Shown: positions 1 through 64,000 of the stretch, one piece after another
How positions within the stretch are numbered: the first letter of the stretch is position 1
Layout: each line of letters starts with the position of its first letter
Source of the DNA: Candidatus Thorarchaeota archaeon
GTDB taxonomy: Archaea > Asgardarchaeota > Thorarchaeia > Thorarchaeales > Thorarchaeaceae
Assembly: GCA_048882485.1 (NCBI GenBank)
Contig: JBHLRP010000006.1
Coordinates: 42,423 to 106,422, forward strand
DNA length: 64,000 nt
Reading direction: 5' to 3'
The notes under the pieces: generated by a model
The model's input: only the letters and a program-made list of their open reading frames with translations
What the model was told of the DNA's origin: nothing
The model's database searches: none
Made by a program: the position numbers and the translations under genes

Positions 1-2
1 CA

Positions 3-341
3 CACTCAGCAGGACTGCTATTTGGCATAATCACAGAACAGACTGAGAGCGAGAAAGGAAAGGGAAAGAGACTTCCAGTAATCAGAACTCGAAAAGGACT
101 AGACTCAGTTGAGGATGAACAGGAATTCTTCATCGCGGGATTCCCTGGAATCAATGTAGTTCGGGCACGAAGTCTGCTAGAGAAATTCGGTTCCCCCATT
201 GAGGTGGTCACAAGAACCGACGAATGGACTAAACTGCCTGGAATAGGACCAAAGACAGTTGTATCTGCAAAGAAATTACTCTACTCAGACTACGTACCCC
301 CTAAGGACGATGATGAGGTAAAAGCAGAAGAAAAGGACTAG
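3..341 (+). CDS. C-terminal part of an XPF/ERCC4-family nuclease (tandem HhH domain), 5'-truncated by the window edge
   Basis: Own translation of frame 3: ...EQEFFIAGFPGINVVRARSLLEKFGSP...LPGIGPKTV...*, two HhH motifs typical of the archaeal XPF/Hef C-terminus. Confidence 0.7.
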   Translation, partial: HSAGLLFGIITEQTESEKGKGKRLPVIRTRKGLDSVEDEQEFFIAGFPGINVVRARSLLEKFGSPIEVVTRTDEWTKLPGIGPKTVVSAKKLLYSDYVPPKDDDEVKAEEKD

Positions 342-371
342 CTCGTAAGTTTTAAAAAGTGAAACTATTCT

Positions 372-1496
372 ATGGTGATAGAATACCTAAGAGAAAGGTG
401 TCATCTCATGGGAGACGTTCGCATAGCGATTGCAGGACTTGGGAACTGTGCATCTGCATTGATCCAAGGAGTGCATTATTACAAAGACGCAAAGGCCGAG
501 GATGAAGTACCAGGCCTGATGCATGTTGATTTCGGAGGATACTTCCCCAAAGATCTGAAGTTCGTGGCTGCTTTTGAAGCAAATAGGAGAAAAATCGGAA
601 AGGACATCGCAGACGCAATATGGGAAGAGCCAAACTGCTGTGTGCCTTTCTATCGTGATGTCCCAAAGACGGGTGTGAAAGTCCTGCCAGGACCGATATC
701 GGATGGAGTAGCGCCACATATGAGAGAATCGTTCTTCGCCTATGACGAGAACGAGATGGAATCTGTCGATGTTGTTGAGGAGATTAGAAGGTCCAAAGCA
801 GATATGTTAGTTTCATATCTTCCTGTCGGCAGTGCAGAAGCTGCGAGAATCTACGCAGATGCAGCGATTGAAGCGGAAGTCGGTTTTGTGAATGCATTTC
901 CTGAATTCATCGTTTCTGATCCGAATAGCCCCCACGCTCAAGCCTTTGAAAAGAAAGGAATTCCTGCTGCAGGAGATGATATAAAGAGTCAGCTTGGCGC
1001 CACTATTCTGCATCGTGTTCTAGCTCAACTCTTTGACAAGAGGGGTTTAATCCTCCAAAACACATACCAGCTAAACATAGGCGGAAACACAGACTTTGAG
1101 AATATGCAGGTCGAGAACAGACTTCAATCCAAGAGAATCAGTAAGACCGAGGCTGTCACAAGTTGTGTTGAGTATGAACTACCTACAAAGATTGGGCCCA
1201 GTGACTATGTCCCGTTCCTTGAGGACAACAAGGTATGTTACATCAGTATGCGCTCCAAGGCTTTTGGCGACCTGCCAATAGACCTTGACCTGAAGCTTTC
1301 TGTGCAAGATTCACCAAACTCAGCAGGAGTAATAATCGATGTTGCCAGAGCTGTCAAGATAGCTCTGGATCGCGGAGTCGGCGGCGAACTCTCAAGCATC
1401 AGCTCCTATAGCTTCAAACATCCAAGATACCAGATAGATGATTTTGAAGCAAGAAAGCGCGTTGATGAGTTCATCGAAGGAAAGCGCGAGAGATAG
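372..1496 (+). CDS. ino1: myo-inositol-1-phosphate synthase (real start probably ATG 408)
   Basis: IAGLGNCASALIQG, GDDIKSQLGAT, QLNIGGNTDF, DSPNSAGV motifs. Confidence 0.95.
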   Translation: MVIEYLRERCHLMGDVRIAIAGLGNCASALIQGVHYYKDAKAEDEVPGLMHVDFGGYFPKDLKFVAAFEANRRKIGKDIADAIWEEPNCCVPFYRDVPKTGVKVLPGPISDGVAPHMRESFFAYDENEMESVDVVEEIRRSKADMLVSYLPVGSAEAARIYADAAIEAEVGFVNAFPEFIVSDPNSPHAQAFEKKGIPAAGDDIKSQLGATILHRVLAQLFDKRGLILQNTYQLNIGGNTDFENMQVENRLQSKRISKTEAVTSCVEYELPTKIGPSDYVPFLEDNKVCYISMRSKAFGDLPIDLDLKLSVQDSPNSAGVIIDVARAVKIALDRGVGGELSSISSYSFKHPRYQIDDFEARKRVDEFIEGKRER

Positions 1497-1562
1497 AAAC
1501 AGAGAGGATGGAATCCATCTGGTCCAGTTTTTATATACTGGATCAGATAGCTCTTCCAAGAA

Positions 1563-2780
1563 CTAGAGTTCAGTGAAGCTCTTGACAGTCTTCTCATCGA
1601 GCCTCTTTATCACTTCAACCAGAAGCTGGACGGCATTCTCGATATCTGATAAATCAAGCATTCCGTGATGAGAATGAATATGTCTTGTTGGAATTCCGAT
1701 GAACAGCGAAGGGGCACCCATTCCTGTGATGTGGATAATTCCGGCATCAGTGCCTCCAGACTTCAGAAATGCTGGTTGATGTCTGATACCTTTCTCCTCT
1801 GCAATATTTAAAACGAACTGACGGAATTTCGGATTTGGAATCATTGATCCATCTCCGGCGGAAATTGCTACGCCTTTGCCCATCTTCTGAACGAGGCCCT
1901 TGACTCCAGGCACATCACCAGAAATATCGACATCAAGCGCAAATCCAATATCAGGTAGAAGCATCTGCGCAGCTGTTCTGGCTCCTCTCAGTCCAACCTC
2001 CTCTTGAGTCGTGGATACTGCATAGACAATGTTTGGATGCGAGATGTCCTCCTCAGAGAGTCTTCTTAGAACCTCCAGCGCTATAAAGACTCCAATCCGA
2101 TCATCGAATGCTTTTGCCACCGCTAGAGTGACTTCTCTTCCTTCTTCCTCTGCATTTTTGTCGTCTTCGCTCTTCTTCTCTTTCCGCTTTCGTTCCATTG
2201 TCCTGAAAATGGAATTTGGTACACCGGGATCACCAACTCGAATTCCTAGTTCCTTCACCTCTTTGGCTGAGTTGCAACCGATGTCAATGAACATCTTCTC
2301 CTTGGTTACCACCTTGGAACGTTCTTCAGGACCCAAAACATGGGGCGGAGGAGCTCCTATGACACCGATGACTTTCTTGTTTCCTTGGGAAGGTTTGATT
2401 ATGACCTCTTGCGTTAGTAGAGTCTGATCCCACCATCCTCCCAGTTGATGAAAACGGAGAAATCCATTCTTATCAATCTCTGTTATCACAAAACCAATCT
2501 CGTCAACATGCCCGGCCAACATGATTTTTGGGCCTTTGTCCCCTCTGCGGAACACAACTGAACCCAATCTATCATAAAGAACCTCATCGGCGTACTTGGC
2601 CCCGTAATCCCTGGCGATCTTCTGTGCCTCATGTTCATGGCCACTTGGCCCGAATGAATTGCATAAGGCTTCTAGGAGTTTGACATCAAGATTTTTTCCT
2701 GCCATTGAACTCACTTCAGAATAGTTTCTGTAGAATGGAACTCTCGGGATTTGCAAATGGGTATAGTAGTTTCGGTCCAT
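1563..2780 (-). CDS. M42 family (TET-like) aminopeptidase
   Basis: GPSGHE, AGHVDEIG, KAFDDRIG, QEEVGLRGA, GGTDAG, RHIHS motifs; start probably ~2705 (MAGK). Confidence 0.92.
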   Translation of the reverse strand: MDRNYYTHLQIPRVPFYRNYSEVSSMAGKNLDVKLLEALCNSFGPSGHEHEAQKIARDYGAKYADEVLYDRLGSVVFRRGDKGPKIMLAGHVDEIGFVITEIDKNGFLRFHQLGGWWDQTLLTQEVIIKPSQGNKKVIGVIGAPPPHVLGPEERSKVVTKEKMFIDIGCNSAKEVKELGIRVGDPGVPNSIFRTMERKRKEKKSEDDKNAEEEGREVTLAVAKAFDDRIGVFIALEVLRRLSEEDISHPNIVYAVSTTQEEVGLRGARTAAQMLLPDIGFALDVDISGDVPGVKGLVQKMGKGVAISAGDGSMIPNPKFRQFVLNIAEEKGIRHQPAFLKSGGTDAGIIHITGMGAPSLFIGIPTRHIHSHHGMLDLSDIENAVQLLVEVIKRLDEKTVKSFTEL

Positions 2781-2801
2781 GCACGAGAGGCGATAGACCT
2801 G

Positions 2802-3338
2802 CTAAATACTCGATTTAGCGAGCAGACTGAATGCTTCTTCCACGTTTTGGCCAGTCAATGCGCTGGTTTCTAGATAGGCAACCAGATTGTGTTCTTCAGC
2901 AAATTGCTTGCCCATCTCAGTTGTGATTATGCGTTCGTTTGCAAGATCAACCTTGTTGGCAAGGAGGATTATTGGAATCCGTTCACCCAATGCATTTTCC
3001 GTTTCCTCAATCCATTTGGGAAGCTCAATGTAAGTACTCTTTCTTGTTGTGTCAAAAACAAGCAGGGCTCCTTTCGACCCCCTATAGTAGCTTCCACGTA
3101 TGAAATCGAATCGCTGCTGTCCAGCCAAGTCCCAAACCAAAAGTTTGACAACAACAGAGTTGCCGTTGTTATCTGGAACAGCCACAGTCTTCACTGCAAA
3201 CTGCGAACCAATGGTTACGATATACTGCTCGGAGAATTTCTGCGTAAGGAAACGATTTACGAGTGCGGTCTTGCCACTGCCACCAGCTCCAATCATGACA
3301 ACCTTACGCATGAAATCAAATTCCGCAGCTTTCGCCAA
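2802..3338 (-). CDS. Rab-like small GTPase
   Basis: GAGGSGKT (G1), TIG (G2), WDLAGQQRF (G3), NKVD (G4), ETSAL (G5), YYRG; no C-terminal prenylation cysteines. Confidence 0.93.
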   Translation of the reverse strand: MAKAAEFDFMRKVVMIGAGGSGKTALVNRFLTQKFSEQYIVTIGSQFAVKTVAVPDNNGNSVVVKLLVWDLAGQQRFDFIRGSYYRGSKGALLVFDTTRKSTYIELPKWIEETENALGERIPIILLANKVDLANERIITTEMGKQFAEEHNLVAYLETSALTGQNVEEAFSLLAKSSI

Positions 3339-3570
3339 GTTGGTCCCTCGTGAGATCGATTATAGTAGTGCATATCTCAACAGTGCACAATGCTTGAATC
3401 AATGAGAGCTGGGCTTTGACCATATTTAGCCTTTTATGGCATTTAATGGAGCAGCAAACCCATTCTCACATCAAAATAGGTTGGCGCCCTATTCATTGTT
3501 TCTAGTCTTAGTCTGGAAGAGATTATAACGGGTATTACCGGGGTGGTACCTGTCGGGAGGACAACGCAGC

Positions 3571-3756
3571 ATGCGGCTAATCACTGTTAAGATGAGTGAG
3601 ATTTATGCGGATGGCTTGGACAAGCTGGTCGAGATTGGTATGTATCCCTCCAGGAGCGAGGCAATCAGAGTTGCAATCCGAGACCTATTGCGTCGCGAGC
3701 TGTGGCCAAGAGATGGAGGACCCCTCTTGATGGACGATGAAACCGTGTCAGGATGA
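3571..3756 (+). CDS. Ribbon-helix-helix (CopG/CdrS-like) transcription regulator
   Basis: ITVKM beta-strand then YPSRSEAIRVAIRDLL. Confidence 0.85.
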   Translation: MRLITVKMSEIYADGLDKLVEIGMYPSRSEAIRVAIRDLLRRELWPRDGGPLLMDDETVSG

Positions 3757-3838
3757 GTTCTATTCCCCCCCAAAACACAAATTAGTATAAATCTGTGAAT
3801 CAAATCACACAGGGCGTACAATCGGAGGTTTCACGCCA

Positions 3839-4360
3839 TTGAATCTCAGAGTTCTTTTCAAGAGTATAAAATTCGCTTTCCGCGCCAAGAGACGTGTGTT
3901 TACTTTCATTGTAATCTATGCGTTTCTTATTGTAATGGTGTCACGCGGACTGGCCTCAGGAGTAGATCAACTCCTTTGGCTCTTTGCCGCATTTGTGTTG
4001 GCAACATTATATGCAGTCCTGATTGCACAGTCTAGGGCGAAGGATATCGCGATTCTCAAATGTGTTTCATGGAACAACAACGACATATTCCTAATCATGG
4101 TTGGAGAAGTGGTTCTTGTATCACTCTCGGCATTTCTATTGGTGTTTCAAATAAGTGTCGAACTGCTGGGTTTAGTGGCTTACTTCGAGCCATTGTTTGA
4201 CACAGGCTTTCTCGATGGTCTGCAAGCGTTGCTCGCAGTTCCCCTTGGGGACCTCATGGTTACTCTATTTGTAATTGTGGTATTGCAGCTACCAGGCCTA
4301 TATATGGCGCAACGTAGAGCCATGATGATTGCACCAATGAGAGCACTGAGGGAGGAATGA
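3839..4360 (+). CDS. FtsX-like ABC permease (short)
   Basis: 4 TM segments, RAKDIAILKCVSW, C-terminal PMRALREE. Confidence 0.8.
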   Translation: MNLRVLFKSIKFAFRAKRRVFTFIVIYAFLIVMVSRGLASGVDQLLWLFAAFVLATLYAVLIAQSRAKDIAILKCVSWNNNDIFLIMVGEVVLVSLSAFLLVFQISVELLGLVAYFEPLFDTGFLDGLQALLAVPLGDLMVTLFVIVVLQLPGLYMAQRRAMMIAPMRALREE

Positions 4361-5040
4361 AAATGGCAAATGCAATAATCCAACTCGAAGATGTAAACAA
4401 GGAGTTCGGCAAGGGAAAAAACACTGTTGCTGCACTAAAGGACATCAATCTTGAGATCCAACAAGGTGAATTCATAGCTGTTGTCGGACCGTCAGGCTGC
4501 GGAAAATCAACGTTGCTTCATGTTATGGCAGGTCTTGAACAACCGACAACAGGAAGAGTTCTTCTAGATGCTGTTGATGTCACTCTAATTAGTGAGAGGG
4601 ATCTCCCTAAGGTGAGGGCTCAAAAGATAGGGTTCGTCTTTCAGGCCTTCCTTCTCATCGAGGATCTCACCGCATATGAGAATGTTGAATCAGTCCTCTG
4701 GCCAAATGAAGAGCTGACAAAAGAAACCCAAGAAAAGATGGCCCTGGAAGTTCTCCGAGATGTTGACATGCTCGAGAGAAGGGATCACTTTCCGCGTCAG
4801 ATGAGCGGCGGCGAACAACAGCGTGTGGCAATTGCGAGGGCTCTAGTGAACAGGCCTCCAATTCTCTTCTGTGATGAACCCACCGGAAATCTAGACAGCA
4901 AGATAGGCGACAGCATCATGAAGGATATCGCGAATCTTGCCAGAGAAAAGCACATGACCGTCGTATTGGTCACACATAATGAGGACCTGACCAAGTACGC
5001 TAAACGCGTTCTTCGGATGAAGGATGGAGCTATAAGATAG
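4357..5040 (+). CDS. ABC transporter ATP-binding protein (LolD/MacB-type)
   Basis: GPSGCGKS, MSGGEQQRVAIARA, DEPTGNLD, VTHN. Confidence 0.95.
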   Translation: MKMANAIIQLEDVNKEFGKGKNTVAALKDINLEIQQGEFIAVVGPSGCGKSTLLHVMAGLEQPTTGRVLLDAVDVTLISERDLPKVRAQKIGFVFQAFLLIEDLTAYENVESVLWPNEELTKETQEKMALEVLRDVDMLERRDHFPRQMSGGEQQRVAIARALVNRPPILFCDEPTGNLDSKIGDSIMKDIANLAREKHMTVVLVTHNEDLTKYAKRVLRMKDGAIR

Positions 5041-5133
5041 TCTATGCAGATTGAGTTGCCTCGACCTGGCTGAACCAAAGCTTAAGATGGATAATCAGCC
5101 AGGTCTGCACATCTTTTTGGAGCGTAGACCAAA

Positions 5134-5964
5134 ATGCAAAAGGCCGACTGCAGCAAACAAGAGGAACTCGCCGAAGAGAAAGCTGCAGAAGGTTTCAATG
5201 AGTACTCGATGGAGCTCTTTGCATCAGCTGCAGAGTGTTGGAGACGTTGGGAGTTTTTTGCTAGAGCTGCCAATTGCTTCGAACGTGCCTACGAGCACGC
5301 AATGTTAGCTCATAAGTATTCAAGAGCAGCTAATGTAATGATTGAAGGAGGGTACTCATGGATCAAAGAGGGACAGCATGAGAAGTTTGAGATTGACTGT
5401 CAAATAGCATCAGAAGCATACATCTTAGCCGCTGAGAATGAAAAGGATCCATCCTATTTTGTGGAAGGGTCCTTGTGCGCTATTACTGGCGGTGATATTG
5501 AGCTAGCAAAGCAGCTTATACATGCAGCCGCTGAAACTACGAAAGGCCAGATTAGAGAGCTGATTATCTTCGCACTGATGTTGAGCGAATATCACTTCGG
5601 AGATGCAGACCTCTATATCGAAGAAGTTCTCCAAACAGCGGTTGATAGGAAAACTTTCCGCAAGGCGCATCAATACCTCTACTTGATTCTTACTGGTTTC
5701 ATTCGCACATCATTGGAATCAGAAGCAGCTGTTACAATGACAAGTCTGGTTGAAAGCACTGGCATGAAAGAGGCAAAACTAGCAAAATTGGTGAGAAAGG
5801 GCATTCAGGAAGGACTGATTCCTGCATACTATGATGCCGACTCGAGGGAGCTTGTTGTAGATACTGATAGATACGATGTTTCTGCACTCGCGAAAAGAAA
5901 AGGCCCAATTATGAGCCGGGACCTCGATGATCCTGGTGCATGGGACCTTGATTTGGGGGAGTGA
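5134..5964 (+). CDS. Alpha-helical repeat (SNAP/TPR-like) protein with C-terminal PCI-like winged helix
   Basis: AAECW/AANCFERA repeats; C-terminus VTMTSLVESTGM...LVRKGIQEGLIPAYYDADSRELV resembles a PCI winged helix. Confidence 0.5.
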   Translation: MQKADCSKQEELAEEKAAEGFNEYSMELFASAAECWRRWEFFARAANCFERAYEHAMLAHKYSRAANVMIEGGYSWIKEGQHEKFEIDCQIASEAYILAAENEKDPSYFVEGSLCAITGGDIELAKQLIHAAAETTKGQIRELIIFALMLSEYHFGDADLYIEEVLQTAVDRKTFRKAHQYLYLILTGFIRTSLESEAAVTMTSLVESTGMKEAKLAKLVRKGIQEGLIPAYYDADSRELVVDTDRYDVSALAKRKGPIMSRDLDDPGAWDLDLGE

Positions 5965-6114
5965 GTGCTACTGCAACATCCGATTAACATTGATATTCGA
6001 ATCATAGCATGATTGAAGTTGCATTCGCTGGCTTCACTAGCTGAAGGAGCAGCAAACGTTTTTAGTACGATTGCAGATTCTCAATCGCCGGCTCCTATTG
6101 CAAAGGTGGTTTAG

Positions 6115-6336
6115 ATGGCTGAAGGCCTAAAGTGGTTGCAGTGCCCTGTCTGTAAGAAGACGATTTCTTGGAAAGTTCCAGACCAGGCACTCAAGAAAGT
6201 TACACGCTTTCCTGTGGCTATAGTCGTCAAACACGATGACCACAATCTGGTCTGTTATGTTGATAGTCATCTGCAACTCGCAGACACCGAGGTTGCAGCC
6301 GCCTATGTAGAAGGCAAATCAAAAGATGAGGATTGA
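6115..6336 (+). CDS. Small putative Zn-binding protein (CxxC...HxxH)
   Basis: CPVC and HDDH; SD-like AGGTGG upstream. Confidence 0.65.
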   Translation: MAEGLKWLQCPVCKKTISWKVPDQALKKVTRFPVAIVVKHDDHNLVCYVDSHLQLADTEVAAAYVEGKSKDED

Positions 6337-6353
6337 CTGTCCAAACCTGCTTT

Positions 6354-6917
6354 TCACTCCAGATCATTGTCCATAGCCCATTCAAGCACTCTCGATGCTT
6401 GCGCGCTGGCCATGCCCCAATTCATAAGTTTGTCAATCAAGCTGCGGATGCCAGACACCCAATCAGAGAGAACATCCTCAATCCTTCCTCTCAGGCCTGG
6501 CTCATGGACCTCTTTAAGAAATGGCAGTAGCTTATCGACCCAAGTCTGAGATAGGACCAATAGAGTTTCGAGTCTTGCAATCCACTCTTGTCGGGGCAAG
6601 CCACTAAGAGTCTGAGCAACAGCAAGATGATAGTCATACTGGGCGGTAATATACCTCAGGCGCCAGCTAATGACCTCAATCAGAAGTGTGCGATAGTCGT
6701 TATTCGGTGCGGTTCTGACCAGAAGAGTAAGGAAACGTTCGGACATCTCGTCTGCAGACTGACTCGCTTCATAGTACAATGCCATTGCCTGCTGATGCTG
6801 CTCATTAGCCAGAAGCTCATCGGCTTCACTCACGGCGCTCTTGAAACGGTCAAGCAGCTCGCGAGTAGTGTTGTCTGAGGAGGCTTCTGCATCATTTTGG
6901 TTCAGGTTCACTGGCAT
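6354..6917 (-). CDS. Hypothetical alpha-helical protein
   Basis: 187-aa ORF with protein-like amphipathic composition. Confidence 0.65.
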   Translation of the reverse strand: MPVNLNQNDAEASSDNTTRELLDRFKSAVSEADELLANEQHQQAMALYYEASQSADEMSERFLTLLVRTAPNNDYRTLLIEVISWRLRYITAQYDYHLAVAQTLSGLPRQEWIARLETLLVLSQTWVDKLLPFLKEVHEPGLRGRIEDVLSDWVSGIRSLIDKLMNWGMASAQASRVLEWAMDNDLE

Positions 6918-7081
6918 TCACCGTAGCTTAGTGGGTTTCTTACAGGACAAATAGACAGCCTGGATGACGGTTGCATCATCGATGAAGTCCACACATCAAT
7001 GTGGTCTCCCTGCGACAATTTTGTCCATTGGTTCCTCGCATGATTCGCAATTCTTCATGCCTTAGATGCCCTAAAAGATGT

Positions 7082-8089
7082 CTATGATGTCCTCCCCATA
7101 TCTAGAGCGGTGTCATTTAGCGGTGGAAGGTTATTCTTCTTGTAATCATCGGTAGATTCAGTCCAATGGATGAAATCAGATGATGGTGGATACTCAGAGT
7201 AAAGAAACGCCCTCATTGATTCCAGACACCGATTCTCAATTTCAAGCGACTCGGCAACACTTACAATTCGGTTGCCTGCGCTTTCTGCTGCCGCCCTGAT
7301 GGGACGCAGCCAATCGAGCCACTCCGTTGATCTCATGAGATGATGGTCAACTACAACCAGTGGAAGCTCTGTGGCAAGTCTTGTCAGTGATAGAGATGCA
7401 GATTGTCTGTGATGCTCCTCGAATCTTCTCAAATAAATCGGAGGGCCACCAACCAGCAGTATGTCGGGAGAGGTTGATATGATATACTCCAAATCATCTT
7501 GAACTGTAGGACCTTGAAGGTCAGGGGCAAACAGCACAGAATGACCTTCATGCTCTATTGAAGTTGCGACTACGTATCCTAATTTCGTATTAGAGGGGCC
7601 ATGTGATAGTGGCTTTGAACAGACGACTTTTGTTGCTCCGAATTCGAAAGTTTCACCATCACTCCAATGTATCTTCTCTGTAATTGGTTGAACATCCTTT
7701 TCGAAGTAGAATCCTCTGCGTCGCTGAGAGGGATTGATATTGTCTCTATTGTCCTTTGCAAGAATCACCTTTCCATCAAACAGCCTTTGGAGTTCCTCAC
7801 GCGAACTTAAGTTGTAGCGGAAATCTGTAAATCCCGGACTAACATGGTCATAATGATAGTGAGATACTGAGAGAACATCAGCCTTCCTTGACTCCACAAA
7901 GATTCTTTCGAGGCTCTTAATGAGTGTTTGATACTCAATTGGATGCGGCTCGAAACGCTCTCGCATTGCCAGGGCGGCAGAAGGATCAAGCACCATGTGT
8001 ATATCGGGAGTCTTCACTAATGTGCAAAATGATCGCACTCCTAGACTTTCTGCGGCTAGGGGCACTACTTCTATTTCTCCAGTTTGCAC
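7082..8089 (-). CDS. UPF0282-like metallo-beta-lactamase-fold hydrolase
   Basis: AAESLGVRS, SHYHYDH, INPSQRRR, DHHLMRS. Confidence 0.88.
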   Translation of the reverse strand: MQTGEIEVVPLAAESLGVRSFCTLVKTPDIHMVLDPSAALAMRERFEPHPIEYQTLIKSLERIFVESRKADVLSVSHYHYDHVSPGFTDFRYNLSSREELQRLFDGKVILAKDNRDNINPSQRRRGFYFEKDVQPITEKIHWSDGETFEFGATKVVCSKPLSHGPSNTKLGYVVATSIEHEGHSVLFAPDLQGPTVQDDLEYIISTSPDILLVGGPPIYLRRFEEHHRQSASLSLTRLATELPLVVVDHHLMRSTEWLDWLRPIRAAAESAGNRIVSVAESLEIENRCLESMRAFLYSEYPPSSDFIHWTESTDDYKKNNLPPLNDTALDMGRTS

Positions 8090-8664
8090 TATACAGCCTT
8101 CCTATAGTAGTTGAGTTTGTATACTCTCTGATCATGTTCCAGCTCAGCTTCGTATACTTGAGCAGCGCTATTTACCGTCCTAAAACAGTCAAACATGAAC
8201 CGATCAGAGGGTAGGAATTCGGATTGACGCGCATTGATCTCATCCAAAGTAAAGAGTGCCAGTTCACCTTCTCTATGCGATTCGTTGTAGTCGCTAATCT
8301 CTCCATGACCAACGAATATCAAAAAGTGATTCACAAGTTCTCCATCTCTTTGGACCAATCTTTCCGAAACAATCCCTCTGTACTCATAGTTAGTGAGAGA
8401 GGCCGCACCAGTTTCTTCTAGAACCTCTCGTTTTGCTGCTTCAAGTATATGCTCTCCAATCCCTACCTTGCCGCCCACCAAGCTCCATAGGTTCTCGTAT
8501 GGATAATTAGTGCGCTTCAAGAAGAGATACTGCCCTTTGCATCGGAGAATGCTAATCACTATTGGGATCATGGAAGCCACTGGGAACTCCTCACACTGGG
8601 TTGTTTGGACAGCAGTTATTTCAACGAGCTCGGCTTTAAACCTAGGGGGTGATGAGGCGAACAT
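8089..8664 (-). CDS. NUDIX hydrolase (start probably ~8571)
   Basis: GGKVGIGEHILEAAKREVLEETG Nudix box. Confidence 0.9.
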   Translation of the reverse strand: MFASSPPRFKAELVEITAVQTTQCEEFPVASMIPIVISILRCKGQYLFLKRTNYPYENLWSLVGGKVGIGEHILEAAKREVLEETGAASLTNYEYRGIVSERLVQRDGELVNHFLIFVGHGEISDYNESHREGELALFTLDEINARQSEFLPSDRFMFDCFRTVNSAAQVYEAELEHDQRVYKLNYYRKAV

Positions 8665-8685
8665 TCAAAGCACCCGCTACCTCTT

Positions 8686-10149
8686 GTGCTGTGGGTAGTA
8701 AACTTGGGCTCAGTAATCTCCAATGCAATTGCTTCTGCAGTTCTGTCAGAGATTATGCCTACTGATGAGGAGATTGAGAAACAGATTACAGTAATTGAAA
8801 GCCTCAAGTTCGCACTTGAACGCTACGCGACTGATAACGGCTTTCCATATCATTCAATTGAACCTCAGGGCTCAACAGGGAGAAAACAGACTCAGCTCAG
8901 GGGAGCTTCGGATATAGACCTCTTTGTGATTCTCTCACAAGACGATTACCCAGAGGAACTAAGTCAAGATCCGAAGAGGAGGAGAGATGCTATTGACAAC
9001 CTCATGAACGGTATGGTGGAAAACTGGTTCAAACCCGCGCTTTCTGGAATCAAGGTCAATTCGCTTCAAAAGACATACTCCCAGCATCCGTACTTGTCCC
9101 TTGAGATGATGGGGTTCGAGGTCGATATAGTGTCGTGCTTCTTCATTCCTCAGAGTGATTTGAAGAGAACTGGCCCAATCACTGCGATGGACAGGACTAT
9201 CCATCATTCGGAATATGTCTTCAATAACATAGGATTACTTAGAGATGATGTCAGGATTCTGAAATCATTTGTTCGCGCTTGTCATGCCTACGCTGATAGG
9301 TGCGCGGTTGGACAAATGGGATTTACAGGCTATGCCTTAGAGCTCCTAGTCATTTTGAAGGGTGGAGTTGATGAAGCTATCAGAGCGATTCTTGAGCTCG
9401 ATGTTATTCCTGTTGATCCATTCCATAGGAGTCTAGAGGATTTAGGAAAGATGCCAGCCTTTAGAGATGACAAAATCTTCATCATGGATCCTATAGATCC
9501 AGGTAGGAATGTCGCATCAAGTTTTGACAATAGATCTTTTCGGCTATTAAAGGTACTATCAGCCCGCCTAATTTCTGCAGCTGAGAAAGGGAATTCCAGC
9601 AAGGTCCAGGAGCTACTCTTGGAGAAACCAATACCGACCACTGCAGTGCCAAAATGGTTTGAAAAGCATAGTTCTGTCCACGAATTCAAATCAGATGGCT
9701 CGATTCACTATACGATTTTGAGAGACAAGATTCATAGCTTTGCAAGAAAAGCAGCTAACGAATTGTCTAGAGAGAATACAGGAGAGCCTCGATTCGGTGA
9801 AATACTCACCGAGGTATACTTAGAGGGATCATCATACGCTGTTGGGTTCATAATAGAGAAACCTATGATATCGGAGAAATACGAGAGAAAAGGTCCACCA
9901 ATGTCACTGAAAAATGCCTCGGACAGCTTTCGTCAGGCGCATCCCGATGCTATCGAAAGAGATGGATATCTTTGGATAGAAGAGTTTCGTAGGTGGACCT
10001 CTGCAGAGGACCATGTTGCTTCACTTATAGAGAGTGTTTCTATCAATGGCCTTGCACTGACAAGCAAAAGCGAAACCTCTTCCAAGCTGCTGAATATCAT
10101 GATGAACTGGGTACTTCTCGCTGAGCCCGACTTCCCATCATTGAAGTGA
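8686..10149 (+). CDS. cca: Class I CCA-adding tRNA nucleotidyltransferase
   Basis: GSTGRKQTQLRGASDIDLF, HPYL, DRTIHH, FTGYALELL, DPIDPGRNVA. Confidence 0.9.
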   Translation: MLWVVNLGSVISNAIASAVLSEIMPTDEEIEKQITVIESLKFALERYATDNGFPYHSIEPQGSTGRKQTQLRGASDIDLFVILSQDDYPEELSQDPKRRRDAIDNLMNGMVENWFKPALSGIKVNSLQKTYSQHPYLSLEMMGFEVDIVSCFFIPQSDLKRTGPITAMDRTIHHSEYVFNNIGLLRDDVRILKSFVRACHAYADRCAVGQMGFTGYALELLVILKGGVDEAIRAILELDVIPVDPFHRSLEDLGKMPAFRDDKIFIMDPIDPGRNVASSFDNRSFRLLKVLSARLISAAEKGNSSKVQELLLEKPIPTTAVPKWFEKHSSVHEFKSDGSIHYTILRDKIHSFARKAANELSRENTGEPRFGEILTEVYLEGSSYAVGFIIEKPMISEKYERKGPPMSLKNASDSFRQAHPDAIERDGYLWIEEFRRWTSAEDHVASLIESVSINGLALTSKSETSSKLLNIMMNWVLLAEPDFPSLK

Positions 10150-10183
10150 AAGTGTTTAAGGAGGGCCTTGTTCTTTCTGAGAG

Positions 10184-11269
10184 GTGGAGTTGGAATTGAC
10201 GACTCATGGAATGTCCTTCATCCATCAACCTCTATCTGACACACATGCCCAACCATTCCCCAAGCCGAATATCGAAGCGTTTGAGAATCCGCTTAGAATT
10301 CAGATGGCTTACAAGTACCTTGAAGAGAATGGCGTGCTTAAAGGGATGAAGGTGTCCAAGGCAAATCGAGCAAAGTTTGATGATGCACTGCTAGTCCACT
10401 CACCATACCTCGTTCATACTGTTGAGATAATGTCTGACTTGGGAAGTGGATATCTTGGCGAATCGTCATATGCAAGTCCCGACTTACTTCGCTCTGCTCT
10501 GCATGCACTCGGCGGAGCAATTGAATCTGCAAAGCTAGTATCAGAAGGGAACACCAGACATGCCTTCGCACTAGTAAGGCCGCCTGGGCATCATGCATCG
10601 ACTTCAACATCGATGGGTCTGTGTTATTTCAACAATGTTGCTGTTGCTGCGAAGACTGCTATGGCAAGAGATGACGTGAATCGAATCACGATTCTTGATA
10701 TAGACAATCACTTTGGAAATGGGACGGCTGAGATATTCTATGCAGATTCGAATATACAGTATATCTCGATGCACGAGTATGACTATGAGAATTTTGGCGT
10801 GGGACATTTTGACGAGATTGGGCATGGTGAAGGGAAAGGAAAGAACATCAACATTCCCCTCGTTGAAACGAGTCCTAACATCTCATACGAGTCAGCATTA
10901 AAGCAGATTGTAACTCCAGCTTTGGAAAGCTTCAAACCTGACATCATAGCAGTTTCTGCTGGATTCGATGCCCACTATGCGGATCCCGTAGGGAACATGG
11001 ATGTTGATTCGAGAACATACTGGCTTATTGGAAACCTCGTAGAGAAGACGGTGTCTAAGCTGGGAATTAGAGGCTCATTTTGGATTCTTGAGGGAGGATA
11101 CAATCCATTTGTGCTTGGTTCAAGCATAAGAGCGAGTCTGGAAGGGCTACAAAACAGGAAACTCCCTCAACTCGATGATCAGATCGATCGTGAGAAGCAC
11201 AAGATGTTGATAGAATCCAATGAGGAGATTATTGAGAAGGTCCTAGAAACGGTTTCGCCCTATTTCTGA
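10184..11269 (+). CDS. Histone deacetylase family (class II-like) Zn deacetylase
   Basis: RPPGHHA, GLCYFNN, DIDNHFGNGT, SAGFDAH, LEGGY. Confidence 0.93.
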   Translation: MELELTTHGMSFIHQPLSDTHAQPFPKPNIEAFENPLRIQMAYKYLEENGVLKGMKVSKANRAKFDDALLVHSPYLVHTVEIMSDLGSGYLGESSYASPDLLRSALHALGGAIESAKLVSEGNTRHAFALVRPPGHHASTSTSMGLCYFNNVAVAAKTAMARDDVNRITILDIDNHFGNGTAEIFYADSNIQYISMHEYDYENFGVGHFDEIGHGEGKGKNINIPLVETSPNISYESALKQIVTPALESFKPDIIAVSAGFDAHYADPVGNMDVDSRTYWLIGNLVEKTVSKLGIRGSFWILEGGYNPFVLGSSIRASLEGLQNRKLPQLDDQIDREKHKMLIESNEEIIEKVLETVSPYF

Positions 11270-11372
11270 TGAAAGTGTGTAGCTAATTTGCGGTACTTCT
11301 GAATCGTTCCATGCACAACGTTTTAAGGCCAAGCAACTTCGGCGATTTCAGAACCAGCAATGGTGAGTATAT

Positions 11373-11660
11373 TTGGGTAAAAAGAGAAAATCCGGTGGCA
11401 GAAGCAAGGGCAGCGCAGGAAAGTCCAAGACAGTCCAGTGCTCAAAGTGCGGACGAATGGTCCCAGCTGACAAGGCCAAGAGATATACAAAGCGGGTTTC
11501 AGCTGTCGATCCACAGCTTGCACGTGAACTCCGCCAACAGGGGAGTTTCATTCAGACTCGCAAGACCACATCATACTACTGCGTTAGCTGTGCAGTGCAC
11601 TCTGGAAAGGTCCAGATTCGACAAGCATCTGAGCGGAAAACAAAACCTGGCCGCCGCTAA
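11373..11660 (+). CDS. rps26e: 30S ribosomal protein S26e
   Basis: KKRKSGGRSK, CSKCGRMVPADKA, YCVSCAVH. Confidence 0.95.
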   Translation: MGKKRKSGGRSKGSAGKSKTVQCSKCGRMVPADKAKRYTKRVSAVDPQLARELRQQGSFIQTRKTTSYYCVSCAVHSGKVQIRQASERKTKPGRR

Positions 11661-11735
11661 TAGATCAAACACAACATGTCAGATATTATTGCCTCGCGAA
11701 TATCAAAGGACCCATCATAATAGCTGGTTCTCCAA

Positions 11736-12338
11736 ATGATGGAACAAGTAACACATCTGAGATTCATTTTGTACATCCCAGAAATCTTTGAAGCTGGAAA
11801 TTTCCATTTAAAAGACCTACCAGGATCAGGAAAGAGAATAGATGTTCTATGCCGCGCTCTAGCCGCATGTTTCGACTGGGGACCAGCAAGTCTTGATAAA
11901 TCGAGTCTGGAGATTATCGCCCTTGATGACAAGACCTCTTGTCTTCGAATCAAAAACCCAAACGCAGAGATGCCAAGAGGTGAGGTTTGGTGGGCAGATG
12001 CAGTCAAGGATGCATTGAACGGAAACCCCCCTCCTTTCATAGGTGTTGAGAATAAGACCTTGAAAGACGTTATCATGGAAATCTTGGCCGGCAGGGAAGA
12101 TAACCTGTGGGTGCTAGATGAAGGTGGAGAATCATTGGCTCAAGAAAAGAAGCCGTTATTCAATGCGCAGAACAGCTTCATTATTGGGGGCTATAGAGGG
12201 TTTGATTCCGAGGCGCTGAAAGCCTTTGAAGACCACAGCATTTATCGACTCTCTCTAGGAACAACTAGCTACCTTGCGAGTCATTGCATTGCAGCGATAA
12301 TATCAATGTATGAGGAGATGATTCATGATGTCAGGTGA
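11736..12338 (+). CDS. trmY: tRNA (pseudouridine54-N1)-methyltransferase, SPOUT fold
   Basis: DLPGSGKRIDVLCR, FIIGGYRGF, LSLGTTSYLASHCI. Confidence 0.85.
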   Translation: MMEQVTHLRFILYIPEIFEAGNFHLKDLPGSGKRIDVLCRALAACFDWGPASLDKSSLEIIALDDKTSCLRIKNPNAEMPRGEVWWADAVKDALNGNPPPFIGVENKTLKDVIMEILAGREDNLWVLDEGGESLAQEKKPLFNAQNSFIIGGYRGFDSEALKAFEDHSIYRLSLGTTSYLASHCIAAIISMYEEMIHDVR

Positions 12339-12675
12339 AACTTCCGAAAAGCAGTCAAGAGCCGTAGAAAGACTAGTGAACAAACTGACCAAGGAGATGC
12401 TCTGGATATACATTCTTCGACTCCTCCAAGAAAGACCCCACTACGGGTATGAGATAAAGGAGCTCGTAACAAAGAGGTTCGGGTTTTCGCCTGCTACAGT
12501 GAGCGGCTATGCAATCATATATCGCTTGCAGAGAGACGGTCTCATACAGAGCCAAGCGTCCAGTGAATCAACAAGAAAATACTACGAGATAACAGAGAAA
12601 GGCAGTGAAGCAATGAAGCTAGCCAGAGATTTCCTCTTTTCAACCATATCAAGAGTATTTGATATCACTGAATAA
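12325..12675 (+). CDS. PadR-family transcription regulator
   Basis: ILRLLQERPHYGYEI...RKYYEITEKG. Confidence 0.9.
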   Translation: MMSGETSEKQSRAVERLVNKLTKEMLWIYILRLLQERPHYGYEIKELVTKRFGFSPATVSGYAIIYRLQRDGLIQSQASSESTRKYYEITEKGSEAMKLARDFLFSTISRVFDITE

Positions 12676-13611
12676 TTAACGAATAGTGATTTCCTCAAGC
12701 AGTTGCTTGGTTCTTTGTTGTACGACCTTGCTATCAAGTCTGAAATCTGTACCCCCTGAGGACTCAACAACAATACTAGCAACAGCTGAGGCAAAGGCTC
12801 CACATTCAGCAATTGAACGCTCTTCTATCATCTTTGCGGCAAAAGCGGACAAATATGAATCACCCGCACCAGTACCATTCGCTGTATTAATCTTGTATGC
12901 AGGAATCCGGTAGAAATCCATCCCATCGAATACAATACTACCTTCATCAGAAAGGGTGACTATTCCTACTTCGGACCCAGATTCAACTAGCATCTCAACA
13001 GCCAGAAAAGGATCATCTTCACCAGTCAAGATCTTGGACTCTAAGCGATTTGGCTTCACAACATCAATGAGGTCCAGTATTTCCTCTGCTACGCGATGAT
13101 TCCCCATGAGCCGGACCCGATTGTCTTCGCTAACTCTCCTAAATCGGGGGTCGAGAAGAATGATTGAATCTGAAGATTCATGGAGCCACTCAATGAATTC
13201 AGCGTGAATCTCACGAAGCACGGGGCTTAGCAGAATCATCTTTGCATGGAGGAATTCGTCCGGAATATCGCGAATTCCTATTTCGCTCTTTGTTCCGACC
13301 AAGTTCGCGAATTTGCTTCCTTCTAGGTCTAGTGCAACTTGAAACCTACTGGTTTCAGCAGAGTTGGTCAAGAAGAACTCGATATCGTGCTTGTCTAGAA
13401 CCTCTGTTGCCTTGCTACGTAGCTCGCTGCCAACAGTTCCAACCAATGCGACATTTCCTACTCCCAGCTTCGCCGCCACGACTGCAGCATACACAGCTCC
13501 ACTTGCCAGTCGTATGGACTTTTCCTCGTAATAAGCTGGATTTCCAATCACGACAATGTCATACATTGAGTCATTCTTCACCTTCCATTTGTAGGATGAC
13601 TTTCCGTGCAT
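12676..13611 (-). CDS. PfkB/ribokinase-family kinase (start probably 13566, MYDIVV)
   Basis: KPNRLE, IVTLSDEGS, GTGAGDSY. Confidence 0.88.
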   Translation of the reverse strand: MHGKSSYKWKVKNDSMYDIVVIGNPAYYEEKSIRLASGAVYAAVVAAKLGVGNVALVGTVGSELRSKATEVLDKHDIEFFLTNSAETSRFQVALDLEGSKFANLVGTKSEIGIRDIPDEFLHAKMILLSPVLREIHAEFIEWLHESSDSIILLDPRFRRVSEDNRVRLMGNHRVAEEILDLIDVVKPNRLESKILTGEDDPFLAVEMLVESGSEVGIVTLSDEGSIVFDGMDFYRIPAYKINTANGTGAGDSYLSAFAAKMIEERSIAECGAFASAVASIVVESSGGTDFRLDSKVVQQRTKQLLEEITIR

Positions 13612-14299
13612 ATGCCAACCGCTGAACTACAGTGATGTGTGACAATATTCCGACGATTACAACACACAACGTAAGGATGTTCGTTACTCCAGCTGTGACA
13701 AACAGATCCATAATACCAGCAGGTAGAAAAGCCAAGAATTCAAGCCAGATATTTGTGGGAGGCAGAGCCAGAAGGAGTATCCCTGCGAAAGTCAGTATTA
13801 GCTTCTCCTGTCTCTCTGCAATTCCGACCGAGCAGCTTTCCATTCCTCCGACCGACTCGGCCTTGGCTCTCGAAAAGCTCGCCATGATCATTCCGAATAA
13901 TGAGAACACTCCCCAGAACCATGGGAGATAGCTCTCATTTGGTGTTATTATCCACCAAGCTACCGGTGTCATGACTGTGGGCCCCATCATCAATCCTAGG
14001 ATAAAGAGAAACTCAGCATATCTGTCGAGGGTATGGTCGAATGTTGCCCCGAACTTGGTCATTAGATTTGCCGCGCGGGCAACTGCTCCATCAAGCATAT
14101 CCATAACGACAGTGAGGAGCATCAGAAGAAAGCCTCCCATGAGATCACCCAGGAAGAAAAAGTATGCGCTCACCAAAGCAACTAGCACCGTAAGTCCAGT
14201 TATCACATTTGGAGTAATTCCAGTCCTAGCTAGTAGTCTTCCCACTGGCATCATGACCTTCTGATATCTCTCTCTCAATTTTCCAAGCATGAGCTTCAC
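13571..14299 (-). CDS. CDP-alcohol phosphatidyltransferase (archaetidylinositol-phosphate synthase-like)
   Basis: TPNVIT, DMLDGAVAR...GATFDHTLDRYAE, SFSRAKAES, GIAERQEKL. Confidence 0.9.
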   Translation of the reverse strand: MKLMLGKLRERYQKVMMPVGRLLARTGITPNVITGLTVLVALVSAYFFFLGDLMGGFLLMLLTVVMDMLDGAVARAANLMTKFGATFDHTLDRYAEFLFILGLMMGPTVMTPVAWWIITPNESYLPWFWGVFSLFGMIMASFSRAKAESVGGMESCSVGIAERQEKLILTFAGILLLALPPTNIWLEFLAFLPAGIMDLFVTAGVTNILTLCVVIVGILSHITVVQRLAYARKVILQMEGEE

Positions 14300-14364
14300 A
14301 TTTCCAGGATTCGAGGTCGGGCTTCGCCGACCTGACTTGCGTTAATAAACGTGTTGTGGGCTGC

Positions 14365-16032
14365 TCAAAGCACACTCATAATGCGATTGAGAACCCACTC
14401 ATTACCAAGCAGGTTCAAGAAGCCGCCCAATCTTGGACCTGATTTTCGGGATATCAGAACCCTATAGAGAACGACAAATGCTCTCTTGTCTTTTAGGCCC
14501 ACTGAACGAGCGGTTTCAAAGACCTTGCTCTGCAATTCCTCATCATCAAGAGGCTCGCCCTTCAGGACCTCGGAGAATTTTCGGAGAAATTCGCGGTCAT
14601 TCTCAGTAATAGTATCAATAATTTCCGTAGGCACCGATTCTGAAACCTCAACCTTGTCACGTTCAGTTCCATACTCATGGGCCCAAGTCTTTGCTTGATG
14701 CAGTCTGATGGGGATCAGCTCTTTTGCTTCAGGAGGTACAGTATCGAGACCATACTGCTTCTTGAGTACTTGCTCGCATCGATCGAGAATACTCATAGAC
14801 CCAAGAATATCCTCCATCTGTGAGGTTATGACTGCGAATTTGAATGGTAGTTTTGGAATATACTTCCCTGAAACCTCCCCAGCAAGACATAGAGGGTACA
14901 ATAGCTGAATGTATTCGGCTCGCTCTTCGGTAGTTTCCTCAAGACCATAGTAAGCTCTCTCGAATCTATCAAACTCATCCACCATGTCAGGAATTCGTTC
15001 AGGCTGCAAGTCAATTGCTCTCTCAAGAGGTGGTCGTAGCACGATATATCGATAAAGCTCAGGAGGCGCGATTGATAACCAGACCCTTGGGCTGAATACA
15101 ATACCTTCAGAGGTTGACATATCGCGTCCACCAATGCGGACCCACTCAAAAGGAACTTTCACTGGACCCTCCCAACCAAAGACTCGTCGAGATATCTCTA
15201 GACCAGTGTCGAAGGAGCCCCCTTTTACAGAGTGGTCTTTTCCTGCAGGCTCACATGTCACGTTTAGCACATACCATTTAGCTGGCCAATCAATTCGCCA
15301 GGAGAGTTTTACTTGAAGGCCATCAAGAGGCGCCTCATCACTGTGACCACATGACGGACATGAAAATGACGCCTTGTCAGTAACGGGATTATAGTCTGTG
15401 ATTCTATTAACAACTATTTCCCCCTTCGCGCCTGCCTGAATACGTCCGCAGGAAGGACAGAATACAGAGGCAGGATACCAATTCTTCATAGATTCAACAT
15501 AGTCTGCCTTTTGTTCTTCATTGAAGTCACTGGCTACATATTCAATGAGTATCTCTCGAATGATTTCCGTGTTCTTCAAGCACAGCCTAATGGCTTCCAG
15601 CATTTCCGGAGTTTCGTATAGTTTGCTTTGCCATATCACTTCTGGATTTACACCAAATTGTGGGAATGTTTCTATGAACTCATTGGCTGCATGAGCCGCG
15701 AAACTCTCACAACAACCAAACTCATCAGGAACTTGAGAATACGGTATTCCAAGCCAATCTTCAAGAGGGAGTGACACACTTGCGGGAAATGAACGCACCG
15801 GATCATAGTCATCGGCAACAAAGAGAGTCCTGGCATTCTTTCCAGCTTCAATGAGTTTTCGCTTGATGACATCAGCTATTATGAGCTCGCGGACGAAGCT
15901 AATGGGGATGCTACCACTTATGCTCTTCCCGGTAGAAACCAAGTACTCATCGACATCGCGTTCTAGAACAGTGTCGACTACATCACTTATCCAGTGAATG
16001 CTGTAATCTTCATCTGGAACATCATCGGACAC
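14365..16032 (-). CDS. lysS: Class I lysyl-tRNA synthetase homolog with degenerate HIGH/KMSKS motifs
   Basis: HW, DDYD, GIPYSQVPD, KLSWRIDWPAKW, EPAGKDH, SGPRLG all match LysRS1; HIGN position reads PISF and KMSxSK reads DMSTSE. Confidence 0.85.
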   Translation of the reverse strand: MSDDVPDEDYSIHWISDVVDTVLERDVDEYLVSTGKSISGSIPISFVRELIIADVIKRKLIEAGKNARTLFVADDYDPVRSFPASVSLPLEDWLGIPYSQVPDEFGCCESFAAHAANEFIETFPQFGVNPEVIWQSKLYETPEMLEAIRLCLKNTEIIREILIEYVASDFNEEQKADYVESMKNWYPASVFCPSCGRIQAGAKGEIVVNRITDYNPVTDKASFSCPSCGHSDEAPLDGLQVKLSWRIDWPAKWYVLNVTCEPAGKDHSVKGGSFDTGLEISRRVFGWEGPVKVPFEWVRIGGRDMSTSEGIVFSPRVWLSIAPPELYRYIVLRPPLERAIDLQPERIPDMVDEFDRFERAYYGLEETTEERAEYIQLLYPLCLAGEVSGKYIPKLPFKFAVITSQMEDILGSMSILDRCEQVLKKQYGLDTVPPEAKELIPIRLHQAKTWAHEYGTERDKVEVSESVPTEIIDTITENDREFLRKFSEVLKGEPLDDEELQSKVFETARSVGLKDKRAFVVLYRVLISRKSGPRLGGFLNLLGNEWVLNRIMSVL

Positions 16033-16080
16033 CTGACTGTCACCACCTTCACCCTCGGGCCTGTGCTAAAGAAGATTGCT

Positions 16081-18003
16081 CTAGACAGAGAACTCAGTGA
16101 CACGAAGTTCTGATTTACTCTGGAACAGGATGTATACTGGGACAGCGGCCAATACTACAACTATCAGAAGAGCAACAAGTGTTGTCACCATAGCGATTGG
16201 TAGATAGAGAAGAGAGGGCACCGCTGCTTCAGGAATCAGGAAGTATATGCTGAAGAGCGTCGCTGCAAATACTGCTGGAATCCCTGACTTCATTCCGATG
16301 TCAGTGCCCTCAGCAATCATGACTTTAACGATAAATGACGGTTTGGCACCGATTGATTTCATTATGATGTAGTCACGCAGCCTGCCAAATACGGAAACAA
16401 GCAGGTAATTCATCAGACTAAGAAAGGCGCTCAGCAATGCCATCACTGGGAGTGGTTGAAGCAACAACCAGAATGCACCAATCGTTTCTAGGTTTTCTTC
16501 CAGGAGGGATTGTTGAAGGTAGATTTCAAATCCATAGTCATGTACAAGACTCTCAATCTGAGCTATTGCTGTAGAATCGTATCTTTCGAGTTGAACCAGG
16601 ACGAGATTTGCTCCTGACGCGCCAAAGAGGGCTTGCATCAGTTCCAAGTCCATAAAAGCTACTTCTCCACCATTCAGAATATCAAAAGCAATGGCACTGA
16701 CATTGAGCGACGAGCCACTGACTTCCAGCTTTTGTACAAGAGGATCATCATACATTGTTGTGGCTATCTGGCCACCAATCCATACATCTAGGTCTGAACT
16801 GACTTCCTGACCATCGAAGAACCAGTTTGACACCGTGGAATCCCAATTAAGACCGACAATCAATGCGGTGCCTTGTCGTCCTTGGCCAATGCTTTCATAC
16901 TGCTCGAAAGTGGGATTCCATATGATGCCAGGGCCCTCACGTATGTTTGCATAGGATAGCAACCGCATGTCCACTGTTGCGACACCCGGCAACTCTGTCA
17001 CATTTCCAATGAGATTTGAGGGAATCATGAAAGTGCTATCTATGTAGTCAAACGACTCGTCCAGCAGTTCGCCGCCACTGAGAGAATATGCACCAAAGTA
17101 TTGGTCCAATAAGTCGGGATCTCCAATGGCTACAACATCCGAACCCATTGATCTAATAATATATGCATCAGTAGTTGATTCTACTACACCGCCGCCAATC
17201 CATAGCATAGATGCCAATGATATACTTAGAAATAGACTAAGCAATGTGCGACCAGAGCCTCCAATTCTACGCCCTGTAGCTTTAGTAGCTATTCGAAAAG
17301 GCAATCCAAGGGTGTCAAGATATCCCGCTCTTCGGATCTTGGACCCAATCTCAGGATTCAGTGCGGCTATTGGTGATTCATGGACGGTATCATAGATTGG
17401 CTTCTGTGCAGCAAAGAAACCGATGATAAGGTAGATCGCTGCATATGCGAGGACTTGGAGCCATGGGAAGTCAAGAGAGAAGCTAAGCGTTGGGATAAGT
17501 GATGCAAGCCACGCCAAACCAAGAATGTAGAATATTGCTCCTACAGCAATTCCAACTATCACACTGGTCCCAAGAAGAATCAAGGCCTGAGCCATGAAGT
17601 GATCGAAAATAGTGTCCATCAATGTGCCAATTGATTTCATTAGCCCGATGTCCTTGCGTCGTGTGACAACCTCCAGAGAAATTGTGCTTGATACTACGAC
17701 GACTCCAAGTGATAGAGCCAGCAAAAGCGTTGCCCAGATGAAGGTTTCGAAGAAGATTGTAAACGCACCTGTAGTCCCTCCCGAAGTGATAATGGAGGTC
17801 ACGTCAAGCAAAGCATTGCCAAAAAGAAGAAGGAATGTAGTTGCGGCAACTACTGTTGATAAAGATGCAAAGACAAGCGTAGTCCTGAAGGGACGTCGTT
17901 TCAGGTCCTTTGATGCATAATCTTGCTCAGACATTAGAGGACAGCACTCCATTGTCCATAGTGAGATGACGGGCACCCTTTGTTCTGACGATAGCATTGT
18001 CAT
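16081..18003 (-). CDS. FtsX/MacB-type ABC permease (two FtsX domains; start probably 17934)
   Basis: RRKDIGLMKSIG and RLRDYIIMKSIGA, multiple TMs, large extracellular loop. Confidence 0.85.
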   Translation of the reverse strand: MTMLSSEQRVPVISLWTMECCPLMSEQDYASKDLKRRPFRTTLVFASLSTVVAATTFLLLFGNALLDVTSIITSGGTTGAFTIFFETFIWATLLLALSLGVVVVSSTISLEVVTRRKDIGLMKSIGTLMDTIFDHFMAQALILLGTSVIVGIAVGAIFYILGLAWLASLIPTLSFSLDFPWLQVLAYAAIYLIIGFFAAQKPIYDTVHESPIAALNPEIGSKIRRAGYLDTLGLPFRIATKATGRRIGGSGRTLLSLFLSISLASMLWIGGGVVESTTDAYIIRSMGSDVVAIGDPDLLDQYFGAYSLSGGELLDESFDYIDSTFMIPSNLIGNVTELPGVATVDMRLLSYANIREGPGIIWNPTFEQYESIGQGRQGTALIVGLNWDSTVSNWFFDGQEVSSDLDVWIGGQIATTMYDDPLVQKLEVSGSSLNVSAIAFDILNGGEVAFMDLELMQALFGASGANLVLVQLERYDSTAIAQIESLVHDYGFEIYLQQSLLEENLETIGAFWLLLQPLPVMALLSAFLSLMNYLLVSVFGRLRDYIIMKSIGAKPSFIVKVMIAEGTDIGMKSGIPAVFAATLFSIYFLIPEAAVPSLLYLPIAMVTTLVALLIVVVLAAVPVYILFQSKSELRVTEFSV

Positions 18004-18676
18004 GCGTCATCACAACCACCGCCTTGCCAGACTGATGCAATATTTGTAGAAGGTCACGTACCATCTTTGCACTCTCTGTGTCCAGATTAGCCGTTGGCTC
18101 GTCAGCTAGGATAATTGGGGGATCATTCGCCATAGCTCTGGCAATTGCGACCCTCTGCTGTTCACCCGAGCTTAATTGCCATGGAAGATGATTAGTCCTT
18201 TCTTCAAGCCATACTCTCTCGAGCAGTTTGTGTGAGTCATTTTGAATCTCCTCCAGACTCTTGTCAGTCAATTGCATTGGGAACATGACATTCTCGAGTG
18301 CAGTGAGAGTCGAAATCAGATTATAGCTCTGAAATATGAAGCCAGTATTCGAGAGACGAAAAGTTGCCCTGAATGACTCATCATAGTCACCTATTGGAAC
18401 ATCCATAACAAACACTCGACCCTCTGTTGCATAGTCTATCGCACCGATGATGTTGAGAAGAGTCGTCTTGCCGGATCCTGATGCTCCTGTAATCGCTACG
18501 AAATCCCCCATCCCGACTTCGAGTGTGACCTTGTTGAGGGCGGTGATTTCTCGTCGCCCTAATGAGTATCTTCTCGATACATCTTGGAGCCGCACTGCAA
18601 ACTTGACTCCGTCGCTGCTTACAGTTTCAACTGTGTCGTAGGTTTCATCTGCTACCCAGGCATCATCATCTGACAT
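17927..18676 (-). CDS. ABC transporter ATP-binding protein
   Basis: GASGSGKT, LSSGEQQRVAIARA, DEPTANLD. Confidence 0.95.
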   Translation of the reverse strand: MSDDDAWVADETYDTVETVSSDGVKFAVRLQDVSRRYSLGRREITALNKVTLEVGMGDFVAITGASGSGKTTLLNIIGAIDYATEGRVFVMDVPIGDYDESFRATFRLSNTGFIFQSYNLISTLTALENVMFPMQLTDKSLEEIQNDSHKLLERVWLEERTNHLPWQLSSGEQQRVAIARAMANDPPIILADEPTANLDTESAKMVRDLLQILHQSGKAVVVMTHDNAIVRTKGARHLTMDNGVLSSNV

Positions 18677-18778
18677 ATGTAAGGTCTCTCCTTTGCCAAT
18701 CTGATACTACTATGCGAGATCATCATGACCTCATCTCAAGTCAACTCTGGTTGAAAGATAAATCTAGAGGTACTTCAA

Positions 18779-19570
18779 CTACTGTACTAGTAGGCCTAGA
18801 GAGTTTATCGAATTGCGAGCCCAATCACTGAGGATGAGAGGTTTCTCTCGTCCAAAGACACGAATAGTTCTGAGGATATCAGCGTCAACGAGCCCACTAA
18901 CATAGTAACTAACGAGGCTCTTGTCAACCGAAAGGGTCCTACTCAGTTCTGCCTGGGTAATTCTACCGTTGCTAGCACATTCTACCAAGATGGAATGAAT
19001 GGTTGGATTCCTAGAGAATGCAGCCAATCGCAACACGTGATTCTCTGAGGAATAGCCCTTGAGGAACAAATGCCTGGAATTACCATTCCTCACTGAAACT
19101 ATCATGCCTTCATTCTCAAGATTGTTTAGATGGTACTGAAGAGCTCCCATTGCACACCCTATGCTTCTATGTAGTTCTCTAAGATGAATACCAGGATATG
19201 AAGAGATTTCATCAATAACACGATCACGTAGCTTCTCCAACCGTTCTTGGTCTCTTCTTTCAAGGGAGATAGTACCTAATGCTAAGATGAAGGATCCTGG
19301 CAGAATTGAGTTAGATAGATAATCAATAGAAACGACTGAGGTTCCAATTTGAAACAAAAACGAACTGCAATCAACGGTTGAAGTATTGTGCAGCCATTGC
19401 ATACTGGTTTGAAAGTCAATAACCGGCACCGCAGAGGAATCAGAAACCTCCTGAGCAATGATTTGAGTGCCAGTTGGGCCAAATCCAGAGAGAACTAGGC
19501 CAGTCAGACTTGTCGCAAGGAGAAGAAAGGACAGTCCTACTATGAAGTTCCTTAATGTCTTTGAGCCCAT
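18779..19570 (-). CDS. Membrane-anchored double winged-HTH transcription regulator
   Basis: N-terminal TM; YPGIHLRELHR...GALQYHLNNLE and ITQAELSRTLSVDKSLVSYYV. Confidence 0.8.
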   Translation of the reverse strand: MGSKTLRNFIVGLSFLLLATSLTGLVLSGFGPTGTQIIAQEVSDSSAVPVIDFQTSMQWLHNTSTVDCSSFLFQIGTSVVSIDYLSNSILPGSFILALGTISLERRDQERLEKLRDRVIDEISSYPGIHLRELHRSIGCAMGALQYHLNNLENEGMIVSVRNGNSRHLFLKGYSSENHVLRLAAFSRNPTIHSILVECASNGRITQAELSRTLSVDKSLVSYYVSGLVDADILRTIRVFGREKPLILSDWARNSINSLGLLVQ

Positions 19571-19652
19571 TGTCTATCTTCCGCCTGGAATAAAGTTTCT
19601 ATCAATATCAATTAAGCGATTGGAATGATTAAGGAACGTACTATTTTTTAAC

Positions 19653-20231
19653 TTATCCACGTGCAGGATAAGTGAGGGTTATCTTGAACCTGCAGGCATC
19701 ACCCTTGGCAGACATGCATGTCTCTTCCATAATGAGTAGCTTTTCATGCCCCATTCTATTGTAGTCTGTCAGGTACTCCATCACGGCTTCTATGAATCCT
19801 CTGAGGAAGTAGCATGATGGTTCTTCCGCCTCATAACCAGATGCATAGGGATTGTCTTGAATTCGAACAATCGCCTCCTCATCGAGAAACAGCTTGTACA
19901 GGTTCTCAATCTCAACGTCGCCAAATGGCACAATCAGTGTCTTTAGAGCCATTTTGAGAAACTCAACAATTCCCTTGAAATCGCTTGGGGGCTTTTGATT
20001 TGCTACTTTGAAATACTCACGCTGCGCCTCCAGACCAGCCAGTCGTCCAGCGCTGTAATAGAGATCTCTGACACGATCAGGGAACATTACCTCAATGCGA
20101 TTTCCAAGCTTATTCCATGTCTTGGCGAAAAACGCTCTCATCAAGTCTTTTTCTTTGACTCGGCTTTGCCACCAAGGAATAACAGGATCTCGTTTAGACA
20201 TTGTAGAGTCTCCGAAGCTGGAGGAACGCAA
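19653..20231 (-). CDS. V4R-domain protein (Bet3/TRAPP-related fold)
   Basis: YSAGRLAG, PSCYFLRGFIEA, EETCMSAKGDACRF. Confidence 0.8.
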   Translation of the reverse strand: MRSSSFGDSTMSKRDPVIPWWQSRVKEKDLMRAFFAKTWNKLGNRIEVMFPDRVRDLYYSAGRLAGLEAQREYFKVANQKPPSDFKGIVEFLKMALKTLIVPFGDVEIENLYKLFLDEEAIVRIQDNPYASGYEAEEPSCYFLRGFIEAVMEYLTDYNRMGHEKLLIMEETCMSAKGDACRFKITLTYPARG

Positions 20232-20261
20232 GGGCGGTGTTAAGTGCTTTGCTACGACTTG

Positions 20262-20735
20262 CTAGACAAGACGTATGTTCCAGGTGCAATTGTCAGCTCC
20301 AGTGGCTTTGCATAGCTCTTGGAAGACCTTGGCATCAACACCTTTGAACTCTAGGATTACCTCCAGAATCCCGCTGAACGCCTCGCAATAGCCAAATCCT
20401 CTCATTCCCTCTAGCGTGATTTCCTGGCACCAAATGCAATCCCTATCAGCGACTCTTATAGAGCCCCGTGCAGATTTCAGATCCACATCAGTGGGTTTCC
20501 GATCAAAAAGCAACCTGTAGATGCCATCTATAAGCTTTGCAACATCCTCGCGGGTCATCACTGTATCCTTTGTCTTTGATGCGAGCTCGGTTGTAAGGTA
20601 AAGATGAGACCCCATCTCCCTTCCCGTGTCGCGAAGCCGTTGATTAGCCTCATCTATGTTGCTGGTTTCTGATAGGACTCTTTCAACCCATTGAGCATAA
20701 AGACTTACGAATAGTGGGTTTTCGACTTTTGCCAT
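20262..20735 (-). CDS. Bet3/TRAPPC3-like V4R protein
   Basis: LFVSLYAQWV, ANQRLRDTGREMG, YCEAFSGILE, ELCKATGADNCTW. Confidence 0.75.
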   Translation of the reverse strand: MAKVENPLFVSLYAQWVERVLSETSNIDEANQRLRDTGREMGSHLYLTTELASKTKDTVMTREDVAKLIDGIYRLLFDRKPTDVDLKSARGSIRVADRDCIWCQEITLEGMRGFGYCEAFSGILEVILEFKGVDAKVFQELCKATGADNCTWNIRLV

Positions 20736-20759
20736 TTATGTGGACCTCACTCAAGTTGT

Positions 20760-21752
20760 CTAGATAGTCTTGCCAATCATGTTGATACCAAACTTCTTGT
20801 TGCGAGCGATTGTCTGAATCACTTCAGCATTTTGAATGCCTAGTAGTTCTGCGATTTCCTCAGTAGTCCTACTGCCATCACAGAGTCTCAATATCTCAAG
20901 ATCCTCCCCTTTGGCCTTGGACAAGTCTCCGATAAACTTGGGACACTTCACAAATCGACCCATCGTGTCCTCAGAAACAGCTACGGTTTCTTCATCACAC
21001 AACGGAGCCTCCACCATACCCTTTGATGCAGCCCACTTGATAAGTTCAGCAACTCTCTCATTTGGCTGAAACATTGAATCAGCAATTCCTGCAACTGTAG
21101 CAGAACCATCCACTAACATCAGTACATCAAAGCCGAAGTTCCCATGCACCTGCTTCATTTCATTGTGTAGATCTGAATCCAGATTGAGGGCATCTCCGTA
21201 ACTTGGACCTCGCTTCGGAATTGTAGTGGGCTGTACATTGAATGCTTCTGGAGGCTTGGCCGCTTCTTCTGCAATATGTTCGGGCTTTGTCTCAATCAGA
21301 TCCTCAGGTTCCGGCACTACAAACTCAGGCTCACTAGCTTCAGGTGTCGTTGATGCCGCTTGCATTGCTATGCTTTCGAGTACTTTCAGGTTGGATTCTG
21401 CTGATTCCTCAAATTCATCAGGCGGCGGCGGAAGCTCAATGCCCTCCAATAATCTTAGAACATTCTTAGTCTTGGCAATAGCAAGGCCAAGCTGCAACTC
21501 CGTGACATAAAGAACAGTCAGTATCCAATTCAAATCAACGGGAGAGAGGACCACTAGACCTCGGTCCGTGTCGATTGTCATGAGGCGCAAATCGGTCTTG
21601 TATAGATTGATGCTATCCCTGACTCTAGGGAATAGCTCTGAAGGAAAAGAGAAGCTCACAAACGGCCTGCCGGCTTTCGTCATCAGCGAATAGCCGAGCA
21701 CCTGTTCATCGAATCTCAGTTTTGCGAGGGCTCTTTCCAAATCGCTGCTCAT
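20760..21752 (-). CDS. Roadblock/profilin-like N-domain + Pro/Glu linker + two winged-helix domains
   Basis: VLGYSLMTKAGRPF N-domain, PPPP linker, LVDGSATV and LCDGSRTTEEIAELLG repeats; paralog of 23695..24678. Confidence 0.6.
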   Translation of the reverse strand: MSSDLERALAKLRFDEQVLGYSLMTKAGRPFVSFSFPSELFPRVRDSINLYKTDLRLMTIDTDRGLVVLSPVDLNWILTVLYVTELQLGLAIAKTKNVLRLLEGIELPPPPDEFEESAESNLKVLESIAMQAASTTPEASEPEFVVPEPEDLIETKPEHIAEEAAKPPEAFNVQPTTIPKRGPSYGDALNLDSDLHNEMKQVHGNFGFDVLMLVDGSATVAGIADSMFQPNERVAELIKWAASKGMVEAPLCDEETVAVSEDTMGRFVKCPKFIGDLSKAKGEDLEILRLCDGSRTTEEIAELLGIQNAEVIQTIARNKKFGINMIGKTI

Positions 21753-21977
21753 ATTTGCACCTCTATACCGTTTTAGACCAATCTAGGCTTGCCTCTGCTG
21801 GTTTCCATCGGTGGTGGTCTGAAAAGCATTGTGGTTTTGCAAAGAGAGAATTCGTTGACAACTCAATGATTCCCATAGCTCTGATATAATACGGCCAATT
21901 GAATCCGAATCTAGGAAACCGTTAAGAGGGTCATTTATACGCCAAAGCACGACTCGAGGATATCAAGAGGCCACATC

Positions 21978-22616
21978 ATGAGAAATATGTTGGGTGGACT
22001 GCTGGCGGCAATCATTGGTTCGTGGCTACTGGTGTTCATTTTGAATCTGAGCCAGCCAGCCTATCCGCAAGAACTGATATTCCTGTGGGGGCTTCTTACA
22101 GGCAGTCAATACTTGAGTCACACCTACACCCTTCTTTCAGATCCTTTTGCTCTCGTATCGTATTCTGCTGTATGGGTAATCATGGGTTTTATTATAGCTC
22201 CATTCTCGAAGTCTGGATGGAATTCAGTTAGAACTGCAGTCTGGACAGGTGTATGGGTCAGTGTTTGGGCATTGACCTCAATCCTCCTTTTGGATCCTGC
22301 TTTTTGGAGCGATCCAAATCGCAACTGGAGCCTTCTCATATTGTTGACATCAACGATAATGACTGCTAGTATCTCACTTTTGTCAGCATACCCAGCAGCT
22401 AGAATCATTCGACTAGCTTCTCGCGAGAGAGAGCTACCAATCCCGGAGAAGATAGAAACTAGATGCCAGTGTGGAGCGGTGTTCAAGTCAAAACCCATTG
22501 TGTGTTCTGAATGTGGTAGGACACTCCATAATGAGCGCACAATTGACGATAATGCCTACTTATCGTTCTCTGGTGATGCCTCCCCCGAGGATACCACCGA
22601 CTACAGCAGCAATTGA
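21978..22616 (+). CDS. Membrane protein with C-terminal Zn ribbon
   Basis: 4 TMs; CQCG...CSECG. Confidence 0.7.
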   Translation: MRNMLGGLLAAIIGSWLLVFILNLSQPAYPQELIFLWGLLTGSQYLSHTYTLLSDPFALVSYSAVWVIMGFIIAPFSKSGWNSVRTAVWTGVWVSVWALTSILLLDPAFWSDPNRNWSLLILLTSTIMTASISLLSAYPAARIIRLASRERELPIPEKIETRCQCGAVFKSKPIVCSECGRTLHNERTIDDNAYLSFSGDASPEDTTDYSSN

Positions 22617-23153
22617 ACTGTAGATTGATCCATAGAGCACTTTTTCAAGGAGATACATGGAAGGACCTCCAAATAGAGCCATGATATTAAAATCAGGCTG
22701 GATTGCAAAAACAAGCAACCATGTCAAAAACGCTCCAGCTATCACAGCGAATAGAGCAGCAAGAATCCCTGAAAGAATGTCGCGAGCAAAAAGACCAGCC
22801 ATTAGACCGCCAGTCCCCCATGCAAGCGCCATCAAGACGGTCCCGCCTTGTGCACCGGTTCCAAGAATGGCTCCAAGACTTTCCATGCCAACAGGTGCAG
22901 GATATAACACAGTTGAAACAACTGCGAGCCGCAACTCCAAATCGGTATAGGATAGGAAATCGCCGACAATAGTCGACGAGATGAGATCTTCAGGCATGAT
23001 TCCACCAAACGTCAATATGACGAAGGCGATTGCAAAGGCAGTGATTAAGCCTACAAACGTGCCAAGAAGCTGACCCAAGCGCGGTCCTCCGATATGTCTA
23101 CTATGCTCTTCTTGATTCGTGCTTTTATATACATATGCGCGACGGCACGGCAA
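22560..23153 (-). CDS. Gly-rich multi-pass membrane protein (start probably ~23078)
   Basis: 4-5 hydrophobic GxxxG-rich helices. Confidence 0.7.
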   Translation of the reverse strand: MPCRRAYVYKSTNQEEHSRHIGGPRLGQLLGTFVGLITAFAIAFVILTFGGIMPEDLISSTIVGDFLSYTDLELRLAVVSTVLYPAPVGMESLGAILGTGAQGGTVLMALAWGTGGLMAGLFARDILSGILAALFAVIAGAFLTWLLVFAIQPDFNIMALFGGPSMYLLEKVLYGSIYSSIAAVVGGILGGGITRER

Positions 23154-23185
23154 AATTGCCTAGATTCGTGTCGCAATCGGTAATT

Positions 23186-23692
23186 TTATGGATATTTCCT
23201 CAGAGTCCAGGTACAGGCATCATCACCTAGTGCTTTGCAGGATTCTTGGAAGCTATCAGCCTTGAATCCTCTAAGCTCCATGACAGCGTCAAATACTCCG
23301 GAGACAATATTGCAGTATTGTAGGCCAGGCATATCGCTGACCTCAACTCCGGCACATATTGGACAATCATCATCCGTGAACTTAATGGTGTTCTTGTCGT
23401 CGCTGACCCAAATGTCTGTGAACTCTTGGCCAGAATTGACCTTGTATGCCAATCCAAGAGTGTTGGCGAACTCGTGAAACTGGCCTGCGTGTTGCCGAAT
23501 TCTATCGGCGTAGTCCATTAACAGAGTTTCACCCACCTTGAACCCAATCTGCTTCATCTTGCGATTGATTTCTTCCACACTCTCGCTACTCGCCATAAGT
23601 AAATTCATCATCTCTCTATAACTCGCTTGGAATAGAACCTTAGAGACCTTATCGGTCATGAATGACCAAGCAATCTTGCCTTTGATTCCCAT
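23186..23692 (-). CDS. Bet3/TRAPPC3-like V4R protein
   Basis: EEINRKMKQIGFKVGETLLMDY and LQYCNIVSGVFDAVME resemble Bet3 signature segments; ESCKALGDDACTW. Confidence 0.8.
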   Translation of the reverse strand: MGIKGKIAWSFMTDKVSKVLFQASYREMMNLLMASSESVEEINRKMKQIGFKVGETLLMDYADRIRQHAGQFHEFANTLGLAYKVNSGQEFTDIWVSDDKNTIKFTDDDCPICAGVEVSDMPGLQYCNIVSGVFDAVMELRGFKADSFQESCKALGDDACTWTLRKYP

Positions 23693-23694
23693 TA

Positions 23695-24678
23695 TTATGA
23701 CACCTCTGGTTCAGTGTCCATCTTCTTGCTTTTGCGTATGAAACGTAGCGTTTTGCCACGATAGGGAAGTATGCTCTGCAGAGCCTGGAAGTATGGAATA
23801 CCAAGTTCGTGGGATATATCCTGAAGAGAGCGATTTCCATCACATAGAGACAGAAGATCTCGATGTTCTTTCTTTGCTTTCTTTAATTCGCCCTCAAAGA
23901 TTGGCAGCTCAATAATCTCAACGGCGCCAGTTTCTTGCGTATCAGGACACTCCACTCGAACTATCTTTCTGGGTACACACCAGCGAATTACTCCAAGCGC
24001 TTCTTCGACTCCACGGCCAAGACTCTCAGCAATCTTGAAGATTGTCCGTTTCTCATCAGCCATCAGCAGGATATCGATTCCAATATTTGCAAATCTGGCT
24101 TTGATTTCTTTGTTGAGATCGGATTCAAGAGTCATCGTTTCATTATACTTCTCTCCACGAAAGACAACACAACCATGCCTAATCTCTACTTCCGGTTCTG
24201 CTATAGCAGGTTCAACCTCAGCTACTGGCTTCAGCTCTGTTTCAGGCAATTCTGGTTCGATAACAGTTTCTGCAGCCATAGTTCTCGCGGACTCCTCTAC
24301 TTGAACTCGGAGAGGCGGCTCTGGTTGTGGAACAGGAGTAGGCGGTGGAGGTAGAATGACACTTTTCATCAGGTTGATTACTTCCGTTGCCTTCTGAAGA
24401 GCCACTCCAAGCTGCAAGTCTGGCAGGAAAAGTACTGCAAGTACCCAATTCCCATCTACTCTAGACAGGATGACTGTGCCTTCTCCTGTCATGACATTCA
24501 TCATCTTCAAAGAGTCTGAATGAATCCGCATAGCACCTTGTATTTGTGGAAGAACCTCATCAGGAAGAGAAAATGAGAGAAATGGCTGACCATCGTTCGT
24601 GATTAGAGCGTATCCGCTGACAGTATCATCAAATTTGAGTTTGGTCAAAACACGCTCTAATTCCAAGAAGACGTACAC
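23695..24678 (-). CDS. Roadblock/profilin-like N-domain + Pro-rich linker + two winged-helix domains
   Basis: Clear paralog of 20760..21752 (LERVLTKLKFDD, GQPFLSFSLP, LQLGVAL, LCDGNRS). Confidence 0.6.
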   Translation of the reverse strand: MYVFLELERVLTKLKFDDTVSGYALITNDGQPFLSFSLPDEVLPQIQGAMRIHSDSLKMMNVMTGEGTVILSRVDGNWVLAVLFLPDLQLGVALQKATEVINLMKSVILPPPPTPVPQPEPPLRVQVEESARTMAAETVIEPELPETELKPVAEVEPAIAEPEVEIRHGCVVFRGEKYNETMTLESDLNKEIKARFANIGIDILLMADEKRTIFKIAESLGRGVEEALGVIRWCVPRKIVRVECPDTQETGAVEIIELPIFEGELKKAKKEHRDLLSLCDGNRSLQDISHELGIPYFQALQSILPYRGKTLRFIRKSKKMDTEPEVS

Positions 24679-24708
24679 CTATTTTCCATTTGTAGTTGCT
24701 CGAAAGTA

Positions 24709-25827
24709 TCAAACACGGTTAACAAGTCTTTCGCCGAGAGACTCAAGGCTGGGTTCGGAACGAAGAAAAGCTATTGTTTCCGCACGGGTGGGGTGGGAGG
24801 CGTCCACAGAAGAAACGTATTGTGATGCGACTGCATTAGCAAGTGATAGTCGGTCGAAGTCCTCCAGTTTCTGAAGTGTGCCAAAGATGTCCCCTGCATT
24901 CCATGCATCTCCAGCCCCACATATAATCCGACTTACCACGTTAAATGTAGGAACCACAGTGAGTTTGTCATCCATGATTGAAGCAGTGAAATGTTGGGTA
25001 TGCAGATCAATCCTTGTTCCTGTTTCTGTTGATACCAACTTGGCGGCGGAGAGCCAGTGCTCAGGTTCTGAAGAAAGATGTTCCCAATGGCTGCTCTTTC
25101 CACTGATAGCCCATGCAAACCAACGAGCTTCATTCTCATTCAGACTCACAATGTCAACCAAGCCCTCACCCAAGATGTTCCTAGCTAGCGGTTCAACTAT
25201 ATCCAAATTACCTGATGGGTCACCAACATCCATGAATCTGATGGCCTTGGAGGAGGCTCCAACCATCTCAAAAAGGTCATGTGCAAGTTCAGGTGCATTA
25301 GGATTGTGGTTCAAGTTAAGTAGAGCGACTAGATTACTTGCTTGGATTGCTGACAAATCCCTCTCGGTGAGGTCTGAGAATGAGAACTCTGCAGCAGAGC
25401 CACTATCACTCACCATTAGATTCACTCGTCTACCCTCATGTTCAAGCTCTATTGATACTGTTGAAGATAATCTGCCGTCGGTGTGAACATGACTGAGATC
25501 AAGGTCGGAACTAACGAGTGTTGGAAGAATCGCTGAACCATAATCATCTGTCGTGATGATTAGCACAGGATTCAGACCAAGCGCTAGAAGGGCTGATGCG
25601 GTGTTTACAGAGTTGCCCCCTCGACGTAGGAACTGCTTGTTGCCTAGTAGATTTCCTCCACCCTGCTTCGCCAATGCTGTCAGACCTTTAATGAACTCAT
25701 CAAATTGCCCTGCAATAACAAAATGATCAACATAGAAGTCTGGCAGAATTACAGGTCGTCCCACATCAATTGGCGTTTCCAGAGCTTTGATGAGCCGGTT
25801 GTACTCCAGCTCTATCGCCTCCATCAA
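24709..25827 (-). CDS. PfkB-family carbohydrate kinase
   Basis: GGNSVNTASAL, LNENEA, CGAGDAWNAG. Confidence 0.88.
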   Translation of the reverse strand: MMEAIELEYNRLIKALETPIDVGRPVILPDFYVDHFVIAGQFDEFIKGLTALAKQGGGNLLGNKQFLRRGGNSVNTASALLALGLNPVLIITTDDYGSAILPTLVSSDLDLSHVHTDGRLSSTVSIELEHEGRRVNLMVSDSGSAAEFSFSDLTERDLSAIQASNLVALLNLNHNPNAPELAHDLFEMVGASSKAIRFMDVGDPSGNLDIVEPLARNILGEGLVDIVSLNENEARWFAWAISGKSSHWEHLSSEPEHWLSAAKLVSTETGTRIDLHTQHFTASIMDDKLTVVPTFNVVSRIICGAGDAWNAGDIFGTLQKLEDFDRLSLANAVASQYVSSVDASHPTRAETIAFLRSEPSLESLGERLVNRV

Positions 25828-25842
25828 TGAACTGATGCAACA

Positions 25843-26307
25843 TCAGATCTTCTTTAATGCAGCCTTCACCATGGCTGTGATTCGGTTTTCATCAATGCCC
25901 GTTTTCTTGGCCACTTTATCAATCTCACAATATGCCAAATCGGATAATGACTTTATGCCAGCCTCTACTAGCTTCTGTGCCTCATCCTTTTTGACCGCTC
26001 GTAGTGATGACAGCTCTTCTACCGCCTTGTCATCTTTCTTTGTCCTTTTCGGCTTGGCTACTTCAATCTTGGTCATCTGAGCAACAAGTTCATCGAGGTC
26101 CTTGATATACTGCTTTAAAGCTTCCACGTTCTCTTCATGGGTCGTCTTCCGTCTGACATCTATTATGAGGCCCATCCGGCGTGCCTCTTCAATCGCCAGT
26201 CCAGCCTTCTTTGTTTCATCAATACTAAAACCTCGTCCGCGCCGTGGATCTGCTTTGCTAGGCGACTTAACGAGGGGTTCTGCTGCTATTTCAAAGGTCA
26301 AGGACAA
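25843..26307 (-). CDS. rpl13e: 50S ribosomal protein L13e with C-terminal HhH extension
   Basis: RRGRGFSIDE...AGL...GLIIDVRRKT..EENVEAL; extension ELSSLRAVKKDEAQKLVEAGIKSLSDLA; GGTGA SD-like sequence at the start. Confidence 0.9.
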   Translation of the reverse strand: MSLTFEIAAEPLVKSPSKADPRRGRGFSIDETKKAGLAIEEARRMGLIIDVRRKTTHEENVEALKQYIKDLDELVAQMTKIEVAKPKRTKKDDKAVEELSSLRAVKKDEAQKLVEAGIKSLSDLAYCEIDKVAKKTGIDENRITAMVKAALKKI

Positions 26308-26339
26308 TCACCAAATTCGGCACGCCAGCCTGAGGACTA

Positions 26340-26354
26340 CTTATTAGGCTTTCG
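26340..26354 (-). promoter_or_regulatory. Putative BRE-TATA of rpl13e (CGAAAG-CCTAATAAG), overlapping cassette-site core copy 1
   Basis: About 33-45 nt upstream of the rpl13e start; purine-rich BRE-like element followed by a TATA-like box. Confidence 0.6.
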
Positions 26355-26362
26355 AGATGGCA
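26342..26362 (+). repeat. Cassette site copy 1 (core only, rpl13e-proximal)
   Basis: TATTAGGCTTTCGAGATGGCA; preceded by inverted AGCCT (26327-31) rather than the cassette palindrome. Confidence 0.9.
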
Positions 26363-26565
26363 AGAGTCTGCATATTCGTGTACGCTAATAGGCAAATTAG
26401 TTTTCGAGGGATTTTAATGGTGCATAGATTATACAAAGAAGTACTCAATCGTAGATATATGAACCATTCATCACAAGCGTTATGGCAAGCACTCTCTGTT
26501 GCTAAAAGGATGCCCCCACCTACCAAACTAACTTCTCAATGGATATTGAGATAAGAGCGATGGTT

Positions 26566-27387
26566 CTATTCAAACTTTTCAAACTTATCTTTAGGCAATT
26601 TTGAAGACCGAAGCAAACCTTTCTGTTTCTCAATCTTCTCCTCTTGCTCATCTGAAGGTCGTATCAAACGTTTCTGCTCATCAATCTTCAACCTTCGCTC
26701 TTCAGTGAGTCTTGTTGGATCAATCTTCCCTTCACGAAGTATCTCCTTGAATTCATCGATGAGGTAATCCTTGATTGTGCAAAGTGAGCCACTTTCATAC
26801 CTATCGCATTCTCGGATCATATCTGGAAAATAGTAAAAGCTTTCCCTCATCAAATAATGTATCGCCATGTCATCATCATAATAGTCTGGTTCTTTTTCAA
26901 GAACAAACAAGTAATATTCCTCTATTATATGGACATCGAGAATATCATCACTATATGCAATCTTCTTTGGATACGATTTCGCATACTCCTTCAGGATACA
27001 GAAATCAACATCAGTCATAATAGAAGCGATATGTTCTGCTATAGACTTCTTCACAGTGCGAATAATACTCAACTGGCTATCCAATGCCCCATCTTGAATG
27101 CGTTCTTTCAATTCAGCATCATAGATCCAATATCTAGAGAATTCAACTAGTCCTTCAAGTTCATCTTGAATCTTTGACGGTAATTTCGAGAAGCTAGGAA
27201 AGGTTCTGAGAGCAAAGAATGAAGGTCCAGCCTTTTCATACTGCTCCTGTATCCCACGGTTCGTAGTCTTCTCATGTCGATTTCGATCAATCTTCTCGAG
27301 AATTGTGAGAATCGTACTAATCGAGTGGTCTTCATCTTTCGACTCTCGTGTTGGCGAGATTACACCTCTGTTGTCATCATCGCTAAT
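26566..27387 (-). CDS. Cassette 1 hypothetical acidic protein (frame open to an ATT codon at 27387; 273 aa)
   Basis: Frame of track ORF 26566..27111 stays open 92 more codons to ATT-AGC-GAT-GAT (ISDD), next to an in-frame TAG. Confidence 0.6.
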   Translation of the reverse strand: MSDDDNRGVISPTRESKDEDHSISTILTILEKIDRNRHEKTTNRGIQEQYEKAGPSFFALRTFPSFSKLPSKIQDELEGLVEFSRYWIYDAELKERIQDGALDSQLSIIRTVKKSIAEHIASIMTDVDFCILKEYAKSYPKKIAYSDDILDVHIIEEYYLFVLEKEPDYYDDDMAIHYLMRESFYYFPDMIRECDRYESGSLCTIKDYLIDEFKEILREGKIDPTRLTEERRLKIDEQKRLIRPSDEQEEKIEKQKGLLRSSKLPKDKFEKFE

Positions 27388-27521
27388 CTAATCCAACCCC
27401 CTGTACAAACGAGAAGTGCTCTACGATTTATGTCTTCCCAGCTCAGATGTGTTGCAATATCAACTCTGGTAGTATTATATGATATGTTAAAAGTGGAAGA
27501 CAGAAGGGAGTTGCCAAACAG

Positions 27522-27591
27522 ATTTATTCAGATGCGCGTTTAAGTATATATTAGTTGGCAGGAGTTCGCCTATTAGGCTTTCGAGATGGCA
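27522..27591 (+). repeat. Cassette site copy 2
   Basis: ATTTATTCAGA-TGCGCG-TTTAAGTATAT-ATTAGTTGGCA-GGAGTTCGCC-TATTAGGCTTTCGAGATGGCA. Confidence 0.9.
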
Positions 27592-27619
27592 AGGAATCGC
27601 CGTTAGTTCATAGTGATTA

Positions 27620-27820
27620 CTAGCGTTTCATTGACAGGACAAGTGCCTCTGTCAATACTCCTAGAGCAAAGAGAGCAGCCAGAGGGAGAATGACGAATAT
27701 GAAGGGGACTTCAGGGCTCATACCTGGAGGGTGAATGTCCAGAAGTATGAACACTATAGTAGCCACTATCAGAATGCCAGAGATCAGAATTAACTTTCTG
27801 GGTCTACTCATGGAGTCCAA
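27620..27820 (-). CDS. Cassette 2 small two-TM membrane protein
   Basis: 66 aa, two hydrophobic helices; paralog at 31959..32189. Confidence 0.75.
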   Translation of the reverse strand: MDSMSRPRKLILISGILIVATIVFILLDIHPPGMSPEVPFIFVILPLAALFALGVLTEALVLSMKR

Positions 27821-27906
27821 TTGATTTCCCTGTAGCCTTCACTCTTTGTACACATATGCTTTTGGACAACTCACAGTTCACTACGAAGAAGACTATCATT
27901 CGGAGC

Positions 27907-27976
27907 CTTTACTTAGATAGGCGTTTAAGTATATACTAGGAGGCAAAAGGCCGCTTATTAGGCTTTCGAGATGGCA
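27907..27976 (+). repeat. Cassette site copy 3
   Basis: CTTTACTTAGA-TAGGCG-TTTAAGTATAT-ACTAGGAGGCA-AAAGGCCGCT-TATTAGGCTTTCGAGATGGCA. Confidence 0.9.
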
Positions 27977-28144
27977 ATGAAATGCGTATTATGTAGGAGT
28001 GACTGGCATTGACTGAGGCCGTTTGCTTTCCTGTAATACCTCCAGAACGAGCACTACCACCTGTGCTTGAGGATAGCATTGCACGTTTGTGAATGAATCA
28101 CATGACGCTCATTCTTGATTCTGAGTTTCTTGCCTATTAGTGGT

Positions 28145-29242
28145 TCAAGTTCTCCTCATTCTCAATAGAAACAAGCCAAGTATTGCTGCCCCCACAATCA
28201 ATACTATGAGTATAGGATATAAAAGAGGTATGATTCCTGGATATGTCCTCGGAAATCTGTCTTCGTGTCCTGATGAACCATCAATCAAGTATGTGCCAAA
28301 TCCGAAATAATCATCCCAATAGTTGCCTAATTGATTTGAGTCATCCCAAGTGTTATTTGTTCCTCGATCGCGTGCATTGGACACTCCGTTTCGTAGAAAG
28401 TAATTCTCATAAAGCACATTTCCAGATCCTTCCAAATCAATCCCATACCCTGAGTTGTCAGAAAGGATGTTTCCAATGAATTTACAGTTCATCGCAAAAG
28501 CAGTTATGCCATAGGCACCAGAATCAGCAATATTGTTTTGTAGCACCTCAATCTGTGATATTTCATCCAGGTGCATTCCATGACTATTGCTTGAGTGAAT
28601 TGAGTTTGAAATGATTCTTAAATTGGATGCATTACTGAGATGCATACCAGTCGATTGAGAGTCTGTAATTTGATTGTCTACAATACTTGTGTTCGTTGCG
28701 TCTATCATATCAATTCCTGAGTTCAACATCACATTACTAGAAAACGCACAATTATCAACACGGATTGCGTAGATGCCTTGACTTTGTTGTGACCGTACAT
28801 CGTTACCAGTCATGTTAGTATTCTCGCACTCGACCAAAAGGACACACGCTGCATTCCCATCAATATCACAGTCCTCGATGATACCGTTTTCGACATTTAT
28901 GAGTTCGATAGCATTGTAGCCAAGTGCTGTGCTTTCAAACCAATAGGACTCCAGCTGACAGTTTCTAATGGTGAAATATACAGTAGTATTGCTAATTGAG
29001 ATACAAGAGGTGTTTGTAAAAATCCGTATATTCTCAATGATGAAGGGATGCGCGACAGAGCCATCCCCAGGCCACCCTTGTTCAGTGAAATTTGAGTCAT
29101 CCGAAATGACTATTGGCGGATGATCTGTAGTAGCAATAGCGGCGTCAAGAGTTAATCGATTAATGGTGGTATATGCAAGAAAGGGTATTGAAACAATTAC
29201 TAGTAGAATTGCAACTGATGTTACACGCCACACCGAATTCAC
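28145..29242 (-). CDS. Cassette 3 surface-anchored right-handed beta-helix (NosD/PbH1-like) protein
   Basis: N-terminal signal/TM, WPGDGS..PFIIEN, Asn-rich GI/GM repeats, GNYWDDY, C-terminal TM. Confidence 0.85.
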   Translation of the reverse strand: MNSVWRVTSVAILLVIVSIPFLAYTTINRLTLDAAIATTDHPPIVISDDSNFTEQGWPGDGSVAHPFIIENIRIFTNTSCISISNTTVYFTIRNCQLESYWFESTALGYNAIELINVENGIIEDCDIDGNAACVLLVECENTNMTGNDVRSQQSQGIYAIRVDNCAFSSNVMLNSGIDMIDATNTSIVDNQITDSQSTGMHLSNASNLRIISNSIHSSNSHGMHLDEISQIEVLQNNIADSGAYGITAFAMNCKFIGNILSDNSGYGIDLEGSGNVLYENYFLRNGVSNARDRGTNNTWDDSNQLGNYWDDYFGFGTYLIDGSSGHEDRFPRTYPGIIPLLYPILIVLIVGAAILGLFLLRMRRT

Positions 29243-29398
29243 TATGACAATATATACTAATTCTGTTATTGAAGTTTATCCCAGAAGATGCTCTAGATTT
29301 GTGAAGATCCCAATTCTTAATTGATTCCTTAAATTCTCAACAAAAGGCATCCTTGAATCGAATACGTAATAGTATCACTATGGAGACAGGAATGATGA

Positions 29399-29468
29399 TT
29401 TTGTTCAAATTCGCCTTTAAGCAAAGACTAGTTCGCAGGTTCCTGCTTATTAGGCTTTCGAGATGGCA
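29399..29468 (+). repeat. Cassette site copy 4
   Basis: TTTTGTTCAAA-TTCGCC-TTTAAGCAAAG-ACTAGTTCGCA-GGTTCCTGCT-TATTAGGCTTTCGAGATGGCA. Confidence 0.9.
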
Positions 29469-29572
29469 TTACTCTGCGTATTCGTGTACGCTAGAAGGCA
29501 AAGTCCAAAAAGTGACATAGGTTGATTCACTCTGTTCTGAGAGAGAAGAAGGAGGAAAAGGCATGACGGAAA

Positions 29573-29812
29573 GTGAATAAGATGCATGAGGACAGAAGGA
29601 AGTGGTTAGCTGTAATTGTACTGGTTATTCCATTAATACTGATATTTCTCATATTTGCACCGTCATACTATGAAACTTTGACGATTGAAGGAAAACGTGT
29701 TTTTATGTTGGTGTTTCAGATTGTATTCCTATACACTTTAGGCGGTCTTGTGTTGCGTTGGCTTGAAGGTAGACATAAAGTAAAGGATGACTCAAACACG
29801 CCTTTGACTTAA
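29573..29812 (+). CDS. Cassette 4 small two-TM membrane protein
   Basis: Two hydrophobic helices; stop codon lies inside the right arm of site copy 5. Confidence 0.7.
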   Translation: MNKMHEDRRKWLAVIVLVIPLILIFLIFAPSYYETLTIEGKRVFMLVFQIVFLYTLGGLVLRWLEGRHKVKDDSNTPLT

Positions 29813-29855
29813 CGCTAAGAGGAATTCTCGCGTGGATTAGGCTTTCGAGATGGCA
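29786..29855 (+). repeat. Cassette site copy 5
   Basis: GATGACTCAAA-CACGCC-TTTGACTTAAC-GCTAAGAGGAA-TTCTCGCGTG-GATTAGGCTTTCGAGATGGCA. Confidence 0.88.
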
Positions 29856-29867
29856 AAACAATATCAT

Positions 29868-30665
29868 TCACTTGATATCCAGTCCGAAAACAGACTCGAC
29901 TAATTCAGCAAATCGTGCGACAAAGCGAGCTGCAGGACCGCCATCAACCACATCATGGTTCATGAAGATACTGACACAGAGGTATTCTCTAGCCAAAATG
30001 CTATCATCAATGACAGCTGGCTTCATTGCGATACCTCCTAGCGCAAAAAGCACAGGAGAGATGCTAATGGGGATGGCCCATCCACTTTTTCCCTTGCCAT
30101 ACATTCCAACTGCTGTAACTGTGACTGTACCAAGGTGCTTCTTGACAAAAAAGGGGTCAGTTCTAAACTTTCGCCAAAACAGGAAGTCACGCAGAAACTT
30201 TGGCAGTGCGAAAAGTCTTCGCATCATTTTTCGATTGATTGTATCAGAAATGTCACCATCTGTACGATATCGAACTGCCCATATTTCATCCTGGATCTCA
30301 TGCACAGTTTTTTCATTGGCTTTTCTTACAATGTATGTCTGAGCTCCTATCTCTTCATCCACCTGTCTTTCAACCATGACTGAAACATCTACATCTTTGA
30401 AAATGATCAATCGCTTCCCTTTTTTTATTGCATGAACATTTCTATGTTCGCTGACAGCTTGTGCGATGCACTTTGTTATCCAAGCTGTAAAGGAGAGCTC
30501 TCTTCCTGAGCTGTCTTCGTACTCTTTAATTAGTTGACGGCCTTTTGTGACATCCACCTCTATTAGACCTGAAATATAGTGGGAACGAAGTCCTTGTTCC
30601 ATTAATTCCACAACAATCTCACGCTCAAAGGGCTTTTCCTCATATTCTTCTATCAGGTCCATCAC
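29868..30665 (-). CDS. Cassette 5 stand-alone 2-oxoacid dehydrogenase E2-type acyltransferase catalytic domain
   Basis: EVDVT, LSFTAW, GTVTVTAVG, NHDVVDGGPAARF; no lipoyl domain. Confidence 0.88.
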   Translation of the reverse strand: MMDLIEEYEEKPFEREIVVELMEQGLRSHYISGLIEVDVTKGRQLIKEYEDSSGRELSFTAWITKCIAQAVSEHRNVHAIKKGKRLIIFKDVDVSVMVERQVDEEIGAQTYIVRKANEKTVHEIQDEIWAVRYRTDGDISDTINRKMMRRLFALPKFLRDFLFWRKFRTDPFFVKKHLGTVTVTAVGMYGKGKSGWAIPISISPVLFALGGIAMKPAVIDDSILAREYLCVSIFMNHDVVDGGPAARFVARFAELVESVFGLDIK

Positions 30666-30730
30666 AATCCTAGCAATGAGGATTGTAGCTTCAACGTATT
30701 ACTGTTTTGTCCAACCAAAAAGCTCGAGAG

Positions 30731-30793
30731 GTTTGTTTAGACGTGAGATTAAGTATAAAGCTGGGACAATCAATCGCCGCCTAGGCTTTTGAG
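30731..30793 (+). repeat. Cassette site copy 6 (degenerate)
   Basis: GTTTGTTTAGA-CGTGAG-ATTAAGTATAA ... CCTAGGCTTTTGAG; spacing 1 nt short. Confidence 0.7.
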
Positions 30794-30933
30794 CTAGATA
30801 ATGAAAAGGCAGGAGCATCTGAAACATTACTGTATCAGATAGAGTCATAGCGGCAGTTTTGCATAGTTGCCTGCGCTGAGAGGAATAATAATAGGACGCA
30901 TTACATCTACTGTGAGAAGGAGGGGTCCACACA

Positions 30934-31758
30934 ATGAAGTGTCGAATAGGAAATTCCGAAGTTCACTATGAAATGTATGGAGAAGGCAGACCAATCATCA
31001 GCTTACATGGTTTCACTCTAGACCACCGTTCGATGGTCGGCAGCATGGAACCTATCTTCGAGAGTAGAAATGGTTGGAAACGGATATACCTAGACTTGCC
31101 AGGACACGGTCAAACTCCAGGTCAGGAATGGATTAAGAACTCAGATAACATGCTGCAGGTTGTAATAGACTTCATTGACAATGTGATTCCTGACACGAGC
31201 TTCGCAATTGCAGGCTTGTCTTATGGTGGTTATCTAGCGCGAGGTTTAGTTCATAATAGACCAAAGCAAGTACTTGGACTACTACTAATCGTTCCTAGGA
31301 TTATTGGCCGCTCAGAAGATAGAATACGTCCTGAAAAGGCTGTGCTGGTGAGAGATGAAGAGTTTCTTTGCAGCCTTGAAGAAGAGGAACGCGAGAATTT
31401 TGTAGAGGTAGCAGTAATCCAAACTGAAGACATTTGGCCTCGCTATGCAGAGGAGATTGTACCTGCTGTTCAGATATCAGACACACAATTTCTAGGACGC
31501 TTGCAACCTGGTGATGATGATTTCAGCTTCGAAGTCGATTCTCTCTCTGTCATTTTCAGTGGTCCGACCCTCATTCTGGTAGGCCGACAAGATCATTGGG
31601 TGGGATATGAAGACGCTTGGAGAATCTTGGAAAAATATCCTCGCGCAACATTCGCGGTCTTGGATAGAGCAGGTCATGCTTTGCAGCTTGAGCAGACTGA
31701 GTTGTTCAATATGCTTGTATCTGAGTGGCTTGATAGAGTAGAAGAAGCTGAGAAGTAA
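30934..31758 (+). CDS. Alpha/beta hydrolase (putative cassette 6)
   Basis: LHGF, DLPGHG, GLSYGG nucleophile elbow, GRQD, AGHAL. Confidence 0.92.
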   Translation: MKCRIGNSEVHYEMYGEGRPIISLHGFTLDHRSMVGSMEPIFESRNGWKRIYLDLPGHGQTPGQEWIKNSDNMLQVVIDFIDNVIPDTSFAIAGLSYGGYLARGLVHNRPKQVLGLLLIVPRIIGRSEDRIRPEKAVLVRDEEFLCSLEEEERENFVEVAVIQTEDIWPRYAEEIVPAVQISDTQFLGRLQPGDDDFSFEVDSLSVIFSGPTLILVGRQDHWVGYEDAWRILEKYPRATFAVLDRAGHALQLEQTELFNMLVSEWLDRVEEAEK

Positions 31759-31857
31759 ATGAGGCCTCCGTGGCAGACACTCCTCACTCCTCTATGCTGC
31801 TATTGCGCCACACATTCCACTGTTGCTATGACGATTACATGCACTAGGATCTTGACC

Positions 31858-31877
31858 TATCACTTTTCGAGATAGCA
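31858..31877 (+). repeat. Cassette site copy 7 (degenerate core)
   Basis: TATCACTTTTCGAGATAGCA vs TATTAGGCTTTCGAGATGGCA. Confidence 0.6.
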
Positions 31878-31958
31878 GTAGCTTGACGTCTATGCAGGCT
31901 TGTAAAGCGGATATCATGAGCATATGGGAGGTTTGTTGATTGTGATGTCTTCCTCTTA

Positions 31959-32189
31959 TCACTCCCGTTTCCTCGTCAACACTGCTGCCATCGCCACCAT
32001 TGTTAATGGAATGACTATACTCAGAGGCAGTATGATGAACAACAGGGGCATTTGGATGTCGATTCCCTGGGGAATCATTTCCAGTAGCACATACACGATG
32101 GTGATAGCAAGCAGAGCTGTCATCACAATCAGGATCCCACCCCAAAGATATGCCCACCATGGCGCTCTGCCCAACGAGCCTTTCCCCAT
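31959..32189 (-). CDS. Small two-TM membrane protein, paralog of the cassette 2 gene (putative cassette 7)
   Basis: GILIV..TIV..LL...P.G....P..F.ILPL shared with 27620..27820; upstream DNA also homologous. Confidence 0.7.
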   Translation of the reverse strand: MGKGSLGRAPWWAYLWGGILIVMTALLAITIVYVLLEMIPQGIDIQMPLLFIILPLSIVIPLTMVAMAAVLTRKRE

Positions 32190-32318
32190 GTATTCCTGAT
32201 GAGTTCCTACCTTACTTGGTTGACGCAAGGAATTCAACTTATTCACTCTGATACTCGCTCTTTGCACACATATGCTTTTGCTCAAACCATTGTTCACTCC
32301 AAGATGCCATCATTTTGA

Positions 32319-32378
32319 AGCCATCTGAATGTGCGCCTATGCCTGAACTATGATGCAGAAGTTTGTCCATTGAAATCC
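32319..32378 (+). repeat. Cassette site copy 8 (highly degenerate, core lost)
   Basis: ...CTGAA-TGTGCG-CCTATGCCTGA-ACTATGATGCA-GAAGTTTGTC keeps the spacing and the ACTA..GCA / GxAGTTxGxC segments of copies 2-3. Confidence 0.4.
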
Positions 32379-32436
32379 GGTTGGATGCTATCTCCACTCG
32401 GTTTAGGCTAGTGTATACGGAGAAACGGTTCTGAAA

Positions 32437-33129
32437 TCAAAGAATGATGGTTCTCCGACTATCCAGCCAGAATGCAACCAAAGCAAACAATGCGTATAGG
32501 ATTTCTGACACCAAGGCGACAGTCAACATGTCTGGAAAGGTTTGGAAAGGAGTGATGATTATGAAGATGACAAGCGCAAACAGGAATGCAGATATGCCAT
32601 ATTTGCCCAATAGTCCGGTTCCTGAAGTGGTTGAATAGAAGTATATCAAGCCACCACCCAAGAGAATGATGGTCTCCAGTAGTATCGTTGCCGGAATGCT
32701 ATTCCATAGGCCCAGTCCTATTTTCATGTCTATTCCAGGAATCAATAGCAAATCCGGTGTATGAACAAGAAAATCCAAGAGGTAATGAGATAGAACACCA
32801 ACACCAAAGAGAAGAGCTGTTCTGTTTTTATAGGCGGCAGTTGCTGTTGAACTCCTCAAAGCAATGTACCTAACGAAAAGGAACACAGCCGCAGTCCAAG
32901 CAAGTGATCCAACTAGACTATGGGTAATTGGGAGATCATAGAGGTCAAAGGAATTAGCAGCTGTAAAACCTGGAGCAATCCGAGCGTTCTCGATTCCCAA
33001 GGGAAGGAAGATGAAGAAAGCAATATCCACCAGCTGCACAGCGATAAAAAGGAAGCCAAGTGATATTCCCGGGGCATATTTCTTTAGACCTAGAGCTATT
33101 CCATAATGTCCTATAAACACAAGAGTCAA
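32437..33129 (-). CDS. Membrane-bound metal-dependent hydrolase-like protein
   Basis: FIGHY, QLVD, THSL, SHYLLDFLVH, GLGLW; multiple TMs. Confidence 0.75.
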   Translation of the reverse strand: MTLVFIGHYGIALGLKKYAPGISLGFLFIAVQLVDIAFFIFLPLGIENARIAPGFTAANSFDLYDLPITHSLVGSLAWTAAVFLFVRYIALRSSTATAAYKNRTALLFGVGVLSHYLLDFLVHTPDLLLIPGIDMKIGLGLWNSIPATILLETIILLGGGLIYFYSTTSGTGLLGKYGISAFLFALVIFIIITPFQTFPDMLTVALVSEILYALFALVAFWLDSRRTIIL

Positions 33130-33172
33130 GCCTCAGACCTGAATAAAAGTATTGACATTTCAAATTGGCTCT

Positions 33173-33994
33173 TCAGAAATCCTCAAGCGAAGTCTGTTTG
33201 ATTGAGATGAAATTCTCCATCAGTTTCAGCTTCTGGAGCTGGCGTGGTGTGATACGTTCCATTAATTGTAGCATCTGTAGTGCATTGAATGGTGAATTTC
33301 CACTGAAATGATTGTTCCAGTACCCTAGAACCAACTCCGTCCGATTCATGATATCTTCTAGACGAGGCTTCCAAGCCATTAGCTCTTCTTCGGAGTAGAG
33401 GTAGTTGTACCACGGATTCACTCCATGGCCATGCCAGCGCACATACGCGAAATCAGTTGTGACACGCAAATCAATTGGGAGTTTGGGCTCATCAACAATA
33501 ACGTAGGCCACCCCATAGTCCTCAAGCAACCTTGATGTCTTCTGAGACAGCCAGCTCTCATCCCTGAACTCAATGGCATATCGAAAAGATGAGTCGAGCT
33601 GCGAGAGGAAGGCTTCAAGGTCTGCCATCTTCGATATATCCCAAGGAGGAAGTTGAATGAGCAAAGCCGCAATCTTGTTCTGAATCGGACTCATAAGTGA
33701 AAAGAACGATTTCAGTACTTCACCCCCTTCTCCTAATAGATTCATCCGACTGTCATGTGTCACTTTCTTGGGGAGCTTGGCTGTGAAGAATTTGCCCTCT
33801 TTGAGTGAAGCCAGATGCTTTATGAAATTAGGTTGCGGGAGAGAATAAAAGGTTGAGTTAATTTCCGCAGTTTCAAAGATTGCAAGATACTGTTGAAGGA
33901 GTGATTTTCCTGAGTAATAGAACACATCCTTCCAATCACTCTCATATGACCAACCACTTGTGCCAATATGGAGTCCTTTTCTTGACATTGTCAC
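33173..33994 (-). CDS. DUF72 (YecE-like) protein
   Basis: IGTSGWSY, EINSTFY, LIQLPP, AIEFRDESW, YVRWHG. Confidence 0.92.
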   Translation of the reverse strand: MTMSRKGLHIGTSGWSYESDWKDVFYYSGKSLLQQYLAIFETAEINSTFYSLPQPNFIKHLASLKEGKFFTAKLPKKVTHDSRMNLLGEGGEVLKSFFSLMSPIQNKIAALLIQLPPWDISKMADLEAFLSQLDSSFRYAIEFRDESWLSQKTSRLLEDYGVAYVIVDEPKLPIDLRVTTDFAYVRWHGHGVNPWYNYLYSEEELMAWKPRLEDIMNRTELVLGYWNNHFSGNSPFNALQMLQLMERITPRQLQKLKLMENFISIKQTSLEDF

Positions 33995-34087
33995 AATATG
34001 TTGATGGAATCAAATGGGTTTCTATCTTCCGGCATTGAAGAAGAGATTCATAAGAAACAAGAACTGCGATGCAAGTGTGAATGACCA

Positions 34088-34399
34088 ATGAAAGTAGAGA
34101 AGATCAAAGCCGAGTTCAATAATCTCGTGATACATATGGGCAGCTTTCGTGACAAGGGCTTCAAGATGAAGTGTGATGTTTCCTACGAAGACCTTCTTTT
34201 GGTCATGGATGGAGGGAAAAAGATAGCTCGGCTTCACGCTCGCAACATTAACAATGTCCATCTGGAGAAGAAAGCCATTCGCATAGCTGCATTGAATTTT
34301 GAGATTTCAGAGGGCGAGGAAGTGAGCGTCGCCAGTGGTTCAATACGATTGGAGCTCGGTAACGAATCCGAGGTGTGGTATAAGGAACTCTGGGGCTGA
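34088..34399 (+). CDS. Small hypothetical protein, possibly PH-like fold
   Basis: Beta-rich pattern ending in a helix with Trp (ESEVWYKEL). Confidence 0.55.
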   Translation: MKVEKIKAEFNNLVIHMGSFRDKGFKMKCDVSYEDLLLVMDGGKKIARLHARNINNVHLEKKAIRIAALNFEISEGEEVSVASGSIRLELGNESEVWYKELWG

Positions 34400-34453
34400 A
34401 CACTCCAGCTGGAACATCTTAAATATGGGGCAATATGAGCCGAATCTCGTCGA

Positions 34454-35776
34454 ATGGTGGTGATTCGGATGTCTGAACAGATAGAATATGTTGAGCTTCG
34501 ATTTGTGGACATCTTGGGCCGAATGAAAGCCATGATTGTACCCTGTAATCCAGCAGACACTCTTGATGAACTAAGAAAGGACCCTATTCTATCAGAGGGA
34601 ACGAGTCTGGATGGAAGCTCAGTGACTGGACTCTCAATGGTTGAGGCTTCAGACCTTCGCCTTATGCCTGACCCAGGCTCTTTGATTGAACTCCCATATT
34701 CACTTCAGAGAACTGCTGCTGTAATGTGTTCTGTAAACGAGAAAGGTGGCAAAGAGGGCAGAGAATCGCTCTATCCATTGGACAGCAGAGGGACTCTTTA
34801 CACAGTCTGCAAGAAACTGTTACCTGGAAATCTTTCTCTGAGGGTCAAGATTGAACCCGAATTCCACTTCATCAAGCGAAACGGAGACCTATTCGATGCG
34901 GCTGGATATGCTGATACCTATCCACAGAATCCAGGTACAGATATCCTTCTTGAAATTGCCTCCGCAATTCGAGGCATGGGCATGAAACCTCGAGTGATTC
35001 ACCATGAAGTGGGAGAGGCGCAACAGGAGATCGAGATTTCACATGCTGATGTTCGGCAGATGGCCGATTTCATATTGACCTTCAAGAATCTCGCTCGGAC
35101 GGTTGCAGCAAGTCGAGACATTGACATTTCTTTCATGCCAAAACCGTTCGAAGGAGCGGCGGGTAACGGGCTTCATTGTCATCTTCAACTATGGGATGGT
35201 GACAACAATCTTTTCGGCATGGAAACTGATGATTTTCTTTCAGATACTGGAAAGAGCTTCATTGCAGGTCTTCTTAAGCATGCTCCGGCCCTAACAGCAA
35301 TAGCGAATCCAACAATCAACTCCTACAAAAGGCTAGTACCGCATCATGAGGCTCCGGTATACATTTCGTGGGGCTTTAGAAACAGAACGGTTCTTGTTCG
35401 AGTGCCTCTCTTTAAAACAAAGGATGAAGCAGCAGTAGAACTGCGATCTCCGGACGCCACGACTAATCCATATCTCTTATTCTCAGCAATTGTGGCCGCT
35501 GGAATGGATGGTGTGAATCAAGAGATGAAACCGCCCGACCCTAGGAGTGAGGACATCTTTCATCTCTCTGATACAGAGAGGGAGTCATTCGGAATCAAGA
35601 TGCTCCCGTCTTCTCTTAGGGAGGCTCTAGATCATCTTGAGAAAGATGAAGTTGTACGAGATGCCATTGGATCCAAGTTGATTGACGCCTTCATCCGGGT
35701 GAAACGTGATGAATGGAGAGAGTATGTCAATTATGCCATCACTGGTTGGGAATGGTCGAAGTATCATTCATTCTAG
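34454..35776 (+). CDS. glnA: Glutamine synthetase type I family
   Basis: DGSS, EPEF, HHEVG..QQEI, FMPKPF..AGNGLHCH, NSYKRLVP, ELRSPD. Confidence 0.9.
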   Translation: MVVIRMSEQIEYVELRFVDILGRMKAMIVPCNPADTLDELRKDPILSEGTSLDGSSVTGLSMVEASDLRLMPDPGSLIELPYSLQRTAAVMCSVNEKGGKEGRESLYPLDSRGTLYTVCKKLLPGNLSLRVKIEPEFHFIKRNGDLFDAAGYADTYPQNPGTDILLEIASAIRGMGMKPRVIHHEVGEAQQEIEISHADVRQMADFILTFKNLARTVAASRDIDISFMPKPFEGAAGNGLHCHLQLWDGDNNLFGMETDDFLSDTGKSFIAGLLKHAPALTAIANPTINSYKRLVPHHEAPVYISWGFRNRTVLVRVPLFKTKDEAAVELRSPDATTNPYLLFSAIVAAGMDGVNQEMKPPDPRSEDIFHLSDTERESFGIKMLPSSLREALDHLEKDEVVRDAIGSKLIDAFIRVKRDEWREYVNYAITGWEWSKYHSF

Positions 35777-36939
35777 TGAGTTCTGAAGTACGTCGCCAGT
35801 CTATCAAAGGCTTCATCCACTGCTTCAGGAGTAAGGGGTCCAATTGATATGCGAAGATGAGATTCACCAGCCTCTCCGAAGACATGTCCAGGCAGGACAA
35901 GCAGCTTCGTATCTCGAAGTATATCGAGCACTAGCTTTCGAGAGTCAGTACAACCAATCACTCTTGGAAACATGTAGAAAGTCCCGGCGGTCCTTGTTGT
36001 GTTGAGTGTTTGTATCTCATTGATTCTAAGGTAAGCAAGGTCTCGCAAAAGACTCAGTTTATCAATCTCTTCCTGAATCTCGTCCAATCCATGTTTCAGT
36101 ATTTCGAGGGCAAGCATTTGCCCAGGAGTTGGAGCGCAGATAGTGACTGTGTCTTGGACTTTAAGAAACTCCTGCATGAATTCGTCAGACCCCATTACAT
36201 ATCCAACTCTCCACCCGCTCATTCCAAAATCCTTGCTGAAGCTGCCCAGAGATATCACACGATCATGTGCGTCAGATCGGGACCGTGGGCTGTAATGTGT
36301 GGCACCCTCAAAAACAAGTCGGCCGTATGTTTCATCAGATATCAAGTATAAGTCCTTGTCAATACAAAGGTCAACTAGAGCATCAATGTCTTCTTGGGAG
36401 TATACGGCGCCCGTCGGATTGTTTGGTGTTGTAATGAAGATTGCACATGTTTCCTTGTCCACAGCAGATTCAATAGCCTCATAATTCAATTGGAAGTCAT
36501 TGCTTACAGGAACCTCAGTTATCTCGCCTCCAGCGAGGTGGACAGCCATGACGGAATTGAAGTAATATGGAGAAGGCATTATCACCTTATTACCAGATGA
36601 CAGTATCGTGAATATTGCTCCAGTAAAGGCTGCATTTGCTCCAGCAGTAATAGACAGCTCCTTCTCCGGGTCTGCTTGGATACTCCAATTCTGACGAAGG
36701 TATATCGCCAACTCCTCCCTAAGCTCAAGATGGCCTTGATCAGGAGTATATCTGTGGGTTGCTGGATGGAGTAGGGTATCGCCAAATGACTTCAGTGCAT
36801 CAGTAGGAGGTATATGTCCTGGAAGCCCTTGAGCAAGATTTAGGAAGTCTGGTGATGCAATATATTTTTGAGCTGCTTCAATCAGTTTCAAGATTGGAGG
36901 GGGCATGATTTTGTCAGTGCGGAATCTCATCTGCAACAC
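35773..36939 (-). CDS. PLP-dependent aminotransferase class I/II
   Basis: PNNPTG, SDETY, SFSKDFGMSGWRVG. Confidence 0.93.
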   Translation of the reverse strand: MLQMRFRTDKIMPPPILKLIEAAQKYIASPDFLNLAQGLPGHIPPTDALKSFGDTLLHPATHRYTPDQGHLELREELAIYLRQNWSIQADPEKELSITAGANAAFTGAIFTILSSGNKVIMPSPYYFNSVMAVHLAGGEITEVPVSNDFQLNYEAIESAVDKETCAIFITTPNNPTGAVYSQEDIDALVDLCIDKDLYLISDETYGRLVFEGATHYSPRSRSDAHDRVISLGSFSKDFGMSGWRVGYVMGSDEFMQEFLKVQDTVTICAPTPGQMLALEILKHGLDEIQEEIDKLSLLRDLAYLRINEIQTLNTTRTAGTFYMFPRVIGCTDSRKLVLDILRDTKLLVLPGHVFGEAGESHLRISIGPLTPEAVDEAFDRLATYFRTH

Positions 36940-37032
36940 ATCTGAATGTCAGACCCATATGAAACACATAGCGGGTAGTGATAAAGGCGTATTGGCGTCG
37001 CCAGAATTCTAGCTTAACCACTACTAATGTAA

Positions 37033-37872
37033 TTGTCCATGTCAAGCTTAATATTGGACCATGCTTCTTCAAGCTCGGTGTTCTCAGCTATGGGTGAAGA
37101 GTGCGAAGCCAAGATACTAGGGTCTCCAGAAGCACAGGTTGTGCAGACAGAACTCCATCTTTCAATGAAATCTCCTCTTCTGGTATGCTGCTTTCCATCC
37201 GCGGGAGTCATTGGGACAATTGCGGCTAACACGATGATTGAACAGTTCAAAATGGTAGAGGTTGCCCATGTCAGGTCCAGATACATGCCATCTGCCGCAG
37301 TTTTTCTCGATGGCAGACTAAGGCATCCTTTTCGGATTTATGCCAGTGAGGAGAAGAATCTCATTGTTGTCACTGCGGAACTGCCTGTTGCCGAGGAAGG
37401 AATGTATGTGGTGAGTTCAGCCCTTTTGGACTGGGCAACAACGATGGGAGTCAAAGAAACTGTGATTTTAGACGGAATTCCGGTGCAGGGTATTCCAACT
37501 AATAGAAAGGTTCTCTTTGCTGCTGAAGAGGAGAAGATTGCTGAGCTTGAGGAAGATGAAGAGATGGAAATACTCCAGAAAGGCATCATAACCGGAATTG
37601 CTGGCTCCATCCTTTCAGAGACCTTATGCCGCGATTTGGTGGGCTTTGCATTATTGACTCCTGCGATACCTATGATGCCAGATCCGGAGGGTGCAGTCCA
37701 AGTTCTGAAAGCTCTCAACAGACTCTACGATGTGGGAGTAGAAGTCTCAGAACTAGAGGATAGTGCTGAGCAGATACGCAAGAAAATGGAAGAAGTTGCC
37801 CAGCAGGTGGATGGCATCAGAAGACAACAGCCAGGCCCCTCAAGGGGCGGCTATGAAAGGATGTATGCATAG
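37033..37872 (+). CDS. PAC2-family proteasome assembly chaperone (start probably 37090)
   Basis: FPSAGVIGTIAA, HPFRIY, GIITGIAG, PDPEGA, C-terminal MYA (HbYX-like). Confidence 0.88.
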   Translation: MSMSSLILDHASSSSVFSAMGEECEAKILGSPEAQVVQTELHLSMKSPLLVCCFPSAGVIGTIAANTMIEQFKMVEVAHVRSRYMPSAAVFLDGRLRHPFRIYASEEKNLIVVTAELPVAEEGMYVVSSALLDWATTMGVKETVILDGIPVQGIPTNRKVLFAAEEEKIAELEEDEEMEILQKGIITGIAGSILSETLCRDLVGFALLTPAIPMMPDPEGAVQVLKALNRLYDVGVEVSELEDSAEQIRKKMEEVAQQVDGIRRQQPGPSRGGYERMYA

Positions 37873-37876
37873 GGCT

Positions 37877-38443
37877 TCATTTGTCAGTGCAGGTATCATA
37901 CGCCTCTTTGGCGCCTGCGGCATTTCGAGTGCCAACCTTCCCAGGCCAGTTATCACAGATGACCTTCTGTATGCTGTCTAGCTTCACTAGTCCAGTGGCC
38001 TTGGCAAAAGCACCAAGCATTGTTGTATTGACGACCGGGAGCCCTGCAACCATGAGCTTATGTTTCAGAGCGATGCCTGTGCCATCGTAAGTATAGACAT
38101 GACCTTCAATATCCAGTTCTGATGCACGCTTCTGAGTATTTACAATGACCTTCCCATTTTCTTTAAGGCCCTCAGTGACATCAATCACATCGATGATTCC
38201 AGCATCCAATACTGCTACAATGTCTGGTTCGTAGATCTGACTCCTCACGTTAATCGGACTGTGAGATATCCTTGTGAACGCCTTTACAGGAGCGCCACGA
38301 CGCTCAGAACCAAAGAACGGGAAAGCCTGCACTCCCTCATAACCATCAATATATGCAGCTTTAGCTAGAAGCTCTGCGGACGTCACGCCTCCTTGACCTC
38401 CACGGCCATGCCACCTGATTTCAATCATCTTTCCCATTTTCAA
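37877..38443 (-). CDS. porG: Pyruvate/2-oxoacid:ferredoxin oxidoreductase gamma subunit
   Basis: EIRWHGRGGQGGVT, FGSERRGAPV, VNTTMLGA. Confidence 0.93.
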   Translation of the reverse strand: MKMGKMIEIRWHGRGGQGGVTSAELLAKAAYIDGYEGVQAFPFFGSERRGAPVKAFTRISHSPINVRSQIYEPDIVAVLDAGIIDVIDVTEGLKENGKVIVNTQKRASELDIEGHVYTYDGTGIALKHKLMVAGLPVVNTTMLGAFAKATGLVKLDSIQKVICDNWPGKVGTRNAAGAKEAYDTCTDK

Positions 38444-38520
38444 GACTCCTGTGTTCTTCAGAGGTCAAGCACTGGCGCGTAAAGCGAGGATAAAGGAGTT
38501 TCGCTAAGACTATATGCAAT

Positions 38521-39366
38521 TTGATTCGGATTTCCGAGTTGCTGGAGAGCGAAGAAATGGATGAGTTCATCCAAGCTAACAAGCACATGTGGGAAGGACG
38601 TGTCGATGTCCACAAGGAAAGCAAGTTCTATGATGTAGAAGGCTTCCTGAAAGGAAAACAAACCTTGGACCCAATTGAGTTGGATGAAATCGGAGATGTA
38701 GACGGAAAGTCACTGCTGCATCTAATGTGTCATTTTGGAATGGACACTTTGTCTTGGTCTAGGCTAGGTGCTGAGGCAACAGGTGTAGACTTCTCTGAGA
38801 AAGCCATCAAACTGGCTGGAGAACTTGGTAACCGGATTGGCGTAAAAGCACGGTTCATTGCTTCAGACATCTACGAGCTGCCCGGTTTGCTCGATGATGA
38901 GTTTGACATCGTCTTTACTTCAGGTGGCGTTCTAACTTGGTTGCCAGACTTGAAGAAATGGGCGCAGGTAGTGACCAAATTTGTGAAGCCAGGTGGATTC
39001 TTCTACATCCGTGAGTTTCATCCATTTCCCTATGTGTTTGATGATGATGAGGGTGTAACAGGTCTTAGACTGAGGTATCCTTATTTCACACCTGAGGAGC
39101 CCCTGAAGTTCGAAGATGGCTCAACATATGCGGACCCAGACGCAAAGATTGAGAAGACTGTAACATATGAATGGAATCATAGCTTCTCAGCACTCATCAA
39201 CTCCCTCATCGACGCGGGCCTAAGAATTGATTTCTTCAACGAGTTTCCGTTTACAACATGGAAAGCATTGCCATTCCTAATAGAACGAGAAGATGGGAGG
39301 TGGGTCTTGCCTTCGCATCAGGAGAGCATGCCACTGATGTACTCTCTCAGAGCTACAAAGCTCTAG
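38521..39366 (+). CDS. Class I SAM-dependent methyltransferase
   Basis: LLHLMCHFGMD, GVDFS, FDIVFTS, EFHP. Confidence 0.9.
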   Translation: MIRISELLESEEMDEFIQANKHMWEGRVDVHKESKFYDVEGFLKGKQTLDPIELDEIGDVDGKSLLHLMCHFGMDTLSWSRLGAEATGVDFSEKAIKLAGELGNRIGVKARFIASDIYELPGLLDDEFDIVFTSGGVLTWLPDLKKWAQVVTKFVKPGGFFYIREFHPFPYVFDDDEGVTGLRLRYPYFTPEEPLKFEDGSTYADPDAKIEKTVTYEWNHSFSALINSLIDAGLRIDFFNEFPFTTWKALPFLIEREDGRWVLPSHQESMPLMYSLRATKL

Positions 39367-40742
39367 ATATGCCCCTCCAGAGCGCTGATTACACCTTCGG
39401 CAGAGTTAGCAGCCTGCTGTAGACCAACCCCTGCTCCCGCAGTATCAGTTCCAACGATGTATAGTCCCTTGACAGGTGTTTCTGGACCTGGTCGGTCCAA
39501 ATCTGTTTGACCTGGTATCAGGGCGGCCCTCGTTGCGTAGGAGGATTGGATATGTTCCATTTCAATGTGGTCTAGGACTTCAGGATGGTATAATGCAAGT
39601 CCATTTTTCTTCACTGCATCAATAATGTCCTGTGGTCTAGCCTTCTCAGGCAGAATAGCAGCAATGCCAATTAGCTCTTTGCCTTCAGGCGCGCATGAAG
39701 GGTCAAAACTCGATACTGAAACCATCCAGAAATTTGGAGTTGGATGAACGATCACCCTTGACTTTCTATCACCAATCACAATTTGATCCAATCCTAACCA
39801 CAATGTGACTCCCCTAGTTGGTTCCATGTGACTCCAACGTTCAAAGAAACTGGCTATCTGGCCATCATCGGATTGAATAATCTTGGGCATCGACTTTAGT
39901 GGAATATTACTAACTACCAAGTTATGTTCCAGTGTTCTACCCGATACAACGAGATTCTGAATTGATCCATGTTTTTCCGTGATTGCTTCTACTGGTGCAT
40001 TCAAAACATAGTCACCATCGATGGCATCAACCACGCGATTAACTAATCCTTGCATTCCTCCTATCGCCAAAGCCTCATCATACTCAGCACCTCCTAATAG
40101 GAGCCTTTTTGCTGATTGTAGCTTATTACTCTCCTTATCAGTGTCCTTCAATGTGCGGAGAGCTTCATAGGCTGAAGCTCTATTGATTGGAACTCCCGCA
40201 GCCATGTAAATTGCGCTCTGCATTACATCAAGCATAACCTGATTCGTGGCACCTTCCGACTCCATATACTCCTGGAAAGTGATGTCCTTGTATCTCTGCA
40301 TCTCCTCAAGCTTCATGGTTTTAATCTTGGCACCAATCCTTGCCAAGCCTAGGCGCCCTTTTGCTCCCGTCAAAGGCCACCTGAGAGTCTCTCCAACACT
40401 CGATGGAATCGTGCCAACTTTGTCATGAACCCTGAAGAACCATCCCTCATGCAGCACAAACATGGGTGGTGGATCTAGATACGTCCGCAGAAACCTTGCG
40501 AAGGCACCTCGCTTTACCCGAGTGATAACGTGCAGGCCCTGATCCACACGATAGCCATCGACCCAGTAGCCATGCCAAACACCCCCAATGCGATCAGCCA
40601 TCTCAAGCATTAGAACCTTCTTACCTTTAGCTGTAAGTCCAAGAGCAGTAAGCAAGCCTCCAGCTCCTGCTCCACAGATGATAGCATCATATTTTGAGGT
40701 GTCAACTTGGTCGATTGTGATTTCTCGCATGGTCTGGCTCAA
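39363..40742 (-). CDS. FAD-dependent oxidoreductase, phytoene desaturase-like
   Basis: GAGAGG, E...RIGG, DPSCAPEGK, TPVKGLYIVG. Confidence 0.85.
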   Translation of the reverse strand: MSQTMREITIDQVDTSKYDAIICGAGAGGLLTALGLTAKGKKVLMLEMADRIGGVWHGYWVDGYRVDQGLHVITRVKRGAFARFLRTYLDPPPMFVLHEGWFFRVHDKVGTIPSSVGETLRWPLTGAKGRLGLARIGAKIKTMKLEEMQRYKDITFQEYMESEGATNQVMLDVMQSAIYMAAGVPINRASAYEALRTLKDTDKESNKLQSAKRLLLGGAEYDEALAIGGMQGLVNRVVDAIDGDYVLNAPVEAITEKHGSIQNLVVSGRTLEHNLVVSNIPLKSMPKIIQSDDGQIASFFERWSHMEPTRGVTLWLGLDQIVIGDRKSRVIVHPTPNFWMVSVSSFDPSCAPEGKELIGIAAILPEKARPQDIIDAVKKNGLALYHPEVLDHIEMEHIQSSYATRAALIPGQTDLDRPGPETPVKGLYIVGTDTAGAGVGLQQAANSAEGVISALEGHI

Positions 40743-40791
40743 AAATGCTCGGAGTCGTGCCCACTTAAGCAGTGCGCTAGAGGTTTCTCAC

Positions 40792-41895
40792 TTAAAGCAA
40801 ATCAACAACTCGATTCTTGTTTGCGGATTCGTAGGCTGCATCCACGACCTTGTGTGCAGAAATGGCATCAAGGAAATTCGGAGATGGTTCTTCATCTGCT
40901 TGAACCGCTTTGATGAATGAATAGCTCAAGGCTGAGAATCTCTCTGTTCCTACATTTGTCAGGGCATCAAGAGATTCTGGAGCCATATTCTTGGAATGGA
41001 GACCAAGAGCTTCTAGCAGCGCTAAATTAGCTTGGGGCTCATCAATTCTCACAGGAAGCTCATTCTGAAGATGGTACTCCAACCAACGATTGCCTGTTTC
41101 AAGATTTATGGTTATGAGGCCTTTTTCAAAGAAGAATTCGATGCTACGTTCATTCTGTCGATCGACCTGATGCCAGATGGAAACAAGTGTGCTAACAACG
41201 CCATCCTTGTGGGTCATTACAAGCGAAGCTTGATCCTCAACCTCTCTCTCTGAGAAGAAGCCGATCTTGGCGTAAACACTCGTTATCTCTCCGAAGAACC
41301 ACTGTAGAATGTCTAGGTCGTGAATACTGTGCTCAATGAGAGTCCCTCCACCCGCAATGGACTTGTCTCCTCTCCATTGTGTGTAGAACCCATAATCTAC
41401 TGGAAACCGCTGGTCATCTCGAATGTGAGCATGCATAGGTCGGCCGAATTCCTTGGTTTCGGTGAGTTTCTTAGCATAGAGCAGGAAGGGGTCAAAACGA
41501 AGAACAAGTCCCACTCCGGCTTTGATATCTTCACTCTTTGCCACAGCGAAAAGGTCTCTCGCCTGAGGACAACTATGTGCCAATGGCTTCTCACAGAAAA
41601 CATCCTTGTGTGCCCTTGCCGCAGCCGTCACAATGTCAATATGCTTGTTTGTCGGTGTGCAGACATAGACCAAGTCAACATTCTCGTCATTAATGAGATC
41701 GTCATAGTTTTCATATGTCTTATCCACTTCATAGAGATTAGCTGCGCGTTGCAAGGACTCCTTGTCAATATCACAAAGTGCAGCAATCTCTACATTAACA
41801 AGCCCGGCTTCACGAAGCGCCGCAATTCCTAGAAGATGCATCTGGCCAACGTTGCCGGTCCCAATTAAACCCAAGCCAGTCTTTGTTCTGCTCAA
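40792..41895 (-). CDS. Gfo/Idh/MocA oxidoreductase
   Basis: GLIGTG, CEKPLA, GGTLIEHSIHDLD. Confidence 0.9.
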   Translation of the reverse strand: MSRTKTGLGLIGTGNVGQMHLLGIAALREAGLVNVEIAALCDIDKESLQRAANLYEVDKTYENYDDLINDENVDLVYVCTPTNKHIDIVTAAARAHKDVFCEKPLAHSCPQARDLFAVAKSEDIKAGVGLVLRFDPFLLYAKKLTETKEFGRPMHAHIRDDQRFPVDYGFYTQWRGDKSIAGGGTLIEHSIHDLDILQWFFGEITSVYAKIGFFSEREVEDQASLVMTHKDGVVSTLVSIWHQVDRQNERSIEFFFEKGLITINLETGNRWLEYHLQNELPVRIDEPQANLALLEALGLHSKNMAPESLDALTNVGTERFSALSYSFIKAVQADEEPSPNFLDAISAHKVVDAAYESANKNRVVDLL

Positions 41896-42004
41896 AGGGT
41901 TTCAACTGCCATTGTTCGCTTCCCTCGGGTGCATATGAGTGTTCTGAAACCTATATTCTCCCTGGGAAGGGAACGACTAGTATTAATAAGCATCAGATAT
42001 TCGA

Positions 42005-43867
42005 ATGATGTATCAGGAGCCTAGTTCAGTGACTTCAGTAGACGAGCTATTGTTGCAGGCCAAGAGTGCCCTTCAAGAGGGCAGAAGAGAGGCTGGTGCA
42101 AAATTGCTTGATGAGGCTGCAGGTGTCTTTGCAGCGCAGGAAGTCCATGACAAGGCGGCTATTCTATATGAACGCGCAGCTCTGATCTATAGAGAGGTCT
42201 ATCTTGCCTATGAATCGTTCAAGGCTTTTGAGAATGCAACATTGATGTTGATTCGACAGCCAAATACTCCAGAATTGCAGCAGAAGATTGTTGACCTCAA
42301 TACACAGGCTGGAGATACAGCTGAGGAAACCACTGATTACAAGAGAGCAGCTGATTTCTACTTTCGCGCATCAGATTTTGTAATTGATGATGAGGCGAAG
42401 CAACAACTCACTATGAAAGCAGCGGATGCACTTGAAAGCTTGGCAGATACAAGAGAAGAGGAAGACGACCTTGAAAGCGCTGTCAGTCTGCTCAAGAAAG
42501 TTGGTCGACTCTATTACACGTGTGGGGACGATGAACTGGGGAAGAGGATAAACGATAGGGCGGCCAAAATCGCTCAGAAATGGGCTCAGAAAGCTAAGGA
42601 AACCGGTGACCTTCTCTCAGCTGGAAACGCTCTCGCTGAAGCAGCGCAGATCATGCAGACCGAAGGCGAATCGCCTGAAGCCACAAGACTGATGATGGAG
42701 GCAGGAGAGCTTTACGAAGCTGTGAGTCTATTTGAGAAAGCTGGCAACATCTATGACGCTGCACAGGAATCTTATCAGATGCTACGACAGACATCAGGAC
42801 GACGAACAGCTATCACAAAGGCAGCTGAAGCCTATCTTAAGATGGAAGGTAAGCCTCAGGTACTTGCACCTTTGCTGATTAAAGCAGGAAATCTCTTCCT
42901 TGAGATTGGACTTGATGTGAAAGCAAAATGGGCATTCAAACGCGGCAACGAACTATTTGGTGTGCTTGCACAGAAAGCTGGCGAAAACGACGAAATAGAC
43001 TCGCAGATGCAGCACCTGAGATTTCAAGCACTATGTCTCATGAAATGGGGTAGAGATGAAGAAGCTGATAGGCTATATACAGACGTGATTGAGTATTACC
43101 TCGGTCAAGCAGAACTTGAGAGAGACAACAAGGAGGCATACGGTCTAGCCTTGGAGGCTGCGTCTGATGTTCTTAATGAGGCACAACGCCATGAGGAAGC
43201 TAGAGCGCATCTCGAAAGGGCTCTTGAGATGTTTGTGGACCTTGCGGAGGAATTTGCTTCCTCAGAAATGTTGGATGAGAGTTCAAGAATATATAGCAAG
43301 GCGGCTGACTGCGCGAAGAAACTGGGCTATGATGAAAAGAGTGTATCCTACCATGAGATTGCCAGTGTCAAGGCAGAAGAGGCAGCCAACTCCTATATGG
43401 AAATGGATGTTAAGGAGTTGGCAATAATATGGCTGAGAACAGCTGGAACGGAAGCCCTCAAGACTGGAAAGGAGGATCTGTTGGATAGAGCCATAGGTCT
43501 ATTGAGAGACTCAGCTGACGGTTTCAAGTCTATTGATGCAATGAGTGATGCATTTGAGGATTTATTCACGGTTTTTGAAACGTTGTTTCTGCATCGTTCT
43601 GACAATAAGGATGAGATTACGAAGGTATTGTCTGAAATGGATGAGTTGGCTCGTGCAACACAGGACTACAAAATGCATTCCCTCATGACTGTCATCAACT
43701 CGGTGGAAAAGGGCAATCCAACAGCAGCCTTGCTCACACTTCAAGAGAGAGAAGAAGAGCTTTTGTCGCTCCGTGAACGGCTACTTGCATTGATTAGGCA
43801 TTCAAAGGAAGTTAGGGCGCCCGAGGATGTAGAAGCAACCGGAAGAACTCATTGGCTCTACAAATAG
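42005..43867 (+). CDS. Large alpha-SNAP/TPR-like helical repeat protein
   Basis: Recurrent AA..Y/F..AA helices (KAAILYERAA, RAADFYFRAS, SSRIYSKAADC). Confidence 0.65.
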   Translation: MMYQEPSSVTSVDELLLQAKSALQEGRREAGAKLLDEAAGVFAAQEVHDKAAILYERAALIYREVYLAYESFKAFENATLMLIRQPNTPELQQKIVDLNTQAGDTAEETTDYKRAADFYFRASDFVIDDEAKQQLTMKAADALESLADTREEEDDLESAVSLLKKVGRLYYTCGDDELGKRINDRAAKIAQKWAQKAKETGDLLSAGNALAEAAQIMQTEGESPEATRLMMEAGELYEAVSLFEKAGNIYDAAQESYQMLRQTSGRRTAITKAAEAYLKMEGKPQVLAPLLIKAGNLFLEIGLDVKAKWAFKRGNELFGVLAQKAGENDEIDSQMQHLRFQALCLMKWGRDEEADRLYTDVIEYYLGQAELERDNKEAYGLALEAASDVLNEAQRHEEARAHLERALEMFVDLAEEFASSEMLDESSRIYSKAADCAKKLGYDEKSVSYHEIASVKAEEAANSYMEMDVKELAIIWLRTAGTEALKTGKEDLLDRAIGLLRDSADGFKSIDAMSDAFEDLFTVFETLFLHRSDNKDEITKVLSEMDELARATQDYKMHSLMTVINSVEKGNPTAALLTLQEREEELLSLRERLLALIRHSKEVRAPEDVEATGRTHWLYK

Positions 43868-43907
43868 ATACTTCACAAAGATAACTCCTATTGTATTTGA
43901 TAAGAAG

Positions 43908-44336
43908 GTGAGTTGGATGGCGACATATCATAAGTCACTCACATTGAACACGAAGGGGAATTGCGATATAATCGACATAACAGGGAGGGTTGAAGACATT
44001 TTGAGAGAGAGTGGTTTTACAGCAGGAATATGTACCGTGTTTTGTCCTGGTTCAACAGCTTCCATAACAACAATTGAGTATGAGGGAGGCCTTCTGAAGG
44101 ATTTTCCAGATGCATTAGATCGACTTGTGCCAGAGGACATCACTTACGAACATCATCTCCGCTGGGGTGATGGTAACGGTCATTCTCATGTGAGAGCATC
44201 ATTGATGGGCCCAAGCCTAACCATACCATTTACAGGCCACTCATTGACCTTGGGAACATGGCAGCAAGTGGTGTGCTGCGATTTCGACAACAAAGCCAGG
44301 AATAGAAGAATCGAGATTATGCTCATAGGCGAGTAA
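43908..44336 (+). CDS. YjbQ/UPF0047 family protein
   Basis: GSTASITTIE, NGHSHVRASL, LGTWQ. Confidence 0.92.
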   Translation: MSWMATYHKSLTLNTKGNCDIIDITGRVEDILRESGFTAGICTVFCPGSTASITTIEYEGGLLKDFPDALDRLVPEDITYEHHLRWGDGNGHSHVRASLMGPSLTIPFTGHSLTLGTWQQVVCCDFDNKARNRRIEIMLIGE

Positions 44337-44606
44337 TCAGAACAATTCAGATTCTTCATCTAGGTCCCACTCAAGCTGTCTGATACTAGTGGGAACAGGG
44401 CTTTCATCTCGTATTTTGTAAGCCAAGTAGTGGATGCGTAGTGAACGCCTTAGTCGATGAAGCTGGAATGGCATATTCCAATCCGGATTCTTCTGTCTGT
44501 ATTCAAGAGTGTCCATGAGATTCCTGATGGTGTCTAGCTCACGTTTAACCTGTGCCTTCACATCATCAAGATCACGGTCAATCGTAAGCGCGCCTCCGTT
44601 TGTCAT
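44337..44606 (-). CDS. Hypothetical protein
   Basis: 89-aa ORF with SD-like AGGTG upstream, fills the intergenic space. Confidence 0.55.
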   Translation of the reverse strand: MTNGGALTIDRDLDDVKAQVKRELDTIRNLMDTLEYRQKNPDWNMPFQLHRLRRSLRIHYLAYKIRDESPVPTSIRQLEWDLDEESELF

Positions 44607-44666
44607 CTGGAAACACCTTACTCACTACTCTCTGTAATCCATTAAACTAGGAGTATAACCATGGTA

Positions 44667-45188
44667 TTACTCAGAGCAGTTGATCTTTTCCCTTTTCTTT
44701 GGTTTTCTTCGCATTTCAGTGCCGCACACGGGACACTCCAAATGGGATATGCTCGCGGATTCCTCATTTCCGCATCCAGGGCATTTTAGCACCCAGGTGA
44801 TCTTCTCCTTCATTCTCCCTGTTGGATCTGATGTGCGAAGACCGAGGGCGGCTGCAGTGTTAAGCAATGCCAAATCACTAGATACAACACTAACTTCGTG
44901 GCCAAGGTGCTTTTGCTTAAGGCCCAGTGATATCAGTTCCAAATCCTCTTGGCTTAATACACCATAGTCACCGATTTCGCGTGCCTTCTTCTCAGTCTTT
45001 TCAATTGAATCAGCATCTGGCGATGCAATTCGTAATCTGTCCGTCGAGAGAAGATTCTGAACCCTGTTTTTGCTTGGTCGGTTTTGAATCTCATCAATCA
45101 CTGACTGAGTTGTAATGAAAGCTAGGTTTGGATTCTTCGTCGTCCATTGAGAGAGCAAGGCTCCAGTGTCGAGTACGTAGATATGCAA
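44667..45188 (-). CDS. nob1: Nob1-like PIN endonuclease with Zn ribbon
   Basis: VLDTGAL, LSQEDLE, SSDLAL, CPGC...CPVCG. Confidence 0.88.
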   Translation of the reverse strand: MHIYVLDTGALLSQWTTKNPNLAFITTQSVIDEIQNRPSKNRVQNLLSTDRLRIASPDADSIEKTEKKAREIGDYGVLSQEDLELISLGLKQKHLGHEVSVVSSDLALLNTAAALGLRTSDPTGRMKEKITWVLKCPGCGNEESASISHLECPVCGTEMRRKPKKREKINCSE

Positions 45189-45199
45189 AAACGAGCCAC

Positions 45200-46078
45200 C
45201 TAGAGAGTTCGTGGGACGAGACGCGTATTGATTCGGTCCCAGTAGTTGTCATACAATCGGATGAAACGAGATACACCCTTTGCCTTCTTGACCCAAACAG
45301 TTTCTGAAGGCTCTACATTCCAACGTGTCTGCCCATCAATCACTGCCAAGCCGGCAGCCCCGGGTTTTACTAGTTCCATCTCGAGAACGCTACTATCCGG
45401 AATCACCACCGATTTCAGCTCAAAACGCGGCGGGCAAACTGGAACAAAGATGAATCCATTGACATTTGGAGAGAGAATTGATCCTCCCGCAGCAAGGGCG
45501 TATGCTGTTGAACCGCAGGGCGTCGCCACCATTGCGCCATCAGCTCGGCCATAGTCAATTCGAACATCGTCGAGATGAACCTGAAATGTCAATAGCCTGC
45601 CGGGTATTCTTGAAACCACATAGACTTCATTGAGTGCGTTCTCGAATTCTCTATCGCTAACCCCAGATGCGATATTTGCATTCACTTCCAAAACGCACTG
45701 ATTTTTGATAACTTTCTCAAGTGCACCCAATGCAGTTGTAGTGCTAGCTTCGGTCAGGAACCCGACATTTCCCCGATTAACACAGAAAAGCGGAGTTTCA
45801 CGGTCCTTCAGCCTAGATAGAGCATAAAGTATAGTTCCATCACCGCCGATGGTCACCACGAAATCAACATCCATGTCTTCAATTGGAGTAGGAACAGCGT
45901 TTTTTGCCGTGACGCTGCATGAGCCTGGATCAACCTGAACATCAATATCTTTGGTGAGAAGGAGCTCTGCTATGCGATTTGCAATGCGTTCAATCTCGAT
46001 ACGGCCGGGCTTGCAAACGAGACCAACAGCTCTGCGGTCACTGAGAATTTTCGGACTCTCAACAATCAAGGCTGGCAC
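45200..46078 (-). CDS. nadK: NAD(+) kinase
   Basis: GGDGT, GNVGFL, ALNE, ADG...TPCGSTAYALAAGG. Confidence 0.95.
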   Translation of the reverse strand: MPALIVESPKILSDRRAVGLVCKPGRIEIERIANRIAELLLTKDIDVQVDPGSCSVTAKNAVPTPIEDMDVDFVVTIGGDGTILYALSRLKDRETPLFCVNRGNVGFLTEASTTTALGALEKVIKNQCVLEVNANIASGVSDREFENALNEVYVVSRIPGRLLTFQVHLDDVRIDYGRADGAMVATPCGSTAYALAAGGSILSPNVNGFIFVPVCPPRFELKSVVIPDSSVLEMELVKPGAAGLAVIDGQTRWNVEPSETVWVKKAKGVSRFIRLYDNYWDRINTRLVPRTL

Positions 46079-46215
46079 TTCCGACTGGTCCTGACTACAG
46101 TTCCCTTTTACTCTTGTTATTGCCCTGATTATCTGAAAACTCGATTTCCCGCAAAGTATTTAGATGATGCAGAAGGTGTTGGGATGAATCTGCCTACAAG
46201 GCTTGGTGGTGTATT

Positions 46216-46614
46216 GTGAGCATTCAGAAAAAGACCGCGAAGGGATTGAAACCAGGGAGTTATTTCCTAATTGATGGAGAACCATGTAGAGTGATATCCA
46301 TAGAGAAGTCAAAGCCTGGAAAACATGGTTCTGCAAAGGCCAATATCACAGCAGTGGGTTTCTTCGATAATAGAAAACGGAATGTCATAATGCCGGCAGA
46401 TCGTCAAGTGGATGTGCCCCTGATTGATAAAAGAAGCGCTACCATCATTGCAGACATGGGAGAGACTTTGAGTCTGATGGATACAGGCGAGCCCTACGAA
46501 ACTTATGAAGTAGCAAGACCCACAGATGAGGAGATGGCTACCAAGATCGCACTCAATGCTGAAGTTGAAGTCTGGGATGTAATGGGCACAAAGGTCATCA
46601 CCAGGGTGAAGTAG
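46216..46614 (+). CDS. eif5a: Translation factor aIF-5A
   Basis: SKPGKHGSAK hypusine motif. Confidence 0.97.
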   Translation: MSIQKKTAKGLKPGSYFLIDGEPCRVISIEKSKPGKHGSAKANITAVGFFDNRKRNVIMPADRQVDVPLIDKRSATIIADMGETLSLMDTGEPYETYEVARPTDEEMATKIALNAEVEVWDVMGTKVITRVK

Positions 46615-46651
46615 AAGGTTTCAGCGCGCTCTTCACAGTTCATCCAGACCA

Positions 46652-47155
46652 GTGGATACTATTCATTTATCACCCACGGAGTCAGATTGCCAAATGACAT
46701 CCGGAGTTGATCCTATGGGCTCGGAAGAGAAACTTGGCAAGTACGATATGAAAATAATAAAGGAGCTCTTGGAAAACTCGAGAAGTCCACTCAGGGATAT
46801 CGGAAAACGAGTCAAACTTAGCGCTAGTTCTGTGAGAAATAGAATGGCTCGCTTAGAAGCCATGAATGTGATTAAGAAATACACAGTTGATGTTGATTGG
46901 AGAAAGCTAGGATATGATATAGAAGTAATTTTGCTGATTTCATCTTGGATGACGGCGTCCAGAGAGATTCACGAAACCCTCTCACAGTTTGAACAAGTGA
47001 GTAGGGTCTATTGGACTGCTGGCACAGCTAATCTAGTCTGCTTTATCCGTGTAGAAACAATGCAGGAACTATCCGCATTCATAACAGAGAATTTGGAGAA
47101 ACTGCGTGGTATTGAGAGGGTCGAGAGTCTATTTATCATGCCAGTGCCAGAATGA
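46652..47155 (+). CDS. Lrp/AsnC transcription regulator (start probably 46715)
   Basis: DMKIIKELLENSR...SASSVRNRMARLE, VDWRKLG. Confidence 0.9.
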   Translation: MDTIHLSPTESDCQMTSGVDPMGSEEKLGKYDMKIIKELLENSRSPLRDIGKRVKLSASSVRNRMARLEAMNVIKKYTVDVDWRKLGYDIEVILLISSWMTASREIHETLSQFEQVSRVYWTAGTANLVCFIRVETMQELSAFITENLEKLRGIERVESLFIMPVPE

Positions 47156-47157
47156 GG

Positions 47158-47179
47158 TGGTAGCACGGGCGAGATTTGA
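47158..47179 (-). repeat. Degenerate copy of the tRNA-Leu 3' end (att-like)
   Basis: TGGTagcacGGGCGAGATTtGA vs TGGTgcggaGGGCGAGATTcGA at 47653, same spacing. Confidence 0.55.
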
Positions 47180-47367
47180 CTAGAGTGTTCTCCTTGGCCA
47201 ATCAAAGCAATCACATGGATATAAGAAGATGTAGATATATTGGGGCCTATTGAGTGAACCAATTGAAGAAGGACTTCCTAGTATTATCTCTCATATTAGG
47301 CCTGATAGGAACTACTGCAGTTGTCATATCGTCAAGCCGTCAAATCAATGTGCCAATTCCTTAAGAT

Positions 47368-47640
47368 GTGGAGGGTAAATTGGGCGAGAATTTGATTAGA
47401 AGTATACAATATGGGACATGGGGATTAATGCATGATTGTCGCATTGCGTGTAATTCCTTAGAGGGGATGTTCACGGTCATAGATTTTCTGAACAATGAAT
47501 CTGTGGAGGATTTCTACTATCGACTACCATATCCTAGGATACATGTATTCCTCACAGCTGAGCAAATCTACACGATTGCTAGAATGGCTGAAGTGACAAG
47601 TATTCGGCATCCATCAACAGTTACTGTTGTCACGCCATAG
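47368..47640 (+). CDS. Hypothetical protein in a tRNA-Leu-linked mini insert
   Basis: 90-aa ORF between the att-like copy and the tRNA. Confidence 0.45.
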   Translation: MEGKLGENLIRSIQYGTWGLMHDCRIACNSLEGMFTVIDFLNNESVEDFYYRLPYPRIHVFLTAEQIYTIARMAEVTSIRHPSTVTVVTP

Positions 47641-47652
47641 GATGTAAAATAA

Positions 47653-47769
47653 TGGTGCGGAGGGCGAGATTCGAACTCGCGAACTTCTACAAGATTCCCC
47701 TGCAATCACCAGGGTGAACGCATCAGGGACCTGAGCCCTGCGCCTTTGACCAGGCTTGGCAACCTCCGC
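47653..47769 (-). tRNA. tRNA-Leu(CAG) with a 29-nt intron (47695-47723) at position 43/44; CCA encoded
   Basis: Acceptor GCGGAGG/CCTCCGC, anticodon arm CAGGG-CTCAGGT-CCCTG, T arm GCGAG-TTCGAAT-CTCGC, BHB motif. Confidence 0.92.
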
Positions 47770-47834
47770 ATTCGAACAACTCGGAATTCGCGACTTATGA
47801 TAAGGATTTCTATAAATCGTGGACCGCGAGCGAT

Positions 47835-48587
47835 TTAGCCATGAACTCGTGCTTCTTTCATTTGACGTCTGAGACTTGTCCAATCACCCATTTTGTCGAG
47901 TACTATCCTGTCCGATAGCGCATCTTCAACAGCGCCGTCAAACACAATCCTTCCTTGATCAATGACGGCAACGGAATCCGCCCAGTTTTCTAGAAAGAAG
48001 CGGTTATGGGTTGTGTATAGAATGCTAATCCCCTCCTGCCGGAGATCTCTAATGATGTCCACAATCCCTGTAATCATTGGAAAGTCTAACCCTGCGAATG
48101 GCTCATCCAGAATCAGGATACTGGGGTGCATTGCAACAATCCCTGCCAGTGCTACTCTCTTCGCCTGGCCGTGACTCATCTCGTTTACGGGTCTATCAAT
48201 GAAATCACTCATTCCCACTTTCTCCAGAGACCACTCCACCCGTTTTGCCACCTCTTCTTCACTCAATCCTAGATTCATCGGACCAAATGCAACGTCTTCC
48301 CACACAGTTGGGGCAAATAGCTGATCATCTGGATTCTGAAAGAGAAATCCTATGTTTTGTCGAATCTCCCATAGGTTTTCACGAGTGACCTTTCTATCGT
48401 GGACAAAGATTGCTCCAGAATACGGCTCTAATAGACCCATTATCAGCTTGAACAGCGTGGTCTTTCCAGAACCATTCTGACCTACAACTGCCTTCTGTTC
48501 TCCCATATGTAGCTGAAGGCTGATGTCTTCCATCTTGAATTCGTCATATCTGAAGTACACTTTGCTTACATCAATTGCACAAGTCAT
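47835..48587 (-). CDS. cbiO: ECF transporter ATPase (CbiO/NikO)
   Basis: GQNGSGKT, FQNPDDQLFAPTV, MSHGQAKRVALAG. Confidence 0.92.
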   Translation of the reverse strand: MTCAIDVSKVYFRYDEFKMEDISLQLHMGEQKAVVGQNGSGKTTLFKLIMGLLEPYSGAIFVHDRKVTRENLWEIRQNIGFLFQNPDDQLFAPTVWEDVAFGPMNLGLSEEEVAKRVEWSLEKVGMSDFIDRPVNEMSHGQAKRVALAGIVAMHPSILILDEPFAGLDFPMITGIVDIIRDLRQEGISILYTTHNRFFLENWADSVAVIDQGRIVFDGAVEDALSDRIVLDKMGDWTSLRRQMKEARVHG

Positions 48588-50362
48588 ATCATAATTGCCT
48601 CCAAAACTGGTGGTATTAGGAATATCATCGCCATTAGAAGAGAAATGATTAGAATGGGCAGCACCGAGTCTGACCGCCTGAACCCTCCACTGGTGACCAT
48701 CATGCCTTTTCCAAAGCCTCTCAAAGTCATCGAATCGTAGACCATTGCACTTCGGTCAAAGGCTCTATCAATTGTGGTGCCAGCTAGATAACCCATTGAA
48801 CGAATTCGATTCAAGCCTGTTCCGCGTTCATAGCCCCGAAGTGATTGCGCCTCCTGCATTCGATTTCGCTCTTCAATGAATAGAGGAACATATCGGAACA
48901 TAATGAGCATGGAGCCAAGAATTGCAGTAGGAATTTTGAGCGTCTTGAGAGCACCTATGAATTCACTCAGAGTCATATGGGACAGAGCTGCTAGAAAGGT
49001 CAGTAGGATAGCAAACATCCGCATTCCTAATAATACTCCAAGGAATAGTCCCTCCCAATATGCATGGATGTGACCCCATGGAAATTGTAGGGTGAAGAGA
49101 ATTGTACTGCCAAATAGAAATGGCTCAAGAATAATCCAGAAGAGAATGATTGCTTCGAACTTGGCTGCCATTGAGATAGATCTTCTCCAATTTGTACCTG
49201 ACATTACGCCAGTACCCAAAACCAGAACGATGAGAATAGATAGCATGATGATGCTGTTCTGAATCGTAATGGCTATTGCTAATGCAATAGCAGAAACCAG
49301 GATTCCGGCTGGAGAGAATGGTGTGGGAGATCGTTTTCCTTCTGCGAATGGCAACAGAAACTTACCTGTTTCCGGCCCATGAGAACGTGAGTCGTGTGCA
49401 GCTCTTCGAAATAGAATGAGCCCCAATCCTAGGGCGGCAAGAATGCCGATGGATCCGGTGACCATGTCAATCACAGGGCCCTCGCCAAACTGAGACCAGA
49501 TTCCTGGAAAGCCAACCTCTGGGTCGGTTATGCCAGCAAACTCAAAGAAGGCCCATTCAAAGCCATCTGGATTTTCAGATGCAAACCCGCTGAAAATGGC
49601 CAGTCCCACCAAGGTAATGGTGAGCACTGTTGATGCAATCAAGGGTTTTAGCGAGGTCTCCTTCTTCAAGGGTTCACTATCCTGATCTGGCTCTTCAGAC
49701 GTAGTCATTTCTCGCGATTCAGATGGCCTCAAGAAGGATACTAGACTTGGTTTTGCCTTGACAAAATAGAGGAGTATCACTGTGGTCAGTATTGCTTCTC
49801 CAATTCCTATGATAACATGAACAGAAGTCAGTGCAAGCAGAACCTCAGTCCCAAAGCCAGGTATTGTGAGCAGCTGGAGGCCTAGTAAGAACGCAGCGCT
49901 AACAGTCACTATGAATGACGCAGCAGCCGCTGAGAATAGAGTAGCCACCTTCTTGTTTGATACTCTTGTCGCAACTCTGAAAAACATGAAAGCAAGACCA
50001 TATCCCAAAAAGACTGCGAATACACCCATGTTGAAGAAGTTGAGTCCGAAGGTGATAATGCCTCCATCGCCGTAGAGTGCTTGTACGAAAAGCACAAGCG
50101 CCATAATCAAAGCTGCGACCCATGGGCCCACCATTATAGCGAGAAGAGTTGAGCCAACAAGATGGCCACTTGAGAATGGCGGAACTGGGAAATTAATTAG
50201 CTGAGCTGCGAAAATGACTGCTGCAAGAACTCCCATGTAGGGCACCAATCGGTCATCGAACTTCTTGTTCACTACCCGCAACGACAGAACTATTGTAGCC
50301 CCACTGACTATTAGCAGAAATATCTGTAGCCAGAGTGGTACTATGCCGTCGGGTACATGCAA
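48584..50362 (-). CDS. Fused Ni/Co ECF substrate (CbiM/NikM) + PDGLE (NikN) + T (CbiQ/NikQ) component
   Basis: N-terminal MHVPDG, SSGHLVG, ASENPDGFE, FRYVPLF...AQSLRG...MTLRGF. Confidence 0.88.
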   Translation of the reverse strand: MHVPDGIVPLWLQIFLLIVSGATIVLSLRVVNKKFDDRLVPYMGVLAAVIFAAQLINFPVPPFSSGHLVGSTLLAIMVGPWVAALIMALVLFVQALYGDGGIITFGLNFFNMGVFAVFLGYGLAFMFFRVATRVSNKKVATLFSAAAASFIVTVSAAFLLGLQLLTIPGFGTEVLLALTSVHVIIGIGEAILTTVILLYFVKAKPSLVSFLRPSESREMTTSEEPDQDSEPLKKETSLKPLIASTVLTITLVGLAIFSGFASENPDGFEWAFFEFAGITDPEVGFPGIWSQFGEGPVIDMVTGSIGILAALGLGLILFRRAAHDSRSHGPETGKFLLPFAEGKRSPTPFSPAGILVSAIALAIAITIQNSIIMLSILIVLVLGTGVMSGTNWRRSISMAAKFEAIILFWIILEPFLFGSTILFTLQFPWGHIHAYWEGLFLGVLLGMRMFAILLTFLAALSHMTLSEFIGALKTLKIPTAILGSMLIMFRYVPLFIEERNRMQEAQSLRGYERGTGLNRIRSMGYLAGTTIDRAFDRSAMVYDSMTLRGFGKGMMVTSGGFRRSDSVLPILIISLLMAMIFLIPPVLEAIMI

Positions 50363-50405
50363 TTTTCTCTTCTCTCCAAGATTATTTCTGAACGAAGCCT
50401 TTATG

Positions 50406-50456
50406 TGTGTTACTTTTCATCAATTCGTGCCACTCATAGAGTCGGTTGTGTTACTT
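50406..50456. promoter_or_regulatory. Candidate NikR operator (TGTGTTACTT twice)
   Basis: Exact 10-mer at 50406 and 50447 between divergent nikMNQ and nikR. Confidence 0.45.
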
Positions 50457-50472
50457 ACGTTCGGTGGTGTGA

Positions 50473-50922
50473 TTGTTGTCAAAAGAACATGAGTTGAAAC
50501 GGTTCGGAGTATCAATACCAACAGACCTTCTCAAACAGTTCGACGCTCTTGTCAAAGCCAAGCGATATGTTGGGAGATCTGAAGCCATAAGAGATGCCAT
50601 GAGGCTATTCATCTCCCAATGGGAGATTGAGAACAATCAAGAAGGCAATGCGGCTACTCTTAGTGTTGTCTACAGGCATAGAGCCAAGCTTATGGCTGAG
50701 TTGACAAACACACAACATGACTCACCTGCGAACGTGATATCCACTATGCATGTTCATCTCACACCATCCCACTGCATGGAGGTGCTTACTCTAAATGGAT
50801 CGCAGGAAGACATCCAGAAACTCGCAGACCGAGTGAGTGGGCTATCCGGCGTTGAGTTCACGAAGCTCTTTTCATTTGTGATACCGGAGTCCTCAGAGAA
50901 CGACCATGCCCATCATCATTGA
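50473..50922 (+). CDS. nikR: Nickel-responsive regulator NikR
   Basis: RFGVSIP, RSEAIRDA, QHD, HVHL..SHCMEV. Confidence 0.93.
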   Translation: MLSKEHELKRFGVSIPTDLLKQFDALVKAKRYVGRSEAIRDAMRLFISQWEIENNQEGNAATLSVVYRHRAKLMAELTNTQHDSPANVISTMHVHLTPSHCMEVLTLNGSQEDIQKLADRVSGLSGVEFTKLFSFVIPESSENDHAHHH

Positions 50923-50928
50923 GAGAAA

Positions 50929-51519
50929 CTAGTTCATCTCACTGATAACCTCAAACATCCGCGACATATCAGGACAAGCATTGCTAGTCACTTTCAAGAC
51001 CTCAATATGGCGGAGTCTTCCTTCCTTGTCCACCAAGAAGACTGCCCTCTTCCCATACCCTTCTTTGGGCACAAAACAATCATACTTCAATGTTGCATCT
51101 CCAAGAGGAACATAATCAGCTAGAACGGGAAAACCCAAATCACCTACTTCATCCAGCCATTGCCTGTTTTTCTCCACTGAAGCCATGTTGATAGCCAATA
51201 CTTGTGTATCAGCAGCCTCAAACTGAGTGAGATACTCCTGATAGAATGTGAAGCTGTCCTTGCATCCTGAATTCAAATCACCTGGATGCAGGGCAACTAG
51301 AACATTCTTCCGTCCCCTGAAATCGGAAAGACGAACACTCTTGCCATTCTGGTCTGGTAGGTTGAAGTCAGGCGCTTCTTCTCCAAGGTTCAGACACACA
51401 TTCTGTTCTCGCAATAGCATCTTTTGAGTCACTTCGAATCGTTTGGTATTAAGAAGCTGGTCTATACTTATCAAGTTAACTATTGTTATTGTGCTTATAG
51501 GGATTATGGACATAGTCAA
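50929..51519 (-). CDS. Peroxiredoxin/AhpC-TSA redoxin (real start likely ~51390-51420)
   Basis: GEEAPDFNLPDQNG, PGDLNSGC, RAVFLVDKEG. Confidence 0.85.
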   Translation of the reverse strand: MTMSIIPISTITIVNLISIDQLLNTKRFEVTQKMLLREQNVCLNLGEEAPDFNLPDQNGKSVRLSDFRGRKNVLVALHPGDLNSGCKDSFTFYQEYLTQFEAADTQVLAINMASVEKNRQWLDEVGDLGFPVLADYVPLGDATLKYDCFVPKEGYGKRAVFLVDKEGRLRHIEVLKVTSNACPDMSRMFEVISEMN

Positions 51520-52524
51520 AAGCGGGAAATGGATGAGTTCAAGGCGATGACTACTAATCCGCTAATTGAGATTGCAGACGGGATTCAGCTCTTCATCCCC
51601 CCTCCAGACAGAATCGCAGGGTGGAGAAGGTCAGGCAATGTAGTCATCCTAGACATCAACAAGTCCTTGTTCCTCATAGATTCTGGAGGGCCTTCAGCAA
51701 GAAAGCAAATCAAATCCATAGTCCGGTCATTTCTTGCAGATGGAAGCCAGGACATCTACTGTGTACATACTCATGGCCATATCGACCACATGGCGGGAGC
51801 GCATCCACTGCAGGAATCCTTCGGAGCAAGCATATGGGCTCCTAAAGAAGCAGTCCCATTTGTGATGAAGCAATCACCGATCTTTCTAGAGAGGGAACAG
51901 GATTCGCTCGTGGTTTCGTTTAGTGAACTTTTCACGGCGCCATCATGGTTTGTTAGAGGTGCGATGTGGGCAACATTGGGACGCAATCGACCTCTTGTTG
52001 ATGTGAAGCCAATCAGCAGATGCGACAGTTTGGATGAAACTGGATTTCGCCCAATTGCACTCCCGGGCCATCATTTCGGGCACACCGGATTCTACAGTGA
52101 TGAGGAAGGAATACTGGTTGCTGGAGACCTCATGGATCCACGCCACAAGATGAAACCAATTCTGACTTCGCCATCGTCAGACTTTGTGGAGTTGAGAGAT
52201 TCTCTAAATATTACAAGACAACTGGCGCCATCCACAATTCTACCCGGTCACGGATTTCCTATTCAAGGAGATGATGAAATCCAACAGGCCATTGAAAAAG
52301 CTGAGGCGATAATGGATGGGGCTTTACAGGCAGTGATTGAGATTCTGGAAAAAGCCCCTGTCACACTCGCAGAGATTTCCAATAGGATGGTGAGAAAAGG
52401 AATTGGTCCGGGAGATGTCTTCAGAAGAATGTTCATCCATAGCATTCTAAGACATCTAATGGAAACAGGGAAGGCGTCTAGACAAACCAAGGCAAGAGGG
52501 AAGACAGTGTTCTCTCTCCAATGA
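51424..52524 (+). CDS. MBL-fold metallo-hydrolase (start likely 51529/51547)
   Basis: THGHIDH, PGHHFGH, AGD, PGHG. Confidence 0.88.
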   Translation: MSHFESFGIKKLVYTYQVNYCYCAYRDYGHSQKREMDEFKAMTTNPLIEIADGIQLFIPPPDRIAGWRRSGNVVILDINKSLFLIDSGGPSARKQIKSIVRSFLADGSQDIYCVHTHGHIDHMAGAHPLQESFGASIWAPKEAVPFVMKQSPIFLEREQDSLVVSFSELFTAPSWFVRGAMWATLGRNRPLVDVKPISRCDSLDETGFRPIALPGHHFGHTGFYSDEEGILVAGDLMDPRHKMKPILTSPSSDFVELRDSLNITRQLAPSTILPGHGFPIQGDDEIQQAIEKAEAIMDGALQAVIEILEKAPVTLAEISNRMVRKGIGPGDVFRRMFIHSILRHLMETGKASRQTKARGKTVFSLQ

Positions 52525-52526
52525 AA

Positions 52527-54146
52527 CTAGGAGTCTGTTTCTTTAAGCGCAGACCGCAGGATTTTGCCATCTTCAGCAATAGGCAGTGATTCTCGGATAA
52601 TTACCTCTTTTGGTTTCTTGTATGATGCCATCTTTCCTGTACACCATTCGAGAATCTCATTCTCAGTTATATCTGATCCCGGCTTGGGTACAACAAATGC
52701 ACGCACCACTTCTCCCCATGTTCTATCCGGAATGCCTAAAATCACTGCAGATTCAACATTTGGATGCTGAGAGATCAACTCCTCAACCTCTGCTGGGAAG
52801 ACTTTCTCACCTCCAGAAAAGATCACCTCACTCTTCCGTTCCACATAATAGTAATTGCCCTCCTCATCAGTTCTGAATAGGTCTCCAGTCCGAAACCACT
52901 CACCCTCAAAGGAGTCTTTGGTCATGGCTTCATCATCATGGTAGCCGCTCATGAGAGAGGGGCTTCGATATATCGCCTCACCCACCTCTCCAGGTTTCAC
53001 ATCGTCTCCCATTTCGTTGACTACTCTCATCTCAACGCCGCTGATTGGCTTTCCTATGTACCCCTCTGTGATTCTGGGAATGTCATCAACAGTGAGGAAA
53101 GAATAGATGGCTGCGCCTATATTCTCAGTCTGACCGTAGCCATCGACTAATACGGTATCCGGGAATCGTGCTAGAATCTCCTTCTTCATAGAAGCTGGCA
53201 TTTTCGATCCTCCTGAAGAAAGCAATGTTACAGAGGTCATGTCATGAGATTCCAAATCTGGGTAGTCCAGGAGCATTCTAAACTGGGTGGGCACCATGAA
53301 TACTGCTGTTATCTTCTCCCGTTCAATGATTTCAAGAATTTCCAGAGGTGAGAAGCTCAAAGACTTTGGAAAGACAACTGGTCGCTTCATTGCAGCCATG
53401 ATAATAGCTGGCATGAATCCTGACAAGTGGTACAACGGTGTAGGAACAAGGAACTTGAGCTCGTGCTCTGTAGGGAGAAGTGCAGATTCTGGAACTTTGC
53501 CTTCGAAAATGAGACTAAGACCGTGGTCGGGTATCAGCGTACAGGCATCAAGCAGAGCTTGATGGGAGAAATTTGTCCCTTTCGGAAGACCTGTAGTACC
53601 CCCAGTAAAGAGTTGGACACTCAAATCCTCATTCGAAACTGAAACGGACGGCGGTTCCTGTGAGACTCCACCAACGAAATCATCCCAAGATTTGATAGTT
53701 CTGTCCATATCAGTGGAGCCTCCGACTACGACGAGCAGGGGTCGCCCCTCTACATCAGGAAAAGCATCAAGGACCTGTGCCATATAATGGACACTAGTGA
53801 TGCAGACAGAGGGCTTGCCGGTATAGAACACATGTCGTATCTCTCTTCCAACAAATCTTGTACTGATTGGAGCGGGCACCATGCCAGCACGTTGAGTCCC
53901 ATATAGAGCCGCAAGGTATTCAGGGCGGTTCTCCATTATGATGGCAACTCTCATTCCTTTTGAAGAGGGGTACTCCCTCAATAGAGAATTTGCTAAAACT
54001 GAGATACTGGTATCAACATCTGACCACGTGAGGTGGTCATCGCCGTAGACGACAGCTAGCATGTCACCGTAGTCCTGCGCATTTCTGCTTAGAAGATCAC
54101 AGAATGCCCTAAGCGGGACATCCTCGCCTACATCAGGAGGGCTCAT
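52527..54146 (-). CDS. Acyl-CoA synthetase (AMP-binding)
   Basis: FTGGTTGLPKG, YGQTE, TGDL, SGGEKVFPAEVE. Confidence 0.93.
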   Translation of the reverse strand: MSPPDVGEDVPLRAFCDLLSRNAQDYGDMLAVVYGDDHLTWSDVDTSISVLANSLLREYPSSKGMRVAIIMENRPEYLAALYGTQRAGMVPAPISTRFVGREIRHVFYTGKPSVCITSVHYMAQVLDAFPDVEGRPLLVVVGGSTDMDRTIKSWDDFVGGVSQEPPSVSVSNEDLSVQLFTGGTTGLPKGTNFSHQALLDACTLIPDHGLSLIFEGKVPESALLPTEHELKFLVPTPLYHLSGFMPAIIMAAMKRPVVFPKSLSFSPLEILEIIEREKITAVFMVPTQFRMLLDYPDLESHDMTSVTLLSSGGSKMPASMKKEILARFPDTVLVDGYGQTENIGAAIYSFLTVDDIPRITEGYIGKPISGVEMRVVNEMGDDVKPGEVGEAIYRSPSLMSGYHDDEAMTKDSFEGEWFRTGDLFRTDEEGNYYYVERKSEVIFSGGEKVFPAEVEELISQHPNVESAVILGIPDRTWGEVVRAFVVPKPGSDITENEILEWCTGKMASYKKPKEVIIRESLPIAEDGKILRSALKETDS

Positions 54147-54499
54147 TTCATCAATGCCTGAAGTTTGATTAGATCGTTCATGGGTCCCTTGGCCTTTATC
54201 TTCCCACCCATGAAGGCCCGGGTTGGACTCAGAGACCCATCCATAATTGCCATGATGGATTCTGTAGTGGTAGTTATCACTAGTTCAGCACTGTCATTAA
54301 CACCATCGGTGATTGCGGCAGTCCCTCCCTGGAACACAATATGGCAGGTTGCTTCTTCGTTGTCAGTGAAGTGGAACTGAAGGACCTTGTTGAAGTCCGC
54401 AAAACGCGACTGATATTTTGGATCCTCCATCTTGCCTACCATCTTCTCTAATGAGGACATCACCTCGTCTTTTGTTGGCATTTCTTTCACATCCTTCAT
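54143..54499 (-). CDS. SCP2 sterol/lipid-binding domain protein
   Basis: IMDGSLSPTRAFMGGKIKAKG. Confidence 0.9.
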   Translation of the reverse strand: MKDVKEMPTKDEVMSSLEKMVGKMEDPKYQSRFADFNKVLQFHFTDNEEATCHIVFQGGTAAITDGVNDSAELVITTTTESIMAIMDGSLSPTRAFMGGKIKAKGPMNDLIKLQALMK

Positions 54500-54513
54500 T
54501 CAGATTGAGTCAC

Positions 54514-55272
54514 TTATTTTCCCTTCCATTCTGCGGGACGTTTCTCCATCCAAGCTTCAAAACCTTCGATAACATCCTCGGAACGGAAGAGCTCGTTGAA
54601 TGGCTCCCAAAGAGCTCCAATTTCCCTGATTCCTCTTCTGAGAAACTCCTTGGTTAGCTTCTGTGATAACGGAGCCACAAGTTTGATCTCTTCACAAAGC
54701 TCGGTCACTTCTTTCGCTAGGTCATCGTGAGGCACAACCTTGTTCACTAGGCCCATTCGATAGGCTTCCTGTGCATCAATGGATCGACCAGTGAAGGTGA
54801 GCTCTTTGATGTAACGCATATTGTACTCGTGCGCTCTAATGATTAGCAGACCAGACATCAATCCTCGGCGATTTTCTCGAAATGCAAATACTGCCTTGTC
54901 AGAAGCAATCACGAGGTCACAAAACAATGTAAGCTCAAATCCTCCTGCGTAGGCATGGCCATTTACCGCCGCGATGACAGGTTTTGGATATCTCTGAAGC
55001 AGCTCTATTGGATCCAGGATGACACTCAAAAATTCACCAAGTCCTTGAAAGCCTACAGTACTCATTTCTTTGATGTCCAGTCCAGCACTAAACGCTGTGC
55101 CCTCTCCAGTAATGACCAATGCCCTCACAGTATAGTCATCATATGTGTCCTGCAAGACTTGCATTAGCTCCATCCATGTCTGACGAGATAGAGCATTTCT
55201 TACTTCAGGCCGATTGAAGGTTATCCATCCAATGCCATCCTTAACTTCGTATTTTATACATTCGAAAGTCAT
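54514..55272 (-). CDS. Enoyl-CoA hydratase/isomerase
   Basis: NRPEVRNAL, FSAGLD, AVNGHAYAGGFEL. Confidence 0.93.
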   Translation of the reverse strand: MTFECIKYEVKDGIGWITFNRPEVRNALSRQTWMELMQVLQDTYDDYTVRALVITGEGTAFSAGLDIKEMSTVGFQGLGEFLSVILDPIELLQRYPKPVIAAVNGHAYAGGFELTLFCDLVIASDKAVFAFRENRRGLMSGLLIIRAHEYNMRYIKELTFTGRSIDAQEAYRMGLVNKVVPHDDLAKEVTELCEEIKLVAPLSQKLTKEFLRRGIREIGALWEPFNELFRSEDVIEGFEAWMEKRPAEWKGK

Positions 55273-55286
55273 CTTTCATATTCCTC

Positions 55287-56519
55287 CTATAGATCCTCTG
55301 GGTCAACTCCTCTGAGCACCCTTGGTAGTATCATTGGGTCAGGATTTTTCTTGAACTCCTGTCTGCCCACGAATAGCTTTAGAATGTCGTTTCCTCCACC
55401 TGTCACCTTAGTAAGTAGGGCATTCTTCAGAATTGATGCAGCCAAGAACTCCTCGGTGTATCCATCACCTGAGAGAATGACTAGCGCATCCTCTGCTATT
55501 TCAATCAGTGCATCTGTAGAATATATCTTGCAGATTGCAGCATCGACTCCGAATTGAAACATGTCTGCAGTCCCACTATCAAGTTGAGCTGCAAGTGCGT
55601 AGAGATATGTTCGCGCTAGTTTCAGTCTAATTGCCATGTCAGCCATTCTAGTCTGAACAGTCTGATAGCGGGATATAGGCGCACCAAATTGTACTCGTCT
55701 TCGACCATAAGACCTAGCTGTTTCCATAAGCATCCTAGCTTGGCCGACTGTTGCAGCAATTCCAAGACGTTCAATGTTTAGCCCTGATGTCATCACCGTC
55801 CAACCATCGCCCTCAAAGAGTATCATGTTGTCTTCAGAGACTCTCACATCTCGAAAGCGAATGACGCTATTGAACATCTCCACGTTTCCAGTCAGCTCAT
55901 TGATCTTCTCGATTGTAATGCCGGAGGATTCTCTAGGCACAAGAAAAGCTGAGAGATGGGTATGGGTGGCCTGTGCCTCGGGTGAGGGATCAGTGACTGT
56001 ATAAGTCATCAGGTAGTCAGCTTTTGCGCCCAGTGTGATAAAGCGTTTCCAGCCATTGAGGACATACTCATCACCATCTTTCTCGGCAAAAAGCTGGACA
56101 TTGGCAGCATCATTACCCACGTCTGGCTCAGTGACGCAGATTGCAGTCCACTTCTCACCCTTCAGCATTGGAGTCAGAAACTCCTCTTTTTGTTCGGGAG
56201 AGCCGAATAGATGCACAGGGCCTCCGCCGAAGACTGTTGTGAGCAGTGGATTGATGTTTAGATAGCACCGACCAAACTCCTCATTCAGAATTGTATATCC
56301 AGTGTAGCCCTCATCCAGACCCCCATGCTCTTCTTCCACTAGCACTGCAAGAGGATGGAATCCCTTGTCAACAACAAACTTGCTGATCTCCCACTGGACC
56401 TTCATCGCCTCATTGTGGTCAATCTTATCGGCTAGAGGGCGCAGCTCGGAGTTTACAAACTCCTCAACTTCTTCAGCGAACTTCTTGTTCTTTTCAGTCC
56501 ACCATGGTAAGACTTCCAT
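55287..56519 (-). CDS. Acyl-CoA dehydrogenase
   Basis: VTEPDVGND, LNGWKRFIT, RVQFGAPI, SGDGY. Confidence 0.93.
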   Translation of the reverse strand: MEVLPWWTEKNKKFAEEVEEFVNSELRPLADKIDHNEAMKVQWEISKFVVDKGFHPLAVLVEEEHGGLDEGYTGYTILNEEFGRCYLNINPLLTTVFGGGPVHLFGSPEQKEEFLTPMLKGEKWTAICVTEPDVGNDAANVQLFAEKDGDEYVLNGWKRFITLGAKADYLMTYTVTDPSPEAQATHTHLSAFLVPRESSGITIEKINELTGNVEMFNSVIRFRDVRVSEDNMILFEGDGWTVMTSGLNIERLGIAATVGQARMLMETARSYGRRRVQFGAPISRYQTVQTRMADMAIRLKLARTYLYALAAQLDSGTADMFQFGVDAAICKIYSTDALIEIAEDALVILSGDGYTEEFLAASILKNALLTKVTGGGNDILKLFVGRQEFKKNPDPMILPRVLRGVDPEDL

Positions 56520-56532
56520 TCTTCAAGCACCT

Positions 56533-56844
56533 CTAGAATCCTGACTTATCCAGTCCATAGAGCAGGTTAACATCACCCACCCTATTCAGTCCACGCCAAG
56601 TTATCTTGGCGAGCTTTATCTTGCCTCTTGGATCAGTCCAAATGTTGACCAGTCCCTCCTTCTCCAACGCCAACAGGGCTTCATCGAAAGCTGGTACATC
56701 ATCCACTCCGAGTTTGCGCATCATATCCTCCTTTTCGGAATGAAGAGATTGTGTATACTCAAACTCCTTGGCAAGCAAAGCTAGAATACTGCCAACTAGG
56801 TCTTTAGACATTTGGCTAGTCCTCCTTTCAGAAAACCCGCGCAC
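56533..56844 (-). CDS. Small winged-helix-like protein leading the beta-oxidation operon (start probably 56811)
   Basis: ALLALEKEGLV...KITWRG. Confidence 0.55.
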   Translation of the reverse strand: MRGFSERRTSQMSKDLVGSILALLAKEFEYTQSLHSEKEDMMRKLGVDDVPAFDEALLALEKEGLVNIWTDPRGKIKLAKITWRGLNRVGDVNLLYGLDKSGF

Positions 56845-57010
56845 CCTGACTTAAATAATCTGTCAGATTTCCCCTCGAAAGAACCCAAAAAAAATGGTCT
56901 GGGTTACACTTTGTAAGTCTAGTCTTGGCTTCGCCATATAGCTAGGAAACATTCGACATTAGTTTATTAGCTAGGCCGCTTACCGAAAATTGACTACATA
57001 CGCGATGTAG

Positions 57011-57397
57011 TTGGAGGAAAGACATATGTCCGATAAACCAATGGGCGTAATGATACTTGCAATATTACAGCTTATTGGAGCGTTGCTGTACATCATAGCA
57101 GGTGCACTGTTACTGATGGTTGCAATGGAATTGGGAATGTTCGCCATACTGGCAGCATTTCCAGCTCTGATATACTTGATTGTAGGTCTAATAGGACTAA
57201 TCCTCTTCTACGGTCTATGGACCACGAAGGGATGGGCTTGGCTTTGGACACTGATTATCAACCTGCTTGGCCTCTTAGGAGGCGCCGCGCGGATTGGTGA
57301 GTTGCTCACAGATTACCTTGGTCTAGGCGGATTTGTGGTCAGTCTGATTGTAGTGATCTATCTGCTCTTGCCGTCGACCAGATCATACTTTAGGTAG
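57011..57397 (+). CDS. Four-TM small membrane protein
   Basis: PMGVMILAIL...GLWTTKGWAW...YLLLPSTRSYF; paralog of 59795..60133. Confidence 0.8.
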   Translation: MEERHMSDKPMGVMILAILQLIGALLYIIAGALLLMVAMELGMFAILAAFPALIYLIVGLIGLILFYGLWTTKGWAWLWTLIINLLGLLGGAARIGELLTDYLGLGGFVVSLIVVIYLLLPSTRSYFR

Positions 57398-57426
57398 ACC
57401 TGAAGTACAACTAGTCAATAGTTCAA

Positions 57427-57466
57427 GGGAGTTCCATCACGTGAACTCCCATTCTCCTTCTTTTTT
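57427..57466 (+). terminator. Hairpin plus T-tract
   Basis: GGGAGTTC-8nt-GAACTCCC followed by CTTCTTTTTT. Confidence 0.5.
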
Positions 57467-57572
57467 GGGATGCCGGCTGCTGGACCGATGTCTGGTGTGA
57501 ATTAACCTCGATCTGTTAGAGAAAGAGAGCCAAAACCAGAACTTGCCTGACTCAGATTATGGATGTCACTTC

Positions 57573-58808
57573 TTAGACGAGGTCGTCTGCAAGAATTCTG
57601 CCCCATTTCTCAGCACACCTCTTCTTCGCTAAAGCAAGGGCAGAGCCGATATGGTCCACACTTGATTTCTTGGACATCCTCTCAGTGAGATTCTCAATTA
57701 GAAATTCGATTGCAGTATACATGTAGTCCAGATCCATTGTTGACATACTATCATTGATTTCGCATCGAATCAAGAGGGGCTCGGGATTCCTAACTGCCAC
57801 CGTCCACGGATGAGCTTCAACTCCTGCCTCCAATGTGGATGCAAAGAACTCGTTCATTCTTGCAGATCCCAGGATGGACTTGCCAAGTTGCAGCAATTCA
57901 TTCAGAACGCATTCATTGGCTAGTATCATTCGTCGCTCGGTTGAAATCCTCTGGACATATCCTCTGTTCACGAGATCACCGAGTTCGAGAGGCAACGATC
58001 CTTCATGCTTCAACTTGAACATTCCCAGATAATATGACAGAGGACTGCGCCCATCGAGAGCACCGATGACTTTCTTTGTTTGGGTCGATATCCCCAAGGG
58101 ATTGCCTCGACTCAGAAGAGTTGAGAGCGCCCCCTCGGAAAGACATAGCATGTCATCCTCTATGGGAACATAAATAATTCGAATAGCATTATGCCAAAAA
58201 GCGAGCGCAACGACATTCTTGGTCTCAGTCAAGCTCATGCTTTGTCTTTTGGCTATCTCTTCAATTTTCTGACCACTCTTGATTCTCATTAGAAACTTCA
58301 TCACATGCATCAGAACTTCGGAGGACTCAATGGGTAGCATCACGGATTCCCAGTCTGCATTTCTAATCACTACAGACTTCTCAGACAATCTATCCAACAC
58401 TATGATTCGCATCACGAATTCGTCGAAGTTGGACAGCGCCTCAACATCAATGCGGTCAAGGTTTCTGAAGCTGCGATAACTCTCCTCAAACTCGCGTATT
58501 ATACGACGGAGCTTGCTCCTGACCTCATTGGTTTCTCTGGATATCGCCATGACGCCTATAGCCCATTCGCCACCCTCAACCAGAAGGACAATGTCTTCAC
58601 CATACTCGGTTTTCCATTGGGTCTGTTCACCTCCCGCCAGGGTTCCAATGAAGCTTGTCATTGCTGAAACAAAACCCGATAGGAGCTGAGGATCCAAACC
58701 TCCTGGAATGAACTCGTGAGAATAAAGAGCTGCACCTGATTCCCGATGAAGAATGAATAGGACCTTCTCATTGGAAAGCTCCTCATCGTATGTCATGGGG
58801 GAGGTCAT
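57573..58808 (-). CDS. Longin-like N-terminal domain protein with winged-helix repeats
   Basis: FILHRESGAALYSHEF...DPQLLSGFVSAMTSF; ALDGRSPL. Confidence 0.7.
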   Translation of the reverse strand: MTSPMTYDEELSNEKVLFILHRESGAALYSHEFIPGGLDPQLLSGFVSAMTSFIGTLAGGEQTQWKTEYGEDIVLLVEGGEWAIGVMAISRETNEVRSKLRRIIREFEESYRSFRNLDRIDVEALSNFDEFVMRIIVLDRLSEKSVVIRNADWESVMLPIESSEVLMHVMKFLMRIKSGQKIEEIAKRQSMSLTETKNVVALAFWHNAIRIIYVPIEDDMLCLSEGALSTLLSRGNPLGISTQTKKVIGALDGRSPLSYYLGMFKLKHEGSLPLELGDLVNRGYVQRISTERRMILANECVLNELLQLGKSILGSARMNEFFASTLEAGVEAHPWTVAVRNPEPLLIRCEINDSMSTMDLDYMYTAIEFLIENLTERMSKKSSVDHIGSALALAKKRCAEKWGRILADDLV

Positions 58809-58896
58809 GTCATGAAACGGTCTGATATTACTGTTTATACTTGTTGTTCATACTAATCTCTAAATTCGGCATATTGCGACAGATTGAACTGTCTTA

Positions 58897-59736
58897 TTGA
58901 CGGAGATGAAACGAAGACACATGAGGGTCAAGTCAGTCCAAGCCAAGAACATCATTACAAAGAGCAATATTCCTGGAATAGACTATGTGATTAACCCGTA
59001 CATTGGCTGCCAGAATGCATGCATTTACTGTTATGCGGAGTTCATGAAGCGTTTCACGGGTCATGGCGGAGAAATATGGGGAGATTTCTTGGATGTCAAG
59101 CAGTTTGGCCTTGAGAAGATCAAGCCGGAGAAGTATGATGGCAGAACAATTCTTCTTAGTTCCGTGACCGACCCATACACACCTTTAGAGGCAAAATATG
59201 AAAACACAAGAAGGATTCTTGAAAGACTCATCAGTACCAAGGCGAATGTTCAGATTTTGACCAAGTCACGGCTTGTAGAACGTGACATCGATCTGTTTCA
59301 GCAGTTCGAGAATATCGAGGTTGGCGTTTCCATGAACACACTGGATGATGAGTTTGCTAGGACTATTGAACCACGCGCATCAAAGCCCAAAGACCGACTG
59401 AAGGCACTTCAGCAAATTGCAGAGATGGGGATTTCCACGTATGTGTTCGTGTCACCAATTTTCCCCAAGATCACTGACTGGATGGCAATAATTGATGCTG
59501 CACGCAACTTTACAAATGAGTTTCATTTCGAGAACCTCAATTTCAGGAGCCATAATGTTACACGCATATTGGGATTAATTGCAGAGAACCATCCTGATTT
59601 GCTGATTCACTTCGATCAGATTAGAAAAGACCCAACAATGTGGGGTACAATGGAAGAGGAAATCGAAGAGTATTGCAGAGCAATGAAACTGGACTATAGA
59701 ATCGAGTTTCATCATGGGGGATTTACCAAGAATTAG
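58897..59736 (+). CDS. Radical SAM protein, spore photoproduct lyase-like family
   Basis: NPYIGCQNACIYCYA, SSVTDPY, LTKS, IEP. Confidence 0.9.
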   Translation: MTEMKRRHMRVKSVQAKNIITKSNIPGIDYVINPYIGCQNACIYCYAEFMKRFTGHGGEIWGDFLDVKQFGLEKIKPEKYDGRTILLSSVTDPYTPLEAKYENTRRILERLISTKANVQILTKSRLVERDIDLFQQFENIEVGVSMNTLDDEFARTIEPRASKPKDRLKALQQIAEMGISTYVFVSPIFPKITDWMAIIDAARNFTNEFHFENLNFRSHNVTRILGLIAENHPDLLIHFDQIRKDPTMWGTMEEEIEEYCRAMKLDYRIEFHHGGFTKN

Positions 59737-59794
59737 TGCTCAATCTTTATGAGGTATTAAGATTGTAGATGTAAGTGAGTTAGGTGAAATTCAG

Positions 59795-60133
59795 TTGTCA
59801 AAGTGGTATTCATCAAGTTCACCACGAGGCGTAAGAGTCCTTGCAGACTTTGAGATTCTCATAGGTATTGCCTATATTCTATTAGGCACATTCCTGCTCT
59901 ACTTCCTTGTAATCTCAGGTGTAGGCGCTATTGCTTTTGGCCTCGCTCTGATATACATGGGATGGGCATTAGACAAGCTAGAAGTTTGGGCGTGGCGAGG
60001 GAGCCTATTGGTGAATGGGGCGATTTGCGTTAGTAATATTATATTTGGCGGTGACTATCTTTCCTTTATCCTTTCCTTGGCGATTAGCATCTATTTATTG
60101 ACTCCTGGAGTTCGAAGCCGGTTCTTTCAATGA
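59795..60133 (+). CDS. Four-TM small membrane protein
   Basis: PRGVRVLA...WAW...YLLTPGVRSRF. Confidence 0.75.
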   Translation: MSKWYSSSSPRGVRVLADFEILIGIAYILLGTFLLYFLVISGVGAIAFGLALIYMGWALDKLEVWAWRGSLLVNGAICVSNIIFGGDYLSFILSLAISIYLLTPGVRSRFFQ

Positions 60134-60182
60134 AGGGGTTCGCATTCCCCGCGGTGTTTCTCAGCCAATCATATTGAACCAT

Positions 60183-61106
60183 CTACTTGAATGAAGGCAT
60201 CACTTCCATCGCGAATTTGCGAATCGTTTCAATGCCGGTTTCATCTCGAGGTAATGAAACTAGATAATAGCTGTTTCCTGCATCGTCTGCTGCCTCAACC
60301 AACTTCATGAACTCACTGATGTCTGTGATTCTTCTTTGCATCATGCCACCAGTCATGAATCCAATCTTGTCTGCTCTTCTTGCATCTTGGGCGGCATTTA
60401 ACACCCTTTCCCTCGCTGCCAATGGATCATATTCTCCAAATGGTGGAAGGTAAATGACATCCCCATATTTCCCAGATAGCGAGAGCATCCGGTTTCCTCT
60501 GCTCCCAAAGAGTAGTTGTGGGTAGGGCTTCTGGATAGGCTTGGGCTCAAGGACTGCGCCTTTTGCCCGGTAGAATTTACCGTTGAAATCCACCTTTTCC
60601 TTCGTCCATAATTCAAGAATTAGCTCAAGCCCCTCGTGTGTCTTGTCTACCCTCATCTTTGATTTATTCCACACACTGTATCCTTCGAACTCAGTTTGGG
60701 ACCAACCAGCTCCAACTCCGGCAATGACTCTACCGTTTGACAATATGTCCAATGTAGAAATCATCTTTGCCAAAAGACCAGGCGGCCTGAAGGGGATAGG
60801 TGTGACCATCGTGCCAAGACGGATTTGCTCAGTCTTTGCAGCGAGATAGGACAGAGTAATCCAGGTTTCCACAGTCACATTTGAATCAGGACGTGACATT
60901 GGGCCGCCGCCCATTTCTCCCCACATATAGTGGTCAGGCATCAGTGCCCCGTCATAACCAAGTTTGTCGGCTTCAAGTATTGAATTCTTAACAAGTTCAA
61001 AATCATTGAACCAATTTCCAAGTCCGCCCAACATGAATTTCATAGCATTCATGTCATTCCAAATTCCGTTATTTGAACCCACTGGAACCGCAGAAGAAAG
61101 TGACAA
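60183..61106 (-). CDS. Luciferase-like (LLM) flavin/F420-dependent oxidoreductase
   Basis: PDHY, TEQIRLGTMV, LSNGR...GVGAGW, PKPIQKP. Confidence 0.9.
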   Translation of the reverse strand: MSLSSAVPVGSNNGIWNDMNAMKFMLGGLGNWFNDFELVKNSILEADKLGYDGALMPDHYMWGEMGGGPMSRPDSNVTVETWITLSYLAAKTEQIRLGTMVTPIPFRPPGLLAKMISTLDILSNGRVIAGVGAGWSQTEFEGYSVWNKSKMRVDKTHEGLELILELWTKEKVDFNGKFYRAKGAVLEPKPIQKPYPQLLFGSRGNRMLSLSGKYGDVIYLPPFGEYDPLAARERVLNAAQDARRADKIGFMTGGMMQRRITDISEFMKLVEAADDAGNSYYLVSLPRDETGIETIRKFAMEVMPSFK

Positions 61107-61150
61107 TCTGGTGAGAATGCTTTTAGCAAGCGGGTTGGACTGGTGGAATC

Positions 61151-62188
61151 ATGGCAACCCAGCATCAAATCACACAACCCACCGACTTGCTGGATGAGAG
61201 CGGTTATCTGGTGGAGCCGGGGTATGCCACTCAGCTGCTTTGGCGATACGACCGGAGTAAGATAAAGGCAGGATGGCATCGAATCAAGGAATGGGACTAT
61301 TATTACATTTTGAATGGGGACTATGGAATCACCTTTACAATGTCAGACCTTGGTTATGCAGGACTCATGGCTGTTGTATGGCTTGATTTTAGAAGAGGCA
61401 CCTGCACACAAGAGGAAACACTTGCGCTACTCCCAAGGGGAAGGACCAATTTCCCCTCAACATCCAGGGAAGGAAATGTGGAATACCAGGACAAGAAATT
61501 AAAACTTGGCTATTATGTCACGCCTGGGAAGAGGACCATTAGGGTCGATTGTCCTGAATTCACCAGCAAACTGGGAGAGAAGGGACTTTCAGGCGAGATA
61601 GTGCTTCAACAAGACCCAGAAATGGACACAATGGTCATTGCAACATCGTGGAAAGAGAATAGAAAGAAGTTTTACTATAATCAGAAAATCAACTGCATGC
61701 CAGCGGAGGGCACCATTCGAATTGGAGATACCGAATACAGCTTCACTCCAGAGAGTAGTTTTGGCGGACTAGACTGGGGTAGAGGCAACTGGACCTACAG
61801 GAATCGATGGTACTGGGGTTCTGCATCGGGACTGCTGAATGGTGAGTCCTTTGGATGGAACATTGGATATGGATTCAGTGATCGTTCCCCAGCATCGGAG
61901 AACATGATATTCTACAAGGGAAGAGCCCACAAGTTGGATCAGGTGACATTCCATATGGATGTGAATGACTACATGGAACCTTGGAGATTCTCAAGCAACG
62001 ACGGTCGGTTTGAGATGGACTTTGAACCAATATTGGATCGCTATGGGAAATTCAACTTGCTACTTATCAAGTCTGAACAACATCAGGTGTTCGGACGATT
62101 CACAGGCAAAGTGGTTCTTGACGATGGAACAGAGCTAAGTGTAGACCGTTTCCTTGGTTTTGCAGAAGATGTTTACAATAGATGGTAA
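61151..62188 (+). CDS. DUF2804-like protein
   Basis: KEWDYY, LDWGRG.W, W.W, HQVFGRFTG, GFAE...RW. Confidence 0.8.
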   Translation: MATQHQITQPTDLLDESGYLVEPGYATQLLWRYDRSKIKAGWHRIKEWDYYYILNGDYGITFTMSDLGYAGLMAVVWLDFRRGTCTQEETLALLPRGRTNFPSTSREGNVEYQDKKLKLGYYVTPGKRTIRVDCPEFTSKLGEKGLSGEIVLQQDPEMDTMVIATSWKENRKKFYYNQKINCMPAEGTIRIGDTEYSFTPESSFGGLDWGRGNWTYRNRWYWGSASGLLNGESFGWNIGYGFSDRSPASENMIFYKGRAHKLDQVTFHMDVNDYMEPWRFSSNDGRFEMDFEPILDRYGKFNLLLIKSEQHQVFGRFTGKVVLDDGTELSVDRFLGFAEDVYNRW

Positions 62189-62210
62189 TGCGGAAGAATA
62201 TGAGCTATAA

Positions 62211-63047
62211 TCAGCTGAAGAATATCAATTCGAAAACGATGAATAGAGTTGCAAGTCCTATAGAAGAGTATATAGCTGTATTATCTGAATTCGAAATAGC
62301 TGTTCGAGACAAACTATGAAATGTGCGACTTCCCTTGACATAGACACTAGCTAAGAGTATCGTTGTTATTGTCATACTGATAACATTTGCAATTCCGACA
62401 TACAATTCTGAAGGATTGAATGCAAGCGCAAATGCAATCATCCCAATTCCATGAAGAGTCAATCCGATGAATAGAATTGAAAATACTCGGGAAAAGGGAT
62501 GGTCAGGAGAAATTCCCAATAGCGGGAACAAAAGAATAAACGCGATTGCGCCAAGAATGACCAAGAGAACTCCCAAAACTTGAAGGAGGATAGCTGGAAC
62601 TCCTGATGAAATCATGATTATGACATCGCTGCCAGCAACACCTGTGCCAGCTAGGAAGTATCCCGCGCTTGAGAGAAAAGCAATCGGAGCAGACATCAAT
62701 AGGGGAGTTAGTTTGGGACTACGCCATTGCCAAATTGCCGCGCCTACAATTGCTCCGAATAGGAGTTCGGCTATAGTACCGGCACTCGTTACGAACAGAA
62801 GTGAGGCTGAAGGGATTGATGAGAGGGGACGAGCCATCGATAGGCTGAAGGGATTCAATACAAGCTGGAAGTTAATGGAGATGGAAACCAGGGCAAGTGC
62901 ATGGCCAACCTCATGGACTGCCGTCGTGAGCAAGAGAGCAATAATGTACGAACCAAGAAGCAGCAAGGACGATTCGTATTTGGTTGGCGTCGAATTATAA
63001 TCAGAGGGGAGGCGGGAATCGTTGCTAGGTTGACTCGTGAGTGTCAT
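62211..63047 (-). CDS. Membrane protein with HExxH (M50-like peptidase)
   Basis: VHEVGH in the first TM, SAG, GSD; multiple TMs. Confidence 0.65.
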   Translation of the reverse strand: MTLTSQPSNDSRLPSDYNSTPTKYESSLLLLGSYIIALLLTTAVHEVGHALALVSISINFQLVLNPFSLSMARPLSSIPSASLLFVTSAGTIAELLFGAIVGAAIWQWRSPKLTPLLMSAPIAFLSSAGYFLAGTGVAGSDVIIMISSGVPAILLQVLGVLLVILGAIAFILLFPLLGISPDHPFSRVFSILFIGLTLHGIGMIAFALAFNPSELYVGIANVISMTITTILLASVYVKGSRTFHSLSRTAISNSDNTAIYSSIGLATLFIVFELIFFS

Positions 63048-63108
63048 TGGATTAAAGCATCCGTCTGCAGCGGGACATTGTCCGAATTATAACAGTATCT
63101 AAGAAGGA

Positions 63109-63137
63109 AATGGGGCCCGAAGGAGGAATCGAACCCC
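63109..63137 (-). repeat. Duplicated tRNA-His 3' end (att-like)
   Basis: AATGGGGCCCGAAGGAGGAATCGAACCCC, 28/29 identical to 63713-63741. Confidence 0.9.
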
Positions 63138-63278
63138 TGACAAGAATGGTTCCATAGGAAAAGAAAAGCACCTCATCATGTGTTCGTTGAAAGTGCAGCT
63201 TGACCAGTCTTTTTAGCCAATTTGGTCTATTAGTATGGCAGCATTGGCCAATGGTATCAAGTAACAATCGAGATTTCA

Positions 63279-63710
63279 TTGGATTCTTTGGATGACGAAA
63301 GAGGTGGATTGATGTCCTTCGTTACTGAGGAAATGAGAGGTTTTGTGAAGTCCGTTTCGAGAGGGCTCATCGCTACTATCGACAGAGATGGTTACCCTCA
63401 TGTAACAGTCAAGAATGGTCGATTGAGGAAAGACGGCGTCTTGGAGCTTTGGGGCGTCTTTGGAGAAGCAACTGTGAACAATCTCAAGAGAGATCCCAAA
63501 ATCTGTGTGACCTTTGCTGATTTTGACACCGCATGGGGCTACCGATTCAAGGGAAGAGCGAGTGTGACCACCAGCGGAGAACGATATGAGAAGGTGAGAA
63601 ACAATCTGGAGAAGATGGGATGGACTCTAAAGGAACTCATTACAGTTGAAGTAGAGGATATTACACTCATTTCACAGATTCCAGAAGAAGTGGATAAGAA
63701 AGTCAATTAG
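63279..63710 (+). CDS. Pyridoxamine 5'-phosphate oxidase-like FMN-binding protein
   Basis: IATIDRDGYPHV, TVNNLKRDPKI, GYRFKGRA. Confidence 0.88.
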   Translation: MDSLDDERGGLMSFVTEEMRGFVKSVSRGLIATIDRDGYPHVTVKNGRLRKDGVLELWGVFGEATVNNLKRDPKICVTFADFDTAWGYRFKGRASVTTSGERYEKVRNNLEKMGWTLKELITVEVEDITLISQIPEEVDKKVN

Positions 63711-63714
63711 GCAA

Positions 63715-63789
63715 TGGGGCCCGAAGGGGGAATCGAACCCCCGTCAGGGGAGCCACAATCCCCTATGCTGCCATTACACCACTCGGGCC
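63715..63789 (-). tRNA. tRNA-His(GUG) with encoded G-1 and CCA
   Basis: G-GCCCGAG...GGGGA-TTGTGGC-TCCCC...GGGGG-TTCGATT-CCCCC-TTCGGGC-C-CCA. Confidence 0.95.
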
Positions 63790-64000
63790 ATTGCTGTTGT
63801 GGCCAGCGATGACACGCTCCACGATTTTGGCTTATTAGCTTATCCTTCTAGAACTACTTGAACATCACAGGTTCTGCGCTTATGGCAATACTATTAGGAA
63901 ACAGGAGTTTGCTGTTTCCGATTAATCTACGGACGTGATATACTAGATGCGGCTAGGCCTTGCACAAATGGAGTTGAAACTCGGGGATGTTGCTTACAAT

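What the first reader, a model, noticed from the sequence alone, without database searches (positions are those of the whole stretch)
26325..32378. Integron-analogous array of single-gene cassettes anchored at the rpl13e promoter, with no integrase in the window
Seen: the 20-mer ATTAGGCTTTCGAGATGGCA occurs exactly five times (26343, 27572, 27957, 29449, 29836), with decayed copies at ~30780, ~31858 and a flank-only remnant at ~32320. Core-to-core intervals are 1229, 385, 1492, 387, ~944, ~1078 and ~510 bp. Each interval holds one ORF, in mixed orientation: a hypothetical protein, three small 2-TM proteins, a beta-helix surface protein, a stand-alone E2 acyltransferase domain and an alpha/beta hydrolase. 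Established: integrons capture one-gene cassettes at attI via attC hairpins with RYYYAAC...GTTRRRY boxes, and these sites lack that structure. Inference: a distinct site-specific cassette-capture platform in an Asgard archaeon, served by a recombinase encoded elsewhere.
Basis: partly seen in the sequence, partly recalled or inferred. Interest (0 to 1): 0.93.

Follow-up and report, generated by a model that had tools for sequence, protein, structure and literature searches.

The report
Promoter-anchored gene cassettes in Asgard archaea
In a Thorarchaeota (Asgard) archaeon, small one-gene modules are stacked at the promoter of a ribosomal protein gene, each closed by a spare copy of that promoter; relatives carry the same modules in other orders, and the likely enzyme, a tyrosine recombinase, travels as one of the modules, so this works like an integron but is built from different parts.

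Summary
Real, and larger than reported. The repeat is a 25-bp copy of the rpl13e promoter (BRE/TATA-like on the minus strand). It occurs only here in the genome, and the array fills the gap from rpl13e to DUF72 (26338-33172; up to 8 modules). Across Thorarchaeota this interval ranges from empty (10 of 36 closed loci) to 6.8 kb. Whole cassettes recur end to end at other ranks and in another genus. 'No integrase' needs correcting: cassette 1 starts with a 45-residue relic (26417-26554), 80% identical to an intact ~290-aa XerA-like tyrosine recombinase. That family sits right behind this promoter in three relatives. The same cassette ends and integrase family also build arrays at two other promoters, and one 0.8-kb cassette (86% identical) lies between different cores at two loci. 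It is not an integron: no attC hairpin, no IntI. Best reading: tandem accretion of non-autonomous mini-elements of a promoter-targeting integrative element. Whether the core is carried in or copied from the target is open, and no circle or activity was seen. The scan noted this array in another genome before (e1-5646565); I found no paper on it.

The parts
25843..26307 (-). rpl13e (ribosomal protein L13e), fixed left boundary; transcribed away from the array
   Evidence: PF01294 E 2e-12; conserved in relatives
26338..26362 (-). Site 1: the native rpl13e promoter, 25-bp core with BRE/TATA-like sequence 35 bp before the start codon; the chromosomal attachment site. Lacks the cassette right-end motifs
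   Evidence: Conserved 34-40 bp upstream of rpl13e across the family; promoter role inferred from position and archaeal consensus
26362..27560 (.). Cassette 1 (left end starts with the TGC arm at 26369; right end closes with GCA at 27560)
26417..26554 (+). Integrase relic: first 45 codons of the tyrosine recombinase, then a stop
   Evidence: 35/44 identical to the N-terminus of intact P0003; 59% to P0002, E 1e-12; translation
26566..27111 (-). Cargo 1, 181-aa hypothetical protein
   Evidence: no Pfam or PHROG hit
27523..27591 (+). Site 2: 10-6-10 palindrome (27523-27548), GCA arm, 6-bp spacer, 25-bp core (27567-27591)
   Evidence: 72.6 bits
27620..27820 (-). Cargo 2, 66-aa hydrophobic protein; same cassette start in G016 and G001
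   Evidence: 97% and 85% DNA identity from the core onward
27908..27976 (+). Site 3 (palindrome 27908-27933; core 27952-27976)
   Evidence: 74.7 bits
28145..29242 (-). Cargo 3, 365-aa beta-helix membrane-anchored protein; cassette shared end to end with G005 and at rank 1 in G011
   Evidence: PF13229, PF05048; 97.6% over 1512 bp
29400..29468 (+). Site 4 (palindrome 29400-29425; core 29444-29468)
   Evidence: 71.0 bits
29573..29812 (+). Cargo 4, 79-aa hydrophobic protein; whole cassette also in another genus (G076)
   Evidence: 90.7% over 408 bp
29787..29855 (+). Site 5, palindrome decayed, core 29831-29855
   Evidence: 40.9 bits
29868..30665 (-). Cargo 5, stand-alone E2-type acyltransferase catalytic domain; rank 1 in G009, later ranks in G094, G011, G093
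   Evidence: PF00198; 83-86% DNA identity
30731..30799 (+). Site 6, palindrome kept, core decayed
   Evidence: 17.9 bits, E 0.006 genome-wide
30934..31758 (+). Cargo 6, alpha/beta hydrolase
   Evidence: PF00561
31853..31890 (+). Site 7 remnant (right half of core plus a cassette-start motif)
   Evidence: 8.2 bits; weak
31959..32297 (-). Cargo 7, 112-aa hydrophobic protein; relatives occur in many arrays
32255..32390 (+). Possible site 8 remnant; not significant by itself
   Evidence: 44-bp repeat with the end of cassette 2 (D7); HMM E 0.17
32437..33129 (-). Cargo 8, YdjM-like membrane protein; follows a full site in G009, absent from this interval in the other fetched loci
33173..33994 (-). 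DUF72 gene, fixed right boundary in most relatives
   Evidence: PF01904; synteny

Best explanation
The array is a stack of miniature, mostly non-autonomous integrative elements that share the two ends of an element whose first gene is a ~290-aa XerA-like tyrosine recombinase. Shown: each cassette runs from a left end (TGC arm, often followed by the integrase start codon about 50 bp in) to a right end (10-6-10 palindrome, then GCA); between cassettes lie a 6-bp spacer, a 25-bp copy of the host promoter core, and another 6-bp spacer; cassettes occur whole at different ranks. Inferred: the integrase, supplied when an integrase-bearing cassette is present, excises cassettes as circles and inserts them at the promoter, with strand exchange at the right edge of the core. 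rpl13e keeps its promoter and a second copy ends up behind the newcomer, facing back into it, where it can drive the cargo gene. Internal deletion turns integrase-bearing elements into one-gene cassettes; old sites decay.
For: Shuffling of whole cassettes and empty alleles. Intact or contig-cut integrase directly behind the rpl13e core in L169, G018 and G109, and behind a full internal site of the second array in L258, whose left end is 78% identical to window cassette 1. Catalytic R130, K156, H221-x-x-R224, W247, Y257 invariant; closest solved relatives XerA. 21 of 167 cassette starts keep the integrase start motif, most at +49/50, and 14 or so keep translatable N-terminal relics. A complete left end-integrase-cargo-right end element of 9383 bp between two copies of a third core (L166). 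Linkage: bases from core position +19 on follow the right-hand cassette (9/16 shared minor alleles at +19, 0/18 at +14), bases left of the core follow the left-hand one. 26 of 38 closed cassettes have their longest ORF on the strand read from the right-hand promoter copy (cassettes not independent).
Against: No circle or skip junction was seen (contigs drop rare forms). No activity shown. Close, full-length family members occur in only four of the family genomes searched and in none of G000. About half of the cargo-bearing loci have a single core and no recognisable right end, including the integrase-bearing G109 locus, which needs decay or deletion as an extra assumption. Decay away from the promoter is clear in the window but not elsewhere (7 vs 7 site pairs outside it). 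A purely conservative scheme does not by itself explain how one cassette acquires a different core at both ends.
Confidence: 0.72

Rival explanations
1. Target-duplicating insertion: the mobile unit is only left end-cargo-right end; the ~20-25-bp promoter core is copied from the target at each insertion (CRISPR-repeat-like or casposon-like outcome), by this tyrosine recombinase plus host repair. This is a variant of the best explanation that differs in the circle junction.
For: One cassette (794 vs 796 bp, 86% end to end) lies between core-1 copies in G093 and between core-2 copies in G035; no foreign core was found in either set of arrays. Internal cores share their host promoter's private variants in 11 of 25 cases against 2.7 by permutation. 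The three cores share little but the TATA-side half.
Against: 14 of 25 host variants are not shared. Tyrosine recombinases are conservative and are not known to duplicate targets (own knowledge). Lineage-local cassette pools, gene conversion between repeats, or cargo swapping by homologous recombination between shared ends could give the same pattern; kin are not independent.
Confidence: 0.25
2. Integron proper (CALIN): cassettes with attC sites moved by an IntI.
For: One-gene cassettes in tandem, reordering, enzyme usually missing; Asgard archaea are rich in true integrons (PMC9668308).
Against: No hairpin better than shuffles on either strand (z -1.1 to +0.7); integrase scores 38-54 bits against a 265-bit cut-off for integron integrases; integrase lies inside the array; cargo in both orientations.
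Confidence: 0.02
3. Portable promoter spread by homologous or illegitimate recombination: genes picked up a copy of a strong promoter, and repeats then allow RecA/RadA-type gain and loss without a dedicated enzyme; the integrase is one passenger among many.
For: The repeat is a promoter; most cargo faces away from it; intact integrase is rare.
Against: 25 bp is short for homologous recombination (own knowledge); cassette ends carry conserved palindromes and fixed 6-bp spacings that a promoter does not need; integrase start relics sit at a fixed offset in many cassettes; the same ends are used with other cores.
Confidence: 0.08
4. Transcription-factor site, MITE or assembly artefact.
For: None found.
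Against: Sites occur only at this locus; independent contigs span them at even depth; relatives show the same architecture.
Confidence: 0.01

Closest known systems
Tandem accretion of integrative elements and CIMEs (cis-mobilizable elements; Pavlovic 2004 as reviewed in PMC5704250)
   Same: Tandem elements at one chromosomal site, bounded by direct copies of the target; decayed members have lost the integrase but kept their ends.
   Different: Units are 0.4-2 kb and mostly one gene; they are reshuffled across genera; the target is a promoter, not a gene end; no conjugation genes seen; the same cassette occurs with different cores.
Integrons, including archaeal integrons and CALINs (PMC9668308)
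   Same: Ordered array of one-gene cassettes, tyrosine recombinase, arrays often without the enzyme.
   Different: No attC hairpin, no IntI, enzyme is itself a cassette, each cassette is closed by a promoter copy that faces back into it, mixed orientation.
Archaeal integrative elements with tyrosine integrases (review PMC8371274; Asgard element Yucahu-i, PMC11529989)
   Same: Integrase as first gene next to the attachment site; tandem integration and intergenic targets are known; a Holliday-junction-resolvase-like gene lies next to the integrase in L172, as in Yucahu-i.
   Different: Known targets are mostly tRNA genes; the passages read name no promoter BRE/TATA target and no one-gene cassette arrays.
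XerA/XerC/D and dif-type modules
   Same: Enzyme size and closest structures are XerA (5HXY, 4A8E); the right-end palindrome has a dif-like 10-6-10 layout.
   Different: 91-98 bits against a 220-bit XerA cut-off; patchy, mobile gene; the palindrome is absent from the promoter site, so it cannot be the crossover there.
Tn916/Tn1549-type integrases with coupling sequences
   Same: Variable 6-bp spacers next to both element ends; sequence and fold relatives.
   Different: No arm-binding extension, excisionase or conjugation genes seen; a fixed 25-bp core between units.
tRNA-3'-end cassette arrays of Thorarchaeota noted by this scan (unpublished AI notes)
   Same: One-gene modules bounded by 20-25-bp target copies, same organisms and same genome.
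   Different: In G000 their flanks show none of the end motifs described here; no integrase was linked to them.

Membership tests
Integron | attC sites that fold into a single-strand hairpin | tested here: not met
   Sites 2-5, both strands: z -1.14 to +0.71
Integron | IntI integrase with its specific insertion | tested here: not met
   TIGR02249 37.6-54.1 bits vs cut-off 265, partial match only; profile matches IntI4 over positions 36-172 but XerA over 18-255
Integron | Fixed integrase gene beside attI, outside the array | tested here: not met
   Integrase lies on the array side of the core, also at an internal site
Integron | Cassettes shuffled as units | tested here: met
Integron | IntegronFinder/HattCI detection | not testable with these tools
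   not installed
Tandem integrative elements / CIMEs | Direct copies of a chromosomal target bound each unit; empty target exists | tested here: met
Tandem integrative elements / CIMEs | Autonomous member with an intact site-specific recombinase at one end | tested here: met
   L169, L258, L166, G018, G109; catalytic residues invariant
Tandem integrative elements / CIMEs | Non-autonomous members derived by loss of the integrase, ends kept | tested here: met
   Integrase start relics at a fixed offset
Tandem integrative elements / CIMEs | Excision as a circle whose attP carries the core (conservative exchange) | tested here: inconclusive
   No joints in contigs; same cassette with different cores
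Tandem integrative elements / CIMEs | Derived from and mobilised by an ICE/IME (conjugation genes) | tested here: inconclusive
   No transfer genes among the L166 ORFs scanned; a D5-type primase-helicase lies 18 kb from an integrase copy in G018, link to the element not shown
XerA/dif system | Conserved chromosomal XerA orthologue | tested here: not met
   Below XerA cut-off; 6 of 301 phylum genomes at E 1e-40
CRISPR/casposon-type target duplication | Cas1-family integrase linked to the array | not tested
   No Cas1 search was run; the fetched integrase loci list none among called genes

The most novel reading that the evidence does not exclude
A tyrosine-recombinase system that recognises archaeal promoters (the BRE/TATA footprint) as a class of targets and duplicates the ~25-bp promoter core at every insertion, so that each captured gene receives a copy of a housekeeping promoter and the same cassette pool is shared between unrelated loci: an integron-like gene-capture system with CRISPR-like repeat duplication in Asgard archaea.
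Probability: 0.25. Interest if true: 0.92.

Novelty: new variant of a known kind. Interest (0 to 1): 0.76.

Why it matters
It gives a concrete, testable route for one-gene horizontal exchange across Thorarchaeota genera, outside integrons and tRNA islands. Unlike the integrase-less arrays noted elsewhere in these genomes, this one comes with mapped ends, three natural targets and intact candidate enzymes, so it can be assayed directly. Using a promoter as the attachment core would solve insertion safety and cargo expression in one step. If the core is copied rather than carried, that would be new chemistry for a tyrosine recombinase. A small recombinase that docks cargo at a promoter might also serve as an archaeal genetic tool.

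Tried and rejected
PF00589 search of the own genome: none; the family profile also finds no intact member there (genome 90.5% complete, so not found rather than absent). Viral contigs: neither the core nor the integrase was found. Rfam: nothing in the window region or at the second locus; no tRNA near the array. attC-type folding rejected. A weak PF00589 hit near the G022 locus was a false lead (ordinary genes). Polarity across arrays: not significant (rho -0.29, p 0.21). Reads: no RNA holder listed; no joints or circles in Logan contigs; run X5 covers both flanks but not cassettes 1-4, with no contig joining across, so it is not counted as evidence. Shared end motifs with the tRNA-end arrays of G000: none seen. 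Literature searches found no description of this system (the library lacks most subscription papers). No complex prediction was sent. One search failed on a coordinate slip and was re-sent corrected.
Full report
Observation. The 20-mer is present five times at the stated places and never in shuffles. It is absent from the rest of the genome at up to 3 mismatches. An HMM trained only on relatives' sites recovers window sites 1-6 as the only significant hits genome-wide. Sites 2-4 score 71-75 bits, then 40.9, 17.9, 8.2 and 4.7 with distance from rpl13e; the last two are weak. GC is 0.39-0.46 in cassettes against 0.46 in the flanks. Contigs from two studies span sites 1-7 at even depth. Named records with the same site are almost all Thorarchaeota MAGs.

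What the repeat is. Copy 1 lies 35 bp upstream of rpl13e and reads as a BRE/TATA-like promoter on the minus strand; it is conserved at that place across the family, also where no array exists. The promoter role is inferred from position and consensus, not measured. Internal copies add, on the left, a 10-6-10 palindrome and a GCA arm followed by 6 variable bases; on the right, 6 variable bases and a TGC arm. The promoter copy lacks the left-hand parts. No site folds like attC.

It is a cassette array. Between the promoter and DUF72, 36 closed loci range from 29 bp to 6831 bp; 10 are empty (113 bp or less) and the window has the longest. Window cassette 3 equals G005's third recognised cassette over all 1512 bp (97.6%) and is rank 1 in G011. 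Cassette 5 is rank 1 in G009 and later in three other genomes. Cassette 4 is found whole in another genus (90.7%). Many contigs end inside the array. Minor alleles show that bases from core position +19 follow the right-hand cassette and bases left of the core follow the left-hand one (small counts, related genomes).

The enzyme. PF00589 finds nothing in this genome. Integrases from relatives, however, matched DNA next to the rpl13e promoter in G018 and in the window itself. They define an Asgard family of 270-312-aa tyrosine recombinases with invariant catalytic residues, closest to XerA among solved proteins but below the XerA and far below the IntI cut-offs. An intact gene follows the rpl13e core in L169; contig-split copies do so in G018 and G109. 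The window keeps the first 45 codons, 80% identical to P0003. Many cassettes keep the integrase start about 50 bp from their left end, so they look like deletion derivatives of the integrase-bearing element. L166 holds a complete 9383-bp example. Full-length close members are rare: four family genomes, two of them a more distant subfamily with different sites.

Other targets. A second core matches in 24 of 86 family genomes and forms arrays in many of them, upstream of an acyl-CoA dehydrogenase gene in the locus checked. A third lies before a 96-aa hypothetical gene. All three are 25 bp with the same spacer geometry and a shared TATA-side half. Intact P0003 sits behind a full internal site of the second type, with a left end 78% identical to window cassette 1. 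One cassette is 86% identical end to end between the two loci yet has locus-specific cores on both sides, and no foreign core was found in either set. Internal cores share private variants of their own host promoter in 11 of 25 cases against 2.7 expected (kinship inflates this).

Mechanism. Shown: unit boundaries, shuffling, empty alleles, a linked intact recombinase family, several promoter-like targets. Inferred: circular intermediates, insertion at the promoter with exchange at the right edge of the core, expression of cargo from the right-hand promoter copy (26 of 38 cassettes are oriented for it), and supply of enzyme by a passing integrase cassette. Open: whether the core is carried by the circle, with occasional swaps through the second dyad or through homologous recombination, or is copied from the target. 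The data lean neither way decisively; I give copying 0.25. How cassettes move between cells is unknown; no viral contig carries the site or the enzyme.

Comparison. It works like an integron but fails the attC and IntI tests. It fits tandem accretion with CIME-like derivatives best. It differs in cassette size, reshuffling, promoter targets and the exchangeable core. The reviews read do not describe such a target or array in archaea. The scan's own notes list this array in another genome and several integrase-less tRNA-end arrays in Thorarchaeota; those in this genome do not share the ends described here.

Verdict. Real; a new variant of integrative-element accretion with integron-like behaviour and an identified candidate enzyme. 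Interest 0.76.

Noticed in passing
L244:7859, L245:7804, L246:206, L247:7237 and 9345, L248:2704: In five genomes of another genus the same 10-6-10 palindrome abuts the 5' end of initiator-tRNA-Met-like genes that carry variable extra insertions; in G098 there are two such copies, each with an upstream tRNA 5' fragment. May be a related element end or a host-factor site; no integrase nearby.
   Followed up: partly
G000 contigs C20, C71, C132, C82, C103, C26 (outside the window): Several arrays of tRNA 3'-end copies (Leu, Ala, Gly, Asp) in the same genome; their flanks lack the end motifs of the promoter cassettes.
   Followed up: partly
G000 contig C3, upstream of the 96-aa hypothetical gene: The third target core is present in this genome, followed by 6 bases and a partial second core-like stretch, with no cassette right end detected.
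   Followed up: no
L156 (G000:C1:203385-203501): Short fragment resembling the C-terminus of the integrase family (E 3e-5).
   Followed up: no
L170:9875-13727 and L129:6154-8871: A more distant subfamily of the integrase (P0012, about 45% identical) has its own different repeats: two copies 63 bp apart before the gene and one 2.6-3.8 kb away.
   Followed up: no
L125:1041-19825 (G018:C17): A second copy or allele of the integrase is followed by a TIR-domain (CAP12/Pycsar-type) gene, iteron-like repeats near 12.1-12.6 kb and a D5-type primase-helicase; could be a larger, plasmid-like carrier.
   Followed up: partly
L243:7500-8200 (G030:C28): A lone right end with a partial rpl13e-type core and a homologue of cargo 7, away from rpl13e: a stray cassette.
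   Followed up: no
window 29868-30665: Stand-alone E2-type acyltransferase catalytic domain travels as a cassette in at least five genomes; function unknown.
   Followed up: no
window 25843-26307: This L13e carries a C-terminal helix-hairpin-helix-like domain (weak Pfam hits below cut-off), with a longer linker in some relatives.
   Followed up: no
window 30761 (run X2): A contig joins cassette 6 to a different, better preserved right-end palindrome: another allele or relative in the same sediment.
   Followed up: no
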